Origin: Candidatus Aenigmatarchaeota archaeon
GTDB lineage: Archaea; Aenigmatarchaeota; Aenigmatarchaeia; QMZP01; QMZT01
Direction: 5' to 3'
NCBI GenBank assembly: GCA_043808015.1
Contig: JAZDFI010000029.1
Span: 1-64,000, forward strand
Length of the DNA: 64,000 nucleotides
This document shows positions 1 to 64,000 of this stretch, one piece after another. The notes below the pieces were generated by a model, which saw nothing but the letters and a program-made list of their open reading frames with translations, ran no database searches and was not told the origin of the DNA. The translations under genes were made by a program, and so were the position numbers. The stretch's first letter is position 1; each line of letters opens with the position of its first letter.

Positions 1-369
1 GCGCAGAACCTCGAGGCGCTTAAGCAGCAGATACAGATTGTCGAGCAGCAGCTGATTGAGCTCAGGTCTACAATGCTTTCCATGGAGGATCTCGAAAAGC
101 TGAAAGACGAAAACGAAATTCTCGTCCCCATAGGCGGCGGATGCTTCAGTCGCGGTAAAATATCGGACAACAAGAAAGTCATAGTGAACGTCGGGGCGGG
201 CATATTCCTGGACAATGACATGGCTACCGCGAAGAAGCTGATGGACGAGCGCTTCAAGGAAGTGGAGAAAGCCGGCATGGAAATAGAAGAGCAGATGAAA
301 AACATAGTCGGCCAGATGAACACGCTCGCCGGCGAAATACAGGACCTGGCCCAAAAAGCGCAGCGCTGA
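1..369 (+). CDS. pfdA: Prefoldin alpha subunit (5'-truncated by window edge)
   Basis: Frame open from base 1 (AQNLEALKQQIQ...). ILVPIGGG...KVIVNVGAG beta-hairpins flanked by coiled coils. Confidence 0.9.
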   Translation, partial: AQNLEALKQQIQIVEQQLIELRSTMLSMEDLEKLKDENEILVPIGGGCFSRGKISDNKKVIVNVGAGIFLDNDMATAKKLMDERFKEVEKAGMEIEEQMKNIVGQMNTLAGEIQDLAQKAQR

Positions 370-407
370 TTCTTAATTTATTTACATGGGCACGGCAATA
401 ATATTAT

Positions 408-638
408 ATGATACTTGTACTGCTCTCGGTACCCATAGTGCTCTTCAGCGTACTGGCAGTCCGGACCAAAGACCTGCTGCACGCAGTCATATTCTTAGCA
501 GTCGCTTCGATGTGCCTGGCAACCACGTTTCTTGCTTTGCAAGCGCCTGACATAGCCATAACCGAAGCAGCGGTTAATGCAGGCCTTTCAACGCTTATTT
601 ACGTCATAGCCATACGCAAAACCGGGAGGCATGAATGA
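408..638 (+). CDS. mbhD: Mbh/Mrp-type subunit D (DUF4040)
   Basis: LQAPDIAITEAAVNAG motif; hydrophobic 76 aa; first gene of the operon. Confidence 0.8.
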   Translation: MILVLLSVPIVLFSVLAVRTKDLLHAVIFLAVASMCLATTFLALQAPDIAITEAAVNAGLSTLIYVIAIRKTGRHE

Positions 639-919
639 GAACGTCCGAGAAGCTGCTGCTGGCCGCATGCCTGATAGCCATTTTTGTAGTAATAACAGGC
701 GTTTTCGCGTCGCCTCTCTTCATGAAATGGGAGAACAAGAAAGTTGCCAGATATTACAACGAGAACGGGCTTGAAGCGACTGGCTCGTCCAACATCGTAT
801 CGGCGATAGTCTGGGATTTCAGGGGTTTCGATACCATGGGCGAGGAGACCGTCCTGTTCACGGCCGCGGCCGGTGTCCTGGCCATAACAGGTCTCAACTT
901 CGTCAGGAGGAAGAAATAA
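635..919 (+). CDS. mbhE: Mbh subunit E (MrpB N-terminal-like)
   Basis: NIVSAIVWDFRGFDTMGEETVLF signature. Confidence 0.85.
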   Translation: MRTSEKLLLAACLIAIFVVITGVFASPLFMKWENKKVARYYNENGLEATGSSNIVSAIVWDFRGFDTMGEETVLFTAAAGVLAITGLNFVRRKK

Positions 920-1311
920 TGGACGTTATAATACGGACCGTGATAAGGGGCATCGCTCCATTCGTAATCCTGCTGGGCGTGGCCATAATGTTTCACGGGC
1001 ACCTGACACCAGGCGGCTCTTTCCCTGGGGGAGCGATGGTCGCATCGGGATTCGCCCTCATAGCCGTCGCTTTTGGCGCTGACGAGGCCGAGGGTAAGAT
1101 GAGCGAAAGAGCGATACACATACTTGAGGGGATGGCCGTCTTGGTCGTGGCGTATGTCATACTATTCGAAACGTTCGTACGCAGTTACTCCGGGCTCTTC
1201 GGACTGTTCGGCCTGTGGAGTTCCGTCGAAGTGGTCGCGCTCAACGTGGCCGGCGGCGTCATGGTTCTGGGAGCGCTGACTCTCATCGTCATATTGCTGT
1301 TAAGGGAGTGA
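919..1311 (+). CDS. mbhF: Mbh subunit F (MnhB domain)
   Basis: HGHLTPGGSFPGG MnhB signature. Confidence 0.85.
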   Translation: MDVIIRTVIRGIAPFVILLGVAIMFHGHLTPGGSFPGGAMVASGFALIAVAFGADEAEGKMSERAIHILEGMAVLVVAYVILFETFVRSYSGLFGLFGLWSSVEVVALNVAGGVMVLGALTLIVILLLRE

Positions 1312-1315
1312 GTCG

Positions 1316-1666
1316 ATGATAATAACACTGATAACCGCGGCATTGCTTGCAGTGATAGGAGCGTACTGCGTGGTTGTCAAAAAGAACCTGCTCAAGAAGC
1401 TGATAGGCCTGGGTGTCTTCACCAATTTCATACATCTCCTGTTCATTTCCATGGGTTACATGGAGGGTGGCATAGCGCCCATCATCACTCCTGAAAACCT
1501 GATGTCATTCCCCGTGCGCGCGGTAGACCCGATTCCGCAGGCATTAGTCCTCACGTCAATAGTCGTCCAGCTCAGCGTCACAGCGCTCGCGCTGAGCGTC
1601 ACGATACTCGCATACCGGCATTTCAAAACTCTCGATACGGATAAGATGAATGAACTCAGTGGTTGA
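1316..1666 (+). CDS. mbhG: Mbh subunit G (MrpC/MnhC)
   Basis: KKNLLKKLIGL...DPIPQALVLTSIV motif. Confidence 0.88.
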   Translation: MIITLITAALLAVIGAYCVVVKKNLLKKLIGLGVFTNFIHLLFISMGYMEGGIAPIITPENLMSFPVRAVDPIPQALVLTSIVVQLSVTALALSVTILAYRHFKTLDTDKMNELSG

Positions 1667-3088
1667 ATGATTGAATACGCTATAGTAGTTTTGCTCGTAG
1701 GCGCTTTTCTTACGCCTGTCTTCAGGCGAAGCTTCGTCCCGCTGGCTGCGATATTGTTCTCGTTTCTCGTCATGGCCTCGGTTTTTATGCAGGGCCAGAC
1801 GGTGATAATGGAGTTCAGCGGATGGACGCCGCCCTTTGGCATTGTATGGGTCGTCGATAGTTTCAACGCTCTAATGGGCCTTCTGGTGACTGGCATGGCC
1901 ATGCTGGTTGCCGTCTACTCCACCAAATACGTACGGGAGCGAAGGAGCCGTTTCTTCACGTTATTGTGCCTCATGACAGCCGGGCTTCTCGGCGTGACGC
2001 TTACCGGCGACGTGTTCAACATGTATGTTTTCTTCGAGATCCTTTCAATCGCGTGTTACGGTCTGGTCGCCTTCAACACGGACAAGGAAGCGATAGAAGG
2101 CGCGCTTAAATATATAGTCCTAGGTCCGCTGGCTTCCTCTTTCATTCTTCTGGGAATAGCCATGCTCTACGGTCTTACGGGGACGCTGAACATGGCGGAC
2201 ATAGCCATGAAGGTCGGACCGGACATCGCATTCAACGTAGCGTTCGGATTTCTCATAGGAGGATTCGCTCTTAAGTCCGCGATAGTGCCTTTCCACTTCT
2301 GGCTGCCTGATGTCCATCCTGTCGCACCGAGCCCCATATCCGCGATGCTTTCAGGCGTCGTAGTGGGAACCGGCGTGTACACTGTCATGAGGATAATATT
2401 CACGGTATTCGGCTTTTCGGGCGTCATGTGGATGTTCGTGGCTTTCGGCGTTTTGACCATGATTATCGGAGGCATAATAGCCATAGCCCAGACGAACGTG
2501 AAGCGTATGATAGCTTATTCGACTGTCAGCCAGAGTGGTTACATTTTCCTGGCGTTTGGCCTTGGCACGCAGCTTGGCGTTTCGGCTGCGATATTCCACC
2601 TTGTCAACAACATCGTCATTAAATCGCTGCTTTTCCTGGCAGCGGGCATAATCATATGGCACACGGGAAAGAAAGACATGAACGACCTCGGCGGCCTTGG
2701 GAAGCAGCTCCCGCTGGTCATGATATGCTTCGGCATCGGAGCGCTGAGCATCATCGGTCTTCCGCCATTCAACGGTTTCGTGTCCAAATGGATGATTTAC
2801 TCGGCCACGTGGGAAATAAGCCCCGCCCTTACCGCGATTGCGATCATAGTTTCCGCCATGACACTGATTTACTACGTGAAAGCGTTCGCTAGCGTGTTCC
2901 TGGGCCGCAGCAAATGCGAGATACGAGAAAAAACGCCGCTGGCGATGCTGCTGCCCGTCATCATACTGGCTGCTATATGCGTGTTTTTAGGCGTTTTCCC
3001 GCAGCTGGCGATTGGCGCAGTCGAGAGCGCGGCCGCCGCTTTATTGAATCAGGGCCAATATATAACTGCCGTGCTGGGGGGTGTATGA
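1667..3088 (+). CDS. mbhH: Mbh subunit H (MrpD-like proton-translocating antiporter subunit)
   Basis: TGDVFNMYVFFEI, LKSAIVPFHFWLPDVH and GLPPFNGFVSKW motifs; many TM helices. Confidence 0.9.
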   Translation: MIEYAIVVLLVGAFLTPVFRRSFVPLAAILFSFLVMASVFMQGQTVIMEFSGWTPPFGIVWVVDSFNALMGLLVTGMAMLVAVYSTKYVRERRSRFFTLLCLMTAGLLGVTLTGDVFNMYVFFEILSIACYGLVAFNTDKEAIEGALKYIVLGPLASSFILLGIAMLYGLTGTLNMADIAMKVGPDIAFNVAFGFLIGGFALKSAIVPFHFWLPDVHPVAPSPISAMLSGVVVGTGVYTVMRIIFTVFGFSGVMWMFVAFGVLTMIIGGIIAIAQTNVKRMIAYSTVSQSGYIFLAFGLGTQLGVSAAIFHLVNNIVIKSLLFLAAGIIIWHTGKKDMNDLGGLGKQLPLVMICFGIGALSIIGLPPFNGFVSKWMIYSATWEISPALTAIAIIVSAMTLIYYVKAFASVFLGRSKCEIREKTPLAMLLPVIILAAICVFLGVFPQLAIGAVESAAAALLNQGQYITAVLGGV

Positions 3089-3384
3089 TGTTCGAAAACT
3101 GGTCGCATTTCATTCTGGCTTTTCTCGGCTTCATCTGCATTGGCCTGATAATATACCTGACGGGCAACAGGGGCAAAAAAACCGAGGGCTGGAAGAACGA
3201 GCCTTACACGTGTGGCGAGCCGTTCCCAATGGCGGATGTCGGCGCGGATAATTTTTACGGTTCGATAAAGCAGAGCCTGCGCATAGATGAAATACGCAAG
3301 CTCCATTCCGGCAGGCTGACAGACTACCTTTTATGGATGGTCGTGGGCGTGACTGCCATACTAATCATGGTGATATTTTTATGA
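3085..3384 (+). CDS. mbhI: Mbh subunit I-like membrane protein
   Basis: Likely start ATG 3085 overlapping the mbhH stop. TM-KNEPYTCGE...LHSGRLTDYLLW pattern; operon position. Confidence 0.7.
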   Translation: MMFENWSHFILAFLGFICIGLIIYLTGNRGKKTEGWKNEPYTCGEPFPMADVGADNFYGSIKQSLRIDEIRKLHSGRLTDYLLWMVVGVTAILIMVIFL

Positions 3385-3857
3385 ACGAGGAAATGCTCAA
3401 AATAAGCGAAGCGGGGGGAAAGCATTCCGGTAAATGGAAAAAAGGCGGTTTGCATGGTTTTTTCAGGAGGAAATCGGCCTGGCTGCTGCACATCGGCGCG
3501 AGCGGCTGCAACGGGTGTTCCATCGAAATAGTCGCCGCTCTCTCGCCCAAGTACGATGTCGAACGCTTCGGCATACTCGCAAAGGGATCGCCAAGGCATG
3601 CCGACATACTGGTCGTGGAAGGGCCTGTTAATGTTAAAATGAAAGAACGGTTGCTGGCGATATACCAGCAGATGCCCAATCCCAAGTACGTCATCGCTTA
3701 TGGTGCGTGTCCTATATCGAAAGGCGTGTTTTACGACAGTTACAACGTGGTCGGGCCATTGGACAAAATCCTGCCTGTCGATGTTTACGTGCCGGGCTGC
3801 CCGCCGAGGCCTGAAGCCCTGATAGACGCGATAGTCAAGGTCATGGGAAGGATGTGA
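3381..3857 (+). CDS. mbhJ: Group 4 [NiFe]-hydrogenase small subunit / NuoB-like Fe-S protein
   Basis: GCNGCSIE, SPRHAD, GACP and VPGCPPRP motifs; ATG 3381 overlaps the upstream stop. Confidence 0.9.
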   Translation: MNEEMLKISEAGGKHSGKWKKGGLHGFFRRKSAWLLHIGASGCNGCSIEIVAALSPKYDVERFGILAKGSPRHADILVVEGPVNVKMKERLLAIYQQMPNPKYVIAYGACPISKGVFYDSYNVVGPLDKILPVDVYVPGCPPRPEALIDAIVKVMGRM

Positions 3858-3864
3858 TTTTCAT

Positions 3865-4254
3865 ATGCATGTCGAAAGCTACATAGAAAAGCTCAACCCA
3901 AAAATGGAAAACGGCAACTACTGGCTTGAGACCAGCGCTAGCGAACTCATACCGCTTCTGAAACATCTGAAAGCGATTGGACTGGAGCGCATATCAGCCA
4001 TCACGGGCAATGACAACGGAAAGAGGATTGACGTTATTTATCACTTCATCCACAAAAAGAAAACGATTAACATACGAGTCGCCATAGATAAGAAAAAAAG
4101 CGAGATAGAGAGCATAACCGGCGTATATCACGGAGCGAACCTTTTCGAGCGCGAGCTGCACGAGATGCTGGGCATCGATGTGAAAAACCATCCAAATCTT
4201 AAGAAACTGTTTTTGTGCGACGAGTCGCCTCAGACGCCGCTTAGAAAGGATTGA
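3865..4254 (+). CDS. mbhK: NuoC-like subunit (Mbh subunit K)
   Basis: SITGVYHGANLFERELHEMLGI...HPNLKKLFL...PLRKD. Confidence 0.88.
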   Translation: MHVESYIEKLNPKMENGNYWLETSASELIPLLKHLKAIGLERISAITGNDNGKRIDVIYHFIHKKKTINIRVAIDKKKSEIESITGVYHGANLFERELHEMLGIDVKNHPNLKKLFLCDESPQTPLRKD

Positions 4255-4256
4255 TT

Positions 4257-5060
4257 TCACTTGAAGCCAATCGCATAATAGGCCACGACCGAAGAATAGT
4301 CGCCGGTCACGTCGCCTGAATTGGTCTTGTTTATAATCACGGCTTTTTTCATACCGCTCGCTTTCGCCGCGCTCATCACGACGGCGATAGGCGCGTAGCC
4401 GCAGACGGAGGCGTCTGTCTTTTCTAGCGTGGTAAAGAACCCTGCCACGTCCAGCTTTTCTATCATGGCGAAAGCCTTTGTATCCTTTTTTTCAGCGGCG
4501 CTAACTGGCAGGTAGTGTGAAAAATCAGACGAGGCTATGACGCCAATATTGCCTCTCGCAACCGTTGCAATGTGTTTTCCCAGTAAAACGCATTTTTCCA
4601 GAAACTCTTTGGAGTAATCCGTGCCTGAAATGCTTATGGGAACGAACCTGAAATTTTTGAATTTGTGCTGCAGGAACGGCAGCTGGACCTCTATGGAATG
4701 TTCATGCGCATGCGCCAAGTCGTCCTCTTCAATGACCTGGCATTTTTTAAGCTGTTGCGCTAGCGACGTGTCGATTTCCACCGTTCCTAATGGCGTGTGC
4801 CATGGCTCGGAACTCATTATGGAGAATTCCGGCCCGATGAGGTTGTGATTGGGGCCGAGAACAATGAAGCTCTTTGACGGCTTCAGCGAACTTATGGCGA
4901 GCGCGGCCGTCCTGCCGGAATACTGATAGCCGGCATGAGGGGATACTACTGCTGAAAAAGCGCCTTTGTCCGTGCCGCGAAAAAGAGCCGTCAGAACTTT
5001 TCTTAAATCATCTTCCGTGCCGGGGTAGAACATACCCGCGACTATCGCCTTTCTCACCAT
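4257..5060 (-). CDS. MEMO1 family protein (AmmeMemoRadiSam protein B)
   Basis: VAGMFYP, PHAGYQYSG, EHSIEVQLPFLQ, SSDFSHY and VCG motifs. Confidence 0.92.
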   Translation of the reverse strand: MVRKAIVAGMFYPGTEDDLRKVLTALFRGTDKGAFSAVVSPHAGYQYSGRTAALAISSLKPSKSFIVLGPNHNLIGPEFSIMSSEPWHTPLGTVEIDTSLAQQLKKCQVIEEDDLAHAHEHSIEVQLPFLQHKFKNFRFVPISISGTDYSKEFLEKCVLLGKHIATVARGNIGVIASSDFSHYLPVSAAEKKDTKAFAMIEKLDVAGFFTTLEKTDASVCGYAPIAVVMSAAKASGMKKAVIINKTNSGDVTGDYSSVVAYYAIGFK

Positions 5061-5116
5061 GTTTACTAATTGTTTTCCGGTTTAAAATTTATTAAACAGC
5101 ATAACAAAAGAATAGT

Positions 5117-5779
5117 ATGAGAATTCCGACAGGCATAACAGGCCTTGACGACCTGATGGAAGGCGGCTTCGATGAAAGCAGCATAAATCTCGTGACCGGC
5201 AAGACTGGCACCGGCAAATCTATTTTTTCCTCACAGTTCATCTACATGGGTGCCAAAAAATACAATGAAAAAGGTCTTTACATAACCGCCGGAGACACTG
5301 CAAAAAACATAAGGAAGCAGGCCACCAAGATCGGATGGGATATGGAAGCCCTCGAGAAAAGCGGCTCTTTGAAGATAGTAGAGGTCGAACCTTACGACAT
5401 AGAGAAACTGCTTGAAAACGTGTCCATAAGCAAGGAGATGGCCCAGGCAAAGAGGATAGTCATAGACTCTGTCAGCATGTTCGAGCTTTACGTGCAGGAG
5501 CCTTACAAAATAAGGAAAAACCTTTTCGCTGTGCTGCAAAAGCTGAGGGAAATGGGTAAGACCGTGCTCGTCGTCGCCGAGATACCGGAAGAGAGCAAAA
5601 ACCTTTCAAGAACCGGCGTCATCGAGTTCATGGTCGACAGCATCGTGATCCTGCAGTTCATGGGCATAGCCAAATACAAGAGGTCGCTTGCCATAAGAAA
5701 AATGAGGGTCACCAATCACTCGAGCGACATACACCCATTCGTCATAGGCCAGAACGGCATAAAAATAATGCGGATTTGA
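5117..5779 (+). CDS. KaiC/RAD55-family RecA-superfamily ATPase (single domain)
   Basis: RIPTGITGLD, GKTGTGKS Walker A, RIVIDS, IRKMR. Confidence 0.9.
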   Translation: MRIPTGITGLDDLMEGGFDESSINLVTGKTGTGKSIFSSQFIYMGAKKYNEKGLYITAGDTAKNIRKQATKIGWDMEALEKSGSLKIVEVEPYDIEKLLENVSISKEMAQAKRIVIDSVSMFELYVQEPYKIRKNLFAVLQKLREMGKTVLVVAEIPEESKNLSRTGVIEFMVDSIVILQFMGIAKYKRSLAIRKMRVTNHSSDIHPFVIGQNGIKIMRI

Positions 5780-5789
5780 TTTTTTTCCG

Positions 5790-6605
5790 CTAAATATATG
5801 ATATTTTCAGTTTCTTCTTCACGTGTTTCAGCGGCTCAAGCGTGTAGAAGTCGAAATCGCATGTCAGCTTGCTTCTCACTTTGTAATTTTTATTTATTAT
5901 TCTCATCCTGAATTCGACGGTCTTGCTTACGTTAAGCTCGCTGACGTCTATTCTCCACCTGAGTTCCTTGGAATAGAATGATGTGTAAATCGAATAGTCT
6001 GCGCTGTCGAATTTGTTCTCGAAGCCGAATTCGGAGTAATCTTCCACGGCTTCGACCCTGTCCACGGATATGCTGTCTATCTTGTGGTTCGTCGCTGAGT
6101 CAGTGCAGTTGTACGTCGCTCTTATATTGCGGAGTTTTATCTTGTCTGCAGTTATGTTAATGTAGAAGTCCGGCTTCTTGTCGGTCTCGTTGCTGCCCGT
6201 GTGTATGAACACGTAAGTGTCATTATCCATATAATCCGGGCCTGTGTATGACTGGATGAACTCCGTCATTTTTATGACAGTACAATCGTCGGGGCATTCG
6301 TTGGCGTTGTCTTCCGCACTCTCGCACACGCCGTTGCCGCAGCACGGCGATATGGTTCTGTGTGCGCATTCGAAGTTCGTCTGTAGTGAACACTCATCGC
6401 CCGTGCATTTGTTCGCATCGTCACATGATGCAGGACACGACCGCTCGTTTATGTCGCAGACACCGTTATCGTCGTTGTCAAAACAACATGAGCCCTTAAT
6501 CAGTTTCTCCGGTTCCGTGCACTGCTGCGCGCCCTGCTCTTCTATGGCTATACACCCGGCTACCAGTATAACGGATACCAGTAAAAAGGCAAAAATATAT
6601 TTCAT
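5790..6605 (-). CDS. Secreted/lipoprotein with Cys-rich repeats
   Basis: MKYIFAFLLVSVILVAGC lipobox-like signal; CDDANKCTGDEC and CCGNGVCE...CPDDC motifs. Confidence 0.7.
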   Translation of the reverse strand: MKYIFAFLLVSVILVAGCIAIEEQGAQQCTEPEKLIKGSCCFDNDDNGVCDINERSCPASCDDANKCTGDECSLQTNFECAHRTISPCCGNGVCESAEDNANECPDDCTVIKMTEFIQSYTGPDYMDNDTYVFIHTGSNETDKKPDFYINITADKIKLRNIRATYNCTDSATNHKIDSISVDRVEAVEDYSEFGFENKFDSADYSIYTSFYSKELRWRIDVSELNVSKTVEFRMRIINKNYKVRSKLTCDFDFYTLEPLKHVKKKLKISYI

Positions 6606-6638
6606 AATTAAATTATGAGGTTTCCCCATTAAAAGACT

Positions 6639-8333
6639 TCACATCCTCTCGAGGGAGCTTATGCCGAGAAGATTCATGCCTGACTTAAGGACTAACGCCA
6701 CCGCTTCGACCAATGCCAGTCTCGCGTGCTTCATGTTTTCTTCAGCCTTGAGGACCGGCATGAACTGGTAGAACTCGTTGAACCTGGTGCAGATGTCGTA
6801 GCAGAAATTCGCTATGTAATGCGGCCTCATATCCCCGGCTGACCTGGCGATTGTTTCAGGGAATTCCGAAAGCAGCCTGAAAAGGTGCCTTTCATGCGGC
6901 TCTTTCAGGAGCGACATATCGAAAGCGCTTGGCCTTTTTCCTGCGTTTTTAAGTATGGAGCGGGCGCGCGCATATGTGTAAAGCAGATACGGTGCTGCAT
7001 TGCCCTCGAAGTCCAGAGCGCTCTTCCAGTCGAAGATTATGGTCTTGCTTGGAGATGTCTTGATCATGTCGTATTTGAGCGACGCCAGCGCTATCGTCCT
7101 CGAGGCCTCGCTGAGCTCGCTGTTTTTCATCTCTTTGTTTCTCTTCTCGGTTTCCTCGTGTGCGTGCTTCTCCAGCTCACCCAGGACATCTTCATAAAGT
7201 ATGACTATCCCTTCGCGCGACGCCATCTTGCCCGTGGGAAGGTTTACCAGTTCATAACATAAATGGTGGCTCTTGCCGGCGAGCGGCGAGGCCATCAGCT
7301 CGAACGTCTTGAACAGCTGCTGAAAATACATCTTCTGCTCCGAGCCGACCACGTGTATGGACTTGTCTATTTTGTATTCTTTTATCTTGAGTTCGGAAAG
7401 CCCGAGGTCCTTGGCCGAATAAAGCGGAGTGCCGTCTGATTTCAGCAAAAGGTACATCCCGAGGCCGTATTTCTCCAGATCTATCAAAACCGCGCCCTCG
7501 CTCTCCTTGGCCACGCCTTTTTTCAGCAGCTTTTTGGATATTTCCGTACCAGGCTTCTCGGTCTCGCTCTCGAAATAGAAGCGGTCGAACTTTATGCCGA
7601 AACTTTTGTAAATAGTGTCAAAATAATCAAGGCTCCACTGCCTTGTTTCTTTCCATATTTTTGTCATCTCATGGTCGCCGGCGTAAATTTTTCTGTTTAT
7701 TTCGTTCACTTCTTCCTCCAAGCCAGCGTCTTCTTTTATTTTTTTGCTGGCCTCGGCGTATATGGTGCCGAGCCGTTTTCCTCTCTCGCTTTCGGGTCCT
7801 TTGCCGCCATGAATTTTCGTGAGGCCCCATAAACATCTCGCGACATGCGGCCCTATGTCTCCCTGATAGTTGACGCGTATGACATTGTATCCGCAGAATG
7901 TCAGTAATCTGGAAAGCGATTCGCCCAGGCACGCCGTCCTTATGTGGCCGATGTGGACGGCCTTGTGCGTGTTGAAGTGACAGTATTCCACCATCACGTT
8001 CCCTTTCATGGGCCCGCGCCCGTAACTCTCGCCGGCGTCCAGCACGGTCTCGACTGTCGATTGACCTATCTTGTCCCAGTCCGCGAAGAAGTTGACATAA
8101 CCGCCTTTCTGCTCGGCCCGCGTTATGAGGCCGTGCGGCTTCATCTTATCCGACATTTCCATCGCTATCGCATCGGGAGCTTTCCTGAATTTTTTCGAAA
8201 GTATGAAACACGGGAAAGCCAGGTCGCCCATGTTCTCGGGTGGCTTTTCCAGCGTTATCTCCTCGCTTTTCAGGCCTGTCTCCTTCGCCAGCGAAGCCAC
8301 GACCTCTTTCCTGAATTCGTCAAAACTGCTCAT
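6639..8333 (-). CDS. argS: Arginine--tRNA ligase
   Basis: HIGH motif, KMASR (KMSKS-like), YLLYTYARARSI, C-terminal ERM. Confidence 0.97.
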   Translation of the reverse strand: MSSFDEFRKEVVASLAKETGLKSEEITLEKPPENMGDLAFPCFILSKKFRKAPDAIAMEMSDKMKPHGLITRAEQKGGYVNFFADWDKIGQSTVETVLDAGESYGRGPMKGNVMVEYCHFNTHKAVHIGHIRTACLGESLSRLLTFCGYNVIRVNYQGDIGPHVARCLWGLTKIHGGKGPESERGKRLGTIYAEASKKIKEDAGLEEEVNEINRKIYAGDHEMTKIWKETRQWSLDYFDTIYKSFGIKFDRFYFESETEKPGTEISKKLLKKGVAKESEGAVLIDLEKYGLGMYLLLKSDGTPLYSAKDLGLSELKIKEYKIDKSIHVVGSEQKMYFQQLFKTFELMASPLAGKSHHLCYELVNLPTGKMASREGIVILYEDVLGELEKHAHEETEKRNKEMKNSELSEASRTIALASLKYDMIKTSPSKTIIFDWKSALDFEGNAAPYLLYTYARARSILKNAGKRPSAFDMSLLKEPHERHLFRLLSEFPETIARSAGDMRPHYIANFCYDICTRFNEFYQFMPVLKAEENMKHARLALVEAVALVLKSGMNLLGISSLERM

Positions 8334-8401
8334 AATATTCTATTCCTAATTCTAACTTAATTAAATAAAAATAAAGAAAATGACGCCAAGCTGAGAAATT
8401 T

Positions 8402-8647
8402 CTATTTTTCACAGAGTTCGTCCTGATAGCTTTTGATACATTCCTGTACAACTTTGTCCAGTTCGCCGCCTGTGTATATTTTGGATATAGAGTTGTAGAA
8501 GAAGTCTATCATAGACTCAGGAACCACTCCACTAGATGCTTGGACCTGAAAGATCCCTTTCTTGAAATCCGTATTTTGATTCATGTCGCTATCTGTCGCT
8601 TTAAACGCTTTTAAAGCTTCCGCGTTATTTAAGACATAACGGGACAT
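8402..8647 (-). CDS. Small hypothetical protein (uncertain)
   Basis: 81-aa ORF filling an otherwise empty intergenic gap; no recognised motif. Confidence 0.35.
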   Translation of the reverse strand: MSRYVLNNAEALKAFKATDSDMNQNTDFKKGIFQVQASSGVVPESMIDFFYNSISKIYTGGELDKVVQECIKSYQDELCEK

Positions 8648-8690
8648 TTTTGTTTCAAATGGGACATTTAATCATAGCGGCACGGAAAAT

Positions 8691-9290
8691 ATGAAAAAAG
8701 CCATAAGCGTTTCGGAAAACGTGAGATTGTTTGTGAAGGGTAAACCATACCTGCAGGAAGCCCTGGAGCGCGGGGTGATAAATTATTCTGCGCTGGCGAG
8801 GGTAATAGAAGGGGAAATGGGCGGTAAAAATTTCGACGCCATAAAGGCGGCTCTCATGAGACTTGGCAGGAGATTCGCGAAAGAACGCAGGAATGCCGAG
8901 CAGAGGATGCTGAAAGTCGTCAGATCGAGCAGGCTCGAGATGCGCGACAGGATAGCCGTAATCATCTCGGGCGGCAGGCTGGACGTGCCTGCCATAGCCT
9001 CAGCGAAAAGCACAAGCGGTTATACCTATATAATAGATGAGCGCGATGCGGATAACGTCAAAAACAGAAATCTGCTTAAAGTTCAGACTGGCCTGAGCAT
9101 GATAACCATCATAAGCCAAGCGTCGCTGGAAGACACGCCCGGTGTGATAGCATATTTTCTTTCGTCGCTCACCACCGAGAACATAAACGTCGTCGAGTTC
9201 GTTTCCTGCTACAGGGACACACTGCTGGTTTTCAAGGACGCGGACGTGACGAAGGCGATAGAAATATTGTCCGGGCGCCTGAAGGTGTGA
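8691..9290 (+). CDS. ACT-domain protein with N-terminal HTH-like region
   Basis: INYSALAR N-terminus; TPGVIAYFLSSL...INVVEFVSCYRD ACT domain. Confidence 0.75.
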   Translation: MKKAISVSENVRLFVKGKPYLQEALERGVINYSALARVIEGEMGGKNFDAIKAALMRLGRRFAKERRNAEQRMLKVVRSSRLEMRDRIAVIISGGRLDVPAIASAKSTSGYTYIIDERDADNVKNRNLLKVQTGLSMITIISQASLEDTPGVIAYFLSSLTTENINVVEFVSCYRDTLLVFKDADVTKAIEILSGRLKV

Positions 9291-9292
9291 TT

Positions 9293-9682
9293 ATGATAAA
9301 CTACGAACGCGCTCCGGACATAGACAAACGCGCACGCGAGATAATCGCGAAGCTCGGCATGGAGCACGTCGACCTGTCGCGCGTGTGGTTCATGCGCTCG
9401 CGCGGCTCGGAGAGCCGATATACGCTAGCGAGAATCCATGTCCTCTCCCGCATAATGCAGAAGGCGCTCGGCATTCCCACGCAATACGTAATAGAAGTGA
9501 TAACGGAAAAGTTCGACCGGCTTTCATACGACGACCAGACCAAGACAATCATCCACGAGCTGATGCACATACCTGAGGCGTTCGGCGGCGGCTTCCGCCA
9601 TCACAAGCCTTTCGTTAACAAGAGGACGGTCGATGAAATGTACAAAAAATATACGGGCAGAAAAAGGCTGTTTGATTTCTGA
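9293..9682 (+). CDS. Putative zinc metallopeptidase
   Basis: IIHELMHIP HExxH motif; RSRGS...ARIH and GGFRHH pattern of this archaeal family. Confidence 0.8.
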   Translation: MINYERAPDIDKRAREIIAKLGMEHVDLSRVWFMRSRGSESRYTLARIHVLSRIMQKALGIPTQYVIEVITEKFDRLSYDDQTKTIIHELMHIPEAFGGGFRHHKPFVNKRTVDEMYKKYTGRKRLFDF

Positions 9683-9683
9683 G

Positions 9684-10460
9684 TCAGGCGCGCACGACAT
9701 CGAGCATTTTTTTGTGAATTTCGGGGTTGGCTGCCAGCACTCCCATTCTTTTCATTTCTATCGGTTTTCCGTCAGGCGACGTGACTTTCGTGCCTGCTTC
9801 CATGGCGATGAGCGACGACGCCGCGAAGTCCCATGGGCTGAGGACGTATTCCCAGTAGCCGTCGATACGCCCGCAAGCGACGTAACACATGTCGAGAGCG
9901 GCAGAGCCGTCCCTGCGCACGCCGTGGACATTTCTTGACAGGAAGTCGCCCATCTTTTCGAGCGTCTTGCGCATGATTTCCCCGCGCTCATAATAGAAGC
10001 CCGTCGTTAGAAGCGAGTCTTTTAACTCGACTGCTTTTGAGACGCGTATCCTTTTGCCGTTGAGATACGCTCCGTGGCCGGCGACTGCGTGGAACATTTC
10101 GTCCCTTATCGGATCATAAACCACGCCCAGCGATTGTACTCCATTCCTTACCAGCGCGATGGAAACGCAGAAGAAAGGGTAACCATGCGTGAAATTAGTC
10201 GTGCCGTCAAGCGGGTCGATTATCCACATGTTTTCTTCGTTTTCTATCTTGGTGCCTTCCTCGGCCATTATGCCATGACCGGGGAAACGATGCCTTATCA
10301 TCGATGTTATCAGCTTCTCCGAATTCTTGTCGACGTTTGTGACAAAGTCGATTTTCGATTTGAATGCGAGAATCCGCCTGTTACCGGTCTGGCTGAGGAT
10401 GAGTTTTCCAGCCTTTCTGGCGGTCTCCTGGGCGAAAACCAGCTCTTTATTTTGTTTCAT
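9684..10460 (-). CDS. suhB: Inositol monophosphatase family protein
   Basis: WIIDPLDGTTNF, GSAALD and WDFAA motifs. Confidence 0.93.
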   Translation of the reverse strand: MKQNKELVFAQETARKAGKLILSQTGNRRILAFKSKIDFVTNVDKNSEKLITSMIRHRFPGHGIMAEEGTKIENEENMWIIDPLDGTTNFTHGYPFFCVSIALVRNGVQSLGVVYDPIRDEMFHAVAGHGAYLNGKRIRVSKAVELKDSLLTTGFYYERGEIMRKTLEKMGDFLSRNVHGVRRDGSAALDMCYVACGRIDGYWEYVLSPWDFAASSLIAMEAGTKVTSPDGKPIEMKRMGVLAANPEIHKKMLDVVRA

Positions 10461-10758
10461 CTTCTATCCACCTGGTGAATTCTTTCGAGCCTCCGATAAT
10501 CGGAAGCGCTATAATCTCCGGGTTGGTGTATTGGTGCACGGCTTTGACTTTTTTTATCAGTTCGCGCAGGACGGCTTTCTTCGTCTTCACGACCAGCAGC
10601 GCCTCGTCTGCCGTGTGTATTTTGCCCGTCCACCAGAATTTAGATTTCAGTCCGGGAATTATGTTCACGCAAGCGGCCAGGCGCTCCCTGAGAAGCATGT
10701 CCGCTATGCGCTCGCCGTCTTCGACGCCCGGGCACGTTATCATCACAACAATATACAT
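10447..10758 (-). CDS. cutA: Divalent-cation tolerance protein CutA
   Basis: ERLAACVNI...FWWTG...HQYTNPEIIALPI. Confidence 0.92.
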   Translation of the reverse strand: MYIVVMITCPGVEDGERIADMLLRERLAACVNIIPGLKSKFWWTGKIHTADEALLVVKTKKAVLRELIKKVKAVHQYTNPEIIALPIIGGSKEFTRWIEDETK

Positions 10759-10768
10759 ACAACAACCT

Positions 10769-11449
10769 TCATTCTATGGACGTACCTGCGAAGCTCTTGC
10801 AGTTTATGGCTTTTTTCATGTTCTCCATGTTCCTGCCGTCCAGCAGTATGGCCTTTATCTTCGTCTTTTCGAGCAGCCGTGCAGCGACTGTGTCCATGAC
10901 GGTCAGGGGGCCAGCAACGTGCTTCTTGACCTTCACCATGCGGTAAAGGTCCTGGGTTTTTATCTTGCTTATCATCCTGGCGCTTTTATATTTTCTAGGA
11001 TCCTTGTCGTATACGCCTTTGACGTCAGTGCCTATTATTATCAGATTCGCCCTGAAGAACTGGGCCGCGGCCACTGCGACGGCGTTGGTCGTCTGGCCAG
11101 GCACGGTTCCTCCCATTACCACGACCTTGCCCGTCGAAATTCCATGCTCCAGCTCTTCCTTGTTTTTGACGATTTTCGGATATGCGTGCTTCCCCAGCGA
11201 CGCCATCACGACCATGGCATTCATGCGCGCGCCCAGAATGCCCATGGTGTCGAGCAGGCTCTCGGAAGGCTTAAGCGTCCGCGCCGAGCGTATGTAGTCC
11301 TTGGTCATCTTGCCGCCGCCGACTACGATGATTAAGGCATTTTTTCTTTTAAGTTCCAGCAGGAATTTTGAAAGCTTTTTGACGTAATTAATGTCCGGCA
11401 CGCCCTTCGGGCATATTATCGAGCCGCCTATTTTGAAAACTATGCGCAT
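10769..11449 (-). CDS. pyrH: UMP kinase
   Basis: KIGGS, VVGGG, GGTVPGQTTNAVA, DVKGVYDKDP. Confidence 0.92.
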   Translation of the reverse strand: MRIVFKIGGSIICPKGVPDINYVKKLSKFLLELKRKNALIIVVGGGKMTKDYIRSARTLKPSESLLDTMGILGARMNAMVVMASLGKHAYPKIVKNKEELEHGISTGKVVVMGGTVPGQTTNAVAVAAAQFFRANLIIIGTDVKGVYDKDPRKYKSARMISKIKTQDLYRMVKVKKHVAGPLTVMDTVAARLLEKTKIKAILLDGRNMENMKKAINCKSFAGTSIE

Positions 11450-11518
11450 ACCAACACCTCGCTAATAATATGGTTTCCTGATATTTATTTTTCAAAATCA
11501 GCACTAAAAGCAAAAGGT

Positions 11519-12043
11519 TTAAGCTTTTCTGAGGCCGCGCATTTTCTTGCCGGACGATGTAAGGCCCTTGAAAACCCTGCCGGCATGCTGCTTCTCGGTG
11601 ATCCACTTTCTCTCGCTGTCGCTCGCTATGACCGGGCTTTCAGGATCGACCAGTATGACTTCGAACCACTCGAACTGGCCGTCTTCTCCGACGAAATAAG
11701 AATTAAGTATCTCCATGTTGGGGAACTTCCTTGCAGCGCGTTCCTCGCCCATTATCTGGTTGGACTTGCCCGAAGAGAAGAAGCGTCCTCTCTTGCTGGG
11801 TCCGCGGCCGCCCGTGAATTTGGGGCGCTTTCGTTTACCCTTCATGACGCGCACTCTGGCGATGACGAAGCCCTGCTTGGCTTTGTAACCAAGCGTCCTG
11901 GCCCTATCGAGCCTGGTCGGCCCGGACAGTTTGGTGACTACATTCTCGTTTCTCCAGGCAATAATTCTTTCCTTCCACAGGCTGCCCAGATTCTGCCTCG
12001 GTTTCTTCCATAGCTGCTTCATGTTTCTGTTCATACCGACCAC
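11519..12043 (-). CDS. rpl15e: 50S ribosomal protein L15e
   Basis: PTRLDRARTLGYKAKQG; GLTSSGKKMRGL. Confidence 0.96.
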   Translation of the reverse strand: MVGMNRNMKQLWKKPRQNLGSLWKERIIAWRNENVVTKLSGPTRLDRARTLGYKAKQGFVIARVRVMKGKRKRPKFTGGRGPSKRGRFFSSGKSNQIMGEERAARKFPNMEILNSYFVGEDGQFEWFEVILVDPESPVIASDSERKWITEKQHAGRVFKGLTSSGKKMRGLRKA

Positions 12044-12138
12044 TGTAGGAATGATTTAGAATGATTAGATATTTAAACATATTTTGGCATGAAAGCTATA
12101 AAAACTTATACGGCCAATTCTATTTAAGAGGTGTAAAT

Positions 12139-12417
12139 ATGCACGCGATGGTAAAAATAATATTGGGACTTGTGCTTGTGCTGGTTGGTCTTGGGCTTTT
12201 CGTTGACTCGGTTTACCCCATAATGGGCGTAAAGGGAACGTTCGGGATAGACTGGCTTAGCAACTTCGTAACCGTGCTCACGGGAGTCATACCGATATTC
12301 CTGATACTCATCGGTCTGTTCATAGTGTGGCTTGAAGCCGATGAAATGAAGACCGCCAAGGAGTTCCAGGAGCCGGTTGAGGAAGTAAAGGAAGATAAGA
12401 AGCGCAAGAAAAAATAA
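12139..12417 (+). CDS. Small two-TM membrane protein
   Basis: ATG 12139 after GAGGTG SD; two hydrophobic segments and a charged tail. Confidence 0.65.
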   Translation: MHAMVKIILGLVLVLVGLGLFVDSVYPIMGVKGTFGIDWLSNFVTVLTGVIPIFLILIGLFIVWLEADEMKTAKEFQEPVEEVKEDKKRKKK

Positions 12418-12418
12418 G

Positions 12419-14140
12419 CTACAAATCGGTTCTCTGAACGATGGAATCCTTTATATCTACATTCTTGTCTTTTTTCCTGATTTTTTCCCCTATTTTTGAA
12501 CGCTGAACGATCGAATCTATAATGTTTATGGTCTCGCTGACCTCGATTTTCTGTATTTCAGTCGCTAGCGACATGGCTATGACTGTGTATTTGACTATGT
12601 CGGCAATCTTTTCTGATAGATTTTCAAGCTCTTCATCCTTGGATGAGTAGAGTTTGAAGGCGACGTGAACAAGACTATCGTCTTCTCGTAGCACGCAGGT
12701 AAGAAGGTAAGTGTCGCCGTCGCTGGACTCGCCGGAGAAAAGGTATAGCCTTTCATTGTCGAACTCATGCGACGCGACAGCCGCAAAATCCCTGCATTCC
12801 TCAAGGACGTGGCTCGAAACAGTCTTTATGTCCGTCCCTTTTAGTGTGTATCCTTTTATTGTCGACTGCAGGTCCGCCTTCATTTTCACGAACTCGTGCT
12901 CGCTTATTTCTTTCGGATGTATGAAGTTCTGCAGGAATCTTCTGAACTTCTGGGTATAATTGAGCTTGTCCATGTTCTCTTTGCTGGTCTGGCCGTTGCT
13001 AGCGGCTGTACGCGCCGTCTGCAGCGATTCCTCCAATACGAAAGGCTCGATATCCTTGATGAAATTCCTGCCGCGCAGGTCGTGGAAGCTTATCGCGGGC
13101 TTGAGCATCGTTTTGCCCGTGACCATCGGCAGTATCTTGAAAACGAAACCCTTCTCCTCGCCGGGGTTTATCTTTTCTATCTCGTAGCCGCTAACAGGGT
13201 CGACTTTTATTTCCACCGGGAAATTCATGACCAGGTTCACGTCGCTTATGGGTTGCCTTGAGTTGTTGGCCACGGAAACCACGAAATATGACTTTTTGCC
13301 GACTTCCAATCGCTCCCTAAGATACGGCCTCACATCGATGTTAGGGATGACGCACATTCTCGGCGGCTCTATCTCGCTTTCCATGCGCTCGCCCCTGGCG
13401 TTTTTCCATTCAACCTTCGAGTAAAACGGCTTCACGTTTTCGGATGACGTGACCATGTAACTGAGCGCTCTGGACTCGCCAGGCTTCATGGAAGCGACGC
13501 TTTCGAGAACGTTCGCCTTTACGCCAAGTATCCTTATATCACTGAGCGTCTCTTTCGTATCGTTTCTTAGTGCAAGCGTTACTTTGACTTTTTCGCCTTC
13601 CTTTACCACGTCGCTCTCGCAGGTATGGCTTATGCTGAGATGCGGGGCGATTCTGGCGATGTCATGTATCCTTTTTTCTATCTCCTCGCTGTATTCGATG
13701 TCGAGTGATTTCCTGTAATTTTTGATTGCCAAGTTGTAGTCGTTCATCTTCTCGGCCGCCTGCCCCATCAGGTTGTAGCACCACTGCACCGCATATAGCG
13801 AGCCTGCGCGTGTGAAATAGTCTATCGCCTTGGTTGCGAAGTTCATGGTGTTGTTGAAGTCATTGAAAGAGAACGAGTAAAACGCAGCGGACTTGTATGC
13901 CCAGCCCGTGTTGAAATCCTTGCCCAGCTTGAGGTTGCACTGCACCTCCTCAAGGCAGAAGTCGACGGCTCGTTTGTCGTTTACCGATTCAGCCAGCCTG
14001 GCGGCCTCCTGATAGACTTCGGCTGCTTCAGCGCACTTGCCCGACTTGGCCATTTTTTCCGCTTTTTTGGCCAGGCTTTCCACTTCTTTCGTCGTTTTTT
14101 TCACTTCTTTCGCGTTGGCATGGGGCTGTTGCTTGTCCAT
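12419..14140 (-). CDS. TPR/SNAP-like + two Ig-like + putative adaptin-appendage platform domain protein
   Basis: N-terminal helical repeats (AAEVYQEAA, YNLAIKNYRKSL); two Ig-like domains (VTLALRN..MKPGES; VSVANN..INPGEE); alpha/beta C-domain starting ISEHEFVKM; no signal peptide. Domain calls are inference. Confidence 0.6.
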   Translation of the reverse strand: MDKQQPHANAKEVKKTTKEVESLAKKAEKMAKSGKCAEAAEVYQEAARLAESVNDKRAVDFCLEEVQCNLKLGKDFNTGWAYKSAAFYSFSFNDFNNTMNFATKAIDYFTRAGSLYAVQWCYNLMGQAAEKMNDYNLAIKNYRKSLDIEYSEEIEKRIHDIARIAPHLSISHTCESDVVKEGEKVKVTLALRNDTKETLSDIRILGVKANVLESVASMKPGESRALSYMVTSSENVKPFYSKVEWKNARGERMESEIEPPRMCVIPNIDVRPYLRERLEVGKKSYFVVSVANNSRQPISDVNLVMNFPVEIKVDPVSGYEIEKINPGEEKGFVFKILPMVTGKTMLKPAISFHDLRGRNFIKDIEPFVLEESLQTARTAASNGQTSKENMDKLNYTQKFRRFLQNFIHPKEISEHEFVKMKADLQSTIKGYTLKGTDIKTVSSHVLEECRDFAAVASHEFDNERLYLFSGESSDGDTYLLTCVLREDDSLVHVAFKLYSSKDEELENLSEKIADIVKYTVIAMSLATEIQKIEVSETINIIDSIVQRSKIGEKIRKKDKNVDIKDSIVQRTDL

Positions 14141-14178
14141 AAGAAAAATTAAACGCTAAACTTTATAATGCCAGCGTC

Positions 14179-15279
14179 TCAGACGCTGATGTTTTCCTTC
14201 CAGTCATCGTATCTCTTTATCAGTTTCTGGCTCACGGTCTTCTTTATTTTTGAAAGCGCGTATGTAAAATCATCCTTAGTGAGCGGCCTGTATTTAATGG
14301 CGTATTTCTCCACCTGTGTCGCCGTCATATCTTCGAGATTCGGGTTCTGCTCGCGTATCATGAACATTATGGCCTCGCGGCATATGCTGGCTATGTCACG
14401 GCCGGAATAACCCTCGCTCATTTCTGCCAGTTCGTCGATGGTTATGCCTGACAGCGACGAGCCTTTAACGTGTATTTCGAATATCTTCCTTCTCGAATCG
14501 ACGTCCGGCAGCGGCACGTATATCTTTCTCTGGAACCTCGATATCATCGCGTCATCGAGATCCCATGGCCTGTTCGTGGCGGCCATTATTATGACCTTTT
14601 CGTCCTTCTTGGTCGAGAAGCCGTCTATCTCCACGAGCAGCTGGGATATGACCCTTCTCGTCGCTTCGTGGACGCCGGCTTCCCTGGTGATCATTATCGA
14701 GTCGAACTCGTCCATGAAAATAAGCGAGGGCTGGTTTTTTCTTGCCTTTTCGAAAAGCGCGCCTATGATCTTCTCAGATTCGCCATAATATTTGGAGAGG
14801 AGAGTCGATGTCTTCGCCTCGAAGAAGTTCGCCTTCAGCGTGTTGCTGGCCGCCTTGGCTAGCAGCGTTTTTCCGGTTCCCGGAGGCCCGTAAAGCAGTA
14901 TCGTGCGCGGCACCTCCACAAACGCCGGCTTGCCAGCAATCATGGGCAGGATTATCGACTCCCTTACCTCGCGCTTCGCTTCCTTTAGACCGCCTATGTC
15001 TTCCCACTTCGTCGTGGGCTTTTCGTAAACTATCATTTTGTCTATTGGCTGTTCGGACTTCTTTCGAGCGCTACTGACGCCCTCGAACTGGTCAGCAGAA
15101 TGGAACAGTGATGCAGCTTCGCCTCTGGGGGATATGTAAGCCAGGCGCCTGTAAATAGATGCGGCGACCTTGTAGTGTGTTGTCGCCTGCTTTGATTTAC
15201 CGTCCGCTTCAAGCTTCCTGGCGGTGTCCAGTTCGTGCTGGAGCTGCTGTTTCAAAAGCGACTCTCTCAGTTCGCCCAT
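14179..15279 (-). CDS. Vps4-like AAA+ ATPase with N-terminal MIT-like domain
   Basis: WEDIGGL, GPPGTGKT, SKYYGESEK pore loop, IFMDEFD, ATNRPWDLD, GYSGRDI, C-terminal YDDWKE helix; N-terminal ARKLEADG...A..HYKVAA helical bundle. Confidence 0.85.
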   Translation of the reverse strand: MGELRESLLKQQLQHELDTARKLEADGKSKQATTHYKVAASIYRRLAYISPRGEAASLFHSADQFEGVSSARKKSEQPIDKMIVYEKPTTKWEDIGGLKEAKREVRESIILPMIAGKPAFVEVPRTILLYGPPGTGKTLLAKAASNTLKANFFEAKTSTLLSKYYGESEKIIGALFEKARKNQPSLIFMDEFDSIMITREAGVHEATRRVISQLLVEIDGFSTKKDEKVIIMAATNRPWDLDDAMISRFQRKIYVPLPDVDSRRKIFEIHVKGSSLSGITIDELAEMSEGYSGRDIASICREAIMFMIREQNPNLEDMTATQVEKYAIKYRPLTKDDFTYALSKIKKTVSQKLIKRYDDWKENISV

Positions 15280-15298
15280 AAAACCACCAGAAAAAAAA

Positions 15299-15919
15299 TC
15301 ACTCTGTGTCCTCTTCCTTCTTTTCCTCTGTTATCGACTTCGCTTTCTCGCCGGCCATGCGCATCGCCGTCTCTTCATCCACCTTTTCCAGGTCGTTTAT
15401 GGCGTGCATGAGCTCCTGCGATTCCTCGTCGACGAGCATCTGCTGCTTGCCGAAGACCCGTTCCAGCTTTTCCTTCACCTTATCCAGACGGCCTTCTTCC
15501 AACGCTTCTCGTACATCGGTATCGGTAAGCACTTCGCTCAGCCTGTCCATGTCCGTGTCGAGAATTTCCTTCGCTATCGACGAAATTTTCTCGCTCTTCT
15601 CGCGCTGTTTCATGGCCTGGACAAGCAGTAGAAGCTGCAATTCGCGGAGAAAATGAGATGCTTCAATCTGCTTCGTGCGAGACTCGAGACTAAACGCCTT
15701 GATTTTCTGCACGTTAAGCATCTTGAGTGTATTGGGCTGGCCCTTCGACTCGAGCATGAGCTTCTGGATTTTTTCGGCAATACCCCTGAGGTCGTCGGAA
15801 ATCCTCTCTACTTCCTTTTCTATTTTGAGGCGTTCCTTGAGCAAATCATTGTCTTTTATGGAAAATATGTCCTTGCCGAATTTCGATTTGATGAATTTCT
15901 TGAAATCCACCGCTCTCAC
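15299..15919 (-). CDS. Snf7/ESCRT-III-like coiled-coil protein
   Basis: 206 aa, predicted all-helical, basic N-half and acidic C-half; directly upstream of the Vps4-like ATPase. Confidence 0.6.
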   Translation of the reverse strand: MRAVDFKKFIKSKFGKDIFSIKDNDLLKERLKIEKEVERISDDLRGIAEKIQKLMLESKGQPNTLKMLNVQKIKAFSLESRTKQIEASHFLRELQLLLLVQAMKQREKSEKISSIAKEILDTDMDRLSEVLTDTDVREALEEGRLDKVKEKLERVFGKQQMLVDEESQELMHAINDLEKVDEETAMRMAGEKAKSITEEKKEEDTE

Positions 15920-15955
15920 CTTGATATTTATTTTGACTGTTTTAAATATAAAGGT

Positions 15956-18900
15956 ATGAAGCGCGGTTTTCTGCTATCGCTCGACGCAATTGTGGCGATA
16001 ACTTTGTTGCTGTCGGTATCGACTTTTTTGGCGGGAATTTCGTTCACTTATTCGACGCCCGAGTTACGCTATCAGCGCTATTACTATGCCGGCAAGGATA
16101 TCGCCGCATTGTTTCAGGAAGCCAGAATCAGCTCGGTATCGGACGTCGTCAACCTGACCAAATACAACCTTACACAAGAAGAGATGAACAGGACCATTCT
16201 CGACGTTATCGGCTCTTTCTGGGCCGGCGGCAACATGAGTGTCGCTAGTAATCTGACAAGGGACATTTTCAGCGAAGTTTTAGGAAACACTGGTCTCAAC
16301 TACGAGGTTTCTTTCAACGACGAAACGATATATGCCAGCGACGACTCTTATTCGGATTTTGTGGCCAGGCTGTCGACTGTTGTATCAGGTTATGAAAAAA
16401 CGAAACCTGTCAACGGATATCTTGCGAAGGTTTACGTAACGAAAGTCTCGAAAACCAATTCGGAGTTCATATATTTCGGCGGCTACGAGGGCGACGGTAA
16501 CATAACAAAGGTCATCACGCTTCCTGTCGACGTCAACGTGACCGGCGCGTATCTTGAAATGAACGTCGGCAACAATTTTTTGCTTTACATCAATGGCCAG
16601 GCTGCAGGAACGTACGTCAAGAGCGCCGTAAATTTTTCGGCGGACAACTGGACCATATGTTCAAAAACGAATCCGTCATACTGCTCATACTTTGCGGCCG
16701 GCCAGAACATTATACAGCTGAACTTCACAACAAACCAGAGCACATACGTGGGCGGCGGCTATCTTAAGGTCACTTACAAAACCTCCGAGCTTACGGAATA
16801 CACGACCAGCGGCAATGCCAGTGATTACTATGAATTTCCCGGCATACGCGGCATTATCAACCTTTATTCGTCTTTCTACGTGCCGGGCACGCTTAAAAAC
16901 ATGAGTGCAAGATTGCATTACAACAACAACCTCAGCCTCAACAACCAGGGCGTGCCAGTCTATTTTGTTATTGGTTCAAAAGAAATATACAGGAGCAACG
17001 CCACAGGGGAGCATGTAATCGATATCCCTGAAAAAAACATATCCGATGCGTTCGGAGGAAAAGCGAATCTCACGGAAAAGCTCAGCAACGCGACCATACC
17101 CATACGCTTCGGCACGGATACCTTCGCCTTTACAAGCGGTGAGGGAACGAGCGACTCTATTCTAATAACAGACATTTCAGGCAGTATGGGCGGCTCCACG
17201 GCCTCATGTGACGTGCAGACTACCGCATGCGAGCACACGGACTGCAACACGGCCAGCGGCTGCCAGAACTACAGGATAGACGTGGCAAAGGACGTGGACA
17301 ACGATTTCGTGGATAACATCCTCAACTACACCGGCAACATGCTCGGCCTTATCAGCTACTCGACCACCGTATATGACAGCCACCCGCTGAGCAATGACAG
17401 CTCTTCACTCCATGCGGAAATAGACGGTTACACACCAACAGATTATACCTGCATATCATGCGGCATCCTCATAGCGACGGACATGCTCCTCGATGCGGCG
17501 GTAATAAATGAAACCATAAAACCGAATTCCACGTGGCTGTATAATGTCAGCTTCCCGTCAAGCGAGCCGCCCGTCGTGAACGGAAGCGAGTGGACATGGC
17601 AAAATTACAGCGATGATGGCTGGTCGTCCGGACAGTCAATACTTGGTTTCGAAAGTCCATCATATTTCCCCAACATAAACACGAACATAGGCAACAACGG
17701 CGGCAACTATTATTTCAGGAAGCACTTCAATTTCACCAAGGCGATGATAGACTCGGCGGACCTTTACGTGCTCTCAGACAACGCTGCCGAAATATACCTC
17801 AATGGCCATCTTGTTTACAACGATACGTCCGAGCACAACGCCAGATACTGGAACAACTACTACGATGTCCTTGATGAAAATTTCGAAAGCTACTATGCCA
17901 GTGGCGACAACAGGCTTTATTCTACCGAAATAAACCGCACGCCTGGCTACTGGATTGTAGACGGAACGCCAGACGCTGACAAGGAAGTGTTTATCATGGC
18001 CAACTACGCGGGTTACCCGGCTCATAAAGGGACGGACGTCATGGTCTTCAGGGACATGGACGCATACGGCTCGGTGGAAACGCATCTCAATCTCTCCGGA
18101 AAGGCGAACCTCACGCTTTCATACTGGTGGTCGCTGGGCGACGATGAACCGGACAGCGGGGAATATTCCAATATGCGCATATGGGACGGCAGCTGGCACA
18201 CCGTGAAAACTTACAATGCGAGTCACGTTTACGGCGACTATCACAAGGAAACGATAGACCTGAACGCATATAACATGGTAAACAACTTCACTGTAAGATT
18301 CGGCTCAAGGTCGAGCAGCGATACTGAGAGGTTTTATGTCGACGATGTCCGTATCGCTGGTTCGGCAACGCACATAGAAACATCATATTTCAATGACGGA
18401 GAAAACGTCGTTGCCGTGAGACTCAGGAACAACGACGCTGTCGCGGCGAAGTTCGACGCGGCGCTCAACATAACAATGAAGCGATACAAGGCGATGCTGG
18501 TGATGAGCGACGGGCTCGCCAACAGACCCCTGGGCGTCAATGCGACCGAAGACGCCGTGAGCAAGGCCTGCGATGCGAGAAGGCGCGACATCCAGACGTA
18601 CACGGTCGCCTTCGGCACACAGGCAGACGGAGAGACTCTCAAAAAAATAGCGTGCTGGAACTGCACCACAGGCTCATGGATTCCTAACTGTGACAGGTTC
18701 TATAACAGCACTGATGCCGAGGAGCTGCAGCAAATATACAGGTCAATCGCAAGAGATATTGCTAACGCCAGCTACGCCGGACAGCTTTTCAATTTCACGG
18801 GTAACGTATCCATGAACAACATCCTATACACGGACTCTTACATATATTTTGATTACACGCCGGTTGTCAGGACCCCCGAATACGGTGAGATAACCCTTAA

Positions 18901-19699
18901 TTTCGAATCCCCGCGCCTGGGCGCATCCACAGGCGATATTATGACGACCGATAACGAGACAGGAACAAAGGAGGGCTGGTTCTTCATACCGGGTGACACT
19001 GAAGTCTCGACGGAAGTGCTTGATTCCAAAATAACCTCTTATTCCTCGTACTATTGGACGGACAGGCTTTGGGTCAACTCGTCCAGCACGCCTAATCAAA
19101 ACTGGACGCGCGTATACTGGCTCGCAAATTACTCAAGCGACTACGAAAAACTGGGAGACCCGTACATAGTGCAGATACCGCCCAACATTCTTACAGCGAA
19201 CGGCAACAATTCGTTTAAAATAGGCACCGGGCTTCGTCCGACTCCGCTGTCCGGAGGCAAAGGCGCCTCGCCGGACGACAGGGTGATTTACACGCTGGGC
19301 ATAAAAGGCATAAGCCTCACCCAATACAGCGATGTTTTTGCCAAGGCTAAAGGTTCGACTGTCACGATATATTACGATGCGAACGGCGATAACGTCGCGG
19401 ACAGCTCTTCTGTGGTGGAAATCGGACCGGACCCTGACGACAATTTCGACCCCATGAACGACTCGATAGATAATGGTTTTATGAAGCTCATTGACAGGAT
19501 GAATTTCATGAGCGATGTTAATTCAGGCGTGGTCGACTTAAATTACACGGCATCGGGACCAAGCGGCACCGGCGACGGCTCTTCAGGCAACCCGGTCGAC
19601 CTGGAAATAACAGAAGACGTGAATTTCAATTCTGATTTCATATCCCAGATATCATCCATGTGGGGTCCTGCGATAATGGAGGTAAAAATATGGGGATGA
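15956..19699 (+). CDS. Large surface protein with class III (pilin-like) signal and interrupted vWA domain
   Basis: True start MKRGFLLSLDAIVA at 15956; MIDAS DISGS; MSDGLAN and YTVAFG vWA elements; many N-x-S/T sequons. Confidence 0.8.
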   Translation: MKRGFLLSLDAIVAITLLLSVSTFLAGISFTYSTPELRYQRYYYAGKDIAALFQEARISSVSDVVNLTKYNLTQEEMNRTILDVIGSFWAGGNMSVASNLTRDIFSEVLGNTGLNYEVSFNDETIYASDDSYSDFVARLSTVVSGYEKTKPVNGYLAKVYVTKVSKTNSEFIYFGGYEGDGNITKVITLPVDVNVTGAYLEMNVGNNFLLYINGQAAGTYVKSAVNFSADNWTICSKTNPSYCSYFAAGQNIIQLNFTTNQSTYVGGGYLKVTYKTSELTEYTTSGNASDYYEFPGIRGIINLYSSFYVPGTLKNMSARLHYNNNLSLNNQGVPVYFVIGSKEIYRSNATGEHVIDIPEKNISDAFGGKANLTEKLSNATIPIRFGTDTFAFTSGEGTSDSILITDISGSMGGSTASCDVQTTACEHTDCNTASGCQNYRIDVAKDVDNDFVDNILNYTGNMLGLISYSTTVYDSHPLSNDSSSLHAEIDGYTPTDYTCISCGILIATDMLLDAAVINETIKPNSTWLYNVSFPSSEPPVVNGSEWTWQNYSDDGWSSGQSILGFESPSYFPNINTNIGNNGGNYYFRKHFNFTKAMIDSADLYVLSDNAAEIYLNGHLVYNDTSEHNARYWNNYYDVLDENFESYYASGDNRLYSTEINRTPGYWIVDGTPDADKEVFIMANYAGYPAHKGTDVMVFRDMDAYGSVETHLNLSGKANLTLSYWWSLGDDEPDSGEYSNMRIWDGSWHTVKTYNASHVYGDYHKETIDLNAYNMVNNFTVRFGSRSSSDTERFYVDDVRIAGSATHIETSYFNDGENVVAVRLRNNDAVAAKFDAALNITMKRYKAMLVMSDGLANRPLGVNATEDAVSKACDARRRDIQTYTVAFGTQADGETLKKIACWNCTTGSWIPNCDRFYNSTDAEELQQIYRSIARDIANASYAGQLFNFTGNVSMNNILYTDSYIYFDYTPVVRTPEYGEITLNFESPRLGASTGDIMTTDNETGTKEGWFFIPGDTEVSTEVLDSKITSYSSYYWTDRLWVNSSSTPNQNWTRVYWLANYSSDYEKLGDPYIVQIPPNILTANGNNSFKIGTGLRPTPLSGGKGASPDDRVIYTLGIKGISLTQYSDVFAKAKGSTVTIYYDANGDNVADSSSVVEIGPDPDDNFDPMNDSIDNGFMKLIDRMNFMSDVNSGVVDLNYTASGPSGTGDGSSGNPVDLEITEDVNFNSDFISQISSMWGPAIMEVKIWG

Positions 19700-20382
19700 G
19701 TAAAGCGAAAGTTTTGTTTGTGTCTGCTGTTGCGTTTTCAATTTTGATGTTGTTTATGAGTCATGCTACCGCTCAGGAGGATGAAGAAAAAATAGTGTGC
19801 CTGGTTTACTTCACAAGCAACGGCTGCGGGGACGAGTGCAGGTTCACTGATACTTTCATGAGCGGCCTGATGCGAGAATACGCAGGAACTCTAGTGTCGA
19901 TAATTTATTTCGTTGATGATAGCGCACAAAACAGCGTCGTTTTCAATGCGTACAGGTCGACATATAATCTGCCGGCCAACGTCCCCATAGTTTTGTTCGG
20001 CAAAGACGATTATCTGCAAGGGAGGAGTGACATATACGAGGGTACTGAAAAAAAAATATTCGATTTTCTGCTGGCCAACGGCACCAACTGCCCGCTGGAC
20101 TCGGGCTTTGTTGCACCGAGCCAGCTCTCGCCTGGAAGCGTCCCCGGCGCGCAAATCCTGAGAATGCCCCCAGACAAGGAAGCTGTAAAAAATGACAGCA
20201 TAGGGACGATTTCCGAAGATGATGATGTCATGAATGGCAATGACAGCGGACCCGGAGATATCCTGGCGCTGAACGAACCCATGAAAGAAAGCGTCTTCTC
20301 CCTTGTTATTATAGGAATTGTTCTGATAGTGGTGGCCGCCATCATTATTTATGTGTGGACTAAAACGCAGGAAAGTTTATGA
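19690..20382 (+). CDS. Membrane-anchored thioredoxin-fold protein
   Basis: Signal peptide, VYFTSNGCGDEC, VPIVLFG cis-Pro motif, C-terminal TM. Confidence 0.65.
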   Translation: MGMSKAKVLFVSAVAFSILMLFMSHATAQEDEEKIVCLVYFTSNGCGDECRFTDTFMSGLMREYAGTLVSIIYFVDDSAQNSVVFNAYRSTYNLPANVPIVLFGKDDYLQGRSDIYEGTEKKIFDFLLANGTNCPLDSGFVAPSQLSPGSVPGAQILRMPPDKEAVKNDSIGTISEDDDVMNGNDSGPGDILALNEPMKESVFSLVIIGIVLIVVAAIIIYVWTKTQESL

Positions 20383-20759
20383 AAAATACGATAAAGGCTC
20401 TCATTTTTCTTTCGCTAGCGCTAGCCGAGACTCTCGCTCTGATCTGGTTCTCGCTGCAGCCGTCAGCAGCTTTCGTCCCTGGCGTTGGCTTCCTGCGACT
20501 TGGCGACCTGGAGCATTTAGCGGCTTATGCTGTGTATGGCTTCATGTGGTCTGCTTTTCTCCTCACTTACAAAAAAAAGCCCGGTGTCGCGATGGCGATT
20601 CTGCTGTCGCTGGCGATAGGTTCCGCGATCGGAGCGCTGTGCGAAACACTGCAGTTTTTCGTCCCCACGCGCGTGGCCGACCCGCTTGACTGGGCAATCG
20701 ATTCGGCAGGCTCGCTTTGCGGAGCGGCTGCGGCCGTTAAAGCCAAAAACCTTTTTTAA
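20379..20759 (+). CDS. VanZ family membrane protein
   Basis: HLAAY...ETLQFFVPTRVADPLDWAIDSAG. Confidence 0.85.
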   Translation: MKNTIKALIFLSLALAETLALIWFSLQPSAAFVPGVGFLRLGDLEHLAAYAVYGFMWSAFLLTYKKKPGVAMAILLSLAIGSAIGALCETLQFFVPTRVADPLDWAIDSAGSLCGAAAAVKAKNLF

Positions 20760-20799
20760 AGTCAAAGCCGAATCTGATTATATTGATGTTAGTGGTGTC

Positions 20800-21297
20800 A
20801 TGAAAACTCCAATATGCGGCATTTGCCTGAATTCGGACATGCTCTGCATGGCGTGCAATAAAAAGCTAGATGAAGGCATCATCAGCGATAGCGACGTTCG
20901 CCTGGCCCGGGCAGTCAAAACGCTAGCATCCACTTTCAAAGTTCTTGACAACATAACCATAAAAAAAGTCATGGAAGGCAGCACCATCATTTTAATGCTG
21001 TGCGGCAGGGGTGACAGGCCGAAGCTTGTGGGGAGGGAAGGTGTCGTGATAAACCGTCTTTCTAAAATGATGGGAAAACCCGTAAGGGTCGTAGAGGAGA
21101 CGGAAGACCTGAAGGACTTCATAAAAAATGTCATACATCCGGTCCCGCTAGAAGGGATTAACGTGGTTTACAGCAACGAAGGCGAAACGCTGAAGGTGCT
21201 AATCCCGCGCAACAGGAATTTGCCGCTGGCGGAGGCGACATTCAGGGAAATAATCAAGATGGTTTTCGGCAGGAATGCGGTCGTCGCAAAAGCGTGA
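20800..21297 (+). CDS. NusA-like KH-domain protein (Cys-rich N-terminus)
   Basis: MKTPICGIC...LCMAC; LVGREG KH motif; GKPVRVVE. Confidence 0.8.
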   Translation: MKTPICGICLNSDMLCMACNKKLDEGIISDSDVRLARAVKTLASTFKVLDNITIKKVMEGSTIILMLCGRGDRPKLVGREGVVINRLSKMMGKPVRVVEETEDLKDFIKNVIHPVPLEGINVVYSNEGETLKVLIPRNRNLPLAEATFREIIKMVFGRNAVVAKA

Positions 21298-21307
21298 AGT
21301 GATATTC

Positions 21308-23080
21308 ATGGGCAGAAAAAGAATAGTCGTTTGTGACAGGGAATTGTGCAGGTTCGAGAAGTGCGGCTATCGCTGCATAAAATCATGTCCTGTCAACCGT
21401 TCCGGTGAAGAATGCATAGTGAAAGAGGCGAATGGCTATCCGGCGTTCAACGAAGAACTCTGCATCGGCTGCGGCCTCTGCGTCAAGGCATGCGACAAAG
21501 CCGGCTTCAGCGCCATAGCTGTCGTCAACCTTCCGAAAGAGCTTGACGAAGACCCGATACACAGATACGGCAAAAATCAGTTCGCTCTTTACCGCCTGCC
21601 GATGCCAAAGAAAAACATGGTCATGGGCCTTATAGGCCCTAACGGGGTGGGCAAGACCACTGTGCTTAACATACTATCTGGAAATCTCAAACCGAACATG
21701 GGAACTTTCAGGGGTAAAGTGGAGTGGCGTGCCATAATCGAGAAGTTCAAGGGGACGGAGCTGCAGGACTATCTGCAGACGCTCGCGATGAACGGATTGA
21801 GTGTAGGTTACAAGCCGCAGCATGTCGATTTTATTCCAAAAATGTGGAAAGGCAAAGTGATAGACCTGCTCAAGAAGCATGGCGGCTATGAAAATGTCGC
21901 CGGGCGTCTGGGCATAGGTGAAATGTTTGAAAAAGAAATAAAGACGCTTTCCGGCGGGGAGCTGCAGCTGCTAGCGGTGGCCGCTGTGATTTCAAAGGAA
22001 TATGACTTTTATTTTTTTGACGAGCCTTCGAGCTATCTCGATGTACAACAGCGCTTGACTGTCGCCAGAGAAATACGGGAGCTGGCCAAGAAGCACGAGG
22101 TGATGGTAGTGGAGCACGACCTGGCGATACTCGACTACCTGAGCGACCACGTGCACATACTTTATGGCCAGCCCGGCGCCTTCGGTGTCGTCTCGAATCC
22201 ATACGGGGTCCGCGTAGGCATAAACACGTATCTGGAGGGTTTCATAAATGAGGAGAACGTCCGCTTCCGCGACAAACCCATTCTCTTCTCAAAAACCGCG
22301 AGGTCAGTATCCAAGGACCGGCTTCTTGCTGAATTCACCGGGTTCGAAAAGAAATTTGGCCAGTTCAGCATAAGAACTGAACCTGGCGAGATTTACAAAG
22401 GCGAGGTGATCGGGATTCTCGGGCCCAACAGTATAGGCAAGACTACATTCATCCGTATGCTCGTGGGCGAACTGAAAGCCGACAAAGGCAAGCCTGTCGA
22501 GATGGCGCTATCTTACAAGCCACAGAGGCTCATTTTTGAAGGAGAAAACCTTGATGCGAGGGAATACATAAGGAACGCCATTGGCGACAAAGTCGATGAC
22601 ACCGAATACAAGCGGATGCTTTCTGCGCTGAACATAGAGCGCAACATGGATAAAAAAATGAAAAACCTTTCCGGCGGCGAATTGCAGGCGGTGTTCATAG
22701 CTTGCGCCATGGGTAAAGAGCACGACATCCTGCTGCTCGACGAACCTTCCGCTTTTCTTGATGTGGAGCAGCGCCTGAGGGTGGCAAAGATAATAAGGTC
22801 TCACGTAGAGGGACGCGAGACTTCAGCGTTCGTCGTCGACCACGACCTTCAGCTCATCGATTCCGTTGCTGACAGGATTATCGTTTTCGACGGCGAACGC
22901 GGCGTGAGCGGCCTTGGAAAAAAGCCGTGCTCGCTGAACGACGGCATGAATCGTTTTCTCAAAACGCTGGACATAACTTTCCGCCGCGACCCGCAGACGG
23001 GACGCGCCCGCGCGAACAAGCCGGACTCGCAGAAGGACAGGGAACAGAAGGAAAACGGGCAATATTATTACTCTGATTGA
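21308..23080 (+). CDS. rli1: Ribosome recycling ATPase ABCE1/Rli1
   Basis: N-terminal Fe-S Cys motifs, two ABC domains with LSGGELQ, TFRRD...RANKPDSQKDREQK. Confidence 0.96.
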   Translation: MGRKRIVVCDRELCRFEKCGYRCIKSCPVNRSGEECIVKEANGYPAFNEELCIGCGLCVKACDKAGFSAIAVVNLPKELDEDPIHRYGKNQFALYRLPMPKKNMVMGLIGPNGVGKTTVLNILSGNLKPNMGTFRGKVEWRAIIEKFKGTELQDYLQTLAMNGLSVGYKPQHVDFIPKMWKGKVIDLLKKHGGYENVAGRLGIGEMFEKEIKTLSGGELQLLAVAAVISKEYDFYFFDEPSSYLDVQQRLTVAREIRELAKKHEVMVVEHDLAILDYLSDHVHILYGQPGAFGVVSNPYGVRVGINTYLEGFINEENVRFRDKPILFSKTARSVSKDRLLAEFTGFEKKFGQFSIRTEPGEIYKGEVIGILGPNSIGKTTFIRMLVGELKADKGKPVEMALSYKPQRLIFEGENLDAREYIRNAIGDKVDDTEYKRMLSALNIERNMDKKMKNLSGGELQAVFIACAMGKEHDILLLDEPSAFLDVEQRLRVAKIIRSHVEGRETSAFVVDHDLQLIDSVADRIIVFDGERGVSGLGKKPCSLNDGMNRFLKTLDITFRRDPQTGRARANKPDSQKDREQKENGQYYYSD

Positions 23081-23082
23081 GG

Positions 23083-24024
23083 TCACTCAAACTGGGTTGG
23101 CTGGCTTTCGACTTTAACTGAAACTATTTTGTATATAGAGAAAAGCATGAACGCCGCCCCGAGCCACTGAACCAGCGATAGCGTTTTGCCGTAAATCGCG
23201 AATTCGAGTATTATCGCGGTAATGGGGAACGCCAGCTCGTATATTGTCGATTTTGATGCAGGCACGTGCTTGAGGCCGTAATAATATATGAATATCGCCA
23301 CTCCACCCGTGGTGAAAGCTATGAGCAGTAAAGTCGCGATGTTCGCCGGCTCAACTGCCGCGAATTTGTCGAAACGATTAGTAGCCGTTATAATCAGCAG
23401 CAAGATTAATGTGGTTATGCCGAACCTGAGGTACGTTCCAACACGAAAGTTCACTTTGTGTATCGCCCTCTTGCTGAATGTCGTCGACGAGCCGAACGCA
23501 AACGCTGCAACCAGCGAAAGACCGGCGGCGATTAACGTCTTGTTTTCTAGGCTCAGCACGGGCTGCTCGAAACCGAACGTCAATAGATAACTGCCAATCA
23601 GGGCAATGGCAGCCCATATGAAAAAGTTCTTCTGCGGTTTTTCTTTGAGCACGACAGCCGCGAGCAGGATGGCAAAAATCGGCTGCAGTTTTTGCAGCAG
23701 AATCACGACTGAAAGCTGGATAAAACCGACGAAGAACAGCGCCGACGTTATGGCCATCGTGCCTATCGCGCCACCGAAGAGGCCGACCCACGCGAACGAA
23801 CCCCAGTCTCTGGGCTTTAGTTTTTTCAGCTCTTTGCGCTCGATGAACAAAAACACTGCCATGTAGCAAAATGCTATCGCATGCTCGATGAATACGACTA
23901 TCGCGACGTCAAGATGGTAAAGCGACGGACGGAGCAAAACGCCGTCGATGCCCCATAACGCCGCTGCGAACGCTATAGCAATCGCTCCGATTACGGGCAT
24001 GGATTTTTTGTCAAATGAAAACAT
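23083..24024 (-). CDS. DMT/EamA family transporter (possible riboflavin transporter)
   Basis: About 10 TM helices; LLQKLQPIFAILLA EamA motif; directly downstream of the riboflavin kinase gene. Confidence 0.85.
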   Translation of the reverse strand: MFSFDKKSMPVIGAIAIAFAAALWGIDGVLLRPSLYHLDVAIVVFIEHAIAFCYMAVFLFIERKELKKLKPRDWGSFAWVGLFGGAIGTMAITSALFFVGFIQLSVVILLQKLQPIFAILLAAVVLKEKPQKNFFIWAAIALIGSYLLTFGFEQPVLSLENKTLIAAGLSLVAAFAFGSSTTFSKRAIHKVNFRVGTYLRFGITTLILLLIITATNRFDKFAAVEPANIATLLLIAFTTGGVAIFIYYYGLKHVPASKSTIYELAFPITAIILEFAIYGKTLSLVQWLGAAFMLFSIYKIVSVKVESQPTQFE

Positions 24025-24029
24025 GAAAA

Positions 24030-24686
24030 TTATATCCTTATTTCGACATGGACGTAATCGTCCTCTTTCAGGCAAAGCGTTTTTCTCAGGTCTTCCGATG
24101 CTATTATTTCAACTATGTCCGTGGGATGGTGTGTCCTTTCTGGAATTATGACCGCGCCCCTGGCCTTGCGGTTTATCATGCACGGATAAGTGTTGATGTC
24201 GCCGAATGCCCTGTTGTCCTTTTTGAAGCCGCGTATGGTTATGGGCCGCATGTTTTCCATCTCGTCTTTTGCCTTAACGTCCTGGACCGTTTTCAGGCGT
24301 ACGTTAAGCGTGCCGAGAAACGGGCGAAACCCCAATTTTTCATGGAACTGCAAAAAGTATTCGTCCTGACCGACATAATAACGTCCTTCGCCGGATCCCG
24401 ACACCAGCACGCCTCCGAATGCGATGGATTCGGTTTTAGGACGCTCGACAATTTCCCTGAGTTCCAGATATTTTTTCCTTATGAACTTCGCGCCTTCGTC
24501 CGTAAGCGATACGAACTGGCCTTTCGCCGCCGTCTCCCGCTCTATCAGACCGAGACTCTCCAGCTCGCGTATCTTGCGCGACATGGTCTGCTGTGACGAG
24601 CCGAGCCTCTTGGCCATATCCAGCGTGGTGACCCTGGTCTTTCTTTTAGCCAGCTCGACTAGCACGTCAAACATCTCGCACTTCAT
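24030..24686 (-). CDS. ribK: HTH-fused CTP-dependent riboflavin kinase (RbkR-type)
   Basis: N-terminal HTH SQQTMSRKIRELE; SGSGEGRYY, PFLGTLN, PERTHH and EIIA motifs. Confidence 0.92.
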   Translation of the reverse strand: MKCEMFDVLVELAKRKTRVTTLDMAKRLGSSQQTMSRKIRELESLGLIERETAAKGQFVSLTDEGAKFIRKKYLELREIVERPKTESIAFGGVLVSGSGEGRYYVGQDEYFLQFHEKLGFRPFLGTLNVRLKTVQDVKAKDEMENMRPITIRGFKKDNRAFGDINTYPCMINRKARGAVIIPERTHHPTDIVEIIASEDLRKTLCLKEDDYVHVEIRI

Positions 24687-24742
24687 GCAAAGATATTGTC
24701 AGAACTCACTTAAAAATGTTATGCTTAACATAATTGGGTAAT

Positions 24743-25240
24743 CTATTCGAACTCTATCGATCCCATGCTGTAAATTTCCTTGATGACGGCTATGAATTTT
24801 TCCGACATGGCCTTGCATCTCTCTATCATGGCCTGCCTGACGGTATTGTAGAAAATGTGCCAGTATACCCACCAGAAAAACATGACAAGCTTGTTGCCTG
24901 TGAATTCGTGCCTGACCACAGGCTCTATCTCCATCTTGAAAGTTCCCTCGTTTTTCGCCTTGCCCTTGAAGCCCACCATCTTTATGCCGACGATTATTTG
25001 GGAGAATCTGCCAGTCGTCCTGTTGTGCTTGGCTATGCGCCAGTAATACATCTGTATCGGGTCGCCGCCCCAGTCCCACATCCAGCGCGGTTCGCCTGTT
25101 CCGGTGGTAGTGACCTCGAACACCGAACGAAGGATTGACGTCCCTTCCCTGGTCCAGGCAAGCGGATCGGGCCCTGCATAATCTATCCATCTGTTCCTGC
25201 GCGGAGCAAAACAATCGTCTTCAACTATGAACTTGCCCAT
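24743..25240 (-). CDS. Conserved hypothetical protein (paralog of 25253-25771)
   Basis: Shares I.EDC...I.Y.GP.P and G...I.++PV+R.E motifs with its neighbour. Confidence 0.7.
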   Translation of the reverse strand: MGKFIVEDDCFAPRRNRWIDYAGPDPLAWTREGTSILRSVFEVTTTGTGEPRWMWDWGGDPIQMYYWRIAKHNRTTGRFSQIIVGIKMVGFKGKAKNEGTFKMEIEPVVRHEFTGNKLVMFFWWVYWHIFYNTVRQAMIERCKAMSEKFIAVIKEIYSMGSIEFE

Positions 25241-25252
25241 GTTACACCTGGT

Positions 25253-25771
25253 TTACCCGCTCTCGTCCCTCAGCTGTCTCAAGAACTCGTGAACGTTCCT
25301 GTTGAAAATAGTGACCATGTTCCTGCAGTCTTCCGCGTACTCCTCCCTCTTGCGGAAATAGAACGACCTGTGCCAGGCGACACGGAGCATCTCATAAAAC
25401 AGGGAACGCTGCCATATCGTGTCCTGCGGGTATTCGGTCCTCATGACCGGCTTTACCCTGATCTCGGCGTTGCCAGTCTTTTCGTCTCCGTATCCGGAAA
25501 TGTCGACTCTTATGAACATGTAGGTATACGGGTCAATGTCCTTGTGGATGTACCATCTTACCTTGAACTTCTCCTTTTCTCCCTTGCCCCAGCTGTATTT
25601 TTCTTCCTGTATGTCGGAATCGGCGGCTCGAAAGACCGCTTTCATGAGATCGTAAACCTTGTAATAAAGCTTCATGGGATTCGGGCCCACGTAATTTATA
25701 GTGACCCTTTCCGGTCTTTCCCTGTAGCAATCTTCCTGTATCAGCAGCTTCGTTCTCGCAAACTGTGGCAT
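25253..25771 (-). CDS. Conserved hypothetical protein (paralog of 24743-25240)
   Basis: 172-aa ORF with SD (AAGGTG); motifs shared with its neighbour. Confidence 0.72.
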   Translation of the reverse strand: MPQFARTKLLIQEDCYRERPERVTINYVGPNPMKLYYKVYDLMKAVFRAADSDIQEEKYSWGKGEKEKFKVRWYIHKDIDPYTYMFIRVDISGYGDEKTGNAEIRVKPVMRTEYPQDTIWQRSLFYEMLRVAWHRSFYFRKREEYAEDCRNMVTIFNRNVHEFLRQLRDESG

Positions 25772-25846
25772 GACAACACCTTCTTAATTATTTATATTCA
25801 AAAACGAAATTATAAATTGCTATGGTATGCGTGTGAGGATGTTTTT

Positions 25847-26047
25847 ATGCTCTGGTGGCTTGTTTCAAAAATAATCGCCCTCGTAATGATAGCTGCGGGT
25901 GGTTTTCTGGTGTTCTTTTTTCCAGGCATAAGTGGACAGCAGGAGGCGGGCGCTTCCAACTACCCCCAGACGAATTTCGGCCTGGCCGGCATAGTGATAG
26001 GCCTCGTCCTCATAATAGCCGGCGGTTTCCTGCTATTCAGCCAGTGA
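25847..26047 (+). CDS. Small two-TM membrane protein
   Basis: ATG 25847 after GTGAGG; two hydrophobic helices. Confidence 0.6.
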   Translation: MLWWLVSKIIALVMIAAGGFLVFFFPGISGQQEAGASNYPQTNFGLAGIVIGLVLIIAGGFLLFSQ

Positions 26048-26091
26048 GGCGCTAGTAATACTTTTATCTCTTTCTTCCACAATTAATTATC

Positions 26092-27825
26092 ATGGCAGAC
26101 ACAGAACTCGAGAAGCCGCTCGACCGCATGACCAGGGAAGAGAAGAAAAAACGAAAAGAAGAGGCGGAAGAACACAAGAGAGAAGCGAAGGTCAGATGGT
26201 GGAAAAAAGAGCTCGGCGATTATGACACGGTCCTGGAATATCTTTTCGCCAAGGCCAGGGAAACCGGCGGCATATATGGCGATATTGTGATAAGCCCCGC
26301 CCTCATAGACCAGATAGTGACTCTCAATCCCGTCGCGCTCGAGGGCCAGGCAGAAATAATTTTCAACGTCTTCATGTACAGGCTGGCCAAATGGCATTAT
26401 CTTTTTGAAAAGGCGGACGAACTCATAAAAGTCACGCCGGTAGCGCCGCCAGCGTTCGCCCCGATGCTGGCACAGAAAGAGAAGCTGGAAAGCCACATAA
26501 AAGCGGGCCTCGCATCCGCAGCGCAGGCTGTCGCGGACTACGAGCTGCTGAAGCACGACGAAAGAAAATACAGGGAGATTCTCGACTACTTCAAGATGGG
26601 CGAGAAGGACCAGCACGTGCTGCGCGCGCTTTATGTCGACCGCGTCGACGCCTACATGGGCGATGGCTATTCGATGGTGACGATGACGAAACGCTGGCCC
26701 ACTATAATAGGCGACTTCCTGAAGATGCAGGATGCATGGACGGACACAAAACTCATAAGGGAAAGGCTTAGGGTGACGAACGTCGAGGCGAACGTGCTCA
26801 AGACGAAAAACGAACTTTTCAAGGAGTGGAAGAAGCTGTTCTTCCCGGATGTGCGCGAGCGCTACGGCAGGATAAAGAACCTGCTCGACTCGAGGAAGCG
26901 CTCCGTCGACGAATACAGGGAATGGCTCAAGCCGTATTTCAACAAGCTAAAACTGATAAGGGAGGAGTCTGAGTTGAAGGACGCGGCATCGGACTTCACG
27001 GACCCGTTAAAATTCGGGTTCACGCCGAATGGCGAGGTGAACGCGAAGCTCTGGTTCTGGAAACCCATCAGGCCGGAAGAGACAGGCAAACCCCTCATCA
27101 TCCAAGGGTGGGGCGAGATACCGATATTCGACGACTGGGTGAAGGATATGCTTCCAGCCCTTGAGGCAAAACATGAAGTCAAGTGGACTGAAGAGCAAGT
27201 AAAAAAATTTATCACTGAAAAACGGCACGGCACTCCCGGTTCAAGGACGAGCAAGCGAAAGGAATTGCTGACCATATACCCTGCACAGGAAATAGACGAG
27301 AGATTCATTTATTATTTTTTCGTGGATTTGGACTACGTGTGCCAGTACAAGAAAGGCTCGACGGGTCCGATGGTCGTTGAGGACCAGTATTGGCACTTCC
27401 ACCCTTTTCTGTTGTCAAAAAACGTCATCCTGCTCATGCAGCTTGAGCTTGCAAGTAAAAGTAAAAAGCTCAGGAATGAGATAGAGAGAATCATCGGCGT
27501 GAAGGAAATAGAGAGGGAACACATAGAACAGGCTGAGAAGGACTACAGGCTTGAGAGCGAAAACGTGCATGAGGACAAAAAGAAGACTCTCGCGAAATGG
27601 AAAGATGGCTGGGAAGGCAACAAAATAGCATGGAAGGCCAGACGGAGAAACCTCAAAAAGACGCTGCAACCACTGCTCAAATTTTTCTTCAAGCCGGGCC
27701 CGTACGAGATAAACGTCGCCGAGAGGGTCTCGAAAACGTATGGCCTGTATTTCGGAGCCCAGGTGGAGGAGATGAGGGAACTCATCAAGGAAACTAGTTA
27801 TAGGATAAGCGGTCAGAGACCATAG
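26092..27825 (+). CDS. Hypothetical helical protein (577 aa)
   Basis: Long ORF with typical codon usage; co-oriented with the TIM-barrel gene. Confidence 0.75.
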   Translation: MADTELEKPLDRMTREEKKKRKEEAEEHKREAKVRWWKKELGDYDTVLEYLFAKARETGGIYGDIVISPALIDQIVTLNPVALEGQAEIIFNVFMYRLAKWHYLFEKADELIKVTPVAPPAFAPMLAQKEKLESHIKAGLASAAQAVADYELLKHDERKYREILDYFKMGEKDQHVLRALYVDRVDAYMGDGYSMVTMTKRWPTIIGDFLKMQDAWTDTKLIRERLRVTNVEANVLKTKNELFKEWKKLFFPDVRERYGRIKNLLDSRKRSVDEYREWLKPYFNKLKLIREESELKDAASDFTDPLKFGFTPNGEVNAKLWFWKPIRPEETGKPLIIQGWGEIPIFDDWVKDMLPALEAKHEVKWTEEQVKKFITEKRHGTPGSRTSKRKELLTIYPAQEIDERFIYYFFVDLDYVCQYKKGSTGPMVVEDQYWHFHPFLLSKNVILLMQLELASKSKKLRNEIERIIGVKEIEREHIEQAEKDYRLESENVHEDKKKTLAKWKDGWEGNKIAWKARRRNLKKTLQPLLKFFFKPGPYEINVAERVSKTYGLYFGAQVEEMRELIKETSYRISGQRP

Positions 27826-27832
27826 GGTATTT

Positions 27833-29599
27833 ATGATCAAGGTCGGAGTCACGACTGGTTTGTATTACATTGCCAGGGCGGAAGAGCTAGCAACGTCGCT
27901 GAAAAAGATAGGTTATGCCCTGTCGAAAGGTGCGAACTCCATCGAGATATCGGGCGACACTCCGCACGAGATAGATTATACGATAGGACAGGAGATACGC
28001 GACCTCGCCTTCAAGCAGGGCATCGACCTGTGTTTTCACGGCTCGCTAACCACGCCTTTCGAAATCCCCGAGCGCTCCGACTGGAGGGACGCGCAGGAGC
28101 ACGTCGAGAAGTCGATACGTTCCGCCGTTTTTTCCGGCTCGAAATACGTCCTGTTCCACGCCTGCCTGCACTTCTGGCTGGAGATGATAACGTTCACGTC
28201 ATCGAAGCTCGAAATAGTCATGTGCGACCACGCGGGACGCATCATATCCGACATACTGAAGGATGATGAGCGCCTCAGGAACTGGTTTTCCGTCAAGATG
28301 TGGGAATACGAAAGGCAGTATCCTCACCTGATTCTGAGGGAAGAGGACCGTTACGAAGCGGCTCTCAGGGCGCAGGAAGAAATGAGGATATGGTCGGAAA
28401 AGGAAAATGAAAGAAGGCTTGGCGAGGAAATCAAAAAGAACCCTCCAAAAAACGAAATGGAATTAATGAAAATGCAGGCTCATGTAAGAGAGGGTGTAGC
28501 AAAGGAATTGAGCATCGTGCAGTCAAAAAAACAAAAAGAATACGAAACGGAAATGGTAAAAAAACGAATGGCGAACAACAATCCCGACGAGAGAAGATGG
28601 AAAGTCGAGACTTACGGCAAGATGACCGACTGTTATGAAATAATAGCGCATCATATGTTCTACAGAAAAGACCCGTTATGGGTGGCCATGGCCGAAGTTT
28701 ACAAGGATGTGCTTGCACCTTATAACCTGGATTATAATGACGACTGGGCGCTTGACAAGGCTTGGAGAAAAGCGCAGGACAGTAACGACCGCCAGTTCAA
28801 GGAGTTCTGGTATGCAGCTATGGGCGCGAAGTTCCTTGAAGGCCACATGAAATCGGCCCTGGAATATCTGAACGGCAAGCTGCTGACTTTTCTCAAGCAG
28901 TTCCCGGATTCCGCAAAGCTGATAGAAAATGCCAAAAAACTGAAAATAACGATAGAGATGCCGGACGCCAGAGACCCCAGATACGCCGGGCAATACATAT
29001 TGTGGCATCCCAAGCAGATTTATGCCGCCATAAAAACCATAAGAAAAACGCTCAATACCGACAGGATTTTCATGACCATCGACTGGGAGCACATAGCCGG
29101 TCAGGGAGTCGACCCGCTGATAGAGATCGGCAATCTTAAGCGATTGGCGCCGGACTTCGGCAAATACGTGCTTTCCGTCCATTCCAATGCTCCAAACCCG
29201 CTGCATGCCCATTACCCCATAGAGCTGGGCGACACCGAGGTTTACAAACTAAACTATTTTTTGCGCAGCACGGGCTTCGGCAAGCAGCCTGGATACGACG
29301 TGTATCTCTGGTTCGAGCGCGGCGGCGGCGACGACCCGTTCCGCCAGTCAGTCGATACGCTCAAGCTATGCGCCAAATTTCTCGAGCAGGACGTGCATCC
29401 GGACAATCTGCCCCAGGAATATTTCGGCATAAAACTGACTGGCATGGACTTCTGGAGGCAGGAAAACATAATGAGGGACCACAGGTTCGAGCCGCTCAAG
29501 GACCTGCTGGAAATGCCCGAAGAGGAATGGGGTATGCTCTCCTCGGTAGCGATGAGAAAGGGTAAGACAAAGGAATTCAAGAAGGAAGAACTGAAGTAG
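27833..29599 (+). CDS. AP-endonuclease-2/xylose-isomerase-like TIM barrel with large helical insertion
   Basis: FHGS, VLFHA, ITIEM, MTIDWEH, SVH...HAHYPI and WFERG metal-ligand-like motifs. Confidence 0.7.
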   Translation: MIKVGVTTGLYYIARAEELATSLKKIGYALSKGANSIEISGDTPHEIDYTIGQEIRDLAFKQGIDLCFHGSLTTPFEIPERSDWRDAQEHVEKSIRSAVFSGSKYVLFHACLHFWLEMITFTSSKLEIVMCDHAGRIISDILKDDERLRNWFSVKMWEYERQYPHLILREEDRYEAALRAQEEMRIWSEKENERRLGEEIKKNPPKNEMELMKMQAHVREGVAKELSIVQSKKQKEYETEMVKKRMANNNPDERRWKVETYGKMTDCYEIIAHHMFYRKDPLWVAMAEVYKDVLAPYNLDYNDDWALDKAWRKAQDSNDRQFKEFWYAAMGAKFLEGHMKSALEYLNGKLLTFLKQFPDSAKLIENAKKLKITIEMPDARDPRYAGQYILWHPKQIYAAIKTIRKTLNTDRIFMTIDWEHIAGQGVDPLIEIGNLKRLAPDFGKYVLSVHSNAPNPLHAHYPIELGDTEVYKLNYFLRSTGFGKQPGYDVYLWFERGGGDDPFRQSVDTLKLCAKFLEQDVHPDNLPQEYFGIKLTGMDFWRQENIMRDHRFEPLKDLLEMPEEEWGMLSSVAMRKGKTKEFKKEELK

Positions 29600-29668
29600 A
29601 CGAACGGCTGTTTCTATATTAGAAATTTATAGAAAAATTTAAATGAAAGGCAAAAATCAATGCCGGTT

Positions 29669-30454
29669 TTATTCAGCCCACGTGCTGTTGAAGAACGGTT
29701 CCACGAAGCTCTTGATGGCATGCTGGGACTGGGCCCAGAACGCGACATCCTGAGTCTGGTGCACCTTCTTGTCATCCGTGAGAGCGAATAACACGTGTTT
29801 GTCGTCGATTGTGTAAACCCTGTTAAGAGGTTTGTTAATGTTCTTCATCTCGGCTATTTCCGCGAATGCCTTAACGGGTACAGTTTCGCTCATGGGTGCA
29901 AGAATTCTGAGCTTCACGCCTTTTTTCGAAATGCGCTTGAGAGAATTGTAGTGGTGTGAGTAAAGCTCGTTTAGCCCGCTTTCGCTGGTTATGATTCTTA
30001 TTTCTTTTGTTGCCCTCTTGAACAGCGAACCAAGGTGCTGGTTTATGGAATGCCTGCCCTTAAGTGTGCCTGTCATCTCGAAAGGCTGTACCAGGTTGAG
30101 ACCGTTCTTGTATATCGCTTCAAGCTCGTTTATAACTGGCGATGTCTTCATGTTTTCCATCCTTTCAACCATCTCTTCATGTCGCTTCTGCATGTTGTCC
30201 ATGGTCCTTTCGAGAGCGTCTTTGGGGGCGAGAGCCACGTATCTTATCGGTTTCGACGGCTGAACAATCACGAATCCTTTCTCGGCCAGCGATTCAAGAA
30301 TGTCGTAGGATCTTGACCTTGGGACATTCGCTATTTGCGAAAGTTCGCCGGCAGTCGCTACGCCTCTTGCTAACAAAGCCACGAAAATTTTCCTCTCGTA
30401 AAGGTTCAGACCGATGCTCTTCAACGCATCCAGAGTTTTTGTTGTTGCTACCAT
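29669..30454 (-). CDS. TrmB family transcriptional regulator
   Basis: GLNLYERKIFVALL...VPRSRSYDILESLAEKGFV; start at 30454 after GGTGA SD. Confidence 0.92.
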   Translation of the reverse strand: MVATTKTLDALKSIGLNLYERKIFVALLARGVATAGELSQIANVPRSRSYDILESLAEKGFVIVQPSKPIRYVALAPKDALERTMDNMQKRHEEMVERMENMKTSPVINELEAIYKNGLNLVQPFEMTGTLKGRHSINQHLGSLFKRATKEIRIITSESGLNELYSHHYNSLKRISKKGVKLRILAPMSETVPVKAFAEIAEMKNINKPLNRVYTIDDKHVLFALTDDKKVHQTQDVAFWAQSQHAIKSFVEPFFNSTWAE

Positions 30455-30464
30455 TTTTTTCACC

Positions 30465-30477
30465 TTACTGTTAGTAA
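30465..30477. promoter_or_regulatory. Palindrome TTACT-GTT-AGTAA, candidate TrmB operator
   Basis: Inverted repeat between the TATA-like TTTATATAA (about 30490-30498) and the trmB start. Confidence 0.4.
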
Positions 30478-30593
30478 TATTCACTACGGTTATATAAACA
30501 TTTTCTTATACTTTTATTTGCGGCGAAAGCTTTATATAGGTTTATTACTCCTTAGTGAATATATTTAAAGGATGCATGTGCCCATAAATGCCG

Positions 30594-32315
30594 CTAGAAT
30601 GCGGATTTTCTGCCCCTCTGCTGGCTGTAAAGCCTTTCTATGCGCCCTACATCGTCTGCTTCTCCAGGCGACTTGTCCGTTCGAATCCTCAGCAATCGCG
30701 GGAAGCGCAGGGCGAACCCGGAAGAATAAGTGGGTGACTTCTGTATTTCTTCGTAGGCGATTTCTACCACGATTTTGGGCTCCACCTGGACTACATTACC
30801 CTTCTTCGATGTTATGTGCGTTTTAAGCTGTTCTGTAAGCTCATCGAAAGTCACGTCTTCATCGACGGACTTTTTCTCCTTTATACCCGTGCCCATCATG
30901 CCGCATTCGGCAAACCCCTCGTCACGCCTGCACGATAGTATGAACGTCCCGAACCAGCTGGTGCGCTTTCCTGTGCCCCATTCCGCGCCCGTGATGACCA
31001 GGTCAAGCGTCTCCATTATCGGTTTTACCTTGAGCCAGTAGCCCACGCGCCTGCCCGGCTGGTAGCTCGCGTCGAGATTCTTCACCATCACGCCTTCCTG
31101 CTTCGCCTTGAGCGCGCGCTCGTAAAATTTCTGCGCTTCGCCTGGGTCTTTGGTAACGAGCTTCTCGGCCAGCTGGAACTTACCGGGAATTACATTGATC
31201 ACGGATTCGAGCAGCTTCTTTCGCTTTTCAAGCGTCTCGGAAAAAAGATCCCTGCCGTCCAGATAAACGATATCGAAAAGGTTTACCTGTATAGGGATTG
31301 TGCGGGCCATCTGTTCTATGTCGTATTTTCTCTTTATCCGCTGGGAAAGCTGCTGGAATGGCAGCGCTTCGCCTTTCGCGTCTATGCCCAGCATTTCGCC
31401 CTCTATTATGCATTCCTTTGCCTTTACGCCTTTCAAAACCAGCTCTTTCAGGTCCGGAAACTGCCGCGTCACGTCTTCGAGCCTTCTGGTATAAAACCAG
31501 AGCTTGTCGCCTTTTTTATGGATGCACACGCGGGCGCCGTCGTATTTGAATTCTAAAATAGGTTTTTCGAATGTTTCCAGCGCCTCCTTGAGATCCGGCG
31601 CTTTTTCGGCCAGCAGGACCTGGTATGGCTTGCCAACCTCGACTGTCACCTTCTCGAGTCCGCGGAGGCCGTGCTCTTTGGCGATTTTTGCTATTTCGGC
31701 ATAATCAGGCCGCAAGAACCATGCCCATTCTATGGCGCTTATTATTTTTTTCTTCTCTTCCTGGTCCTTGAAATCGAAAAACGCCGAGGCAATCGAATCG
31801 CGCAGCACTCCTTCCGCGACTCCGACACGCATCTGCTCAAGCACCGTGCGCACTATGTATTTCGCTTCCTTTGGCTGCGCGCTGGAAATGAGTTCTTTTA
31901 TGAACGATATCTTGGAATCCTGGGAGCCTTTACCTTCTACCGATGCCAGTTTCTGGAGGTTTTCGAAAACTTTCGTCACGTCAAGCTCGCGGTTCACCAG
32001 GTTTTTCTGTTTTTTGACCGACAGCATTTTTTCCACGGCGAGGCCGAGGTCGCCTGTTTTTCTGAATTCATTCTCCACTTCGCTTTGTGAAAACCCGGCG
32101 GATGATGCAATCACCTTCATCATCAGCTTATCGGCAACACCCATCTCCTTTTCGGAATAAGGGGGAAAAACTTTACCCTGCATCAGCAGCACGACTTTGT
32201 CGAGTGTTTTGGCATCCGCTTCCCTGAAGAAAGCTGCAATCTTCTCTATTTTGCTCAGGCGCGACGGAGTCTGCTCCAGATATTCGTAAAGCCCGACGAG
32301 TTCAGAATATTTCAT
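30594..32315 (-). CDS. lig: ATP-dependent DNA ligase
   Basis: EFKYDGAR motif I, EGVMVK, WLKVK, LRFPR. Confidence 0.97.
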   Translation of the reverse strand: MKYSELVGLYEYLEQTPSRLSKIEKIAAFFREADAKTLDKVVLLMQGKVFPPYSEKEMGVADKLMMKVIASSAGFSQSEVENEFRKTGDLGLAVEKMLSVKKQKNLVNRELDVTKVFENLQKLASVEGKGSQDSKISFIKELISSAQPKEAKYIVRTVLEQMRVGVAEGVLRDSIASAFFDFKDQEEKKKIISAIEWAWFLRPDYAEIAKIAKEHGLRGLEKVTVEVGKPYQVLLAEKAPDLKEALETFEKPILEFKYDGARVCIHKKGDKLWFYTRRLEDVTRQFPDLKELVLKGVKAKECIIEGEMLGIDAKGEALPFQQLSQRIKRKYDIEQMARTIPIQVNLFDIVYLDGRDLFSETLEKRKKLLESVINVIPGKFQLAEKLVTKDPGEAQKFYERALKAKQEGVMVKNLDASYQPGRRVGYWLKVKPIMETLDLVITGAEWGTGKRTSWFGTFILSCRRDEGFAECGMMGTGIKEKKSVDEDVTFDELTEQLKTHITSKKGNVVQVEPKIVVEIAYEEIQKSPTYSSGFALRFPRLLRIRTDKSPGEADDVGRIERLYSQQRGRKSAF

Positions 32316-32363
32316 GATAGAATATTGTTTTATGTTTTAATTTAATTAAAACACGGCCAACTA

Positions 32364-33563
32364 ATGTATATGAAAGGGCAGTTTTATTCTGCAATCGCAA
32401 TACTCATCGCCATTCCCATCGTCGTATTCGTCACCCTTTATGTGGCCACCCAGGGCGGCGAGGATGGCATCTACCAGGCGATAGTCGCGGACCAGATACA
32501 CCAAGTGGAATCGGGAATAGAAAACGATTTCGGCAAGGCCGTCGTGACGTCGGGAAAACGCGCCATGATAGCCGGCGACGACTATGTCGTCATGAGCGGC
32601 AAAGCGCTTTCCGACGCCGCGGGCGGCGTGAAAGAACTGATGCAGTACGGCACGATAGAAGGCAACGAAAGCATACTCATGCACAATAATACCATATCCA
32701 ACTGGACCAGCAAAATACTGGCCATACCGTCAAATTTCGACATCAACATAACTTACTGGGGCCTCGACGTCGCCGGTTCAGGTGCATTTCACATCAAAGC
32801 TTCTGCGAGAATAAACGTTTCTGTCGCTGATGAGGTCGGCATCGCGCGCATAGACAAAATAGGAGAGTATTATGAAGCTCTTATTCCGATTGAGGGGGCC
32901 GAAGATCCCGTATTCACCCTGAAAACAGGCGGCCTTGTCACCAGGACGGTCAAGCTTTCACCATATCCTTACAGGGCAAAAAAACTGGTGATTGGCGGCC
33001 TTAACTCGAGCGGCAACTGCACCGGCAACTTCACAATGAACAAGAGCGACTGCTCGTCAAAAATACTGGTTGCGGAAAACACGAGCGGTGTCGCTTTATC
33101 ATGCTTTTCCGGTTTCATAATAGAAACATCCATGAACCTCAGCTCCGATTCGGACTGTTACGTCACGGGCAACGGCAACGCAGTTGAATCTATAACACAA
33201 GCCCTCGCGGAAACGAATTACAATAAAATATACATAGACGGTCCGACAAAGGCGGCATGGCACCTGCCCATACGCGATGATATAGACGAGAAATATTATT
33301 TCAGCGGTGGTGGTCCGTTGTTTCTGAAGCGACTGGAAGGCAATCTCAACCAAACGCCCGATGGTCTGGAAACTTTTGTGAACCTGCCGGAACTGGAAAG
33401 CAACCAGATTCCGATAAAGCAGAACGTCATCTCCGTGGATTATATATATTTTGGGGGACAAGACTATATTGGGTATCCGGTGAGGGGTTTGCAGGGCTGG
33501 TTCAGGCTTAACAGGACTTTTACGGACAGGTATAATCTCACCGAGTTGTGCAATGGTTGTTGA
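32364..33563 (+). CDS. Class III signal peptide (pilin-like) surface protein
   Basis: MKGQFYSAIAILIAIP N-terminus; Cys-containing glycosylation-rich ectodomain; upstream of the pilus ATPase. Confidence 0.7.
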   Translation: MYMKGQFYSAIAILIAIPIVVFVTLYVATQGGEDGIYQAIVADQIHQVESGIENDFGKAVVTSGKRAMIAGDDYVVMSGKALSDAAGGVKELMQYGTIEGNESILMHNNTISNWTSKILAIPSNFDINITYWGLDVAGSGAFHIKASARINVSVADEVGIARIDKIGEYYEALIPIEGAEDPVFTLKTGGLVTRTVKLSPYPYRAKKLVIGGLNSSGNCTGNFTMNKSDCSSKILVAENTSGVALSCFSGFIIETSMNLSSDSDCYVTGNGNAVESITQALAETNYNKIYIDGPTKAAWHLPIRDDIDEKYYFSGGGPLFLKRLEGNLNQTPDGLETFVNLPELESNQIPIKQNVISVDYIYFGGQDYIGYPVRGLQGWFRLNRTFTDRYNLTELCNGC

Positions 33564-34416
33564 TATGAAAAAAGGGAAAGATGAAGTAACATCCACGGAA
33601 ACAAAAGATAAAGCTACAGGCGAAAATACAAAGGGTTCCGGGAAGAACGATATTCTGGAAAAGAAGTGGGAGAATCTTGTGAAAGAGTCCACAAAGGATT
33701 CTAAACAGACCAAAGACGCGGGCACGAAAGGCGAAGCGCTGAAAGGGGATTTGAAAAAAGAGGTGCCAAAGCACGAAAAACCGGCCAAAGAATCACCTGC
33801 AAAAAAAGAAGCTGCTCGAAAAAAAACAGAGTGGACAGAAGATGATGGGACGGACGATGATGAAAAATCGACCTATAATAAAAAGAAAGGCGTAATAAAA
33901 GACCATCTGGAAACCGATGTAGATAAACTCTACGAGCTCGCCAGGGACAGGGGAATAATAAAAATAAACGAAGCTGCAAAATTACTGAAAATAGATATAG
34001 ATCAGATCGAAGAATGGGGCAGGATACTGGAAGAGCACAAACTGGTGCGATTACGTTATCCGCCTGTCGGTGAGCCGGTTCTGATACTGAAAAAATTCAT
34101 GACTGACACCGAAAAAATAAAGGAGATAAAGCAAAAAATAAAACTGAAACCGAGGAAGAGGGTGTTCATGATAAACATTATCATACTCGCCTGCTTCATC
34201 GTCGCCGTGTCATTCTATACCATAAGATTCGGGGCCATACGCATCACTTACACCCAAGCTTATTTAGCGGCGGCCGTAATTATTATAATAGCCGGGGTTT
34301 TGATTTTCAAGTTCAAAATAAAGAAAAGGGTAAAAAAAGATGATAAAAAAAATACCGAGACTTCCTCAGAAGGATCCCAAGGGGACCATGGAAAGCCAGC
34401 CAGAAAACCGGCCTGA
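33553..34416 (+). CDS. Membrane-anchored winged-helix protein
   Basis: Charged low-complexity N-terminus; LETDVDKLYEL...IEEWGRILEEHKLV wHTH-like domain; two C-terminal TMs. Confidence 0.65.
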   Translation: MVVDMKKGKDEVTSTETKDKATGENTKGSGKNDILEKKWENLVKESTKDSKQTKDAGTKGEALKGDLKKEVPKHEKPAKESPAKKEAARKKTEWTEDDGTDDDEKSTYNKKKGVIKDHLETDVDKLYELARDRGIIKINEAAKLLKIDIDQIEEWGRILEEHKLVRLRYPPVGEPVLILKKFMTDTEKIKEIKQKIKLKPRKRVFMINIIILACFIVAVSFYTIRFGAIRITYTQAYLAAAVIIIIAGVLIFKFKIKKRVKKDDKKNTETSSEGSQGDHGKPARKPA

Positions 34417-35899
34417 GGAAAGAAAAATAATAGAGGATTACAGCATAGATTATCAGAATGTATCGGCCTCCGTTAAAATATATCACGACCCGCAGGAATA
34501 CGTTCCTATTTATGACCTCAAATACCCCAAGATAGAGGAAGCCACATGGGCGATTCTCGACTCCATCAGGGAAAAAATAGTCACCGAGCTCGCTTTCAGG
34601 ACGGACGACATTCTGAGCACCGAAGAAACCGGGGACGTCAAGAAAAAATTCGTGCAGAAGGCCACCACCCTTATTCATGCGGAACTGCCAAGCCTGTCGA
34701 AAAACGACGTCGGCATACTTGTCGGCATTCTTTCCCAGGAATCGCTTGGCCTTGGCCCGATAGAATTCATGCTTAAAGACAATGACCTCGAAGAGATAGT
34801 CATAAACAACGCCAAGGAACCCATATGGGTTTATCACAGGACTTACGGCTGGCTGAAGTCGAATGTTATACTGAGCGACGAAACCAAAATATATAATTAT
34901 TCCGCACAGATAGGCAGGAAGGTCGGGACCCAGATAACAAATCTCAATCCCCTCATGGATGCTTATCTGACGACAGGCGACAGGGCCAACGCGACACTTT
35001 TTCCGATATCGTCAAAGGGCAACACGTTAACGATAAGAAAATTCGCCAGAAGGCCATGGACCATAACGGATTTCATAGAAACGAACACGATAACCCCGGA
35101 AGTCGCGGCATTTCTCTGGCTGGCTATACAGTTCGAAATGAACATCGTCTGCACTGGAGGCACGGCTTCGGGCAAGACGTCTTTCCTCAATGTATTGTGC
35201 ATGTTCATCCCGCCGAGCCAGCGCATCCTATCCATCGAGGATACGAGAGAAATCCAGCTTCCGCCATTCCTCCACTGGGTCCCCATGACTACGAGGCCGC
35301 CGAACATTGAAGGTAAAGGCGAGGTCACAATGCTTCAACTCATGATAAACGCGCTTAGAATGCGCCCCGACAGGATGATAGTCGGCGAGATACGCCGTTC
35401 GAAGGAAGCAGAAGTCCTGTTCGAGGCTATAAACACAGGCCACTCTGTTTACTCCACGCTTCACGCCAACACCAGCGAAGAAACGCTCAAGCGTCTCATC
35501 AACCCGCCCATAAACATTCCCATGTCGCTTCTCACGTCGCTCCAGCTGATAGCGGTCATGCACAGGGACAGGCGCAGGAGAATAAGAAGGGTTCTTGAGA
35601 TAACCGAGCTCATACCTTCCGGTGGGCTGGACGAAATGAAAATCGAACTGAACAACGTGTTCAGATGGATACCATCCAAGGACCAGATAGTCGAATGGGG
35701 TAAATCGAACCGCGTCCTCAATGACATCAAGCTATTTTCCGGGATGGAAGATAATGAAATAAAGAAAAATCTCGAGGAAAAAAAGAGCATTCTGATGTGG
35801 CTGGTAAAAAACAAAGTCAACACGATAGATAAAGTTGGCAGTACGATATCCGATTACTATAAGGACCAGGAAAAGATTCTCAGAATGATAAAGAAATAG
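34340..35899 (+). CDS. Type IV pilus/secretion ATPase (FlaI/TadA/VirB11 family)
   Basis: GGTASGKT, SIEDTRE, LRMRPDRMIVGEIR, TGH...STLHA. Confidence 0.94.
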   Translation: MIKKIPRLPQKDPKGTMESQPENRPEERKIIEDYSIDYQNVSASVKIYHDPQEYVPIYDLKYPKIEEATWAILDSIREKIVTELAFRTDDILSTEETGDVKKKFVQKATTLIHAELPSLSKNDVGILVGILSQESLGLGPIEFMLKDNDLEEIVINNAKEPIWVYHRTYGWLKSNVILSDETKIYNYSAQIGRKVGTQITNLNPLMDAYLTTGDRANATLFPISSKGNTLTIRKFARRPWTITDFIETNTITPEVAAFLWLAIQFEMNIVCTGGTASGKTSFLNVLCMFIPPSQRILSIEDTREIQLPPFLHWVPMTTRPPNIEGKGEVTMLQLMINALRMRPDRMIVGEIRRSKEAEVLFEAINTGHSVYSTLHANTSEETLKRLINPPINIPMSLLTSLQLIAVMHRDRRRRIRRVLEITELIPSGGLDEMKIELNNVFRWIPSKDQIVEWGKSNRVLNDIKLFSGMEDNEIKKNLEEKKSILMWLVKNKVNTIDKVGSTISDYYKDQEKILRMIKK

Positions 35900-35900
35900 G

Positions 35901-36482
35901 CTACCTGTACATCGTCTGGGTGTTCTCAAACCTGGGCACAAATATCCTGTATTTGTCCTTGTCTTCGAGCTCCTCTAGAATTCTCTTTATAATCATTTTT
36001 TCCGGGTCGGGCAGCATGCTGACACGCTTCTTCATGTCTTCAAAACTCGCGAATGCGTTTTCTTTTCTCGCGGAGAGTATTTCCCATAGATGTTTCTTGC
36101 CTATGCCGGGAAGCAGTTCCAGCTGATGGAGTCTGGTTGTTATGGGCCCGGCCTTGTTAAAGAAATCCAGAAACTTCTGCGGCGTGGATTTAACTAAGCT
36201 CTCGACTATGTCCGATACCTCTTCTTTTGATGCGGTCGTCAGGTCTTTGTAATCTATTCTTCTTTTGATGAACTTGACCTCGTCCCTTTTGCCGTCGCCA
36301 ATATAAACAGGGGTACCGACTTTCAGGTAAACTCCTTCCCTGACTATCACCTCGAGCAGTGAAAAATACAGCTCCCCTATAACCTGGGCCACGGGTTGGG
36401 AAACTTTCATGCCGTAATAGCCGTGCGGAAGGTAATCAAGCACTATCGCCTTCTCATCCTTCTTGATTTCTCTCTGAATCAT
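35901..36482 (-). CDS. DUF655 RNA-binding protein
   Basis: VLDYLPHG, LHQLELLPGIGKK; conserved position after rpoF. Confidence 0.9.
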   Translation of the reverse strand: MIQREIKKDEKAIVLDYLPHGYYGMKVSQPVAQVIGELYFSLLEVIVREGVYLKVGTPVYIGDGKRDEVKFIKRRIDYKDLTTASKEEVSDIVESLVKSTPQKFLDFFNKAGPITTRLHQLELLPGIGKKHLWEILSARKENAFASFEDMKKRVSMLPDPEKMIIKRILEELEDKDKYRIFVPRFENTQTMYR

Positions 36483-36528
36483 CCTTCCGCTCCCTTTTTT
36501 ATAAAGTTAGAATGCGTCTTTAAAAGCG

Positions 36529-36855
36529 CTACTTGTTGTCTTTTATAATTTTGATTATTTTTTTCTTGTCGTCCTCTGTCAAAACTAGTCTGTCGTTGGC
36601 AAACAAAACCCTGATGTCGTTCTGGTTGTCAGGCAGGAAATTTATTATGGTGACTATGTGCCTCTCTTTGAGCTTTTCTATGCCCCGGAGTTCCTCCACT
36701 ATCTTCTCGTATTTTTTGTCCGGGAGCTTGCAGAATTTTCTAAGGTGGTCCAGAGCGTTCTTCTGCTCGTAAACAAGCTCCTTCTTCTTCTCGCTTTCAG
36801 AAAGTATTTTTTTGGCGTCTGTCCAGCTCGTCACTTTTTCGTCTTTAACATTCAT
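36529..36855 (-). CDS. rpo4: RNA polymerase subunit Rpo4 (RpoF)
   Basis: YEQKNALDHLRKF; rpl21e-rpoF-DUF655 synteny. Confidence 0.88.
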   Translation of the reverse strand: MNVKDEKVTSWTDAKKILSESEKKKELVYEQKNALDHLRKFCKLPDKKYEKIVEELRGIEKLKERHIVTIINFLPDNQNDIRVLFANDRLVLTEDDKKKIIKIIKDNK

Positions 36856-36863
36856 GAAACCAC

Positions 36864-37151
36864 CTACTTTTTCAGGACCAGATGTTCCGGCCTGGATATT
36901 ACTTCTTTCAGGCTGTTGCCTATCTTTATCTGCACCACGTAAGCATCGCCTCGCCTCGCCTTTATCACTCCGGTCAGGCCCTTGAACTTGGGAAAGGGCA
37001 TGCCCTTGTGCGACGATGGATTTGGTTTAAGCGTCACCCTGTCGTGTACCTTGAATTCCGTAAGGTATGGGGTGACCTTGAATTTGTGCCTGAGCGTCGC
37101 CTTCAGCTTCCTTCTTGTGGCTCTCCTGAATCCCATTGTAGCTCTTACCAT
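36864..37151 (-). CDS. rpl21e: 50S ribosomal protein L21e
   Basis: GFRRATRRKL, HKGMPFPKFKGLTG, RPEHL. Confidence 0.94.
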   Translation of the reverse strand: MVRATMGFRRATRRKLKATLRHKFKVTPYLTEFKVHDRVTLKPNPSSHKGMPFPKFKGLTGVIKARRGDAYVVQIKIGNSLKEVISRPEHLVLKK

Positions 37152-37155
37152 ATTA

Positions 37156-38316
37156 TCATCCTTTTTTGATGCCAATCAGGTCGAATTCCTTCATACGCGC
37201 CTGGTTTTCAAGAACCTGCGATATTGAAGGTTTCGTCCTGCCGCCGTCGCCGGTTACGAGTTCCTGCAGGTATAAGCCGGACTCCGCGGTTATATCAAAT
37301 TGGTATCTTTTAGTATTAATCCTTTTCCATTTTATGCTTTTAACCTTTTTATGCTTTGTTTTGTCGGGTTTTGCCCCCAGAATTCTGCTGGGCGTCCGCT
37401 GTTTTATGGCGCCTACTATGCCTTTGAGGCGCTCCGGTTTTTCCACGGGTGCCTCGAAATCCACCACGACCCTGTAGACCTTGAATGGGTTCTGGGCCTT
37501 GAGCTCGGCCACTTTTTTCCTGGAGGAAAGGCGAAGCCTAGCGACCTTGACTTTAGCGCTTTTGTTTATGGCGCTCTCCATCTTTCGCAGCAGCAAGCTT
37601 CTTTTGAGCGGCTGCTTCAGCTCCACGATGAACGGCCTCCATGCCAGGCATCTGGCATCCCTGTCCTCCCTGCCTTGCGCGTGCAGTACATGGCTCGTCG
37701 CTAGCGACGCCTTCATGAGCGGCCGGGCTATGATATCCTCTACCGAATCCTTGAACTGCCTCGAACTCGTCTGCGGGAGGCCGCGGAAGAGCTTTTTGTA
37801 TTCACCATAGATAAATAGCGGGTTGTAAAAAATCTCAGCCGACATTTTATGCACGTCGAACGTTATGATTATGTCCGGACGCTCGTTATCCTGTTTCTTG
37901 CCGGTTTTCTGCGCTATTATTTTTCCAAGTTCTCTCGCGATTTCGGCTTTCAGCGGCTCGCAGTATTTTATGCCGATTTTCCCCCACAACGCTTCTTCTT
38001 TCATGACGAGCGAATCGCTCATCCTGACGCCTATCATGAAAGTCGAAAAACCGGCAGGCTTAATCTTATTGGCGATGCTCGCAGCCGCCGCCGCTATTCC
38101 GGCTATTGCATTTTCGCACAACGGGCACGAGGCATCTTTATGGGCGGGCTGTGCACGCCCGTCTTTGGTCAGCATGGCGCGTATCTTACTGCCTCTCTCG
38201 CTATTGTCCGCCGCCCTGATGACCCCGGCGAACTGCCTGCCGAGGCATGAGTCGCACACGTCACCCGTCTCAAAAATTCTCAGCACTAGCGACGTTATCT
38301 CTTTGACATTTTTCAT
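37156..38316 (-). CDS. pus10: tRNA pseudouridine(54/55) synthase Pus10
   Basis: CDSCLGRQFA, GREDRDAR catalytic motif, GLYLQELVTGDGGRTKPS. Confidence 0.92.
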   Translation of the reverse strand: MKNVKEITSLVLRIFETGDVCDSCLGRQFAGVIRAADNSERGSKIRAMLTKDGRAQPAHKDASCPLCENAIAGIAAAAASIANKIKPAGFSTFMIGVRMSDSLVMKEEALWGKIGIKYCEPLKAEIARELGKIIAQKTGKKQDNERPDIIITFDVHKMSAEIFYNPLFIYGEYKKLFRGLPQTSSRQFKDSVEDIIARPLMKASLATSHVLHAQGREDRDARCLAWRPFIVELKQPLKRSLLLRKMESAINKSAKVKVARLRLSSRKKVAELKAQNPFKVYRVVVDFEAPVEKPERLKGIVGAIKQRTPSRILGAKPDKTKHKKVKSIKWKRINTKRYQFDITAESGLYLQELVTGDGGRTKPSISQVLENQARMKEFDLIGIKKG

Positions 38317-38340
38317 AATACCATCTTGTCCGCCTTGTTT

Positions 38341-39093
38341 TTAAGCTATTTTAAGGCCGAAAACCCTGACCGCGTTTTCCTTGGCGGCGCGCAGGACGCT
38401 CTCGGTGGTATCGCCGCGCAATTCGGCTATCTTGGCAGCGGAAAGCTTTATGTTCCACGGGTAGTTGCGCGGATCCTGCTCCTTGTTCGGAGAAAGGAAC
38501 GGTGAGTCGGTCTCAAGAAGCAGCCTGTCGAGAGGTATATAGCTAGCGATTTTGCGTATGTTTTTTGAGAAAAGCACCATAGTGGAAACGGATACATAAA
38601 ACCCGCGCTCCGTTATTTCTTTCGCCAGCTCTCTGGGCCCGGAAAAGCAATGGAAAACCGCTTCGACGCCCGCGTCTTTGACCATTTCGAAACACTCGCT
38701 TTCCGCGTCCCACGAGTGTATGACCAGCGGCTTTCCGAGGGTTTTAGCAAGCTTTATAAAAAGCGAAAATATCTCCGCCTGTTTCGCCTGTTTGGATGCG
38801 TCTTTTTCCCAGTGGTGGTCAAGGCCAACCTCGCCGACGCCGACAATCCTGTCTGCGTTTTCCTTTATCAGATGCATTATTTTTTCAGGGTCGCCACCCT
38901 CGGTTGGATGGTAACCGAGCGTCGGAAATATGAAGCCTTGGTTTTTTCTGGACAGCTCCAGGGCTTTCACGCCTTCATCGTATCTGGCCGTCCCTACTAT
39001 GACTGCTGCCAGTTCGCTACGACATCTCGCTAGCGTTTCATGCATGTCCTTATCGTAATCCCCGAAACACAAATGAGCATGCACGTCGATCAT
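38341..39093 (-). CDS. tatD: TatD family DNase
   Basis: DVHAHL, GEVGLD, HCFSG, LLETDSPFL. Confidence 0.93.
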   Translation of the reverse strand: MIDVHAHLCFGDYDKDMHETLARCRSELAAVIVGTARYDEGVKALELSRKNQGFIFPTLGYHPTEGGDPEKIMHLIKENADRIVGVGEVGLDHHWEKDASKQAKQAEIFSLFIKLAKTLGKPLVIHSWDAESECFEMVKDAGVEAVFHCFSGPRELAKEITERGFYVSVSTMVLFSKNIRKIASYIPLDRLLLETDSPFLSPNKEQDPRNYPWNIKLSAAKIAELRGDTTESVLRAAKENAVRVFGLKIA

Positions 39094-39863
39094 GCGTTAT
39101 CTCCCCCGAAAAAATAAACCAGCGCCTCTTCTATGCTTTTAACTTCCTTTATTTCAATGCCGGTTTCCTTGGCTATATCGACGCTGACCGGCACGTTATC
39201 CGTGGTGCACACGGGCGCGGGACCTGCCTGATCGCAGTATTTTCTGGTATCATAAATTATTTCGGTGCTCTGGCCGCTTGGCACGAGAAACGTGCTCATG
39301 CCGGCTTCCTTTGCAGCCTTTGCCTTGGCCAGCACGTGACTTACATGCCCTATTGTGCCATCCTCGTTTATTGTCCCGGTTATCACGATACGCGCGTCAA
39401 TTTCCTTTCCCGTCAGCGAAGCTACCGTGACTATCGCTAGCGCAGCGCCTGCCGACGGACCTTCTACCGACGTCGATTCTGTCTCAATATTGTATATTAT
39501 ATCATATTTTGAAAGGTTCATGCCAGTTATGTTCGAGGCGACTTTGCTTGAAACACGTATGGAGTTCTGTGTGTCGGTCCAGAAAAGCATTTTGTCTATG
39601 TTGGCCAGAACCCTCCCATCGCCTTCGCTGGTCTGGACCGTGAGTTTCGCTAACATGCCAAAGCCATCGTCGTCCACTGCGGGGATGAGTATTGACGCTG
39701 ATGCATTGTGGCTTTCGTTTAATGATGTGTAAGGCATGTAATTCATAACTCCAACTAGGTAACCAGTCATGAATATCGCGGCCGCGGAGAATATTATCGC
39801 GCATGTTCCGGCCTTGTTGCGGGGCTTCTTTTTTTTCACGGCGTCCTTCCTGTATTTATGCAT
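39090..39863 (-). CDS. Membrane-anchored Lon-like S16 serine protease (no ATPase domain)
   Basis: N-terminal TM; GPSAG catalytic Ser; TGTINEDG...AKAKAA Lys. Confidence 0.85.
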   Translation of the reverse strand: MHKYRKDAVKKKKPRNKAGTCAIIFSAAAIFMTGYLVGVMNYMPYTSLNESHNASASILIPAVDDDGFGMLAKLTVQTSEGDGRVLANIDKMLFWTDTQNSIRVSSKVASNITGMNLSKYDIIYNIETESTSVEGPSAGAALAIVTVASLTGKEIDARIVITGTINEDGTIGHVSHVLAKAKAAKEAGMSTFLVPSGQSTEIIYDTRKYCDQAGPAPVCTTDNVPVSVDIAKETGIEIKEVKSIEEALVYFFGGDNA

Positions 39864-39920
39864 AAAACCACGAGAGCGCTGCGGGTCTATATATTTAAAT
39901 ACGGCCTCTCGGATTATTAA

Positions 39921-40204
39921 TGCAGGGGCCTCCAACCATGGGGCTAGGCCTACCGTACCTTCGGGTGGCAAACGGTCTTCACGGCCGGTTGTAGTTTGCG
40001 GATGGTTTTGCGCTGAGCTGCAAAGCCCAGACTGCCAACGTAGAAGCCTTGTCCTGCAGGATCATCTTCATGGCGAACCGGGTCAGGGTCGGAAGACAGC
40101 AGCTCTAAGTCATGTCGGCGGTGCTTGCAGGGTAGCAGGGTGGAGAAGGCAATCAGGTTAACTTTCGGTTTTGTGCAAAGTCTACCGCAAACATGTCCCT
40201 GCAT
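39921..40204 (+). ncRNA. ffs: Archaeal signal recognition particle (7S) RNA
   Basis: Helix-8 motif TCAGGGTC-GGAA-GACAGCAG at about 40083-40102; 5' TGCAGGG pairs with 3' CCCTGCA; TATA box (TATTTAAATA) upstream. Confidence 0.88.
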
Positions 40205-40255
40205 TTTGTTTCGCTAGTGCGGGCCGCTTTTTATATGCGAATGTAATATTTTAAT

Positions 40256-41134
40256 ATGTCTTCCTTTTACAGAAAAATTTCCCTGCTTTTTTTCGGAGGG
40301 ATGGTCAACAAAAACATAGAATCTTTCAGGCCGCTCGAACCGCATATAAGAAACGCCAACATGAAAATCCTGCTGAAGACATGGATCAGCATGCTGTTTT
40401 TTTCGACGGCCCTCGCTTTTATTGCGTCTTTCGCCGCTATATACGTCCTGCTTTCATACGTTTTCCGGGTGGAATTTTACATATACATATTCAGCGTCAT
40501 ATTCTTTCCCGTGTTCGTCGCGTCGCTCGTATTCATATCGTTTTACCTGTATCCGGTTCAGAAGGAGCGGTCGAGACAAAAATCGATTGATAACAACCTG
40601 CCTTTCGCTATAACTCACATGGCCGCTATTTCATCGTCCGGCATACCCACAGAGTTCATGTTCGAGCTGCTGACTGGTTTCAAGGAATACGGGGAGATAA
40701 CACAAGACGCGAAGCTCATAATGCGCAACATAAAAACGTTCGGCATGAGCTCGGTCGACGCGATGAAGGAAGTCGCCGATCGTACGCCATCGCAGGCTTT
40801 CAGGGAATTACTGCTTGGCATAGTCAACACCACAGAAACCGGTGGGGATATGATAGAATATCTCCACGGCATGGCGGAGAAGGCGCTTTTCGATTACAGA
40901 ATAAAAAGGGAGAAATACCTCAAAACGCTTTCTACGTATGCCGACATATACACCGCCCTGCTCGTGGCGGCGCCTCTGATGATGCTGTCGATGTTGGCAT
41001 CGATGAGTATAATAGGTGGCAGTATAATGGGCCTTACCATAGAAGAGCTGATATTGCTCATGACGTGGGTTTTGCTGCCCGTGATGAATATGGGATTCCT
41101 GGCATTCATCCATGTCACATATCCCGGTGTGTAA
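40256..41134 (+). CDS. Type II secretion F / TadC-FlaJ membrane platform protein
   Basis: IDNNLPFAITHMAAISSSG, RTPS..FRELL. Confidence 0.9.
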   Translation: MSSFYRKISLLFFGGMVNKNIESFRPLEPHIRNANMKILLKTWISMLFFSTALAFIASFAAIYVLLSYVFRVEFYIYIFSVIFFPVFVASLVFISFYLYPVQKERSRQKSIDNNLPFAITHMAAISSSGIPTEFMFELLTGFKEYGEITQDAKLIMRNIKTFGMSSVDAMKEVADRTPSQAFRELLLGIVNTTETGGDMIEYLHGMAEKALFDYRIKREKYLKTLSTYADIYTALLVAAPLMMLSMLASMSIIGGSIMGLTIEELILLMTWVLLPVMNMGFLAFIHVTYPGV

Positions 41135-41135
41135 A

Positions 41136-41993
41136 ATGGAAATAAGCAAGACGTTCGTGCTTGAAATGATGTTCATATGCGCAGGGTCAGCAATACTGCT
41201 GCTGAATTTTTTTGTAATCGGTAATATATTTCCTTTCATAATGCCCCTGTTCAATGTCCTTGGGGCGCTGGTGGCGATAGTGCCGCCCTTTCTCATTTTC
41301 TACGGGCGCTACCGCGTAAGCAAGGAAATAGAGGAGCAGTTCATCATCTTCATAACCGACCTGACTGAATCGATAGATTCGGGTATGACGCTACCCATAG
41401 CCCTCAAGCACATAGGCAAGAAGGACTTCAGATCCATGTCCCCCTTTGTTCATGAGATAGCCAGCAAGGTGGAATGGGGCATACCTTTCGAGAAGGCACT
41501 GAAAATATTTTCCGAGAAAGTGAAGTCGACTCCCATCAGGAGGTCCGTCAGCACCATAATAGAAACATACAAGGTCGGCGGTAAGATATCCGACACGCTG
41601 AGAGCTATAGGCCAGTCTCTTATCGAAATAAACAAAATACGCCAGGAGCGCTCTGCATCGGTGCAGTCGCAGCTCGTGACCTCATACCTGATATTCTTCG
41701 TCTTCATTTTCATTCTGGTGGTGCTGAAAACGTTCCTGATACCCAGTTTCGGCACCATGCAGACGACACCATCGCTTCTCGGTGAAGAGCAAGCGCCGAC
41801 ATCTACTCCGGCCGAGATGTATAACCAGGCTTTCGTCAACTTCATCATCGTCCAAGGGTTTTTTGCCGGCCTCGCTACCGGCAAGATGGCAGAAGGCTCC
41901 ATCATTGCCGGGTTAAAACACAGCATAGTGCTGATAGTGGTAGGCTACACTATATTCTCCCTTCTGGGCCAGATGCAAATATCAATGTTTTAA
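41136..41993 (+). CDS. Second type II secretion F / TadC-like protein
   Basis: IEEQF..FITDLTESIDSGMTL; QGFFAGLATGKMAEG. Confidence 0.9.
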   Translation: MEISKTFVLEMMFICAGSAILLLNFFVIGNIFPFIMPLFNVLGALVAIVPPFLIFYGRYRVSKEIEEQFIIFITDLTESIDSGMTLPIALKHIGKKDFRSMSPFVHEIASKVEWGIPFEKALKIFSEKVKSTPIRRSVSTIIETYKVGGKISDTLRAIGQSLIEINKIRQERSASVQSQLVTSYLIFFVFIFILVVLKTFLIPSFGTMQTTPSLLGEEQAPTSTPAEMYNQAFVNFIIVQGFFAGLATGKMAEGSIIAGLKHSIVLIVVGYTIFSLLGQMQISMF

Positions 41994-42032
41994 ATACTTA
42001 TAGTGAGGAATAAGTAATATTGCGGTGAAATT

Positions 42033-42233
42033 ATGGGAAGGATAAAAACGATTCCTATCAAGTCACTTGGAGACCGTCTCCTTGAAGAACATGCTGACAA
42101 ATTCACGACTGATTTCGAAAAGAACAAGAAAGTCATTGACAGCCTGAAGGACATGCAATCCAAGAAAATGAGGAACATACTTGCCGGATACATAACCAAA
42201 GAAGTGAAGAAGATGAAAAAGGCCGGTCAGTGA
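42033..42233 (+). CDS. rps17e: 30S ribosomal protein S17e
   Basis: MGRIKT...FTTDFEKNK...SKKMRNILAGYIT. Confidence 0.96.
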   Translation: MGRIKTIPIKSLGDRLLEEHADKFTTDFEKNKKVIDSLKDMQSKKMRNILAGYITKEVKKMKKAGQ

Positions 42234-42237
42234 TTTT

Positions 42238-43332
42238 ATGAAAATAGAAGAAATACTGGAAAGCGCGTTCGTGGTCAAGCCAGATGACACACTTTCTCAC
42301 GTGGTTGCTAGAATGACCGAGGAGAAGCGCTACGAGGCTTTTGTTTTCGACGGCGAGAACCACGGCATCGTCACCATGGACGACATAATAAGGAAGAACG
42401 TCAGTGAACCACAGAAGATGAAAATATCATATTTCATGAAGCCCATAAACGTCTTCTCAGCAGAGACGCCGGCCGAGGACATAATAAACTACATGCTCGT
42501 GAGCGAATACAGGTCGCTGCCAGTCGAGAAAGACGGCAAAATATATGCAATAACCAAGCCTAAGCTTCTCGGCTTCATAAAAGACGAGGTATTCGAAGGC
42601 AAGAACGCCGGGGATATAATGCAAAAGCCTTTCTGCGTGAAAACAGATGACTCGCTTAACATGGTGCTTTCCGTGATAAAGGACGGCGGCAACAACAGGG
42701 TCCCTGTAATAGATGATAAAGGCAAGTTCGCCGGTCTAGTCGATAGTCTCAGCCTTTCTGGCATAATAATTGGCAGGGAAAGGCTAAGTCTTGGGGCGCG
42801 CAGCGACGGTGAAAAGAGCAGGATAGGCGACTTGGATATAAGCAAGTTCGCTACCAGCGATGTCGTCAGAGTGGGCCCTGAAGAAAGCGTCAAGAAAATC
42901 GTCAAGAAGATGTCAGATAAAGAAGTTTATAATGTCGTCGTCGAAGATGACGATAAGTTCATTGGCATAATAACCATAAAAGACATTCTCAAGCTAATAG
43001 GCAAGTCGCTCGAGACTGTGTACATACGAGTCAGCGGCCTCGGGGACGAGGATGAATTCGTCAGGGAAAAGATAGACGAACTCATTGAAAAAAGCATACA
43101 AAAGGTTCTCAAGGTCGTGAGAGTTTCGTATGTCGTCATACACGTCGAGATACACAAGAAAAAGGAAAAAAGCGATAGGAAAAAATATTCGGTCCAGGGA
43201 CGTTTCGTCACTGACAAAGGCAACTTCTACGCCAGCGACCATGAGTGGGAACCGATAAGCGCCGCCAAAATTTTCCTGGAAAGAATGGAAGGCGAAATAT
43301 TCAAACAGGTAAGCAAAGAACGCGGACGCTGA
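42238..43332 (+). CDS. 4xCBS + HPF/RaiA-like domain protein (putative ribosome hibernation factor)
   Basis: Two CBS pairs, then a C-terminal IRVSGL...KKYSVQGRFVT...FYASDHEWE HPF-like fold. Confidence 0.75.
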   Translation: MKIEEILESAFVVKPDDTLSHVVARMTEEKRYEAFVFDGENHGIVTMDDIIRKNVSEPQKMKISYFMKPINVFSAETPAEDIINYMLVSEYRSLPVEKDGKIYAITKPKLLGFIKDEVFEGKNAGDIMQKPFCVKTDDSLNMVLSVIKDGGNNRVPVIDDKGKFAGLVDSLSLSGIIIGRERLSLGARSDGEKSRIGDLDISKFATSDVVRVGPEESVKKIVKKMSDKEVYNVVVEDDDKFIGIITIKDILKLIGKSLETVYIRVSGLGDEDEFVREKIDELIEKSIQKVLKVVRVSYVVIHVEIHKKKEKSDRKKYSVQGRFVTDKGNFYASDHEWEPISAAKIFLERMEGEIFKQVSKERGR

Positions 43333-43335
43333 AGC

Positions 43336-44805
43336 TTAAAATGTTTTTTTGCCGGAAAAAAATTCATTCGCTGTTTTTTCCAGATCCTTTATTTTGACGC
43401 GTATCTGCTTCATCGAGTCGCGGTCGCGGAGTGTGACATCGTCATTCGTCAGCGAATCGTAATCCACGGTTATCGCCAGAGGGACGCCGAGCTGGTCGTA
43501 TATGACGTAGCGCTTTCCTATCGACTGTTTTTCATCGTATTTGGTTTCGAAAAGCATTTTCAACGTCTCGTTTATTTCTAATGCCTTTTCGTCTATGCCA
43601 TCTTTTCTGACGAGGGGCAGTATGACTACGTCTAATGGCGATAGTTTGCGCGGGAACTTGAGCACAGGCTTGCCTTCTCTTTCCGAAACGGAATTCTCGA
43701 GCACGGTGTAGAAAATCCTGTCGAGACCCATGGAGAGTTCGAATACGTGGGGTGTGAATTTTTCCTCATCCTCCACGACGGACAGGTCGACGCCCGAAAC
43801 CTTCGCGTGCGAAGATAGGTCATAATCGGTCCTGTAATTGCACGCTACCAGCTCCAGCCATCCAGTGCTCGTGTTAACCTCAAGGTCCCAGGTTTCCTTT
43901 GAATAGAAAGCCCTTGCGTTTTCCTCCAGTTCTCGGAAGCGTATGTCCTTAGGGTCGAAACCGCATTTCTCCATGAATTCCTGAGCAACGGCGAGATAAT
44001 AAGCGATAAGCTTGCCCGACACGAGTTTTTTCTCCACGGCATCCTGGACGCTTATGGAATGCGTTTCCTTGTCGACAAGTTTGAGCCTGAGCTTGAAATC
44101 TTTATACTTGTCGAAATCGTGGAAGTCGTTTATTTTTTTCGGGTTGAAAAACACCTCAGTCTCTAGTTGGGTGAATTCCCTGGTGCGTATGAGACCCTGG
44201 CGCGGCGAAATCTCATTACGGAATGAGCGCCCGGTCTGGGATATGCCCAACGGGAGCGAGACTCTTGCCGTCTTGTATATCTTGAGAAAGTCGGCGAATA
44301 TGTTCTGGCACGTCTCCGGCCTCAGGTATGCGTTTTTTTCGTCCGTGAGCGGGCCTATTGAGACTCCGATCATCATGTTGAATTTCTGGACCTTCGCTAG
44401 CGTTCCCTTGCATTCCGGGCATTTGACTTCGTGTTTGTCTATGAACACGTCGAATTCGCCGGATGACATGGCTTCCGGAATCGTCTCGCCGGTCGCGTCT
44501 TCTATGATTTTGTCGGCGCGGAATATCTTGTGACATTTCTTGCACTGCACGAGCGGGTCCACGAAATTTTTCAGGTGGCCTGACGCTTCGAAATTCTTTT
44601 TGGGCAGTATGAGACAGCCGTCGATTTCAAGCGAATCCGTTTTCCTAACGACTTCCGCACGCCAAAGTTCCGTGATTTTTCTCTTCATCACGGTTCCCAT
44701 GTGGCCGAAATCCATGAATCCCGAAAGTGAAGAGTGAATTTCAGCCGTGGGGAAGAATATGCCACGCTGGTCGGCAAGTTGCTGTATATGAGTGAATTTG
44801 TCCAT
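43336..44805 (-). CDS. glyS: Glycine--tRNA ligase (alpha2 type)
   Basis: YLRPETCQNIF, FRNEISPRQGLIRTREF, ELSMGLDR. Confidence 0.96.
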   Translation of the reverse strand: MDKFTHIQQLADQRGIFFPTAEIHSSLSGFMDFGHMGTVMKRKITELWRAEVVRKTDSLEIDGCLILPKKNFEASGHLKNFVDPLVQCKKCHKIFRADKIIEDATGETIPEAMSSGEFDVFIDKHEVKCPECKGTLAKVQKFNMMIGVSIGPLTDEKNAYLRPETCQNIFADFLKIYKTARVSLPLGISQTGRSFRNEISPRQGLIRTREFTQLETEVFFNPKKINDFHDFDKYKDFKLRLKLVDKETHSISVQDAVEKKLVSGKLIAYYLAVAQEFMEKCGFDPKDIRFRELEENARAFYSKETWDLEVNTSTGWLELVACNYRTDYDLSSHAKVSGVDLSVVEDEEKFTPHVFELSMGLDRIFYTVLENSVSEREGKPVLKFPRKLSPLDVVILPLVRKDGIDEKALEINETLKMLFETKYDEKQSIGKRYVIYDQLGVPLAITVDYDSLTNDDVTLRDRDSMKQIRVKIKDLEKTANEFFSGKKTF

Positions 44806-44850
44806 AAAATCACATATAAATTTATTGCGAGAGTGCTTTTATAAGATATT

Positions 44851-45510
44851 ATGACAGGCAGAAAAGGTCTGAAAATCGATTTTCATGTCCATTCACATTT
44901 CTCTTCCGATGGCGACATGACGCCGGAAGAAATAATAAGATATGCCAAGAAAGCCGGGCTGGACGCGATAGCCGTTACGGATCATAACAGCCTGCGCGGA
45001 GGCAAGGAAGTGGAGAAGCTTTCAAAAGATCTTATTGTTCTCGTCGGTTCTGAGATAAAAACCGATGCCGGGGAAATCATAGCTCTCAATATAAAAAAGG
45101 ATATAGAACGTGACCTGGGGCTCGAGGAAACGTGCAAGCTGGTCAAAGAGCAGGGCGGTTTCATAATAATTTCACATCCATTCGACAGGTTCAGAAGCGG
45201 TATAGGAAGCGAGGCTGAAAAAATAGTAAAATACATAGACGCGGTCGAGGTTTTCAACGCGAGGACTATGGTCGGAAAATTCAACGACGATGCGCTCGCT
45301 TTCGCCAGGAAGCACAACCTGCCATGCGTCGCTGGTTCCGATTCCCACTTCGCCTCAGAACTGGGTTCTGCCTACACTCTGGTCATGGCCGAAAATAAAA
45401 AAGACATATTCAAGGCCATACGTCAGGGCAGGACTGAAATAGCAGGCAGGAAAACAGGCATAATGCCACACTGGAGAACCTTCATCAAGAACATGAACAG
45501 AAAATTATAA
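44851..45510 (+). CDS. PHP-domain metal-dependent phosphoesterase
   Basis: DFHVHS..S.DG, TDHN, SHP, GSDSH. Confidence 0.9.
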   Translation: MTGRKGLKIDFHVHSHFSSDGDMTPEEIIRYAKKAGLDAIAVTDHNSLRGGKEVEKLSKDLIVLVGSEIKTDAGEIIALNIKKDIERDLGLEETCKLVKEQGGFIIISHPFDRFRSGIGSEAEKIVKYIDAVEVFNARTMVGKFNDDALAFARKHNLPCVAGSDSHFASELGSAYTLVMAENKKDIFKAIRQGRTEIAGRKTGIMPHWRTFIKNMNRKL

Positions 45511-46536
45511 TCACTTGTTCACTGTCGCATTTGTGATATTCCCTATTCCGGTTTCTATTTCTGACTGTATGTCGTCGATTGTTTTGTATTTGCCAAGGCC
45601 GCCAGTCAGGTTGTCCACAGGCTTCATGATATTTTCAGGTATTTCATTCGCCACAATCTCCTTGTAGTTGTCTATGGTGTCGGCAATTCTCTCGTTCGCC
45701 TGGCCGACGAACGGCACCATGAGAACGAGAAATGAAATTATCACCACCGGGAGAAGCAGGTATTCTATCACTATCATGTTGTTTATCTTGTGAAACTCGA
45801 TGTCTATTTTTTTCATGAGCAGAAGTATTGAAAGGGGAATGACTATCAGCAGTATCATGCTCAGCGGGAAGCCGTACTGCAGCAGTGAAACCACGTAAGA
45901 GAATGCGCCCAGAAGGCCGATCGCCACGAACATCTTTTTGTTGCCCTTTATGATGCTGCCCTTGAACTTGAATTTGTATATGAGGTAACTGGCCATGTAA
46001 ACCAGGGAAAACGCCATTATTATCCAGAAGGGGAATTTTGAAATGTCGGACGTGAGGGCGAACCATCCGCACGAATATTTTAGGAACTCTATGACCGTCA
46101 TGTTGACCGCTGTCTTGCGCAGGCTTTTCTTGAAGCGCGCGCGCGGCGACGAGTGCAGCAGGTTGAGAAAAAGCATGGCAGTTATCATCAGGAAAAACCA
46201 CTTGCTTATGAAAAACGACATACCCATTCCGACTACGATGAAAGTGGCAAGTATTATTTTGGCCTGCTTGAGGTTGATCATGTCCCCTGCCACGAGCTTC
46301 CATTTCCTCTTCTCGGCGTCTTTCCTGTCTTCGTCGTGGTCGACGATGTCGTTGTAAACATATACAGCCGAATAGGATATCAGGAAGGCCGCCAAAGACG
46401 CGAGCGTCAGAAAGATATCCGGAACTCCCAGCAAAAACCAGAACAGTATTATTCCAAGAAGGAACTGGACCATGTTCTTGGGGAGGCTTATGGTTATGCT
46501 GTTGAAAAGGATTTTCTTTATTTTCATAAGCATCAC
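45511..46536 (-). CDS. UbiA family prenyltransferase
   Basis: YVYNDIVDHDEDR NDxxD motif; multi-TM. Confidence 0.82.
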   Translation of the reverse strand: MMLMKIKKILFNSITISLPKNMVQFLLGIILFWFLLGVPDIFLTLASLAAFLISYSAVYVYNDIVDHDEDRKDAEKRKWKLVAGDMINLKQAKIILATFIVVGMGMSFFISKWFFLMITAMLFLNLLHSSPRARFKKSLRKTAVNMTVIEFLKYSCGWFALTSDISKFPFWIIMAFSLVYMASYLIYKFKFKGSIIKGNKKMFVAIGLLGAFSYVVSLLQYGFPLSMILLIVIPLSILLLMKKIDIEFHKINNMIVIEYLLLPVVIISFLVLMVPFVGQANERIADTIDNYKEIVANEIPENIMKPVDNLTGGLGKYKTIDDIQSEIETGIGNITNATVNK

Positions 46537-46545
46537 ATATAGATT

Positions 46546-47310
46546 TCAGGCCGGCTCCTTTTTATGCATTTCCCGCACCTTTCGTGCGCGGAATATTATG
46601 GTTGAGGCAAAGGTTGTTTTCCTGGCGAACGCGGAGTCGACGGCATTCCATAGTCTTTCCTGCCATTTTTTGCGCGAGCCGTCCGCCATCACCGGAGTAC
46701 CTTTTATCTTTTCAATAGAGAAGCCATGCATCTCCAGCAGCTCTTTAAGAGAACGCTTTGTGAAGGCGTGTATGTGGCCTACGCCCTCCTTTATGAAAGG
46801 GTTGCCAGTGTACGTTTTCAGGGACGACTCTATCCACGTCGGCATGAAACCCAGGAAAAGGAAGCCGCGGTTATACCATGAGGCTATGTTCGGCACGGAA
46901 ATGACCAGGCAACCATTCGTCTTAAGCGAACGGTTTATGTTGGTGAGAAGGTTCTCGGTATCATAAATATGCTCTATCACGTCACCGCAGAAAACGGCAT
47001 CGAAGCTGTTTTTTTCGAACGGAAATTCCTTGTCTATGTTGGCGGTCTTGGCGTCTATCCCTTTTTTTCCGGCCTCGGCCACGGCATCCGCGCTTATGTC
47101 TATGCCATAAACCTTCGCCCCGGTTTCCTTGGATATGATCGCAGAAATGAAGCCGTCACCACAACCCACGTCCAGGATTTTTCCGTTCTTCTGGCCGCTG
47201 AAAAACTCCAGGACTACTTTTATTTTTTTCTCCTGTATTTTGTAGTATTTTCCGGATTCCTTGGCGAAAATATTGGAGTAGAAATTCTTGTTGTATTCGT
47301 TTGTGTCCAT
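46546..47310 (-). CDS. Class I SAM-dependent methyltransferase
   Basis: ILDVGCGDG, DVIEHI, ISVPN. Confidence 0.9.
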   Translation of the reverse strand: MDTNEYNKNFYSNIFAKESGKYYKIQEKKIKVVLEFFSGQKNGKILDVGCGDGFISAIISKETGAKVYGIDISADAVAEAGKKGIDAKTANIDKEFPFEKNSFDAVFCGDVIEHIYDTENLLTNINRSLKTNGCLVISVPNIASWYNRGFLFLGFMPTWIESSLKTYTGNPFIKEGVGHIHAFTKRSLKELLEMHGFSIEKIKGTPVMADGSRKKWQERLWNAVDSAFARKTTFASTIIFRARKVREMHKKEPA

Positions 47311-47371
47311 GGTAAAGGATTGTGGCCTCCAGTTATAAAAACGTATAAAAACGGAACGTCATTATAATTGT

Positions 47372-48880
47372 ATGGATTTGGTGAAAGCGCTGGAATCGCT
47401 GAGTCCCATTGAAAGGAGCGTGCTGCCGCACATCAAAGACGGCATGGAGCTCCGTGCAATAGCAAGGGACGCTAAATTGCAGGAAATAGAAGTCATGCGC
47501 GCCATCCAGTGGCTCGAAAACAAGGGCATGATAAAAGTTTCATCTTCCGCAAAAGACGTCGTTGTCGTTGGAAGCAACGGAAAGCTTTACATGAAAACCG
47601 GCTTACCTGAAAAGCGGTTTCTGGAGGCGCTTTCAGGAAAAATGAGCATTGATGACATCAAAAAGGTGACCAAGCTCGACGACAATGAAATAAGGATATG
47701 CCTTGGTCTGCTGAAAGCCAGATACGCGATTTCCATAATTGGTAATGTAATAGAACCGACCAGCGAGTGTGAGCGCATACTAAAAGAGGGTTTTGCGGAA
47801 GAAGCATTTCTCAAAAGCCTGCCGAAAAACTTCGATGGGCTGAGCGATGACGAAAAGATGCTTTTCGCCAGGCTTGCTAAAAGAAGGGACATCGTCCTGA
47901 AAGAAACGGCGAAACTGAGATTCGTGGAACTCACTGAGCTCGGCAAAAAACTTGCTGCCGGCTCAAAAAAAATAAAGATGGACCTCATAGAGTCGCTAAC
48001 GCCGCAGATGCTCAGGGAAAAAACATGGAGCGGCAAGAAGTTCAGGAGATATGACATAAAGACAGGTGTGCCGAAAATAAACCCGGGCAAGAGGCAGCCG
48101 TACAGCGAATTCCTGCAGGACGTGCGAGAACGACTGGTGTCGCTCGGATTCGAGGAAATGCACGGGCCTGTAATAGAGACTGAATTTTTCAATTTTGATG
48201 CGCTTTACCAGCCGCAGAACCACCCGGCAAGGGACTGGAGCGCCACTTACAGAATCAGGGAACCGAAATACGGCGACCTGCCTGAAAAAAGCATAGTTGC
48301 GTCAGTCAAAAAGGCCCATGAAAGGGGTATCGGTGGCTCTAGCGGATGGGGTTATAAGTGGGACAGCAAAATCGCGGCCCGTCTGATGCCAAGGGCGCAT
48401 GATACTGCCATATCACCCAGGTTTCTTGAGAAGGGTGTCAAGATACCAGGCAAATATTTCAGCCTCGTCCGCTGTTACAGGCCGGATGTCATCGACGCGA
48501 CCCATGGCGTCGAATTCAGCCAGCTTGGCGGTTTTGTCATAGGCAATGATCTTAATTTCAGGCATCTGCTCGGCCTGCTGAAACAATTCGTATTCGAAAT
48601 AACTGGCATAGAAGACGTGCGCTTCTCGCCGGACTATTTTCCTTTCACGGAACCTTCGGTCCAGATTGCCGCAAAACACCCGAAGCTTGGCTGGATGGAG
48701 CTTGCCGGGGCTGGTATTTTCAGGCCGGAACTCACTCTGCCCATGGGTGTCAAAGAGCCGGTAATAGCGTGGGGCTTCGGCATAGACAGGCTTGCCATGA
48801 TAAAGCTCGGTATAAAGGACATACGCGACATATTTTCGAATGATATAGAATTCTTGAGGAAAGCCGGAAAGGTGTTTTGA
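47372..48880 (+). CDS. pheS: Phenylalanine--tRNA ligase alpha subunit
   Basis: FNFDALYQPQNHPARD, YFPFTEPS, GFGIDRLAM. Confidence 0.97.
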   Translation: MDLVKALESLSPIERSVLPHIKDGMELRAIARDAKLQEIEVMRAIQWLENKGMIKVSSSAKDVVVVGSNGKLYMKTGLPEKRFLEALSGKMSIDDIKKVTKLDDNEIRICLGLLKARYAISIIGNVIEPTSECERILKEGFAEEAFLKSLPKNFDGLSDDEKMLFARLAKRRDIVLKETAKLRFVELTELGKKLAAGSKKIKMDLIESLTPQMLREKTWSGKKFRRYDIKTGVPKINPGKRQPYSEFLQDVRERLVSLGFEEMHGPVIETEFFNFDALYQPQNHPARDWSATYRIREPKYGDLPEKSIVASVKKAHERGIGGSSGWGYKWDSKIAARLMPRAHDTAISPRFLEKGVKIPGKYFSLVRCYRPDVIDATHGVEFSQLGGFVIGNDLNFRHLLGLLKQFVFEITGIEDVRFSPDYFPFTEPSVQIAAKHPKLGWMELAGAGIFRPELTLPMGVKEPVIAWGFGIDRLAMIKLGIKDIRDIFSNDIEFLRKAGKVF

Positions 48881-50553
48881 TGCCAACGATAGAAATTTCG
48901 CTTAAGGACATGAGCAGGCTGGTGCGCAAGAAATTATCATTGACGGAGCTAGCGACTGCGCTGCAATACGTAAAAGGCGAAATCGAATCTTCGGACGGCG
49001 ACAGGTTGAAAATAGAGATAGCTGACAGCAACAGGCCTGACCTCTGGTCTGCCGAGGGCATAGCCAGGGAGTTGCGGTCGAGGTACGTCAATGAAAGGGG
49101 TCTCGCTAAATTCAAAACCAAAAAGTCAGGCCTCAAGGTAATAGTCGAAAAGAGCCTCAGAAACATAAGGCCGAGAACCGTCTGTGCGGTTGTCCGCGGT
49201 CTTCGCATAGATGATGAAACGCTTTTCCAGATGATTCAGCTGCAGGAAAAAATATGCGAGAATTTCGGCAGGAGAAGAAAGGAAGTGGCGCTGGGAATAT
49301 ACGACTACAGCAGGATTTCACCGCCAATTTATTTCAGGGCGTACGGCCCGGAAGATATAAAATTCGTACCGCTCGACTTCAATGTGGATATGAGCCTCAA
49401 GGCCATACTTGCAGAGCATCCGAAAGGTAAGGAATACGCGCATCTTCTCGCCGGTATGAAAAAATATCCTATCTTCATAGATTCGATGGACCACGTGCTT
49501 TCCATGCCGCCGGTCATAAACTCCGACTTCAGCGGCAAGGTCACGAAGGCGACGAAAGACGTGTTCATCGAATGCTCGGGATTCAGCATGAAATTCCTCC
49601 TGCCCGCACTCAACATAATGGTCGCGGCCCTCGCCGACAGGGGCGGGCGCGTCGAGACTGTCGATGTCGTTTTCCCGGACGGCAAAATGCAGACGCCGGA
49701 TTTCACCTCGAAAAAAATACTGGTAAATCCTGATAGAGCAAGGCATATTTCAGGTTTGCATTTAACCGATGCCGATATTGCAAAGCTTCTGATGAAAGCA
49801 AGATACGGCGTGAAAAAAGAGCGTGGCGCGCTGGCCGTTCTCGTCCCGTCATACAGGCAGGACGTGATGCACGAAGTTGATGTGATAGAAGACATGATTA
49901 TATCATACAGTTACAATAAAATAGAGCCCATCACGCCTTCCCTGGCCAGCACCGGAAAGCTGACGCCGGTTAATAATTTCGTTAAAAAAATAACCGAGCT
50001 TATGGTCGGCCTCGGCAACCAGGAAGTCCTTTCATACACTCTTACCAACAGGGAGAACATGATAAAGAAGATGAACCTCGAAGGTATGAAAATCATAGAA
50101 ATAAACAATCCGGTTTCAAAAAACTGGAGCGTTTTCAGGACATGGATAACACCTTCGCTAATCGAATTCATGTCGAACAACACCAACAAGGAATACCCCC
50201 AGCGCGTGTTCGAAATAGGCGAGGTCGTCGTTTACGACGCCAAAGCGGAAACCAGAAGCAATAATCCCGTGATGCTCGCGCTGGCCTGCGCCGGGTCTGA
50301 CGCCAACTTTACACTGGCCAGGCAGCAATTGGACTTCGTGCTGAGAACGATAGGCATTGAATACGTTGTAGAGGAAACCGAGCACTGTTCCTTCATAACA
50401 GGAAGGGTTGGAATCGTTTATGCTAAAGGCCGGGAAATCGCATGCCTGGGGGAAATACACCCCAAAGTCCTTTCTAATTTTGGCATAGAACAGCCGGTAT
50501 GCACTTTCGAAATGAACCTTAGCGAAATTCTCGCGCTGGTCGAAAAAAAATAA
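48880..50553 (+). CDS. pheT: Phenylalanine--tRNA ligase beta subunit
   Basis: NRPDLWSAEGIAR, SMPPVINS, GEIHP. Confidence 0.96.
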   Translation: MPTIEISLKDMSRLVRKKLSLTELATALQYVKGEIESSDGDRLKIEIADSNRPDLWSAEGIARELRSRYVNERGLAKFKTKKSGLKVIVEKSLRNIRPRTVCAVVRGLRIDDETLFQMIQLQEKICENFGRRRKEVALGIYDYSRISPPIYFRAYGPEDIKFVPLDFNVDMSLKAILAEHPKGKEYAHLLAGMKKYPIFIDSMDHVLSMPPVINSDFSGKVTKATKDVFIECSGFSMKFLLPALNIMVAALADRGGRVETVDVVFPDGKMQTPDFTSKKILVNPDRARHISGLHLTDADIAKLLMKARYGVKKERGALAVLVPSYRQDVMHEVDVIEDMIISYSYNKIEPITPSLASTGKLTPVNNFVKKITELMVGLGNQEVLSYTLTNRENMIKKMNLEGMKIIEINNPVSKNWSVFRTWITPSLIEFMSNNTNKEYPQRVFEIGEVVVYDAKAETRSNNPVMLALACAGSDANFTLARQQLDFVLRTIGIEYVVEETEHCSFITGRVGIVYAKGREIACLGEIHPKVLSNFGIEQPVCTFEMNLSEILALVEKK

Positions 50554-51318
50554 TCATCTGCCATGAAGCCAGTTGAAAAGCCTGTAGCTTAACTGTATTT
50601 TCGGTGTGTAAGTTTCTCCGATGAGGCTGGCCGCTATGGCCCTTATGTGCTGCGCGGCTGGGGAACGCGGATTGTAAACGACAACCGGCTCTTTCATGGC
50701 AATCGCCTTTCGCACTTCTCTGTCCTCCGGCACTGTACCTATTATGGGAAGGCCTATCATCCTCTCTATGTGTTCTGCCGGGAGCTCGTGCGTTTCGTTT
50801 TTCACCCTGTTGAGAATTATGCCGAGGTTGTGTGTTGAACACTTGTTTGACATCATGGTAAGCTTGAAGGCGTCCGTGACTGCCGGGAGCTCCGGATTTG
50901 TAACTGTCAATAGCTCGTCGGCCGCTTCCATGGCCGCCACGGATTCCTTGCCCAGTCCGGCTGGCGTGTCGATGAGTATGAAATCATGGCCTTCGAGCAG
51001 CTTGTAAAGCACATCGATATAATGATGGGATTTTATATTCTTTGTTTTTCTCATGGATATGTCCGCAGGTATGACCTTGAAGCCGGTTTTATGTGTGTAA
51101 AGAACGTCGCTGACCTTTGCCCTGCCTTCAAAAACGTCATGTATTGTTTTGGGGTACAAATGCATGCCGAGATGCAGTGCCAGATTCGACGTCGTCAGGT
51201 TGGCGTCGATGGCCACTACCGATTTGCCATATTGTGCCAAAGCCGCGGCGAGATTCGCGACGAGCGTCGTTTTGCCCACCCCGCCTTTACCAGAAGAAAT
51301 TGCTATTATGCGTGTCAT
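50554..51318 (-). CDS. minD: MinD/ParA family ATPase (archaeal MinD)
   Basis: SGKGGVGKTT deviant Walker A, IDTPAG, VTNPE. Confidence 0.9.
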   Translation of the reverse strand: MTRIIAISSGKGGVGKTTLVANLAAALAQYGKSVVAIDANLTTSNLALHLGMHLYPKTIHDVFEGRAKVSDVLYTHKTGFKVIPADISMRKTKNIKSHHYIDVLYKLLEGHDFILIDTPAGLGKESVAAMEAADELLTVTNPELPAVTDAFKLTMMSNKCSTHNLGIILNRVKNETHELPAEHIERMIGLPIIGTVPEDREVRKAIAMKEPVVVYNPRSPAAQHIRAIAASLIGETYTPKIQLSYRLFNWLHGR

Positions 51319-51371
51319 GCTATAGTCTTGTCTTCAAAAAGTTATAAAACTATCCTGTCAGAAACGCGGAG

Positions 51372-51478
51372 CGGACCTGGGGGGATTTTCGCTTAAGCCT
51401 TTTAGTTAAAAGACTTGTTTCGAACCCCCGACCTTTAGCTTAGGAGGCTACTGCTCTATCCAACTGAGCTACAGGCCC
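51372..51478 (-). tRNA. trnR-CCU: tRNA-Arg(CCT) with 33-nt non-canonical intron at position 59/60 (intron 51386-51418)
   Basis: Minus strand GGGCCTG...anticodon loop CTCCTAA...GGGGGTTCGAA[intron]TCCCCCCAGGTCCG; BHB with TTCG/CGAA central helix; CCA not encoded. Confidence 0.92.
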
Positions 51479-51498
51479 GTCGCTAGCGCTGTTTAATG

Positions 51499-53043
51499 TT
51501 ATAGTTTGAACAGGTTTTTAAAGAAGTTTATCACGCCATCGAGCGCCGAAGAGAACCAGTCATCATTCGTTTTCGAGATTATTTTTCCGGTGGGTATGTT
51601 TATTGATTCATCATTTTGTGCGTCGTTTTTTGAGCCATTTTTATCCAGAACATTTTTTGTATTCCCGTCATCCTTTGCCTGTCCCGTGTTATTAAGAAAA
51701 TAATTTTTCAGTGCGACGCCGTCATTGTTTGTATTTCTTGCGTTCGTTACGCCGGTTGCATTGCACGTTGTCTTGTTTTCACACTTGCAAGCCTGACACG
51801 GCGGGCAGGAGCATGGCTTGGATGTTTCGATTGTTTTTGTTTTGCATAAAGAAGTTGCTTGGCCTTCTATTTTCAGTTCGCCATAATCCCGCGAATCGAG
51901 GCCTTCGGTCCTGACCGCATAGCTTCCGTTCGCATAATTGCCGTCGCAGTTGGGGTTTATTTGCAGCGGGATTGTAATTGTCTGGTTGGAAAATTTTTCA
52001 TAAACGTTAAGGTTCGCCTTTGCTATTTTTGTTCCGGCTGCATTTTCTATCCAGACATCTATTGAACTCTTTGTCGTGTCGCCTTTGTAAACATTGACAA
52101 CGACATCAACCATGTCGCCGAACTTCGCTTTTTTGTCGGAGCCTACGTCGATTTCCAGTATTTTTATTGATGATTCTTTTACCGGTGGTTCGCCGCCGAC
52201 CACGACGATTTTGTCCGCATGGTTGTTGGAAGCGCCGGTGTCGTTGCATCCGAAAACATAAAGATGCGCCATGATGCGATACGCTTCAGTCCCCTTTGTC
52301 GCTGGTGGTGTCCACTCCCTGGAGATGTTTTCATTGCATTCCATGGCCGCAGACGAATTGTGTTTTGCTTTGATGGCCGCGCCGAACAAATCCTCTATCC
52401 AGTATTCTACGACAACGTCTTTTTTCATACACGACGCGTCTTTTAAAACCAAAAAATAGTTCTGTTTTTCACCTGAATTAAAAAATTGCTCTGATGCTAT
52501 TGCGATTGATATGTCGCACGCATCCGCAACGGTCTCGTTGGTCTGGTTGTACGGTTCGCCCGCGCACGCGTTTTCGCGGCCGGGGGTCGATACATTCTGC
52601 TGGACTAATGCATCCGCGCAAATACCATAAGAAACATTCGCATCAGACCCCGAGTATATGATACTCTGGAGAGCGACTGAATTTTTGTACAGGGTGATGT
52701 TGCTCCCGGTGTTAGTCAGCCTCAGCGACTTGCCCTCCAGCAGTTTAACGCCTTCTGTATTCCACATCTCGCCAAATACGCTGGCGTTTCTTGTGATTAA
52801 CAAATATTCTCCGGCTGAAAGCGAACTGTTGATTATCGTCTGGTATTTTCCAGTCTCCAGCAAGAGGCTCTCCGCTTCGACTGGCTCGCTTATAAAAATT
52901 TCCAGCCATTCGGAGCAGTCGGAGCAGTTATCGGCCGGGTCTGGCATGAATTCGCTCACGAAAATCGCCTGTGAACTTCCTGCTAAAATCAGAAACAACA
53001 ACGACATTATCGATAAAATAAGCAGTTCAGAACCATGCTTCAT
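51499..53043 (-). CDS. Secreted lamin-tail-domain (LTD) protein
   Basis: Signal peptide; IFVSEFMPDP...SEWLEI...LTNTG...STPGREN LTD signature; Ig-like and Cys-rich C-terminal part. Confidence 0.78.
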   Translation of the reverse strand: MKHGSELLILSIMSLLFLILAGSSQAIFVSEFMPDPADNCSDCSEWLEIFISEPVEAESLLLETGKYQTIINSSLSAGEYLLITRNASVFGEMWNTEGVKLLEGKSLRLTNTGSNITLYKNSVALQSIIYSGSDANVSYGICADALVQQNVSTPGRENACAGEPYNQTNETVADACDISIAIASEQFFNSGEKQNYFLVLKDASCMKKDVVVEYWIEDLFGAAIKAKHNSSAAMECNENISREWTPPATKGTEAYRIMAHLYVFGCNDTGASNNHADKIVVVGGEPPVKESSIKILEIDVGSDKKAKFGDMVDVVVNVYKGDTTKSSIDVWIENAAGTKIAKANLNVYEKFSNQTITIPLQINPNCDGNYANGSYAVRTEGLDSRDYGELKIEGQATSLCKTKTIETSKPCSCPPCQACKCENKTTCNATGVTNARNTNNDGVALKNYFLNNTGQAKDDGNTKNVLDKNGSKNDAQNDESINIPTGKIISKTNDDWFSSALDGVINFFKNLFKL

Positions 53044-53075
53044 GAAATGATTGTGAAATATATGTTAAAATAGTT

Positions 53076-53099
53076 ATGTTTAAACATATGTTTAAACAT
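53076..53099. repeat. Tandem 12-bp palindrome (ATGTTTAAACAT)x2
   Basis: Read directly; the whole 24-mer is self-complementary; upstream of the LTD gene. Confidence 0.8.
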
Positions 53100-53110
53100 T
53101 TTTCAGGTTT

Positions 53111-53650
53111 TCACACACAGTCGGAACAAATCCATCTGCCGTTCGTGTTTCTAAGTTCCTCGGAAAATTCACTGCACTTCTCGCAAATGCCGGATATTAT
53201 TTCGTTGGGGCGCGCGACTATTTCTGCCCTGGCTTTCAGCCTCTCCGAAAGGATTTCAACAAGCTCAGGCGAGACAGTTATTATTTCCCTTGTCGAAACT
53301 ATGCCTTTCAGCTCGCCGTTCTCCACTACCGGGAATCTTTTGTAGCCGGTCTTGAGCATTTTTTTGGCGACCTTCATCATGCTCTCGTCCGAAGAAATGG
53401 TGATGAAAGGTCTTTTCATGCTGGCCCAGTAATCCCCCGCCTTGACTTTCTTGAGGTCCTTCTCCTTTGCGACCAGCGTAACGATATCGTTCGTTGTTAT
53501 GAGGCCGATGGGTTTGTTTTCGCTGATTATGACCACGCAGCCGATCTTGTTGTTCGTAAGGATTTTGGCTATGGTCGACATGTTCATTTTAGGGTCAATG
53601 GTGACCACGTGCTTCTTCATCACGTCTCTTACTCTTATCATCGAAAACAC
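53111..53650 (-). CDS. CBS-pair protein with C-terminal Zn-ribbon
   Basis: Two CBS motifs; GICEKC...WICSDC. Confidence 0.87.
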   Translation of the reverse strand: MFSMIRVRDVMKKHVVTIDPKMNMSTIAKILTNNKIGCVVIISENKPIGLITTNDIVTLVAKEKDLKKVKAGDYWASMKRPFITISSDESMMKVAKKMLKTGYKRFPVVENGELKGIVSTREIITVSPELVEILSERLKARAEIVARPNEIISGICEKCSEFSEELRNTNGRWICSDCV

Positions 53651-53716
53651 CCCGATTATATTCGTCGAACAGACTTTTTAAGCGTGTTTTATGGCATCGT
53701 AGCTGGCGCGATTCAG

Positions 53717-56452
53717 CTACTTTTTGGCTTTTTCCCTTATCTTCGCCTGTGCAGCTGACAATCTTGCTACCGGAACCCTGAAAGGCGAGCAGGATACGTA
53801 GTCCATACCTATTTTATGACAGAATTCTATAGTCCTTGGGTCGCCGCCATGCTCACCACATATGCCGATTTCCAGGTTTTTCTTTGTTTTCCTGCCGCGC
53901 TCTATGCCTATCTTCATGATGTCGCCAATACCCTGCTGGTCGATTGTCTGGAACGGGTCTTCAGGTAGTATGCCTTTCTTCAGATAGTCCTGCAAAAAGC
54001 TGCCTATGTCGTCGCGGGAGAATCCGAAGCCCATCTGCGTCATGTCATTCGTTCCGTAGGAGAAGAACTGCGCGATCTCGGCAAGCTTGTCCGCGACGAA
54101 AGCGGCTCTGGGTATTTCTATCATCGTGCCGAACATGTACCTTATCCGTTTCAGCTTGTATTTGGCAAGCACATTTTTGTAAACCCTCTCCGCAATTTCG
54201 AGCTGGTTCTTTAGTTCCTTTGGTTCAGAAACGACTGCTATCATTATCTCCGGGTATGGTTTCTTGCCTTCTATTATCAGCTCTGCGGCCGCCTCAAAAA
54301 TGGCGCGTATCTGCATCTCGGAAATCTCAGGGTATGTTATGCCCAGGCGCACGCCACGATGGCCCATCATGGGATTCGACTCGTGCAGATCGTCTGCGCG
54401 TGCTTTCAGCTCTTCCACGGTTATGCCAAGATTGCTGGCCAGGTGCTGCAGTTTTTCGCTGTCTTTTGGCACGAACTCGTGCAGCGGCGGATCAAGAAGA
54501 CGTATGACGACGGGTAGATTATCCATCGCCAGAAGCGTTTCCTTTATGTCTTTTTTGACATATGGGTAAAGCTCGTCCAGCGCCTTTCTCCTCTCGCTCT
54601 CTGTTTTCGAAACTATCATTTTGCGCAGCCTGAAAAGCGGCTCTTCGGAATTCTTGCCGTAGAACATGTGCTCGGTCCTGAAAAGTCCGATGCCTTCTGC
54701 GCCGAACTGCCTTGCCTTTGCAGCGTCTTCCGGCGTATCTGCGTTCGTGCGGATGCCGAGCTTTCTCACCGAATCGCAAAGCCTGAGGAAATCGTTGAAT
54801 ATTTTATTTTCCTTCAAGGCATCCATCATGGGCAGTCGTCCTTCGTACACGTTGCCTTTCGTGCCGTTGAGCGTCAGCCAGTCGCCTTCCTTGATGACTA
54901 TGCCTTCCGCATGAATCTCTTTTTTGGCTGCGTCGACATGCAAAGCCCCTGCTCCGACGATGCAGCATTTGCCCCAGCCTCTCGCCACGAGCGCCGCATG
55001 GGATGTCATGCCGCCGCGGGCGGTTAGAATCGCCTGCGCTGCGCGCATTCCTTCGACATCTTCTGGATTCGTCTCCTCGCGGACGAGGATGACGCACTTG
55101 CCCTGCCTGGCCCATTCCACCGCGTCTTTCGCTGTGAAAACTATCTGTCCTGAAGCGCCACCGGGCCCGGCAGGAAGGCCTTTGGCGATGATTTTGCATT
55201 TCGCTTCCACCTTGGTGTCGACTACAGGATGAAGCAGCTCATCGAGCTGCGACGGCGTCACCCGCATGATGGCTTCCTCTTTTGTGATGAGTTTTTCTTT
55301 TAGCATATCCATTGCCATGCGCACAGCGGCCGGGCCGTTCCTCTTGCCGATGCGGCACTGCAACATGTAAAGTTTGTCGCGCTCTATCGTGAATTCGATG
55401 TCCTGCATGTCGCGATAGTGATTCTCGAGTTTTTTCTGATACGTGAAAAGCTCCTTGTAAAGATGCGGCATGGTTTTTTCCAGCGTGACGAGCGATTTGT
55501 TGTGCTCCGATGTGGAATATACATTTATCGGGGCCGGCGTGCGGATGCCGGCAACGACGTCCTCGCCCTGCGCATTTATCAGGTATTCTCCGTAAAAATC
55601 GTTTTCACCGTTGCCTGGATTTCGCGTGAATGCCACTCCAGTTGCCGAATCGTTGCCCATGTTGCCGAAGACCATGGACTGCACGTTGACTGCTGTTCCC
55701 CATTCGTCAGGTATCCCTTCTATGCGTCGGTAACTGACGGCGCGCTTGCCGTTCCATGACGAGAAGACCGCACTTATCCCGCCCCACAACTGTTCGTCCG
55801 GGTCGTCCGGGAAATTCTTGCCGAGAACGTCCTTGACCCTGGTCTTGAAAAGCCAGCAGAGCTTCTTCAGGTCCTCCACAGTAAGGTCTGTGTCGCTTTT
55901 GTATCCATTTTCCTTTTTAACCTTGTCCATTATCTTTTCGAACTGTTTGCGTATGCCTTCATCGTCTTTTGGCTCGATACCAGCGGCCTTCTCCATCACG
56001 ACATCCGAGTACATCATGATAAGGCGCCTGTATGCGTCATAAACGAAGCGCTCGTTGCCGCCGCTCTGCTTGATCATGCCGGATATGGTTTTTGTGGTAA
56101 GGCCGACGTTAAGGACGGTCTCCATCATGCCAGGCATCGACTTGCGCGCGCCCGAACGAACTGAAACCAGCAGCGGGTTTGCCGGGTCGCCGAATTTCCT
56201 GTGCATGAGCGCCTCGATTTTTTTCATTGCCTTGCTGACTTCGCCCTTAAGCTCCTTGGGATATTTCCTGCCGTTCTTGTAATAATGTGTGCATACTTCT
56301 GTAGTAATCGTGAAGCCCGGAGGGACCGGAAGCCGCAAAGCGGGATGACCAGCCATCTCTGCGAGGTTCGCCCCTTTGCCGCCCAGCAGTTCCTTCATCG
56401 TCTCGTTGCCGTCAGCCTTTCCTCCGCCGAAAAAATAAACATTTTTTTTCAT
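53717..56452 (-). CDS. ppdK: Pyruvate, phosphate dikinase
   Basis: LLGGKGANLAEM, GGMTSHAA phospho-His, GLFRTEHMF, GICGEHGG. Confidence 0.97.
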   Translation of the reverse strand: MKKNVYFFGGGKADGNETMKELLGGKGANLAEMAGHPALRLPVPPGFTITTEVCTHYYKNGRKYPKELKGEVSKAMKKIEALMHRKFGDPANPLLVSVRSGARKSMPGMMETVLNVGLTTKTISGMIKQSGGNERFVYDAYRRLIMMYSDVVMEKAAGIEPKDDEGIRKQFEKIMDKVKKENGYKSDTDLTVEDLKKLCWLFKTRVKDVLGKNFPDDPDEQLWGGISAVFSSWNGKRAVSYRRIEGIPDEWGTAVNVQSMVFGNMGNDSATGVAFTRNPGNGENDFYGEYLINAQGEDVVAGIRTPAPINVYSTSEHNKSLVTLEKTMPHLYKELFTYQKKLENHYRDMQDIEFTIERDKLYMLQCRIGKRNGPAAVRMAMDMLKEKLITKEEAIMRVTPSQLDELLHPVVDTKVEAKCKIIAKGLPAGPGGASGQIVFTAKDAVEWARQGKCVILVREETNPEDVEGMRAAQAILTARGGMTSHAALVARGWGKCCIVGAGALHVDAAKKEIHAEGIVIKEGDWLTLNGTKGNVYEGRLPMMDALKENKIFNDFLRLCDSVRKLGIRTNADTPEDAAKARQFGAEGIGLFRTEHMFYGKNSEEPLFRLRKMIVSKTESERRKALDELYPYVKKDIKETLLAMDNLPVVIRLLDPPLHEFVPKDSEKLQHLASNLGITVEELKARADDLHESNPMMGHRGVRLGITYPEISEMQIRAIFEAAAELIIEGKKPYPEIMIAVVSEPKELKNQLEIAERVYKNVLAKYKLKRIRYMFGTMIEIPRAAFVADKLAEIAQFFSYGTNDMTQMGFGFSRDDIGSFLQDYLKKGILPEDPFQTIDQQGIGDIMKIGIERGRKTKKNLEIGICGEHGGDPRTIEFCHKIGMDYVSCSPFRVPVARLSAAQAKIREKAKK

Positions 56453-56532
56453 ATTATCACCCTCAAACTAGATTAAACCTTTTGGTCTTTTTAATTTAAA
56501 AATATATATTAGACCCGGCCCAACGTATATAT

Positions 56533-57015
56533 ATGGGCAAGAAAGGCATATCGCCAGTTATAGCCAGCGTCCTTCTCATAGGCATAACTGTCGCGGTTGG
56601 TGTGATGCTTTCTTCATGGATAACGCACTGGATAAGCAACAAGACGCAGGACATAAGCAGTGCCTGCGCCACGAGCACCAACTATAAGATAGATTCAATC
56701 ATCTATTCATCAGCCACAAAGAACATGACCATAATGCTGACGAACATGGGAAGCGTCGAACTTTACGGCTTCAGCGTCCAGATTCTGAACGGGACCGAGG
56801 TTATAGTTTATAACTACACTGATACTAAATTTAAAATAAGTCCCAACATAACGCAATCGAATCCGTTGAAACAGCAGAGATCTGCAATAATAATAGTTTC
56901 GCTCGACGCAAGCGGATACGAAGCCGGCCTCGGCGAGACAGCCGATATGGTAAAGGTTCTCAACAGCGCCTGCCCGGCGTTTTCGCTTGAAACGAGAACC
57001 GTGACAAGGGAGTGA
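56533..57015 (+). CDS. Archaeal type IV pilin
   Basis: KKG/ISPVIASVLLIGITVAVG class III signal. Confidence 0.88.
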   Translation: MGKKGISPVIASVLLIGITVAVGVMLSSWITHWISNKTQDISSACATSTNYKIDSIIYSSATKNMTIMLTNMGSVELYGFSVQILNGTEVIVYNYTDTKFKISPNITQSNPLKQQRSAIIIVSLDASGYEAGLGETADMVKVLNSACPAFSLETRTVTRE

Positions 57016-57020
57016 TGTGC

Positions 57021-57458
57021 ATGATGAGAAAAGGTATATCCCCATTGATAGCGACCATAATGTTAATAGCTTTTACTATGGTTGTTGCAGGCATAATCGC
57101 CGGCTGGGCGACGCAGTTTGTGACGCAGAGCCGTTCGGAGCTGCAGTTCTGCTCCAAAGCCCAGATGCTGATACAGAGGGCATATTACGACAACGTGTCA
57201 AAAACGCTCACTCTTGCACTTTTTAACACGGGTGACGTTCCTCTCGATGGTTTCTCCGTAAGGATTACATATAACAACGAGACCATAACATCCGAGAAGT
57301 TCGAGGATCTTAACATATCATATCAGGAAATAAAGACTGCGGTCGTGCTTACTGACGATACGCTCAAACAGATAGCGGTCCAGTCCCTGCAATGCAGGGG
57401 TGCGCAGGATATGATAAACAGGTATGACGTCCAGGGCATAGGCTTCAAGTCGTTCTAG
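57021..57458 (+). CDS. Archaeal type IV pilin
   Basis: RKG/ISPLIATIMLIAFTM class III signal. Confidence 0.88.
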   Translation: MMRKGISPLIATIMLIAFTMVVAGIIAGWATQFVTQSRSELQFCSKAQMLIQRAYYDNVSKTLTLALFNTGDVPLDGFSVRITYNNETITSEKFEDLNISYQEIKTAVVLTDDTLKQIAVQSLQCRGAQDMINRYDVQGIGFKSF

Positions 57459-57498
57459 CGCTCTTGCGCCCTTTTATTTACCTTTCACAATTCTTTTT

Positions 57499-57909
57499 AT
57501 GAAATTCCAGTTTATCAAGGACATGACTTCGGATGTCGTGTTCGAGGCATTTGGAAAGGATAAGAAAGAGCTTTTCGAAAACGCAGGATTTGCCCTGATG
57601 AGCGTCATATGCCAGGTGGATAAAATAGCGCCGCTGCTTTCCAAAGAAGTCGAAGTCTCGGGTGAGAACGAAAAAGACCTGCTGTTCAACTGGCTGCAGA
57701 AGCTCATAGAGATGGTTGACATCGAAAACATTTTCTTCTCCAAATTCGAGATCAAAAAAATCAGCGGCAAACACATGATTGTCAAGTGCTTCGGCGAAGG
57801 CTCCGACCCCGGCAGGGGCGGCACGCTCGTCAAAGCGGTGACTTATTACAAGTTCAACATTGAAAAGACGAAAGACGGTCTCAAAGCGACTGTCAGCCTG
57901 GATATATGA
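57499..57909 (+). CDS. Archease
   Basis: TSDVVFEAFG...LFENAG; VKAVTY; C-terminal LDI. Confidence 0.92.
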   Translation: MKFQFIKDMTSDVVFEAFGKDKKELFENAGFALMSVICQVDKIAPLLSKEVEVSGENEKDLLFNWLQKLIEMVDIENIFFSKFEIKKISGKHMIVKCFGEGSDPGRGGTLVKAVTYYKFNIEKTKDGLKATVSLDI

Positions 57910-57913
57910 GTGC

Positions 57914-59326
57914 TTAGCCTTTGCAGACGCCGATCGGCAGCGCCTTTGCGACCTTGAGTGAGATGCCCATTCCATGGACGGATTCTATCACGTCGTCTAC
58001 GTTCTTGTAAGCGCCTGGCGCCTCTTCTGCGAGGACTTCTGGGTGCGTTGACTGGGCAACGATGCCCTTCTTCGCGAGGTCGTCCTTGACATTGCCTCCC
58101 CAGAACTTCTTTATCGCGTCGTTCCTTGACATCGCCCTGCCGGCGCCGTGCACGGTCGAGCCGAACGTCTTTTCCAGCGACGCTTCAGCGCCTTTGAGTA
58201 TGTAACTCGACGTTCCCATCGTGCCCGCGATGAGCACCGGATCGCCCGGGAAGCTGCGCGTCGACCCCTTCCGATGGACGTACACTTTTCGCTTCTTGCC
58301 GTCTATTTTGTGTTCCTCCACCTTCACTACGTTATGGCAGAGGCCGTAAAGCGTGTGCATGCCCATCGCTTCCCACTCGCGATTGAATACCTTCTCGAAC
58401 GTTTCGCGTATCCACTGGGTCATTACCAGACGATTGGTGAAAGAATAGTTCACGGCACATTTCATAGCGGAAAAATAATCCAACGCTTCCGGCGTCTTCG
58501 CCGGCGCGCACGCGAGCTGCCTGTCAGGGAGCCATATTTTGTATTTGTCGACCGCCTTCTCCTGTATTTTCAGGTAATCGGTCGCAACCTGATGGCCGAG
58601 CCCGCGCGAGCCGCAGTGCAGCATTATGAGGACCTGATCCGGACTCTCGATTCCCCATTTGCTGGCGACCGGCGCATCGTAAATTTCCGAGACCTTCTGT
58701 ATTTCCAGAAAATGGTTCCCGGCACCGAGCGTTCCCAGCTGTTCGAGGCCGCGTTTCTTGGCAAGGTCTGAAACCTTTTTCGGGTCGCCGCCTTCCATGC
58801 ATCCCTTTTCTTCCATGTGTTCCCTGTCGCTGGCGACGCCGTAGCCATTTTCGATAGCCCAGTTAACGCCGTGCGTGAGGACCTGCGCGAGCTGATCCTG
58901 CGTCAGCTTCAGCCTTCCATGAGCTCCGACGCCGCATGGTATGGTCTTGAAAAGGGCTGATATGAGTTCGTTGAGCTTCGGCTTCACTTCATCATAAGTG
59001 AGGCTGGTGCGTATGGAATTAACTCCGCAGTTTATGTCGAAGCCGCACAGGCCTGAAGAAATTATACCATCGTCAAAATCGAATGCAGACACCGCGCCCA
59101 TGGGAAGACCGTAGCCCCAGTGCATGTCCGGGAGGCCGATAACTGGTTCTATCACACCCGGCAGGCAGGCGACATTGGTGAGCTGTTCGATGGCAGCGTC
59201 TTCGATACCATTTATGATCTGGCTGTTGCCCACGATTTTTGCCTTCACGTTCATCTTGGGCCTGACGTTTTTTTCGAGTTCCCACTCGTAATCTGAAACC
59301 TGTTTCAGCTTGCTTTTCATCGTCAT
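57914..59326 (-). CDS. rtcB: tRNA-splicing ligase RtcB
   Basis: PDMHWGYG, DINCG, GNHFLE, HRKG, HGAGR, EEAPGAYK. Confidence 0.96.
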   Translation of the reverse strand: MTMKSKLKQVSDYEWELEKNVRPKMNVKAKIVGNSQIINGIEDAAIEQLTNVACLPGVIEPVIGLPDMHWGYGLPMGAVSAFDFDDGIISSGLCGFDINCGVNSIRTSLTYDEVKPKLNELISALFKTIPCGVGAHGRLKLTQDQLAQVLTHGVNWAIENGYGVASDREHMEEKGCMEGGDPKKVSDLAKKRGLEQLGTLGAGNHFLEIQKVSEIYDAPVASKWGIESPDQVLIMLHCGSRGLGHQVATDYLKIQEKAVDKYKIWLPDRQLACAPAKTPEALDYFSAMKCAVNYSFTNRLVMTQWIRETFEKVFNREWEAMGMHTLYGLCHNVVKVEEHKIDGKKRKVYVHRKGSTRSFPGDPVLIAGTMGTSSYILKGAEASLEKTFGSTVHGAGRAMSRNDAIKKFWGGNVKDDLAKKGIVAQSTHPEVLAEEAPGAYKNVDDVIESVHGMGISLKVAKALPIGVCKG

Positions 59327-59428
59327 GCGCTCCCTCCAGAACTATGATGTGTTATTAATATTTAAAATAGTTTTTCTTATATAGGGTCATCAATTAATAT
59401 ATTAATGATGTTGAAGGTAGGTGGATAA

Positions 59429-59683
59429 ATGAGCAGTAAACAATTTTACAAAAGAGGATGGCATCACAATAAAGGCAGGGGAAGGGAAACGTCTGTCACA
59501 TGCGGTTTCTGCGGAAGGATTGTCCCTAAATACAAAACCTTTGCAGTTTACAGAGGATTTTCCATCACTGATCCTGCACTGAGACAGGAACTCGGCGGGA
59601 GAGGCGGTTCTTTGTTTTCTACCAAATTGTATGCGTGCCCTGGCTGTGCAAGGCACAGACAAATCGTAAAGAAAAAAAGATGA
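59429..59683 (+). CDS. rps26e: 30S ribosomal protein S26e
   Basis: KGRGR..V.CGFCGR.VPK.K...Y.CPGCA.H..IV matches the eS26 zinc-binding pattern. Confidence 0.82.
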   Translation: MSSKQFYKRGWHHNKGRGRETSVTCGFCGRIVPKYKTFAVYRGFSITDPALRQELGGRGGSLFSTKLYACPGCARHRQIVKKKR

Positions 59684-59693
59684 TGGTGCATTG

Positions 59694-61379
59694 ATGGGCC
59701 TGAGGGGATTGCTCAGAGATAAATTAGAAAAGAGGAAAAACGCAGATGAAAATGTATATCCCAAGATTGAAATAAAGGAGCCCAAGAATCTGATAATATT
59801 TCCATCGCTGAAAAAAGCGACGGAAATCGACATACAATACCCGCTTCTGGAGCCGTTCGTATATGCCCACGTGAGATGGGATCAAAAAAAGAAAGGCCTT
59901 TTTTATGAAATAATAGAGCCTTCCCTTTCGAATACGGAGAAGGAAATCCTGGAAACCATTAAGAAAGACCTTCTGGAAATAATTGACGTCGAGTTATCGG
60001 CCATAAAGGCGGAGGGAAAGGTTTTCGAATACATACAGGAAAAACTGCAGAAAATACTCGAAGACGAGAATATGAAACTGCCTACGGAGGCATACATAAA
60101 GATAACTTACTTCATCTACCGCGATTTCGTGGGCTATAATGAAATCGAGGGGCTGCTTCATGACCCTTACATTGAAGATATAGGGTGCCCGGGCCTCAGT
60201 ATGCCTGTCTTCGTGGTCCACAGGAAATTCGGCTCCATCGAGACGAACATCACGTTCGAAGACAGCGGCTACCTTAACAATTTTGTCATAAAGCTCGCCG
60301 AGCGCAGCGGTAGATATATATCATACGCGAAACCTCTGCTCGACGGCTCGCTTCCCGATGGCTCGAGGGTCCAGGCAACGCTCGCGAAAGACGTCACGAC
60401 CAAAGGTCCGACATTCTCTATAAGGAAGTTCAGGGTCGAGCCATTCACCCCGATAGACGTCATAAACTTCAACACGGCGTCCAGCGAAATCATGGCTTAT
60501 TTGTGGTTAATGGTGGAATCGCGCGCCTCGGCCCTCGTATGCGGCGGCGTGTCGACTGGAAAGACCACGTTCCTGAACGTTATGAGCATGTTCATCCCGC
60601 CCGAAGACAAGATCGTTTCGATAGAGGATACGCGAGAATTGAACCTGCAGCACCAGAACTGGATACCGAGCGTTTCAAGGATCGGTTTCGGCGTGCCTGA
60701 AATAGGCGGCAGACGCTATGGCGAGGTTACGCTTTTCGAACTGCTCAAGGAATCTTTCAGGCAAAATCCGGATTATGTGATAGTCGGAGAGGTGAGGGGT
60801 AAAGAGGCATACGTCATGTTCCAGGGTATGGCAAGCGGCCACGCATCTTTGGGGACGATTCACGCAGGCTCAGTAGATGACGTGATAAAGCGCCTCGAAA
60901 TGCCGCCAATCGAGCTATCGCCGACGCTGATAGAGACGCTGGACATGGTCTTGGTCATGATACACGCGAAGGAAAAGGGTAAATCCGCCAGACGATTGAA
61001 AGAAATAGACGAGATAGAGTCAATAGATCCGAAAACCGGAACGCCCCACACTGTAAAGGCGTTTGCGTGGAGCCCGTCATCCGATACTTATTCCTCAAAT
61101 CTTGAGGAATCATACTTGCTTAAGAAAACTGCTTTCGAGAAGGGAATATCATACGACGACATGGTAAAGGAACTCAAGAAACGCCAGAAGATACTCGACT
61201 GGATGAGAAAATTCGGCGTGACGAATTTCGATGATGTTTCAAAGCTGATAAACCTGTATTACAAAGAACCGGGCATAATAACAGACTGGGTGGAAAAGGA
61301 TGTGCCGCCGTTCAAAACGAAAATGAAAGAGGTAAAAAAGGTGCTTGAATCGTACACCGGCCTCAAAGTAATCGAATAA
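59694..61379 (+). CDS. Second type IV pilus/secretion ATPase (FlaI-like)
   Basis: GGVSTGKTT, SIEDTRE, RQNPDYVIVGEVRG, SGH...TIHA. Confidence 0.94.
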   Translation: MGLRGLLRDKLEKRKNADENVYPKIEIKEPKNLIIFPSLKKATEIDIQYPLLEPFVYAHVRWDQKKKGLFYEIIEPSLSNTEKEILETIKKDLLEIIDVELSAIKAEGKVFEYIQEKLQKILEDENMKLPTEAYIKITYFIYRDFVGYNEIEGLLHDPYIEDIGCPGLSMPVFVVHRKFGSIETNITFEDSGYLNNFVIKLAERSGRYISYAKPLLDGSLPDGSRVQATLAKDVTTKGPTFSIRKFRVEPFTPIDVINFNTASSEIMAYLWLMVESRASALVCGGVSTGKTTFLNVMSMFIPPEDKIVSIEDTRELNLQHQNWIPSVSRIGFGVPEIGGRRYGEVTLFELLKESFRQNPDYVIVGEVRGKEAYVMFQGMASGHASLGTIHAGSVDDVIKRLEMPPIELSPTLIETLDMVLVMIHAKEKGKSARRLKEIDEIESIDPKTGTPHTVKAFAWSPSSDTYSSNLEESYLLKKTAFEKGISYDDMVKELKKRQKILDWMRKFGVTNFDDVSKLINLYYKEPGIITDWVEKDVPPFKTKMKEVKKVLESYTGLKVIE

Positions 61380-61391
61380 ATGTTTAAACAT
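61380..61391. promoter_or_regulatory. Palindrome ATGTTTAAACAT upstream of rpa-radA
   Basis: Identical to the 12-mer at 53076 and 53088. Confidence 0.45.
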
Positions 61392-61433
61392 AATCTTTTA
61401 TAATTTATTCTCAATCTTTATGCAGGGTTTGAT

Positions 61434-62462
61434 ATGTTCTCGCTCAAAGAGATGGTAAAGGAAATTTCGCTCTCTTCCGGTCTCAGCGAAGGTGATGTGG
61501 AACTGAGAATAGAAGATAAACAGCTGGAGCTTTCCGGCCTTGTATCGCCTGAGGGGGCTGCATACATAGTCGGAAAGGAGTTGGGCGTCAGCCTGTTAAA
61601 AGAGTCACCGAAGAGGGGGCTTAAGATAAAAAACGTTGTCCCTGGCATGAGATCGGTCGACGTTGTCGGGCGTATAATACGAATTTCTCCCAGAAAGGAT
61701 TTCCAGAGGGACGGACGCCTTAAAGGCGTTATAAACGTCACCCTGGGCGATGAAACCGGCGTTCTCAGGCTTTCATTATGGGACAGCGAAACAGAAATTG
61801 TCGAAAAAGCCGACATGAAGGAAAATGATGTAATGAGCATAATGAATGCCTACGTTAAGGAAAACAACCGCGGCGATATCGAGCTCCGCCTCGGCAGGAG
61901 CGGCAGGATAAACAAGTCCGACGAAAAAATACCCGAGATTAACGAGATAAGGAAGGACGTCGAGTCCGTGAATGCTAAGAGCATTGCCGACCTCAGAGAG
62001 GATGAGTTTAGCGAAATAAAAGCCTCGCTTATACAAGTGTTCAAAAGAAATCCATTCTACAGCGTCTGCCCGTTATGCGACTCGCGGCTGGAGAAGGATG
62101 GTAATGATTCAAAATGCAAGGATCACGGCAAGGTCGAACCTAAATACAATCTCGTGATTTCAGGCGTCGTTGACGATGGCACGGGAAACGTGCGCGTCGT
62201 GTTCTTCAGGGACATGGCCGAGAAGATTTGCGGTAAAAACGCTGACGAACTCAGAAAAATCGCATTAAGCCAGGACCCGTCATCTTTATGTGAAGACGTG
62301 AAGCTGGGCCGTGAATTTGTGATAAGAGGCCGCGTGAAGAAAAATGAATACGCCGACAAGATTGAACTTGTCGCCAGCAGCGTCGAAGACGTCAATCCCA
62401 GGAGAGAATCCGAGAAACTGGTGCAAAAAATAGAGACGTTGAATATTAAAAATACGAAATGA
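61434..62462 (+). CDS. rpa: Replication protein A (OB folds + Zn finger)
   Basis: LGDETGVLRLSLW, CPLC...CKDH, DDGTGNVRVVFF. Confidence 0.9.
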   Translation: MFSLKEMVKEISLSSGLSEGDVELRIEDKQLELSGLVSPEGAAYIVGKELGVSLLKESPKRGLKIKNVVPGMRSVDVVGRIIRISPRKDFQRDGRLKGVINVTLGDETGVLRLSLWDSETEIVEKADMKENDVMSIMNAYVKENNRGDIELRLGRSGRINKSDEKIPEINEIRKDVESVNAKSIADLREDEFSEIKASLIQVFKRNPFYSVCPLCDSRLEKDGNDSKCKDHGKVEPKYNLVISGVVDDGTGNVRVVFFRDMAEKICGKNADELRKIALSQDPSSLCEDVKLGREFVIRGRVKKNEYADKIELVASSVEDVNPRRESEKLVQKIETLNIKNTK

Positions 62463-62489
62463 ATATTTAAGCCCTAGTGAGGTGTTGGT

Positions 62490-63473
62490 ATGGCAAAAGA
62501 AGTTGAAGTGAACAAAGAGAATAAGGATATTGAAAATCTTCCAGGAGTTGGGGAGAAAACCCTTGAAAAATTCATAGAAGCTGGTTATGATAATCTCATG
62601 GCTATAGCCGCAGCTTCTGCCAGCGAGCTTGTAGCTTCAACGGGCATAGGCGTCGAAACCGCCAATAAAATAATCGCTGGTGCGAGGCAGAAACTCAAGA
62701 TGGGTTTCGAGACGGCAAAGGAAGTCCTTGTCAAGAGGGAAAACATTGGAAAGATAACAACATGCGCGAAAGAACTCGACAAGCTTCTTGGCGGCGGCGT
62801 GGAAACGCAGGCCATCACTGAGATGCACGGCGCTTATGGCTCCGGCAAATCGCAGCTTGCACACCAGCTTTCCGTTTCTGTGCAGTTGCCGAGGGATAAA
62901 GGCGGCTTAGACGGGAAAGTGATTTTCATCGACACCGAGCAGACGTTCAGGCCTGAAAGGATAATACAGATGGCTGAAGGCCTTGATCTGGATTCTGATA
63001 AAATTCTCGAGAACATATTCTTTGCCAGGGCTTACAACTCTGACCATCAGGTGCTTTTGATAGAAAAGGCCGAGGAAATCATAAAGAAGGAAAACGTCAA
63101 GCTTATAGTAGTCGACTCGCTTACATCGGCATTCAGGTCGGATTACACTGGCCGAGGCACGCTTGCTGACCGCCAGCAAAAGCTTAACAGGCATATGCAC
63201 AAGCTTCAAAGGCTCGCCGACGTCTACAATCTGGCCGTTTACGTGACCAACCAGGTCATGTCAAGGCCCGACGTCATGTTTGGTGACCCGACCGCTCCAA
63301 TCGGCGGGCACATTGTAGGCCACCAGGCGACATATCGCGTCTATCTGAGAAAGTCAAAAGAAGACAAGAGGATAGCCAAGCTTATAGACTCTCCTAACCT
63401 ACCAGAAGGCGAGACTATCTTCAGGGTTCTGCTCGAGGGCGTGAGGGACGCAGAAGAGGGCTCTAAAAAGTGA
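62490..63473 (+). CDS. radA: DNA repair and recombination protein RadA
   Basis: LPGVG Hh[31 protein letters not shown]. Confidence 0.97.
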
Positions 63474-63765
63474 GACTTCTAAGCTTCAAAAACCTCAACA
63501 CGTGCTCTCTTGTCATGTTTTTGTTTTTCAGGCGCACGAATTTTATTTTCAGCCCCACATCGTCGAAGCCTTCAGGAACGGTAATTTCGACATAGGGCGA
63601 CATATAGAGGTCCAAAGTCCGGGAAACCGTCCATTTGTGGAGACCAGTCGCCTTCGCTATTTTTGATACCGTAAGCAACTGCCCGTTCTCCGCGGTCTCT
63701 TTCAGCAGACTGAAGATCCGTATAACGTTTTTTACGGTATTCTTGTAGAATTCCCTTTCAGCCAT
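63463..63765 (-). CDS. Small HTH protein
   Basis: [21 protein letters not shown] helix-turn-helix. Confidence 0.7.
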
Positions 63766-63837
63766 GATAATATATTTGACCGGGTCAAATTTAAGCCTAT
63801 GGCTAATGTAAAAAATGAAAATAAGAGAGAAAGGTAT

Positions 63838-64000
63838 TTAGATTATATCTTTCTCTGAAACGATTACGAAATCGCCTACAGACTTGACCGCCGAGAAAGG
63901 CACAAGAGTTCTGCCCTTGTCGTCTTCCTGGAGATTAAGTTCGCCTGCATGCTTTGTGGGCTGAACCAGAACCAGATTTATTAACTCCCCAGATTCAACG
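63838..64000 (-). CDS. PRC-barrel protein, C-terminal part (CdpB-like; runs off window)
   Basis: Minus-strand translation VESGELINLVL...LVPFSAVKSVGDFVIVSEKDII*; not in the ORF track. Confidence 0.75.
   Translation of the reverse strand, partial: VESGELINLVLVQPTKHAGELNLQEDDKGRTLVPFSAVKSVGDFVIVSEKDII

Follow-up and report, generated by a model that had tools for sequence, protein, structure and literature searches.

The gene at positions 12419 to 14140 raises the question of whether an archaeon encodes a relative of the appendage ("ear") domains of eukaryotic adaptin and coatomer subunits, as the first-pass annotation had proposed, and in which machinery such a protein might act. The analysed window is a stretch of 64,000 nucleotides (positions 1 to 64,000 of the forward strand of contig JAZDFI010000029.1, assembly GCA_043808015.1) from Candidatus Aenigmatarchaeota archaeon.

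Gene and domain architecture

The open reading frame on the minus strand was confirmed, and both strings quoted in the first-pass annotation are present in its translation: PKEISEHEFVKM begins at residue 409 (nucleotide about 12916) and LLTC...SEKI spans residues 479–512. Among 8000 candidates scored, 24 cluster representatives were homologous at E ≤ 0.001, and full-length relatives were found in 22 genome loci, which indicates that the gene is real and conserved. The features of the gene and of its two upstream neighbours are as follows.

12419..14140, minus strand: whole gene (ORF), 573 aa, 65 kDa, pI 6.3; TPR array, two Ig-like domains, platform and tail
13646..14113, minus strand: TPR array, residues 10–165, eight helices forming four hairpins; SNAP-like by profile, generic TPR by fold
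13346..13639, minus strand: first Ig-like beta-sandwich, residues 168–265 (predicted model)
13025..13342, minus strand: second Ig-like sandwich, residues 267–372, corresponding to the sandwich subdomain of appendages
12983..13024, minus strand: low-confidence linker, residues 373–386 (predicted models)
12566..12982, minus strand: alpha/beta platform-like (TBP/helix-grip) domain, residues 387–525
12422..12565, minus strand: conserved tail, residues 526–573, with two DSIVQR[ST] motifs
12497..12517, minus strand: first DSIVQR[ST] motif, residues 542–548
12428..12448, minus strand: second DSIVQR[ST] motif, residues 565–571
14179..15279, minus strand: Vps4/CdvC-like AAA+ ATPase, 366 aa, of which about the first 70 form a helical domain; 38 nt upstream of the 573-aa protein gene
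15299..15919, minus strand: coiled-coil protein cc206, 203–206 aa; its gene leads the cluster, 19 nt ahead of the ATPase gene

The domain order read earlier from the sequence was recovered in the predicted models, with eight helices at residues 10–164, two beta-sandwiches and an alpha/beta domain after them. The elements of the platform follow each other as helix, short strand, helix, strand, helix, four strands and a long helix. The pLDDT of the linker falls below 50 (residues 372–387 in model 1, 114–120 of model 2). The two sandwiches gave weak Pfam matches to DUF11, NPCBM_assoc, Transglut_C and TRAPPC13_C. The protein has a hydrophilic N-terminus, and neither a signal peptide, whose absence had been noted before, nor a membrane helix was detected in it (highest 19-residue Kyte-Doolittle mean 1.03). 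Judged from its sequence, the protein is soluble and cytoplasmic.

These properties bear on the idea that the protein assists the giant pilin-like adhesin encoded nearby, at the cell surface or in adhesion, with Ig domains of the CARDB/DUF11 type. Such Ig domains are common in archaeal surface proteins, the Ig region of the family profile matches giant multi-Ig proteins, and the divergent adhesin neighbour (15956–19699) is syntenic in many loci. However, besides lacking export and membrane signals, the protein is encoded co-directionally with the ATPase, 38 nt from its gene, and in relatives the module is located on the Zn-ribbon side of the membrane helix, indicating the cytoplasmic side. A surface role appears highly improbable.

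Comparison with eukaryotic appendage domains

In a Foldseek search with the model of residues 262–573 (pLDDT 82.9, pTM 0.79), appendages occupied ranks 1–16 (E 1.6e-12 to 5.9e-7), with both subdomains covered in the right order, and the next class comprised single Ig domains (E about 2e-6). The ears of AP2 alpha and beta2, AP-4 beta and COPI beta- and gamma-COP (PDB 1w80, 1e42/3h1z, 2mj7, 9qpq_H and 1pzd/1r4x) were the top structural matches in both Foldseek and VIA. Like the second half of the 573-aa protein, they consist of an Ig sandwich directly followed by an alpha/beta platform. The platform superposes on 2mj7 at 2.7 Å over 117 residues, but the fit of the whole unit to ears, available for predicted models only, gave an rmsd of 13–17 Å and TM of 0.26–0.41 with 185–209 residues aligned, so that the fixed sandwich-platform packing of the solved ears is not reproduced. 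It is predicted that the unit has the fold and subdomain order of an adaptin/COPI appendage, with a different packing.

The first-pass annotation had named, as the outcome that would speak against it, a match to generic folds only, lacking ear-type packing. The outcome is divided: the platform matches ears better than Bet v1-like and generic helix-grip folds, by only about 1.6 Z, and the subdomain orientation of ears is missing from the models. The "EF...W" platform helix which had been put forward as an ear-like feature is absent, as residues 388–573 contain no tryptophan. The platform of the AP2 ear possesses an aromatic (Trp) peptide-binding site. Nor does a hinge lead to a HEAT-repeat trunk like that of the heterotetrameric AP/COPI-F complexes; in place of the proposed coat-adaptor solenoid there is a short generic TPR array of 155 residues followed by a further Ig domain.

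Sequence identity to ears is 9–13%. No ear family (Alpha_adaptinC2, Alpha_adaptin_C, B2-adapt-app_C or the COP-gamma platform) was found in Pfam at E ≤ 0.1 for the whole protein or at E ≤ 10 for residues 389–573, for which Pfam and NCBIfam gave nothing useful, and when the family profile was compared with PDB sequences, no ear family stood among the best 60 of its 140 matches. In the ESM Atlas, residues 262–552 scored below 0.8 throughout; the matches were to Ig domains of eukaryotic TRAPP and, at rank 13 (0.76), to a cluster of adaptin ears, and they are taken as a lead only.

It could thus be argued that the ear likeness is convergent or trivial, and that the protein is a generic scaffold whose C-terminal domain binds a lipid or a small molecule without any relation to coats or ESCRT. 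The large two-domain rmsd, the lack of Pfam ear matches and the missing tryptophan agree with this explanation. On the other hand, all 16 top Foldseek matches are ears with both subdomains in the right order, and the homology and gene associations described below also argue against it.

Homology to a published archaeal family

Ear-like proteins were published in other archaea in 2024, so this kind of protein is already known. They form arCOG15284, the "adaptin appendage, ESCRT component" family (Makarova et al. 2024, mBio 15:e00335-24, PMC10936438). The arCOG15284 table of that paper lists WP_129582672.1 and WP_094229259.1, a further example is WP_013898571.1, and HHpred values of 98% to 2IV8_A and 5NZR_B are given for members in supplement file 10. 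The comparison by hhalign of the present family profile with WP_129582672.1 gave a probability of 98.4% (E 9.2e-15, 236 columns over the Ig domain, platform and motif), and with WP_094229259.1 a probability of 96.7% over the Ig domain only. As the profile comparison indicates, the unit of second Ig domain, platform and tail is homologous to arCOG15284. This counts against the generic scaffold, and the part of the appendage proposal that stands is strengthened by it.

Both families contain the Ig and TBP-like tandem and DS[IV][IV]QRS...IG after the platform, and both are encoded near Vps4-like ATPases. In the members that PMC10936438 describes, the tandem is accompanied by Zn ribbons, membrane helices or GOLD/extracellular domains; by contrast, the 573-aa protein is soluble and possesses the TPR array and the extra Ig domain instead. 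The main text of that paper contains no mention of "DPANN" or "Aenigm", its component table has only three DPANN rows, all for Vps4, and none of the first 30 of 34 arCOG15284 rows is from DPANN. The FGE-fusion module protein of Methanolobus psychrotolerans, found as WP_340637528.1, is absent from the list as far as this was covered, and its link to arCOG15284 was made via its two paralogues. What appears to be new is the occurrence in a DPANN lineage, the soluble TPR-Ig fusion, the three-gene cluster with a coiled-coil partner without detectable Snf7, the natural TPR-only versions in the same slot and the conserved tail motif.

Conservation within the family is highest in the tail (residues 526–573), where I538, N539, I540, D542, S543, V545, Q546, R547, I550, G551, D565, S566 and Q569 are invariant. 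Of 66 module proteins from other archaea, 65 have a loose form of the motif, and 48 have it at least twice. In Methanosarcinales, the DS[IV]VQR[ST] motif sits on membrane-anchored proteins. The doubly repeated tail may serve for docking or self-association.

The TPR array and its relation to SNAP proteins

The TPR/SNAP-like character ascribed to the N-terminus was supported by Pfam matches to SNAP (E 5.3e-5, profile positions 12–148 of 282) and to several TPR families. The family profile matched gamma-SNAP across the whole TPR domain (E 6.1e-7) and alpha-SNAP (E 0.003) among PDB sequences, and single-sequence phmmer against the PDB gave TPR matches only. The gamma-SNAP profile match shows relatedness of the TPR part alone. 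An alpha-SNAP-specific fold was ruled out, as the unbiased VIA search placed ordinary TPR proteins level with SNAPs or above them. The SNAP score (23.3 bits) lies below the Pfam cut-off of 25, and the TPR domain ends at residue 165, without the C-terminal bundle by which SNAPs contact NSF. With alpha- and gamma-SNAP and Sec17, the adaptors of the AAA+ protein NSF, the protein shares a TPR-like helical array of the same length, and its gene adjoins an AAA+ gene; it differs in the missing bundle and in a neighbouring ATPase that is Vps4-like, not NSF-like. TPR-only ORFs of 167–173 aa, 53–56% identical to residues 6–161, occupy the same slot in three genomes.

The neighbouring ATPase and the coiled-coil protein

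In the ATPase, Pfam detected AAA (1.4e-41), AAA_lid_3 (6.1e-12) and Vps4_C (1.2e-7), and the Walker A/B and pore-loop motifs are conserved. NCBIfam CdvC scored 233.8 bits, below the cut-off of 650, and MIT was not detected by Pfam in the N-terminus. In a tree of 28 rows, which carries a long-branch warning, the ATPase grouped with thaumarchaeal CdvC and with Vps4-like proteins of Methanoperedens and Methanosarcina (support 100/99), and stood apart from the Methanolobus Vps4 encoded beside arCOG15284 genes.

The start of cc206 is probably at 15910, judging from its relatives, which begin at residue 4. It belongs to no Pfam family, and Pfam and NCBIfam gave nothing useful for it; 252 homologues were found, mostly titled Aenigmatarchaeota, and the gene upstream of the Vps4-like ATPase in Methanoperedens is homologous to it (BLASTP E 6e-15). 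Its N-terminal half is basic and its C-terminal half acidic (net charge +8 and −13), with the same sign pattern in all 29 members. Pfam Snf7 matched none of these 29 members nor any protein of the genome, hhalign against the Snf7-like proteins of Methanolobus and Nitrosotalea gave a probability of 0.5%, and the search of the cc206 profile against PDB sequences yielded three weak unrelated matches and no ESCRT-III, PspA or Vipp1. One ESM Atlas cluster with 16% Snf7, at rank 26, is a lead only. By these searches, cc206 is not a detectable ESCRT-III, and only its charge asymmetry is ESCRT-III-like.

The evidence on the TPR array and its neighbours bears on a SNAP/NSF-type logic without membranes, in which the array would deliver a helical-bundle substrate to the AAA+ ATPase and the protein would be a proteostasis cofactor, not a sorting adaptor. 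As substrate, cc206 would come into question, or else unrelated proteins that the Ig/platform part recognises. The SNAP matches, the persistence of TPR-only versions beside the ATPase, the absence of a membrane helix from every cluster component and of SPFH from the genome are in line with this. Yet ordinary TPR proteins match the fold at least as well as SNAPs, there is no SNAP C-terminal bundle, the ATPase has Vps4_C and falls among CdvC-type rather than Cdc48/NSF-type enzymes, and the basic and acidic halves of cc206 are typical of membrane-binding ESCRT-III. This logic seems quite unlikely to apply.

Genomic context

The genes for cc206, the Vps4-like ATPase and the 573-aa protein lie in this order in one direction on the minus strand. 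Of 22 full-length loci, 13 have the Vps4-like gene directly beside the homologue, two are cut at a contig end, and in seven the genes are not adjacent, in favour of the generic scaffold. Most of the adjacent cases belong to a single family of related genomes, which are not independent of each other. In a sample of the phylum's genomes, cc206 was present in 25 of 121, including all 19 with a homologue of the 573-aa protein; the two genes lay within 3 kb in nine of these 19 and were unlinked in ten. In Methanoperedens and Methanolobus psychrotolerans, too, Vps4-like genes have module proteins as neighbours. At a Methanoperedens locus, two module proteins are encoded together with a Zn-ribbon-SPFH protein, a Vps4-like ATPase and a homologue of cc206. 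The co-occurrence with cc206 and the recurrence beside Vps4-like genes speak against a generic scaffold, and this explanation is considered unlikely.

Similar gene sets make up the Meth_adaptin ESCRT loci of the Methanosalsum zhilinae type from PMC10936438, in which a Vps4-family ATPase is preceded by a small helical protein and accompanied by an appendage-like protein. An MIT domain in Vps4 and the protein ProX also count among the marks of that system. In contrast to them, there is one appendage protein here and not two, the upstream protein is not Snf7-like, so that next to Vps4 no Snf7-family ESCRT-III subunit is recognisable by sequence, and neither an SPFH/flotillin-like (Band_7) protein nor a second appendage protein was found in the genome, which is 90.7% complete. 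The module is present in this genome in one copy, and four FtsZ/tubulin matches were found. The vesicle-coat context suggested by the first-pass annotation was not upheld: the partners, a Vps4-like ATPase and a coiled-coil protein, give the gene a setting of the ESCRT type rather than that of a clathrin/COPI coat.

Proposed function

On balance, it is somewhat more likely than not that the 573-aa protein serves as a soluble adaptor in a minimal, ESCRT-like module by which Aenigmatarchaeota would remodel membranes. The adaptor reading is favoured by the Foldseek ranks of ears, the arCOG15284 homology, the Vps4/cc206 context and the absence of a membrane helix. Weighed against it were cc206 without Snf7, the lack of an MIT match, the unlinked loci, the differing packing, the margin of about 1.6 Z, the lack of a sequence match to eukaryotic ears and the position of the ATPase apart from Methanolobus Vps4 in the tree. 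The prediction of a complex of the full-length ATPase, cc206 and TPR residues 1–170 scored 0.00 against a mark of 0.32, was run without controls and is no evidence either way.

As an adaptor, the protein would couple to the ATPase/coiled-coil pair by its TPR array, a role suggested by the TPR-only genes in the same slot of related genomes. The appendage-like unit may be a protein-interaction hub bringing cargo or a partner, and the ATPase might remodel or recycle cc206 assemblies. Since the genome has four FtsZ/tubulin genes, the module would more likely serve sorting, vesicle formation or membrane repair; a primary role in cell division was judged less likely.

A more far-reaching interpretation, which is doubtful, is that cc206, the Vps4-like ATPase and the TPR-appendage protein together constitute a minimal system for membrane remodelling in its own right, so far undescribed, which an Aenigmatarchaeota clade has in common with Methanoperedens-type loci. 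In such a system, a non-Snf7 coiled-coil protein would replace ESCRT-III, a SNAP-like TPR adaptor would couple this protein to the ATPase, and the DS[IV]VQR[ST] double motif would be a new docking signal connecting the machine with ear-like modules, soluble here and membrane-anchored in Methanosarcinales. If this were true, ear-type and SNAP-type adaptor logic would predate eukaryotes and extend beyond Asgard and Euryarchaeota.

The 2024 argument that adaptors for protein sorting were already present in the last archaeal common ancestor drew on ear-like domains tied to archaeal ESCRT systems, and a DPANN version would add an independent deep lineage to it. Given the solubility, the SNAP-like TPR fusion and the three-gene cluster, the trio would be the smallest natural system, of three soluble proteins, for testing the role of an ear-like domain in vitro, and handles on which part contacts the machine are offered by the natural TPR-only forms and by the tail motif with its strict conservation. 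DPANN cells live attached to hosts, and it may be speculated that in such cells the module could have a part in forming vesicles or exchanging membrane.

Identity and distribution of the gene

The protein under study (the target) is encoded in a window that also carries an archaeal SRP RNA and the gene of ribosomal protein L15e, and its close relatives sit on contigs of Aenigmatarchaeota, a DPANN phylum. The genes concerned are the following:

12061-12417 (+): small protein, 118 aa, with a charged tail and two to three hydrophobic helices
12419-14140 (-): target ORF, 573 aa
14179-15279 (-): Vps4-like AAA+ ATPase, 366 aa, 38 nt upstream of the target, with AAA, AAA_lid_3 and Vps4_C domains
15299-15919 (-): cc206, coiled-coil protein, 203-206 aa, 19 nt upstream of the ATPase

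Scoring of 8000 candidates yielded 24 cluster representatives homologous to the target (E<=0.001, 36-92% identity), and full-length relatives were located at 22 genome loci. Of 121 sampled genomes from the phylum, 19 encode the target, and these belong to three families of a single order (10/11, 2/2 and 6/6); none was found in a fourth family (0/11) or in the other families searched. The 118-aa gene is convergent with the target, the stop codons being 2 nt apart. Most Aenigmatarchaeota loci keep it in synteny, but the gene it accompanies seems to be that of L15e rather than the target (locus L021).

Domain architecture

A full-length AlphaFold2 model was built from a 24-sequence alignment (mean pLDDT 81.3, pTM 0.39), and a second model of residues 262-573 from a 51-sequence alignment including Methanosarcinales relatives (pLDDT 82.9, pTM 0.79). 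The full-length model has the following layout:

Residues 10-164: TPR array of eight helices
Residues 168-265: Ig sandwich 1
Residues 267-372: Ig sandwich 2
Residues 372-387: linker, low confidence
Residues 387-525: alpha/beta domain (platform)
Residues 526-573: tail

The helical N-terminus, two beta-sandwiches and C-terminal alpha/beta domain described in the first-pass annotation are thus all present in the model. The SNAP/TPR repeats proposed for the N-terminus proved to be a TPR array, SNAP-like by sequence but without a specific SNAP fold. The TPR domain scores slightly below the cut-off of Pfam SNAP, while the family profile matches gamma-SNAP across the full TPR domain (E 6.1e-7) and alpha-SNAP at E 0.003. 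These matches would suit a rival reading of the target as a SNAP/NSF-like proteostasis cofactor; the C-terminal bundle of SNAP, however, is not present, and the SNAP-likeness is a lead at the level of sequence that does not assign a specific fold.

Comparison with adaptin and COPI appendages

In a Foldseek search of the PDB, the best matches of the full model were the appendages (ears) of beta-COP, beta2-adaptin, alpha-adaptin and gamma-COP (E 4.5e-10 to 1e-7). For the 262-573 model, ranks 1-16 were exclusively ears (E 1.6e-12 to 5.9e-7), followed by single Ig domains (E about 2e-6). Whole-unit superpositions on ears gave an rmsd of 13-17 A and TM of 0.26-0.41, so that sandwich and platform are predicted to be oriented differently from those of the solved ears. 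No eukaryotic ear family of Pfam matched the target, and eukaryotic ears were absent among the best 60 of 140 PDB sequence matches to the family profile. The margin of the platform over generic helix-grip folds is modest. A rival reading is a generic Ig and helix-grip scaffold with a ligand-binding domain; the ranking of ears ahead of all other classes speaks for the ear-like reading over this rival. The earlier comparison with a miniature vesicle-coat adaptor holds for the ear-like fold, with ears ranked first and both subdomains in the correct order, but not for ear packing, a HEAT trunk or a coat context.

Relationship to arCOG15284 and the tail motif

Ear-like proteins of archaea have been described in 'Meth_adaptin' ESCRT loci of Methanosarcinales, which include Vps4, ESCRT-III, an SPFH protein and ProX (Makarova et al. 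2024, mBio; PMC10936438). The tables of that paper assign the appendage proteins to arCOG15284, with a published HHpred value of 98% to 2IV8_A (AP2 beta) and 5NZR_B (beta-COP), and its authors class the platform as a TBP/helix-grip fold. Methanolobus psychrotolerans encodes three paralogues of the module (Ig sandwich 2, platform and tail), which is in single copy in the target's own genome. Two of the three, WP_129582672.1 and WP_094229259.1, are entered under arCOG15284 (PMC10936438). By hhalign, the target family profile matched the former with 98.4% probability (E 9.2e-15, 236 columns) across the Ig, the platform and a DSIIQRSNIG motif, and the latter with 96.7% (E 3.4e-10) in the Ig domain only. 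Because of these matches, the Ig-platform-tail unit belongs to the arCOG15284 superfamily.

The C-terminal part of the profile matches many archaeal proteins of varied architecture, mostly over about residues 406-577 and often over 286-573. A CxxC...CxxC pair occurs in 13/66 module proteins and at least one membrane helix, crudely predicted, in 41/66; other domains include TPR, beta-propellers, FGE-sulfatase and S-layer. The target itself lacks a signal peptide, as first annotated, and also any membrane helix (its 19-residue hydropathy mean peaks at 1.03), and a role as a surface accessory is unlikely.

Conservation within the target family is highest in the tail, where I538, N539, I540, D542, S543, V545, Q546, R547, I550, G551, D565, S566 and Q569 are invariant. 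The tail contains two copies of a motif:

12497-12517 (-): copy 1, DSIVQRS, from residue 542
12428-12448 (-): copy 2, DSIVQRT, from residue 565

A loose form is found in 65/66 module proteins of varied archaea, with at least two copies in 48/66. In Methanosarcinales and others (proteins P0055-P0173), a double [IV]xDS[IV]VQR[ST] motif follows the platform, the copies being ~21-26 residues apart, and often precedes a Zn ribbon or membrane helix. The main-text passages on motifs in PMC10936438 do not mention it.

Gene neighbourhood

The ATPase scored 233.8 bits against the NCBIfam CdvC model, under its cut-off; its Walker and pore-loop motifs are conserved, and its helical N-terminus gave no MIT match in Pfam. 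A 28-row tree places it with one thaumarchaeal CdvC and one Vps4-like protein each of Methanoperedens and Methanosarcina (support 100/99), in a clade leaving out Cdc48-D2 and PAN-like rows; the Methanolobus Vps4 adjoining Snf7-like or arCOG15284 genes falls outside it, with a long-branch warning. The ATPase adjoins the target in 13/22 loci, 2/22 end at contig ends and 7/22 are unlinked.

The protein cc206 has 252 homologues and no Pfam family. A basic N-half and an acidic C-half are found in 29/29 members; cc206 is homologous to the gene upstream of a Vps4-like ATPase in a Methanoperedens locus (BLASTP E 6e-15), and no similarity to Snf7-like proteins was detectable. It occurs in 19/19 target-bearing sampled genomes plus 6 others of the 121, and lies <=3 kb from the target in 9/19, which are kin within a single family and not independent. 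Since relatives and database records begin there, its true start is probably at 15910 (203 aa, MDFKKF...) rather than at the GTG at 15919, leaving a gap of about 45 nt to a divergent giant adhesin gene.

In three related Aenigmatarchaeota genomes, the ATPase is directly followed by a TPR-only gene of 167-173 aa (L074:3724-4227(-), L075:2601-3107(-), L076:3417-3938(-)). The products are 53-56% identical to target residues 6-161, end Lys-rich and miss the Ig-Ig-platform part; the loci retain synteny with the small membrane protein and L15e. This placement suggests that, of the target's domains, it is the TPR array that is linked to the ATPase/cc206 pair.

Related arrangements were observed elsewhere. 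In Methanosarcina sp. Mfa9, genes of a 199-aa coiled-coil protein, a 420-aa Vps4-like protein and a TPR-repeat protein stand in succession (L093:18-617, 1114-2376, 2664-3722 (+)), an order that echoes that of the DPANN cluster but may be coincidental, TPR proteins being common there. In a Methanoperedens locus, a 597-aa Vps4-like ATPase (AAA, Vps4_C; L024:932-2725 (+)) carries a fused diadenylate cyclase (DAC) domain of the DisA type; its neighbours are two module proteins, a Zn-ribbon-SPFH protein and a homologue of cc206. The word 'Diadenylate' is absent from the main text of PMC10936438. The target's own assembly (0.93 Mb; completeness 90.7%) gave no match to SPFH and contains four FtsZ/tubulin-family genes with frames of 349-396 aa (contigs C21, C33, C34 and C15; L069-L072).

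Proposed role

The best-supported reading makes the target an adaptor subunit within a minimal ESCRT-like module, with contacts that we infer: the TPR array would couple to the pair formed by the ATPase and the coiled-coil protein, the ear-like unit would act as an interaction hub, and the tail motif may be a docking or self-association signal.

The terms 'DPANN', 'Aenigm' and 'SNAP' are absent from the main text of PMC10936438. In its component table, DPANN account for three rows, each Vps4, with Aenigmarchaeota only as seven column headers, and the first 30 of 34 arCOG15284 rows are Methanosarcinales, Archaeoglobales and Asgard. Judged from titles and the beginnings of abstracts, none of the papers listed by a further literature search dealt with adaptins in DPANN ESCRT systems. 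Ear-like archaeal ESCRT-linked proteins have been known since 2024 (PMC10936438), and the kind, as described there, is not new; the target appears to be new in its lineage, architecture, partner protein and minimal gene set.
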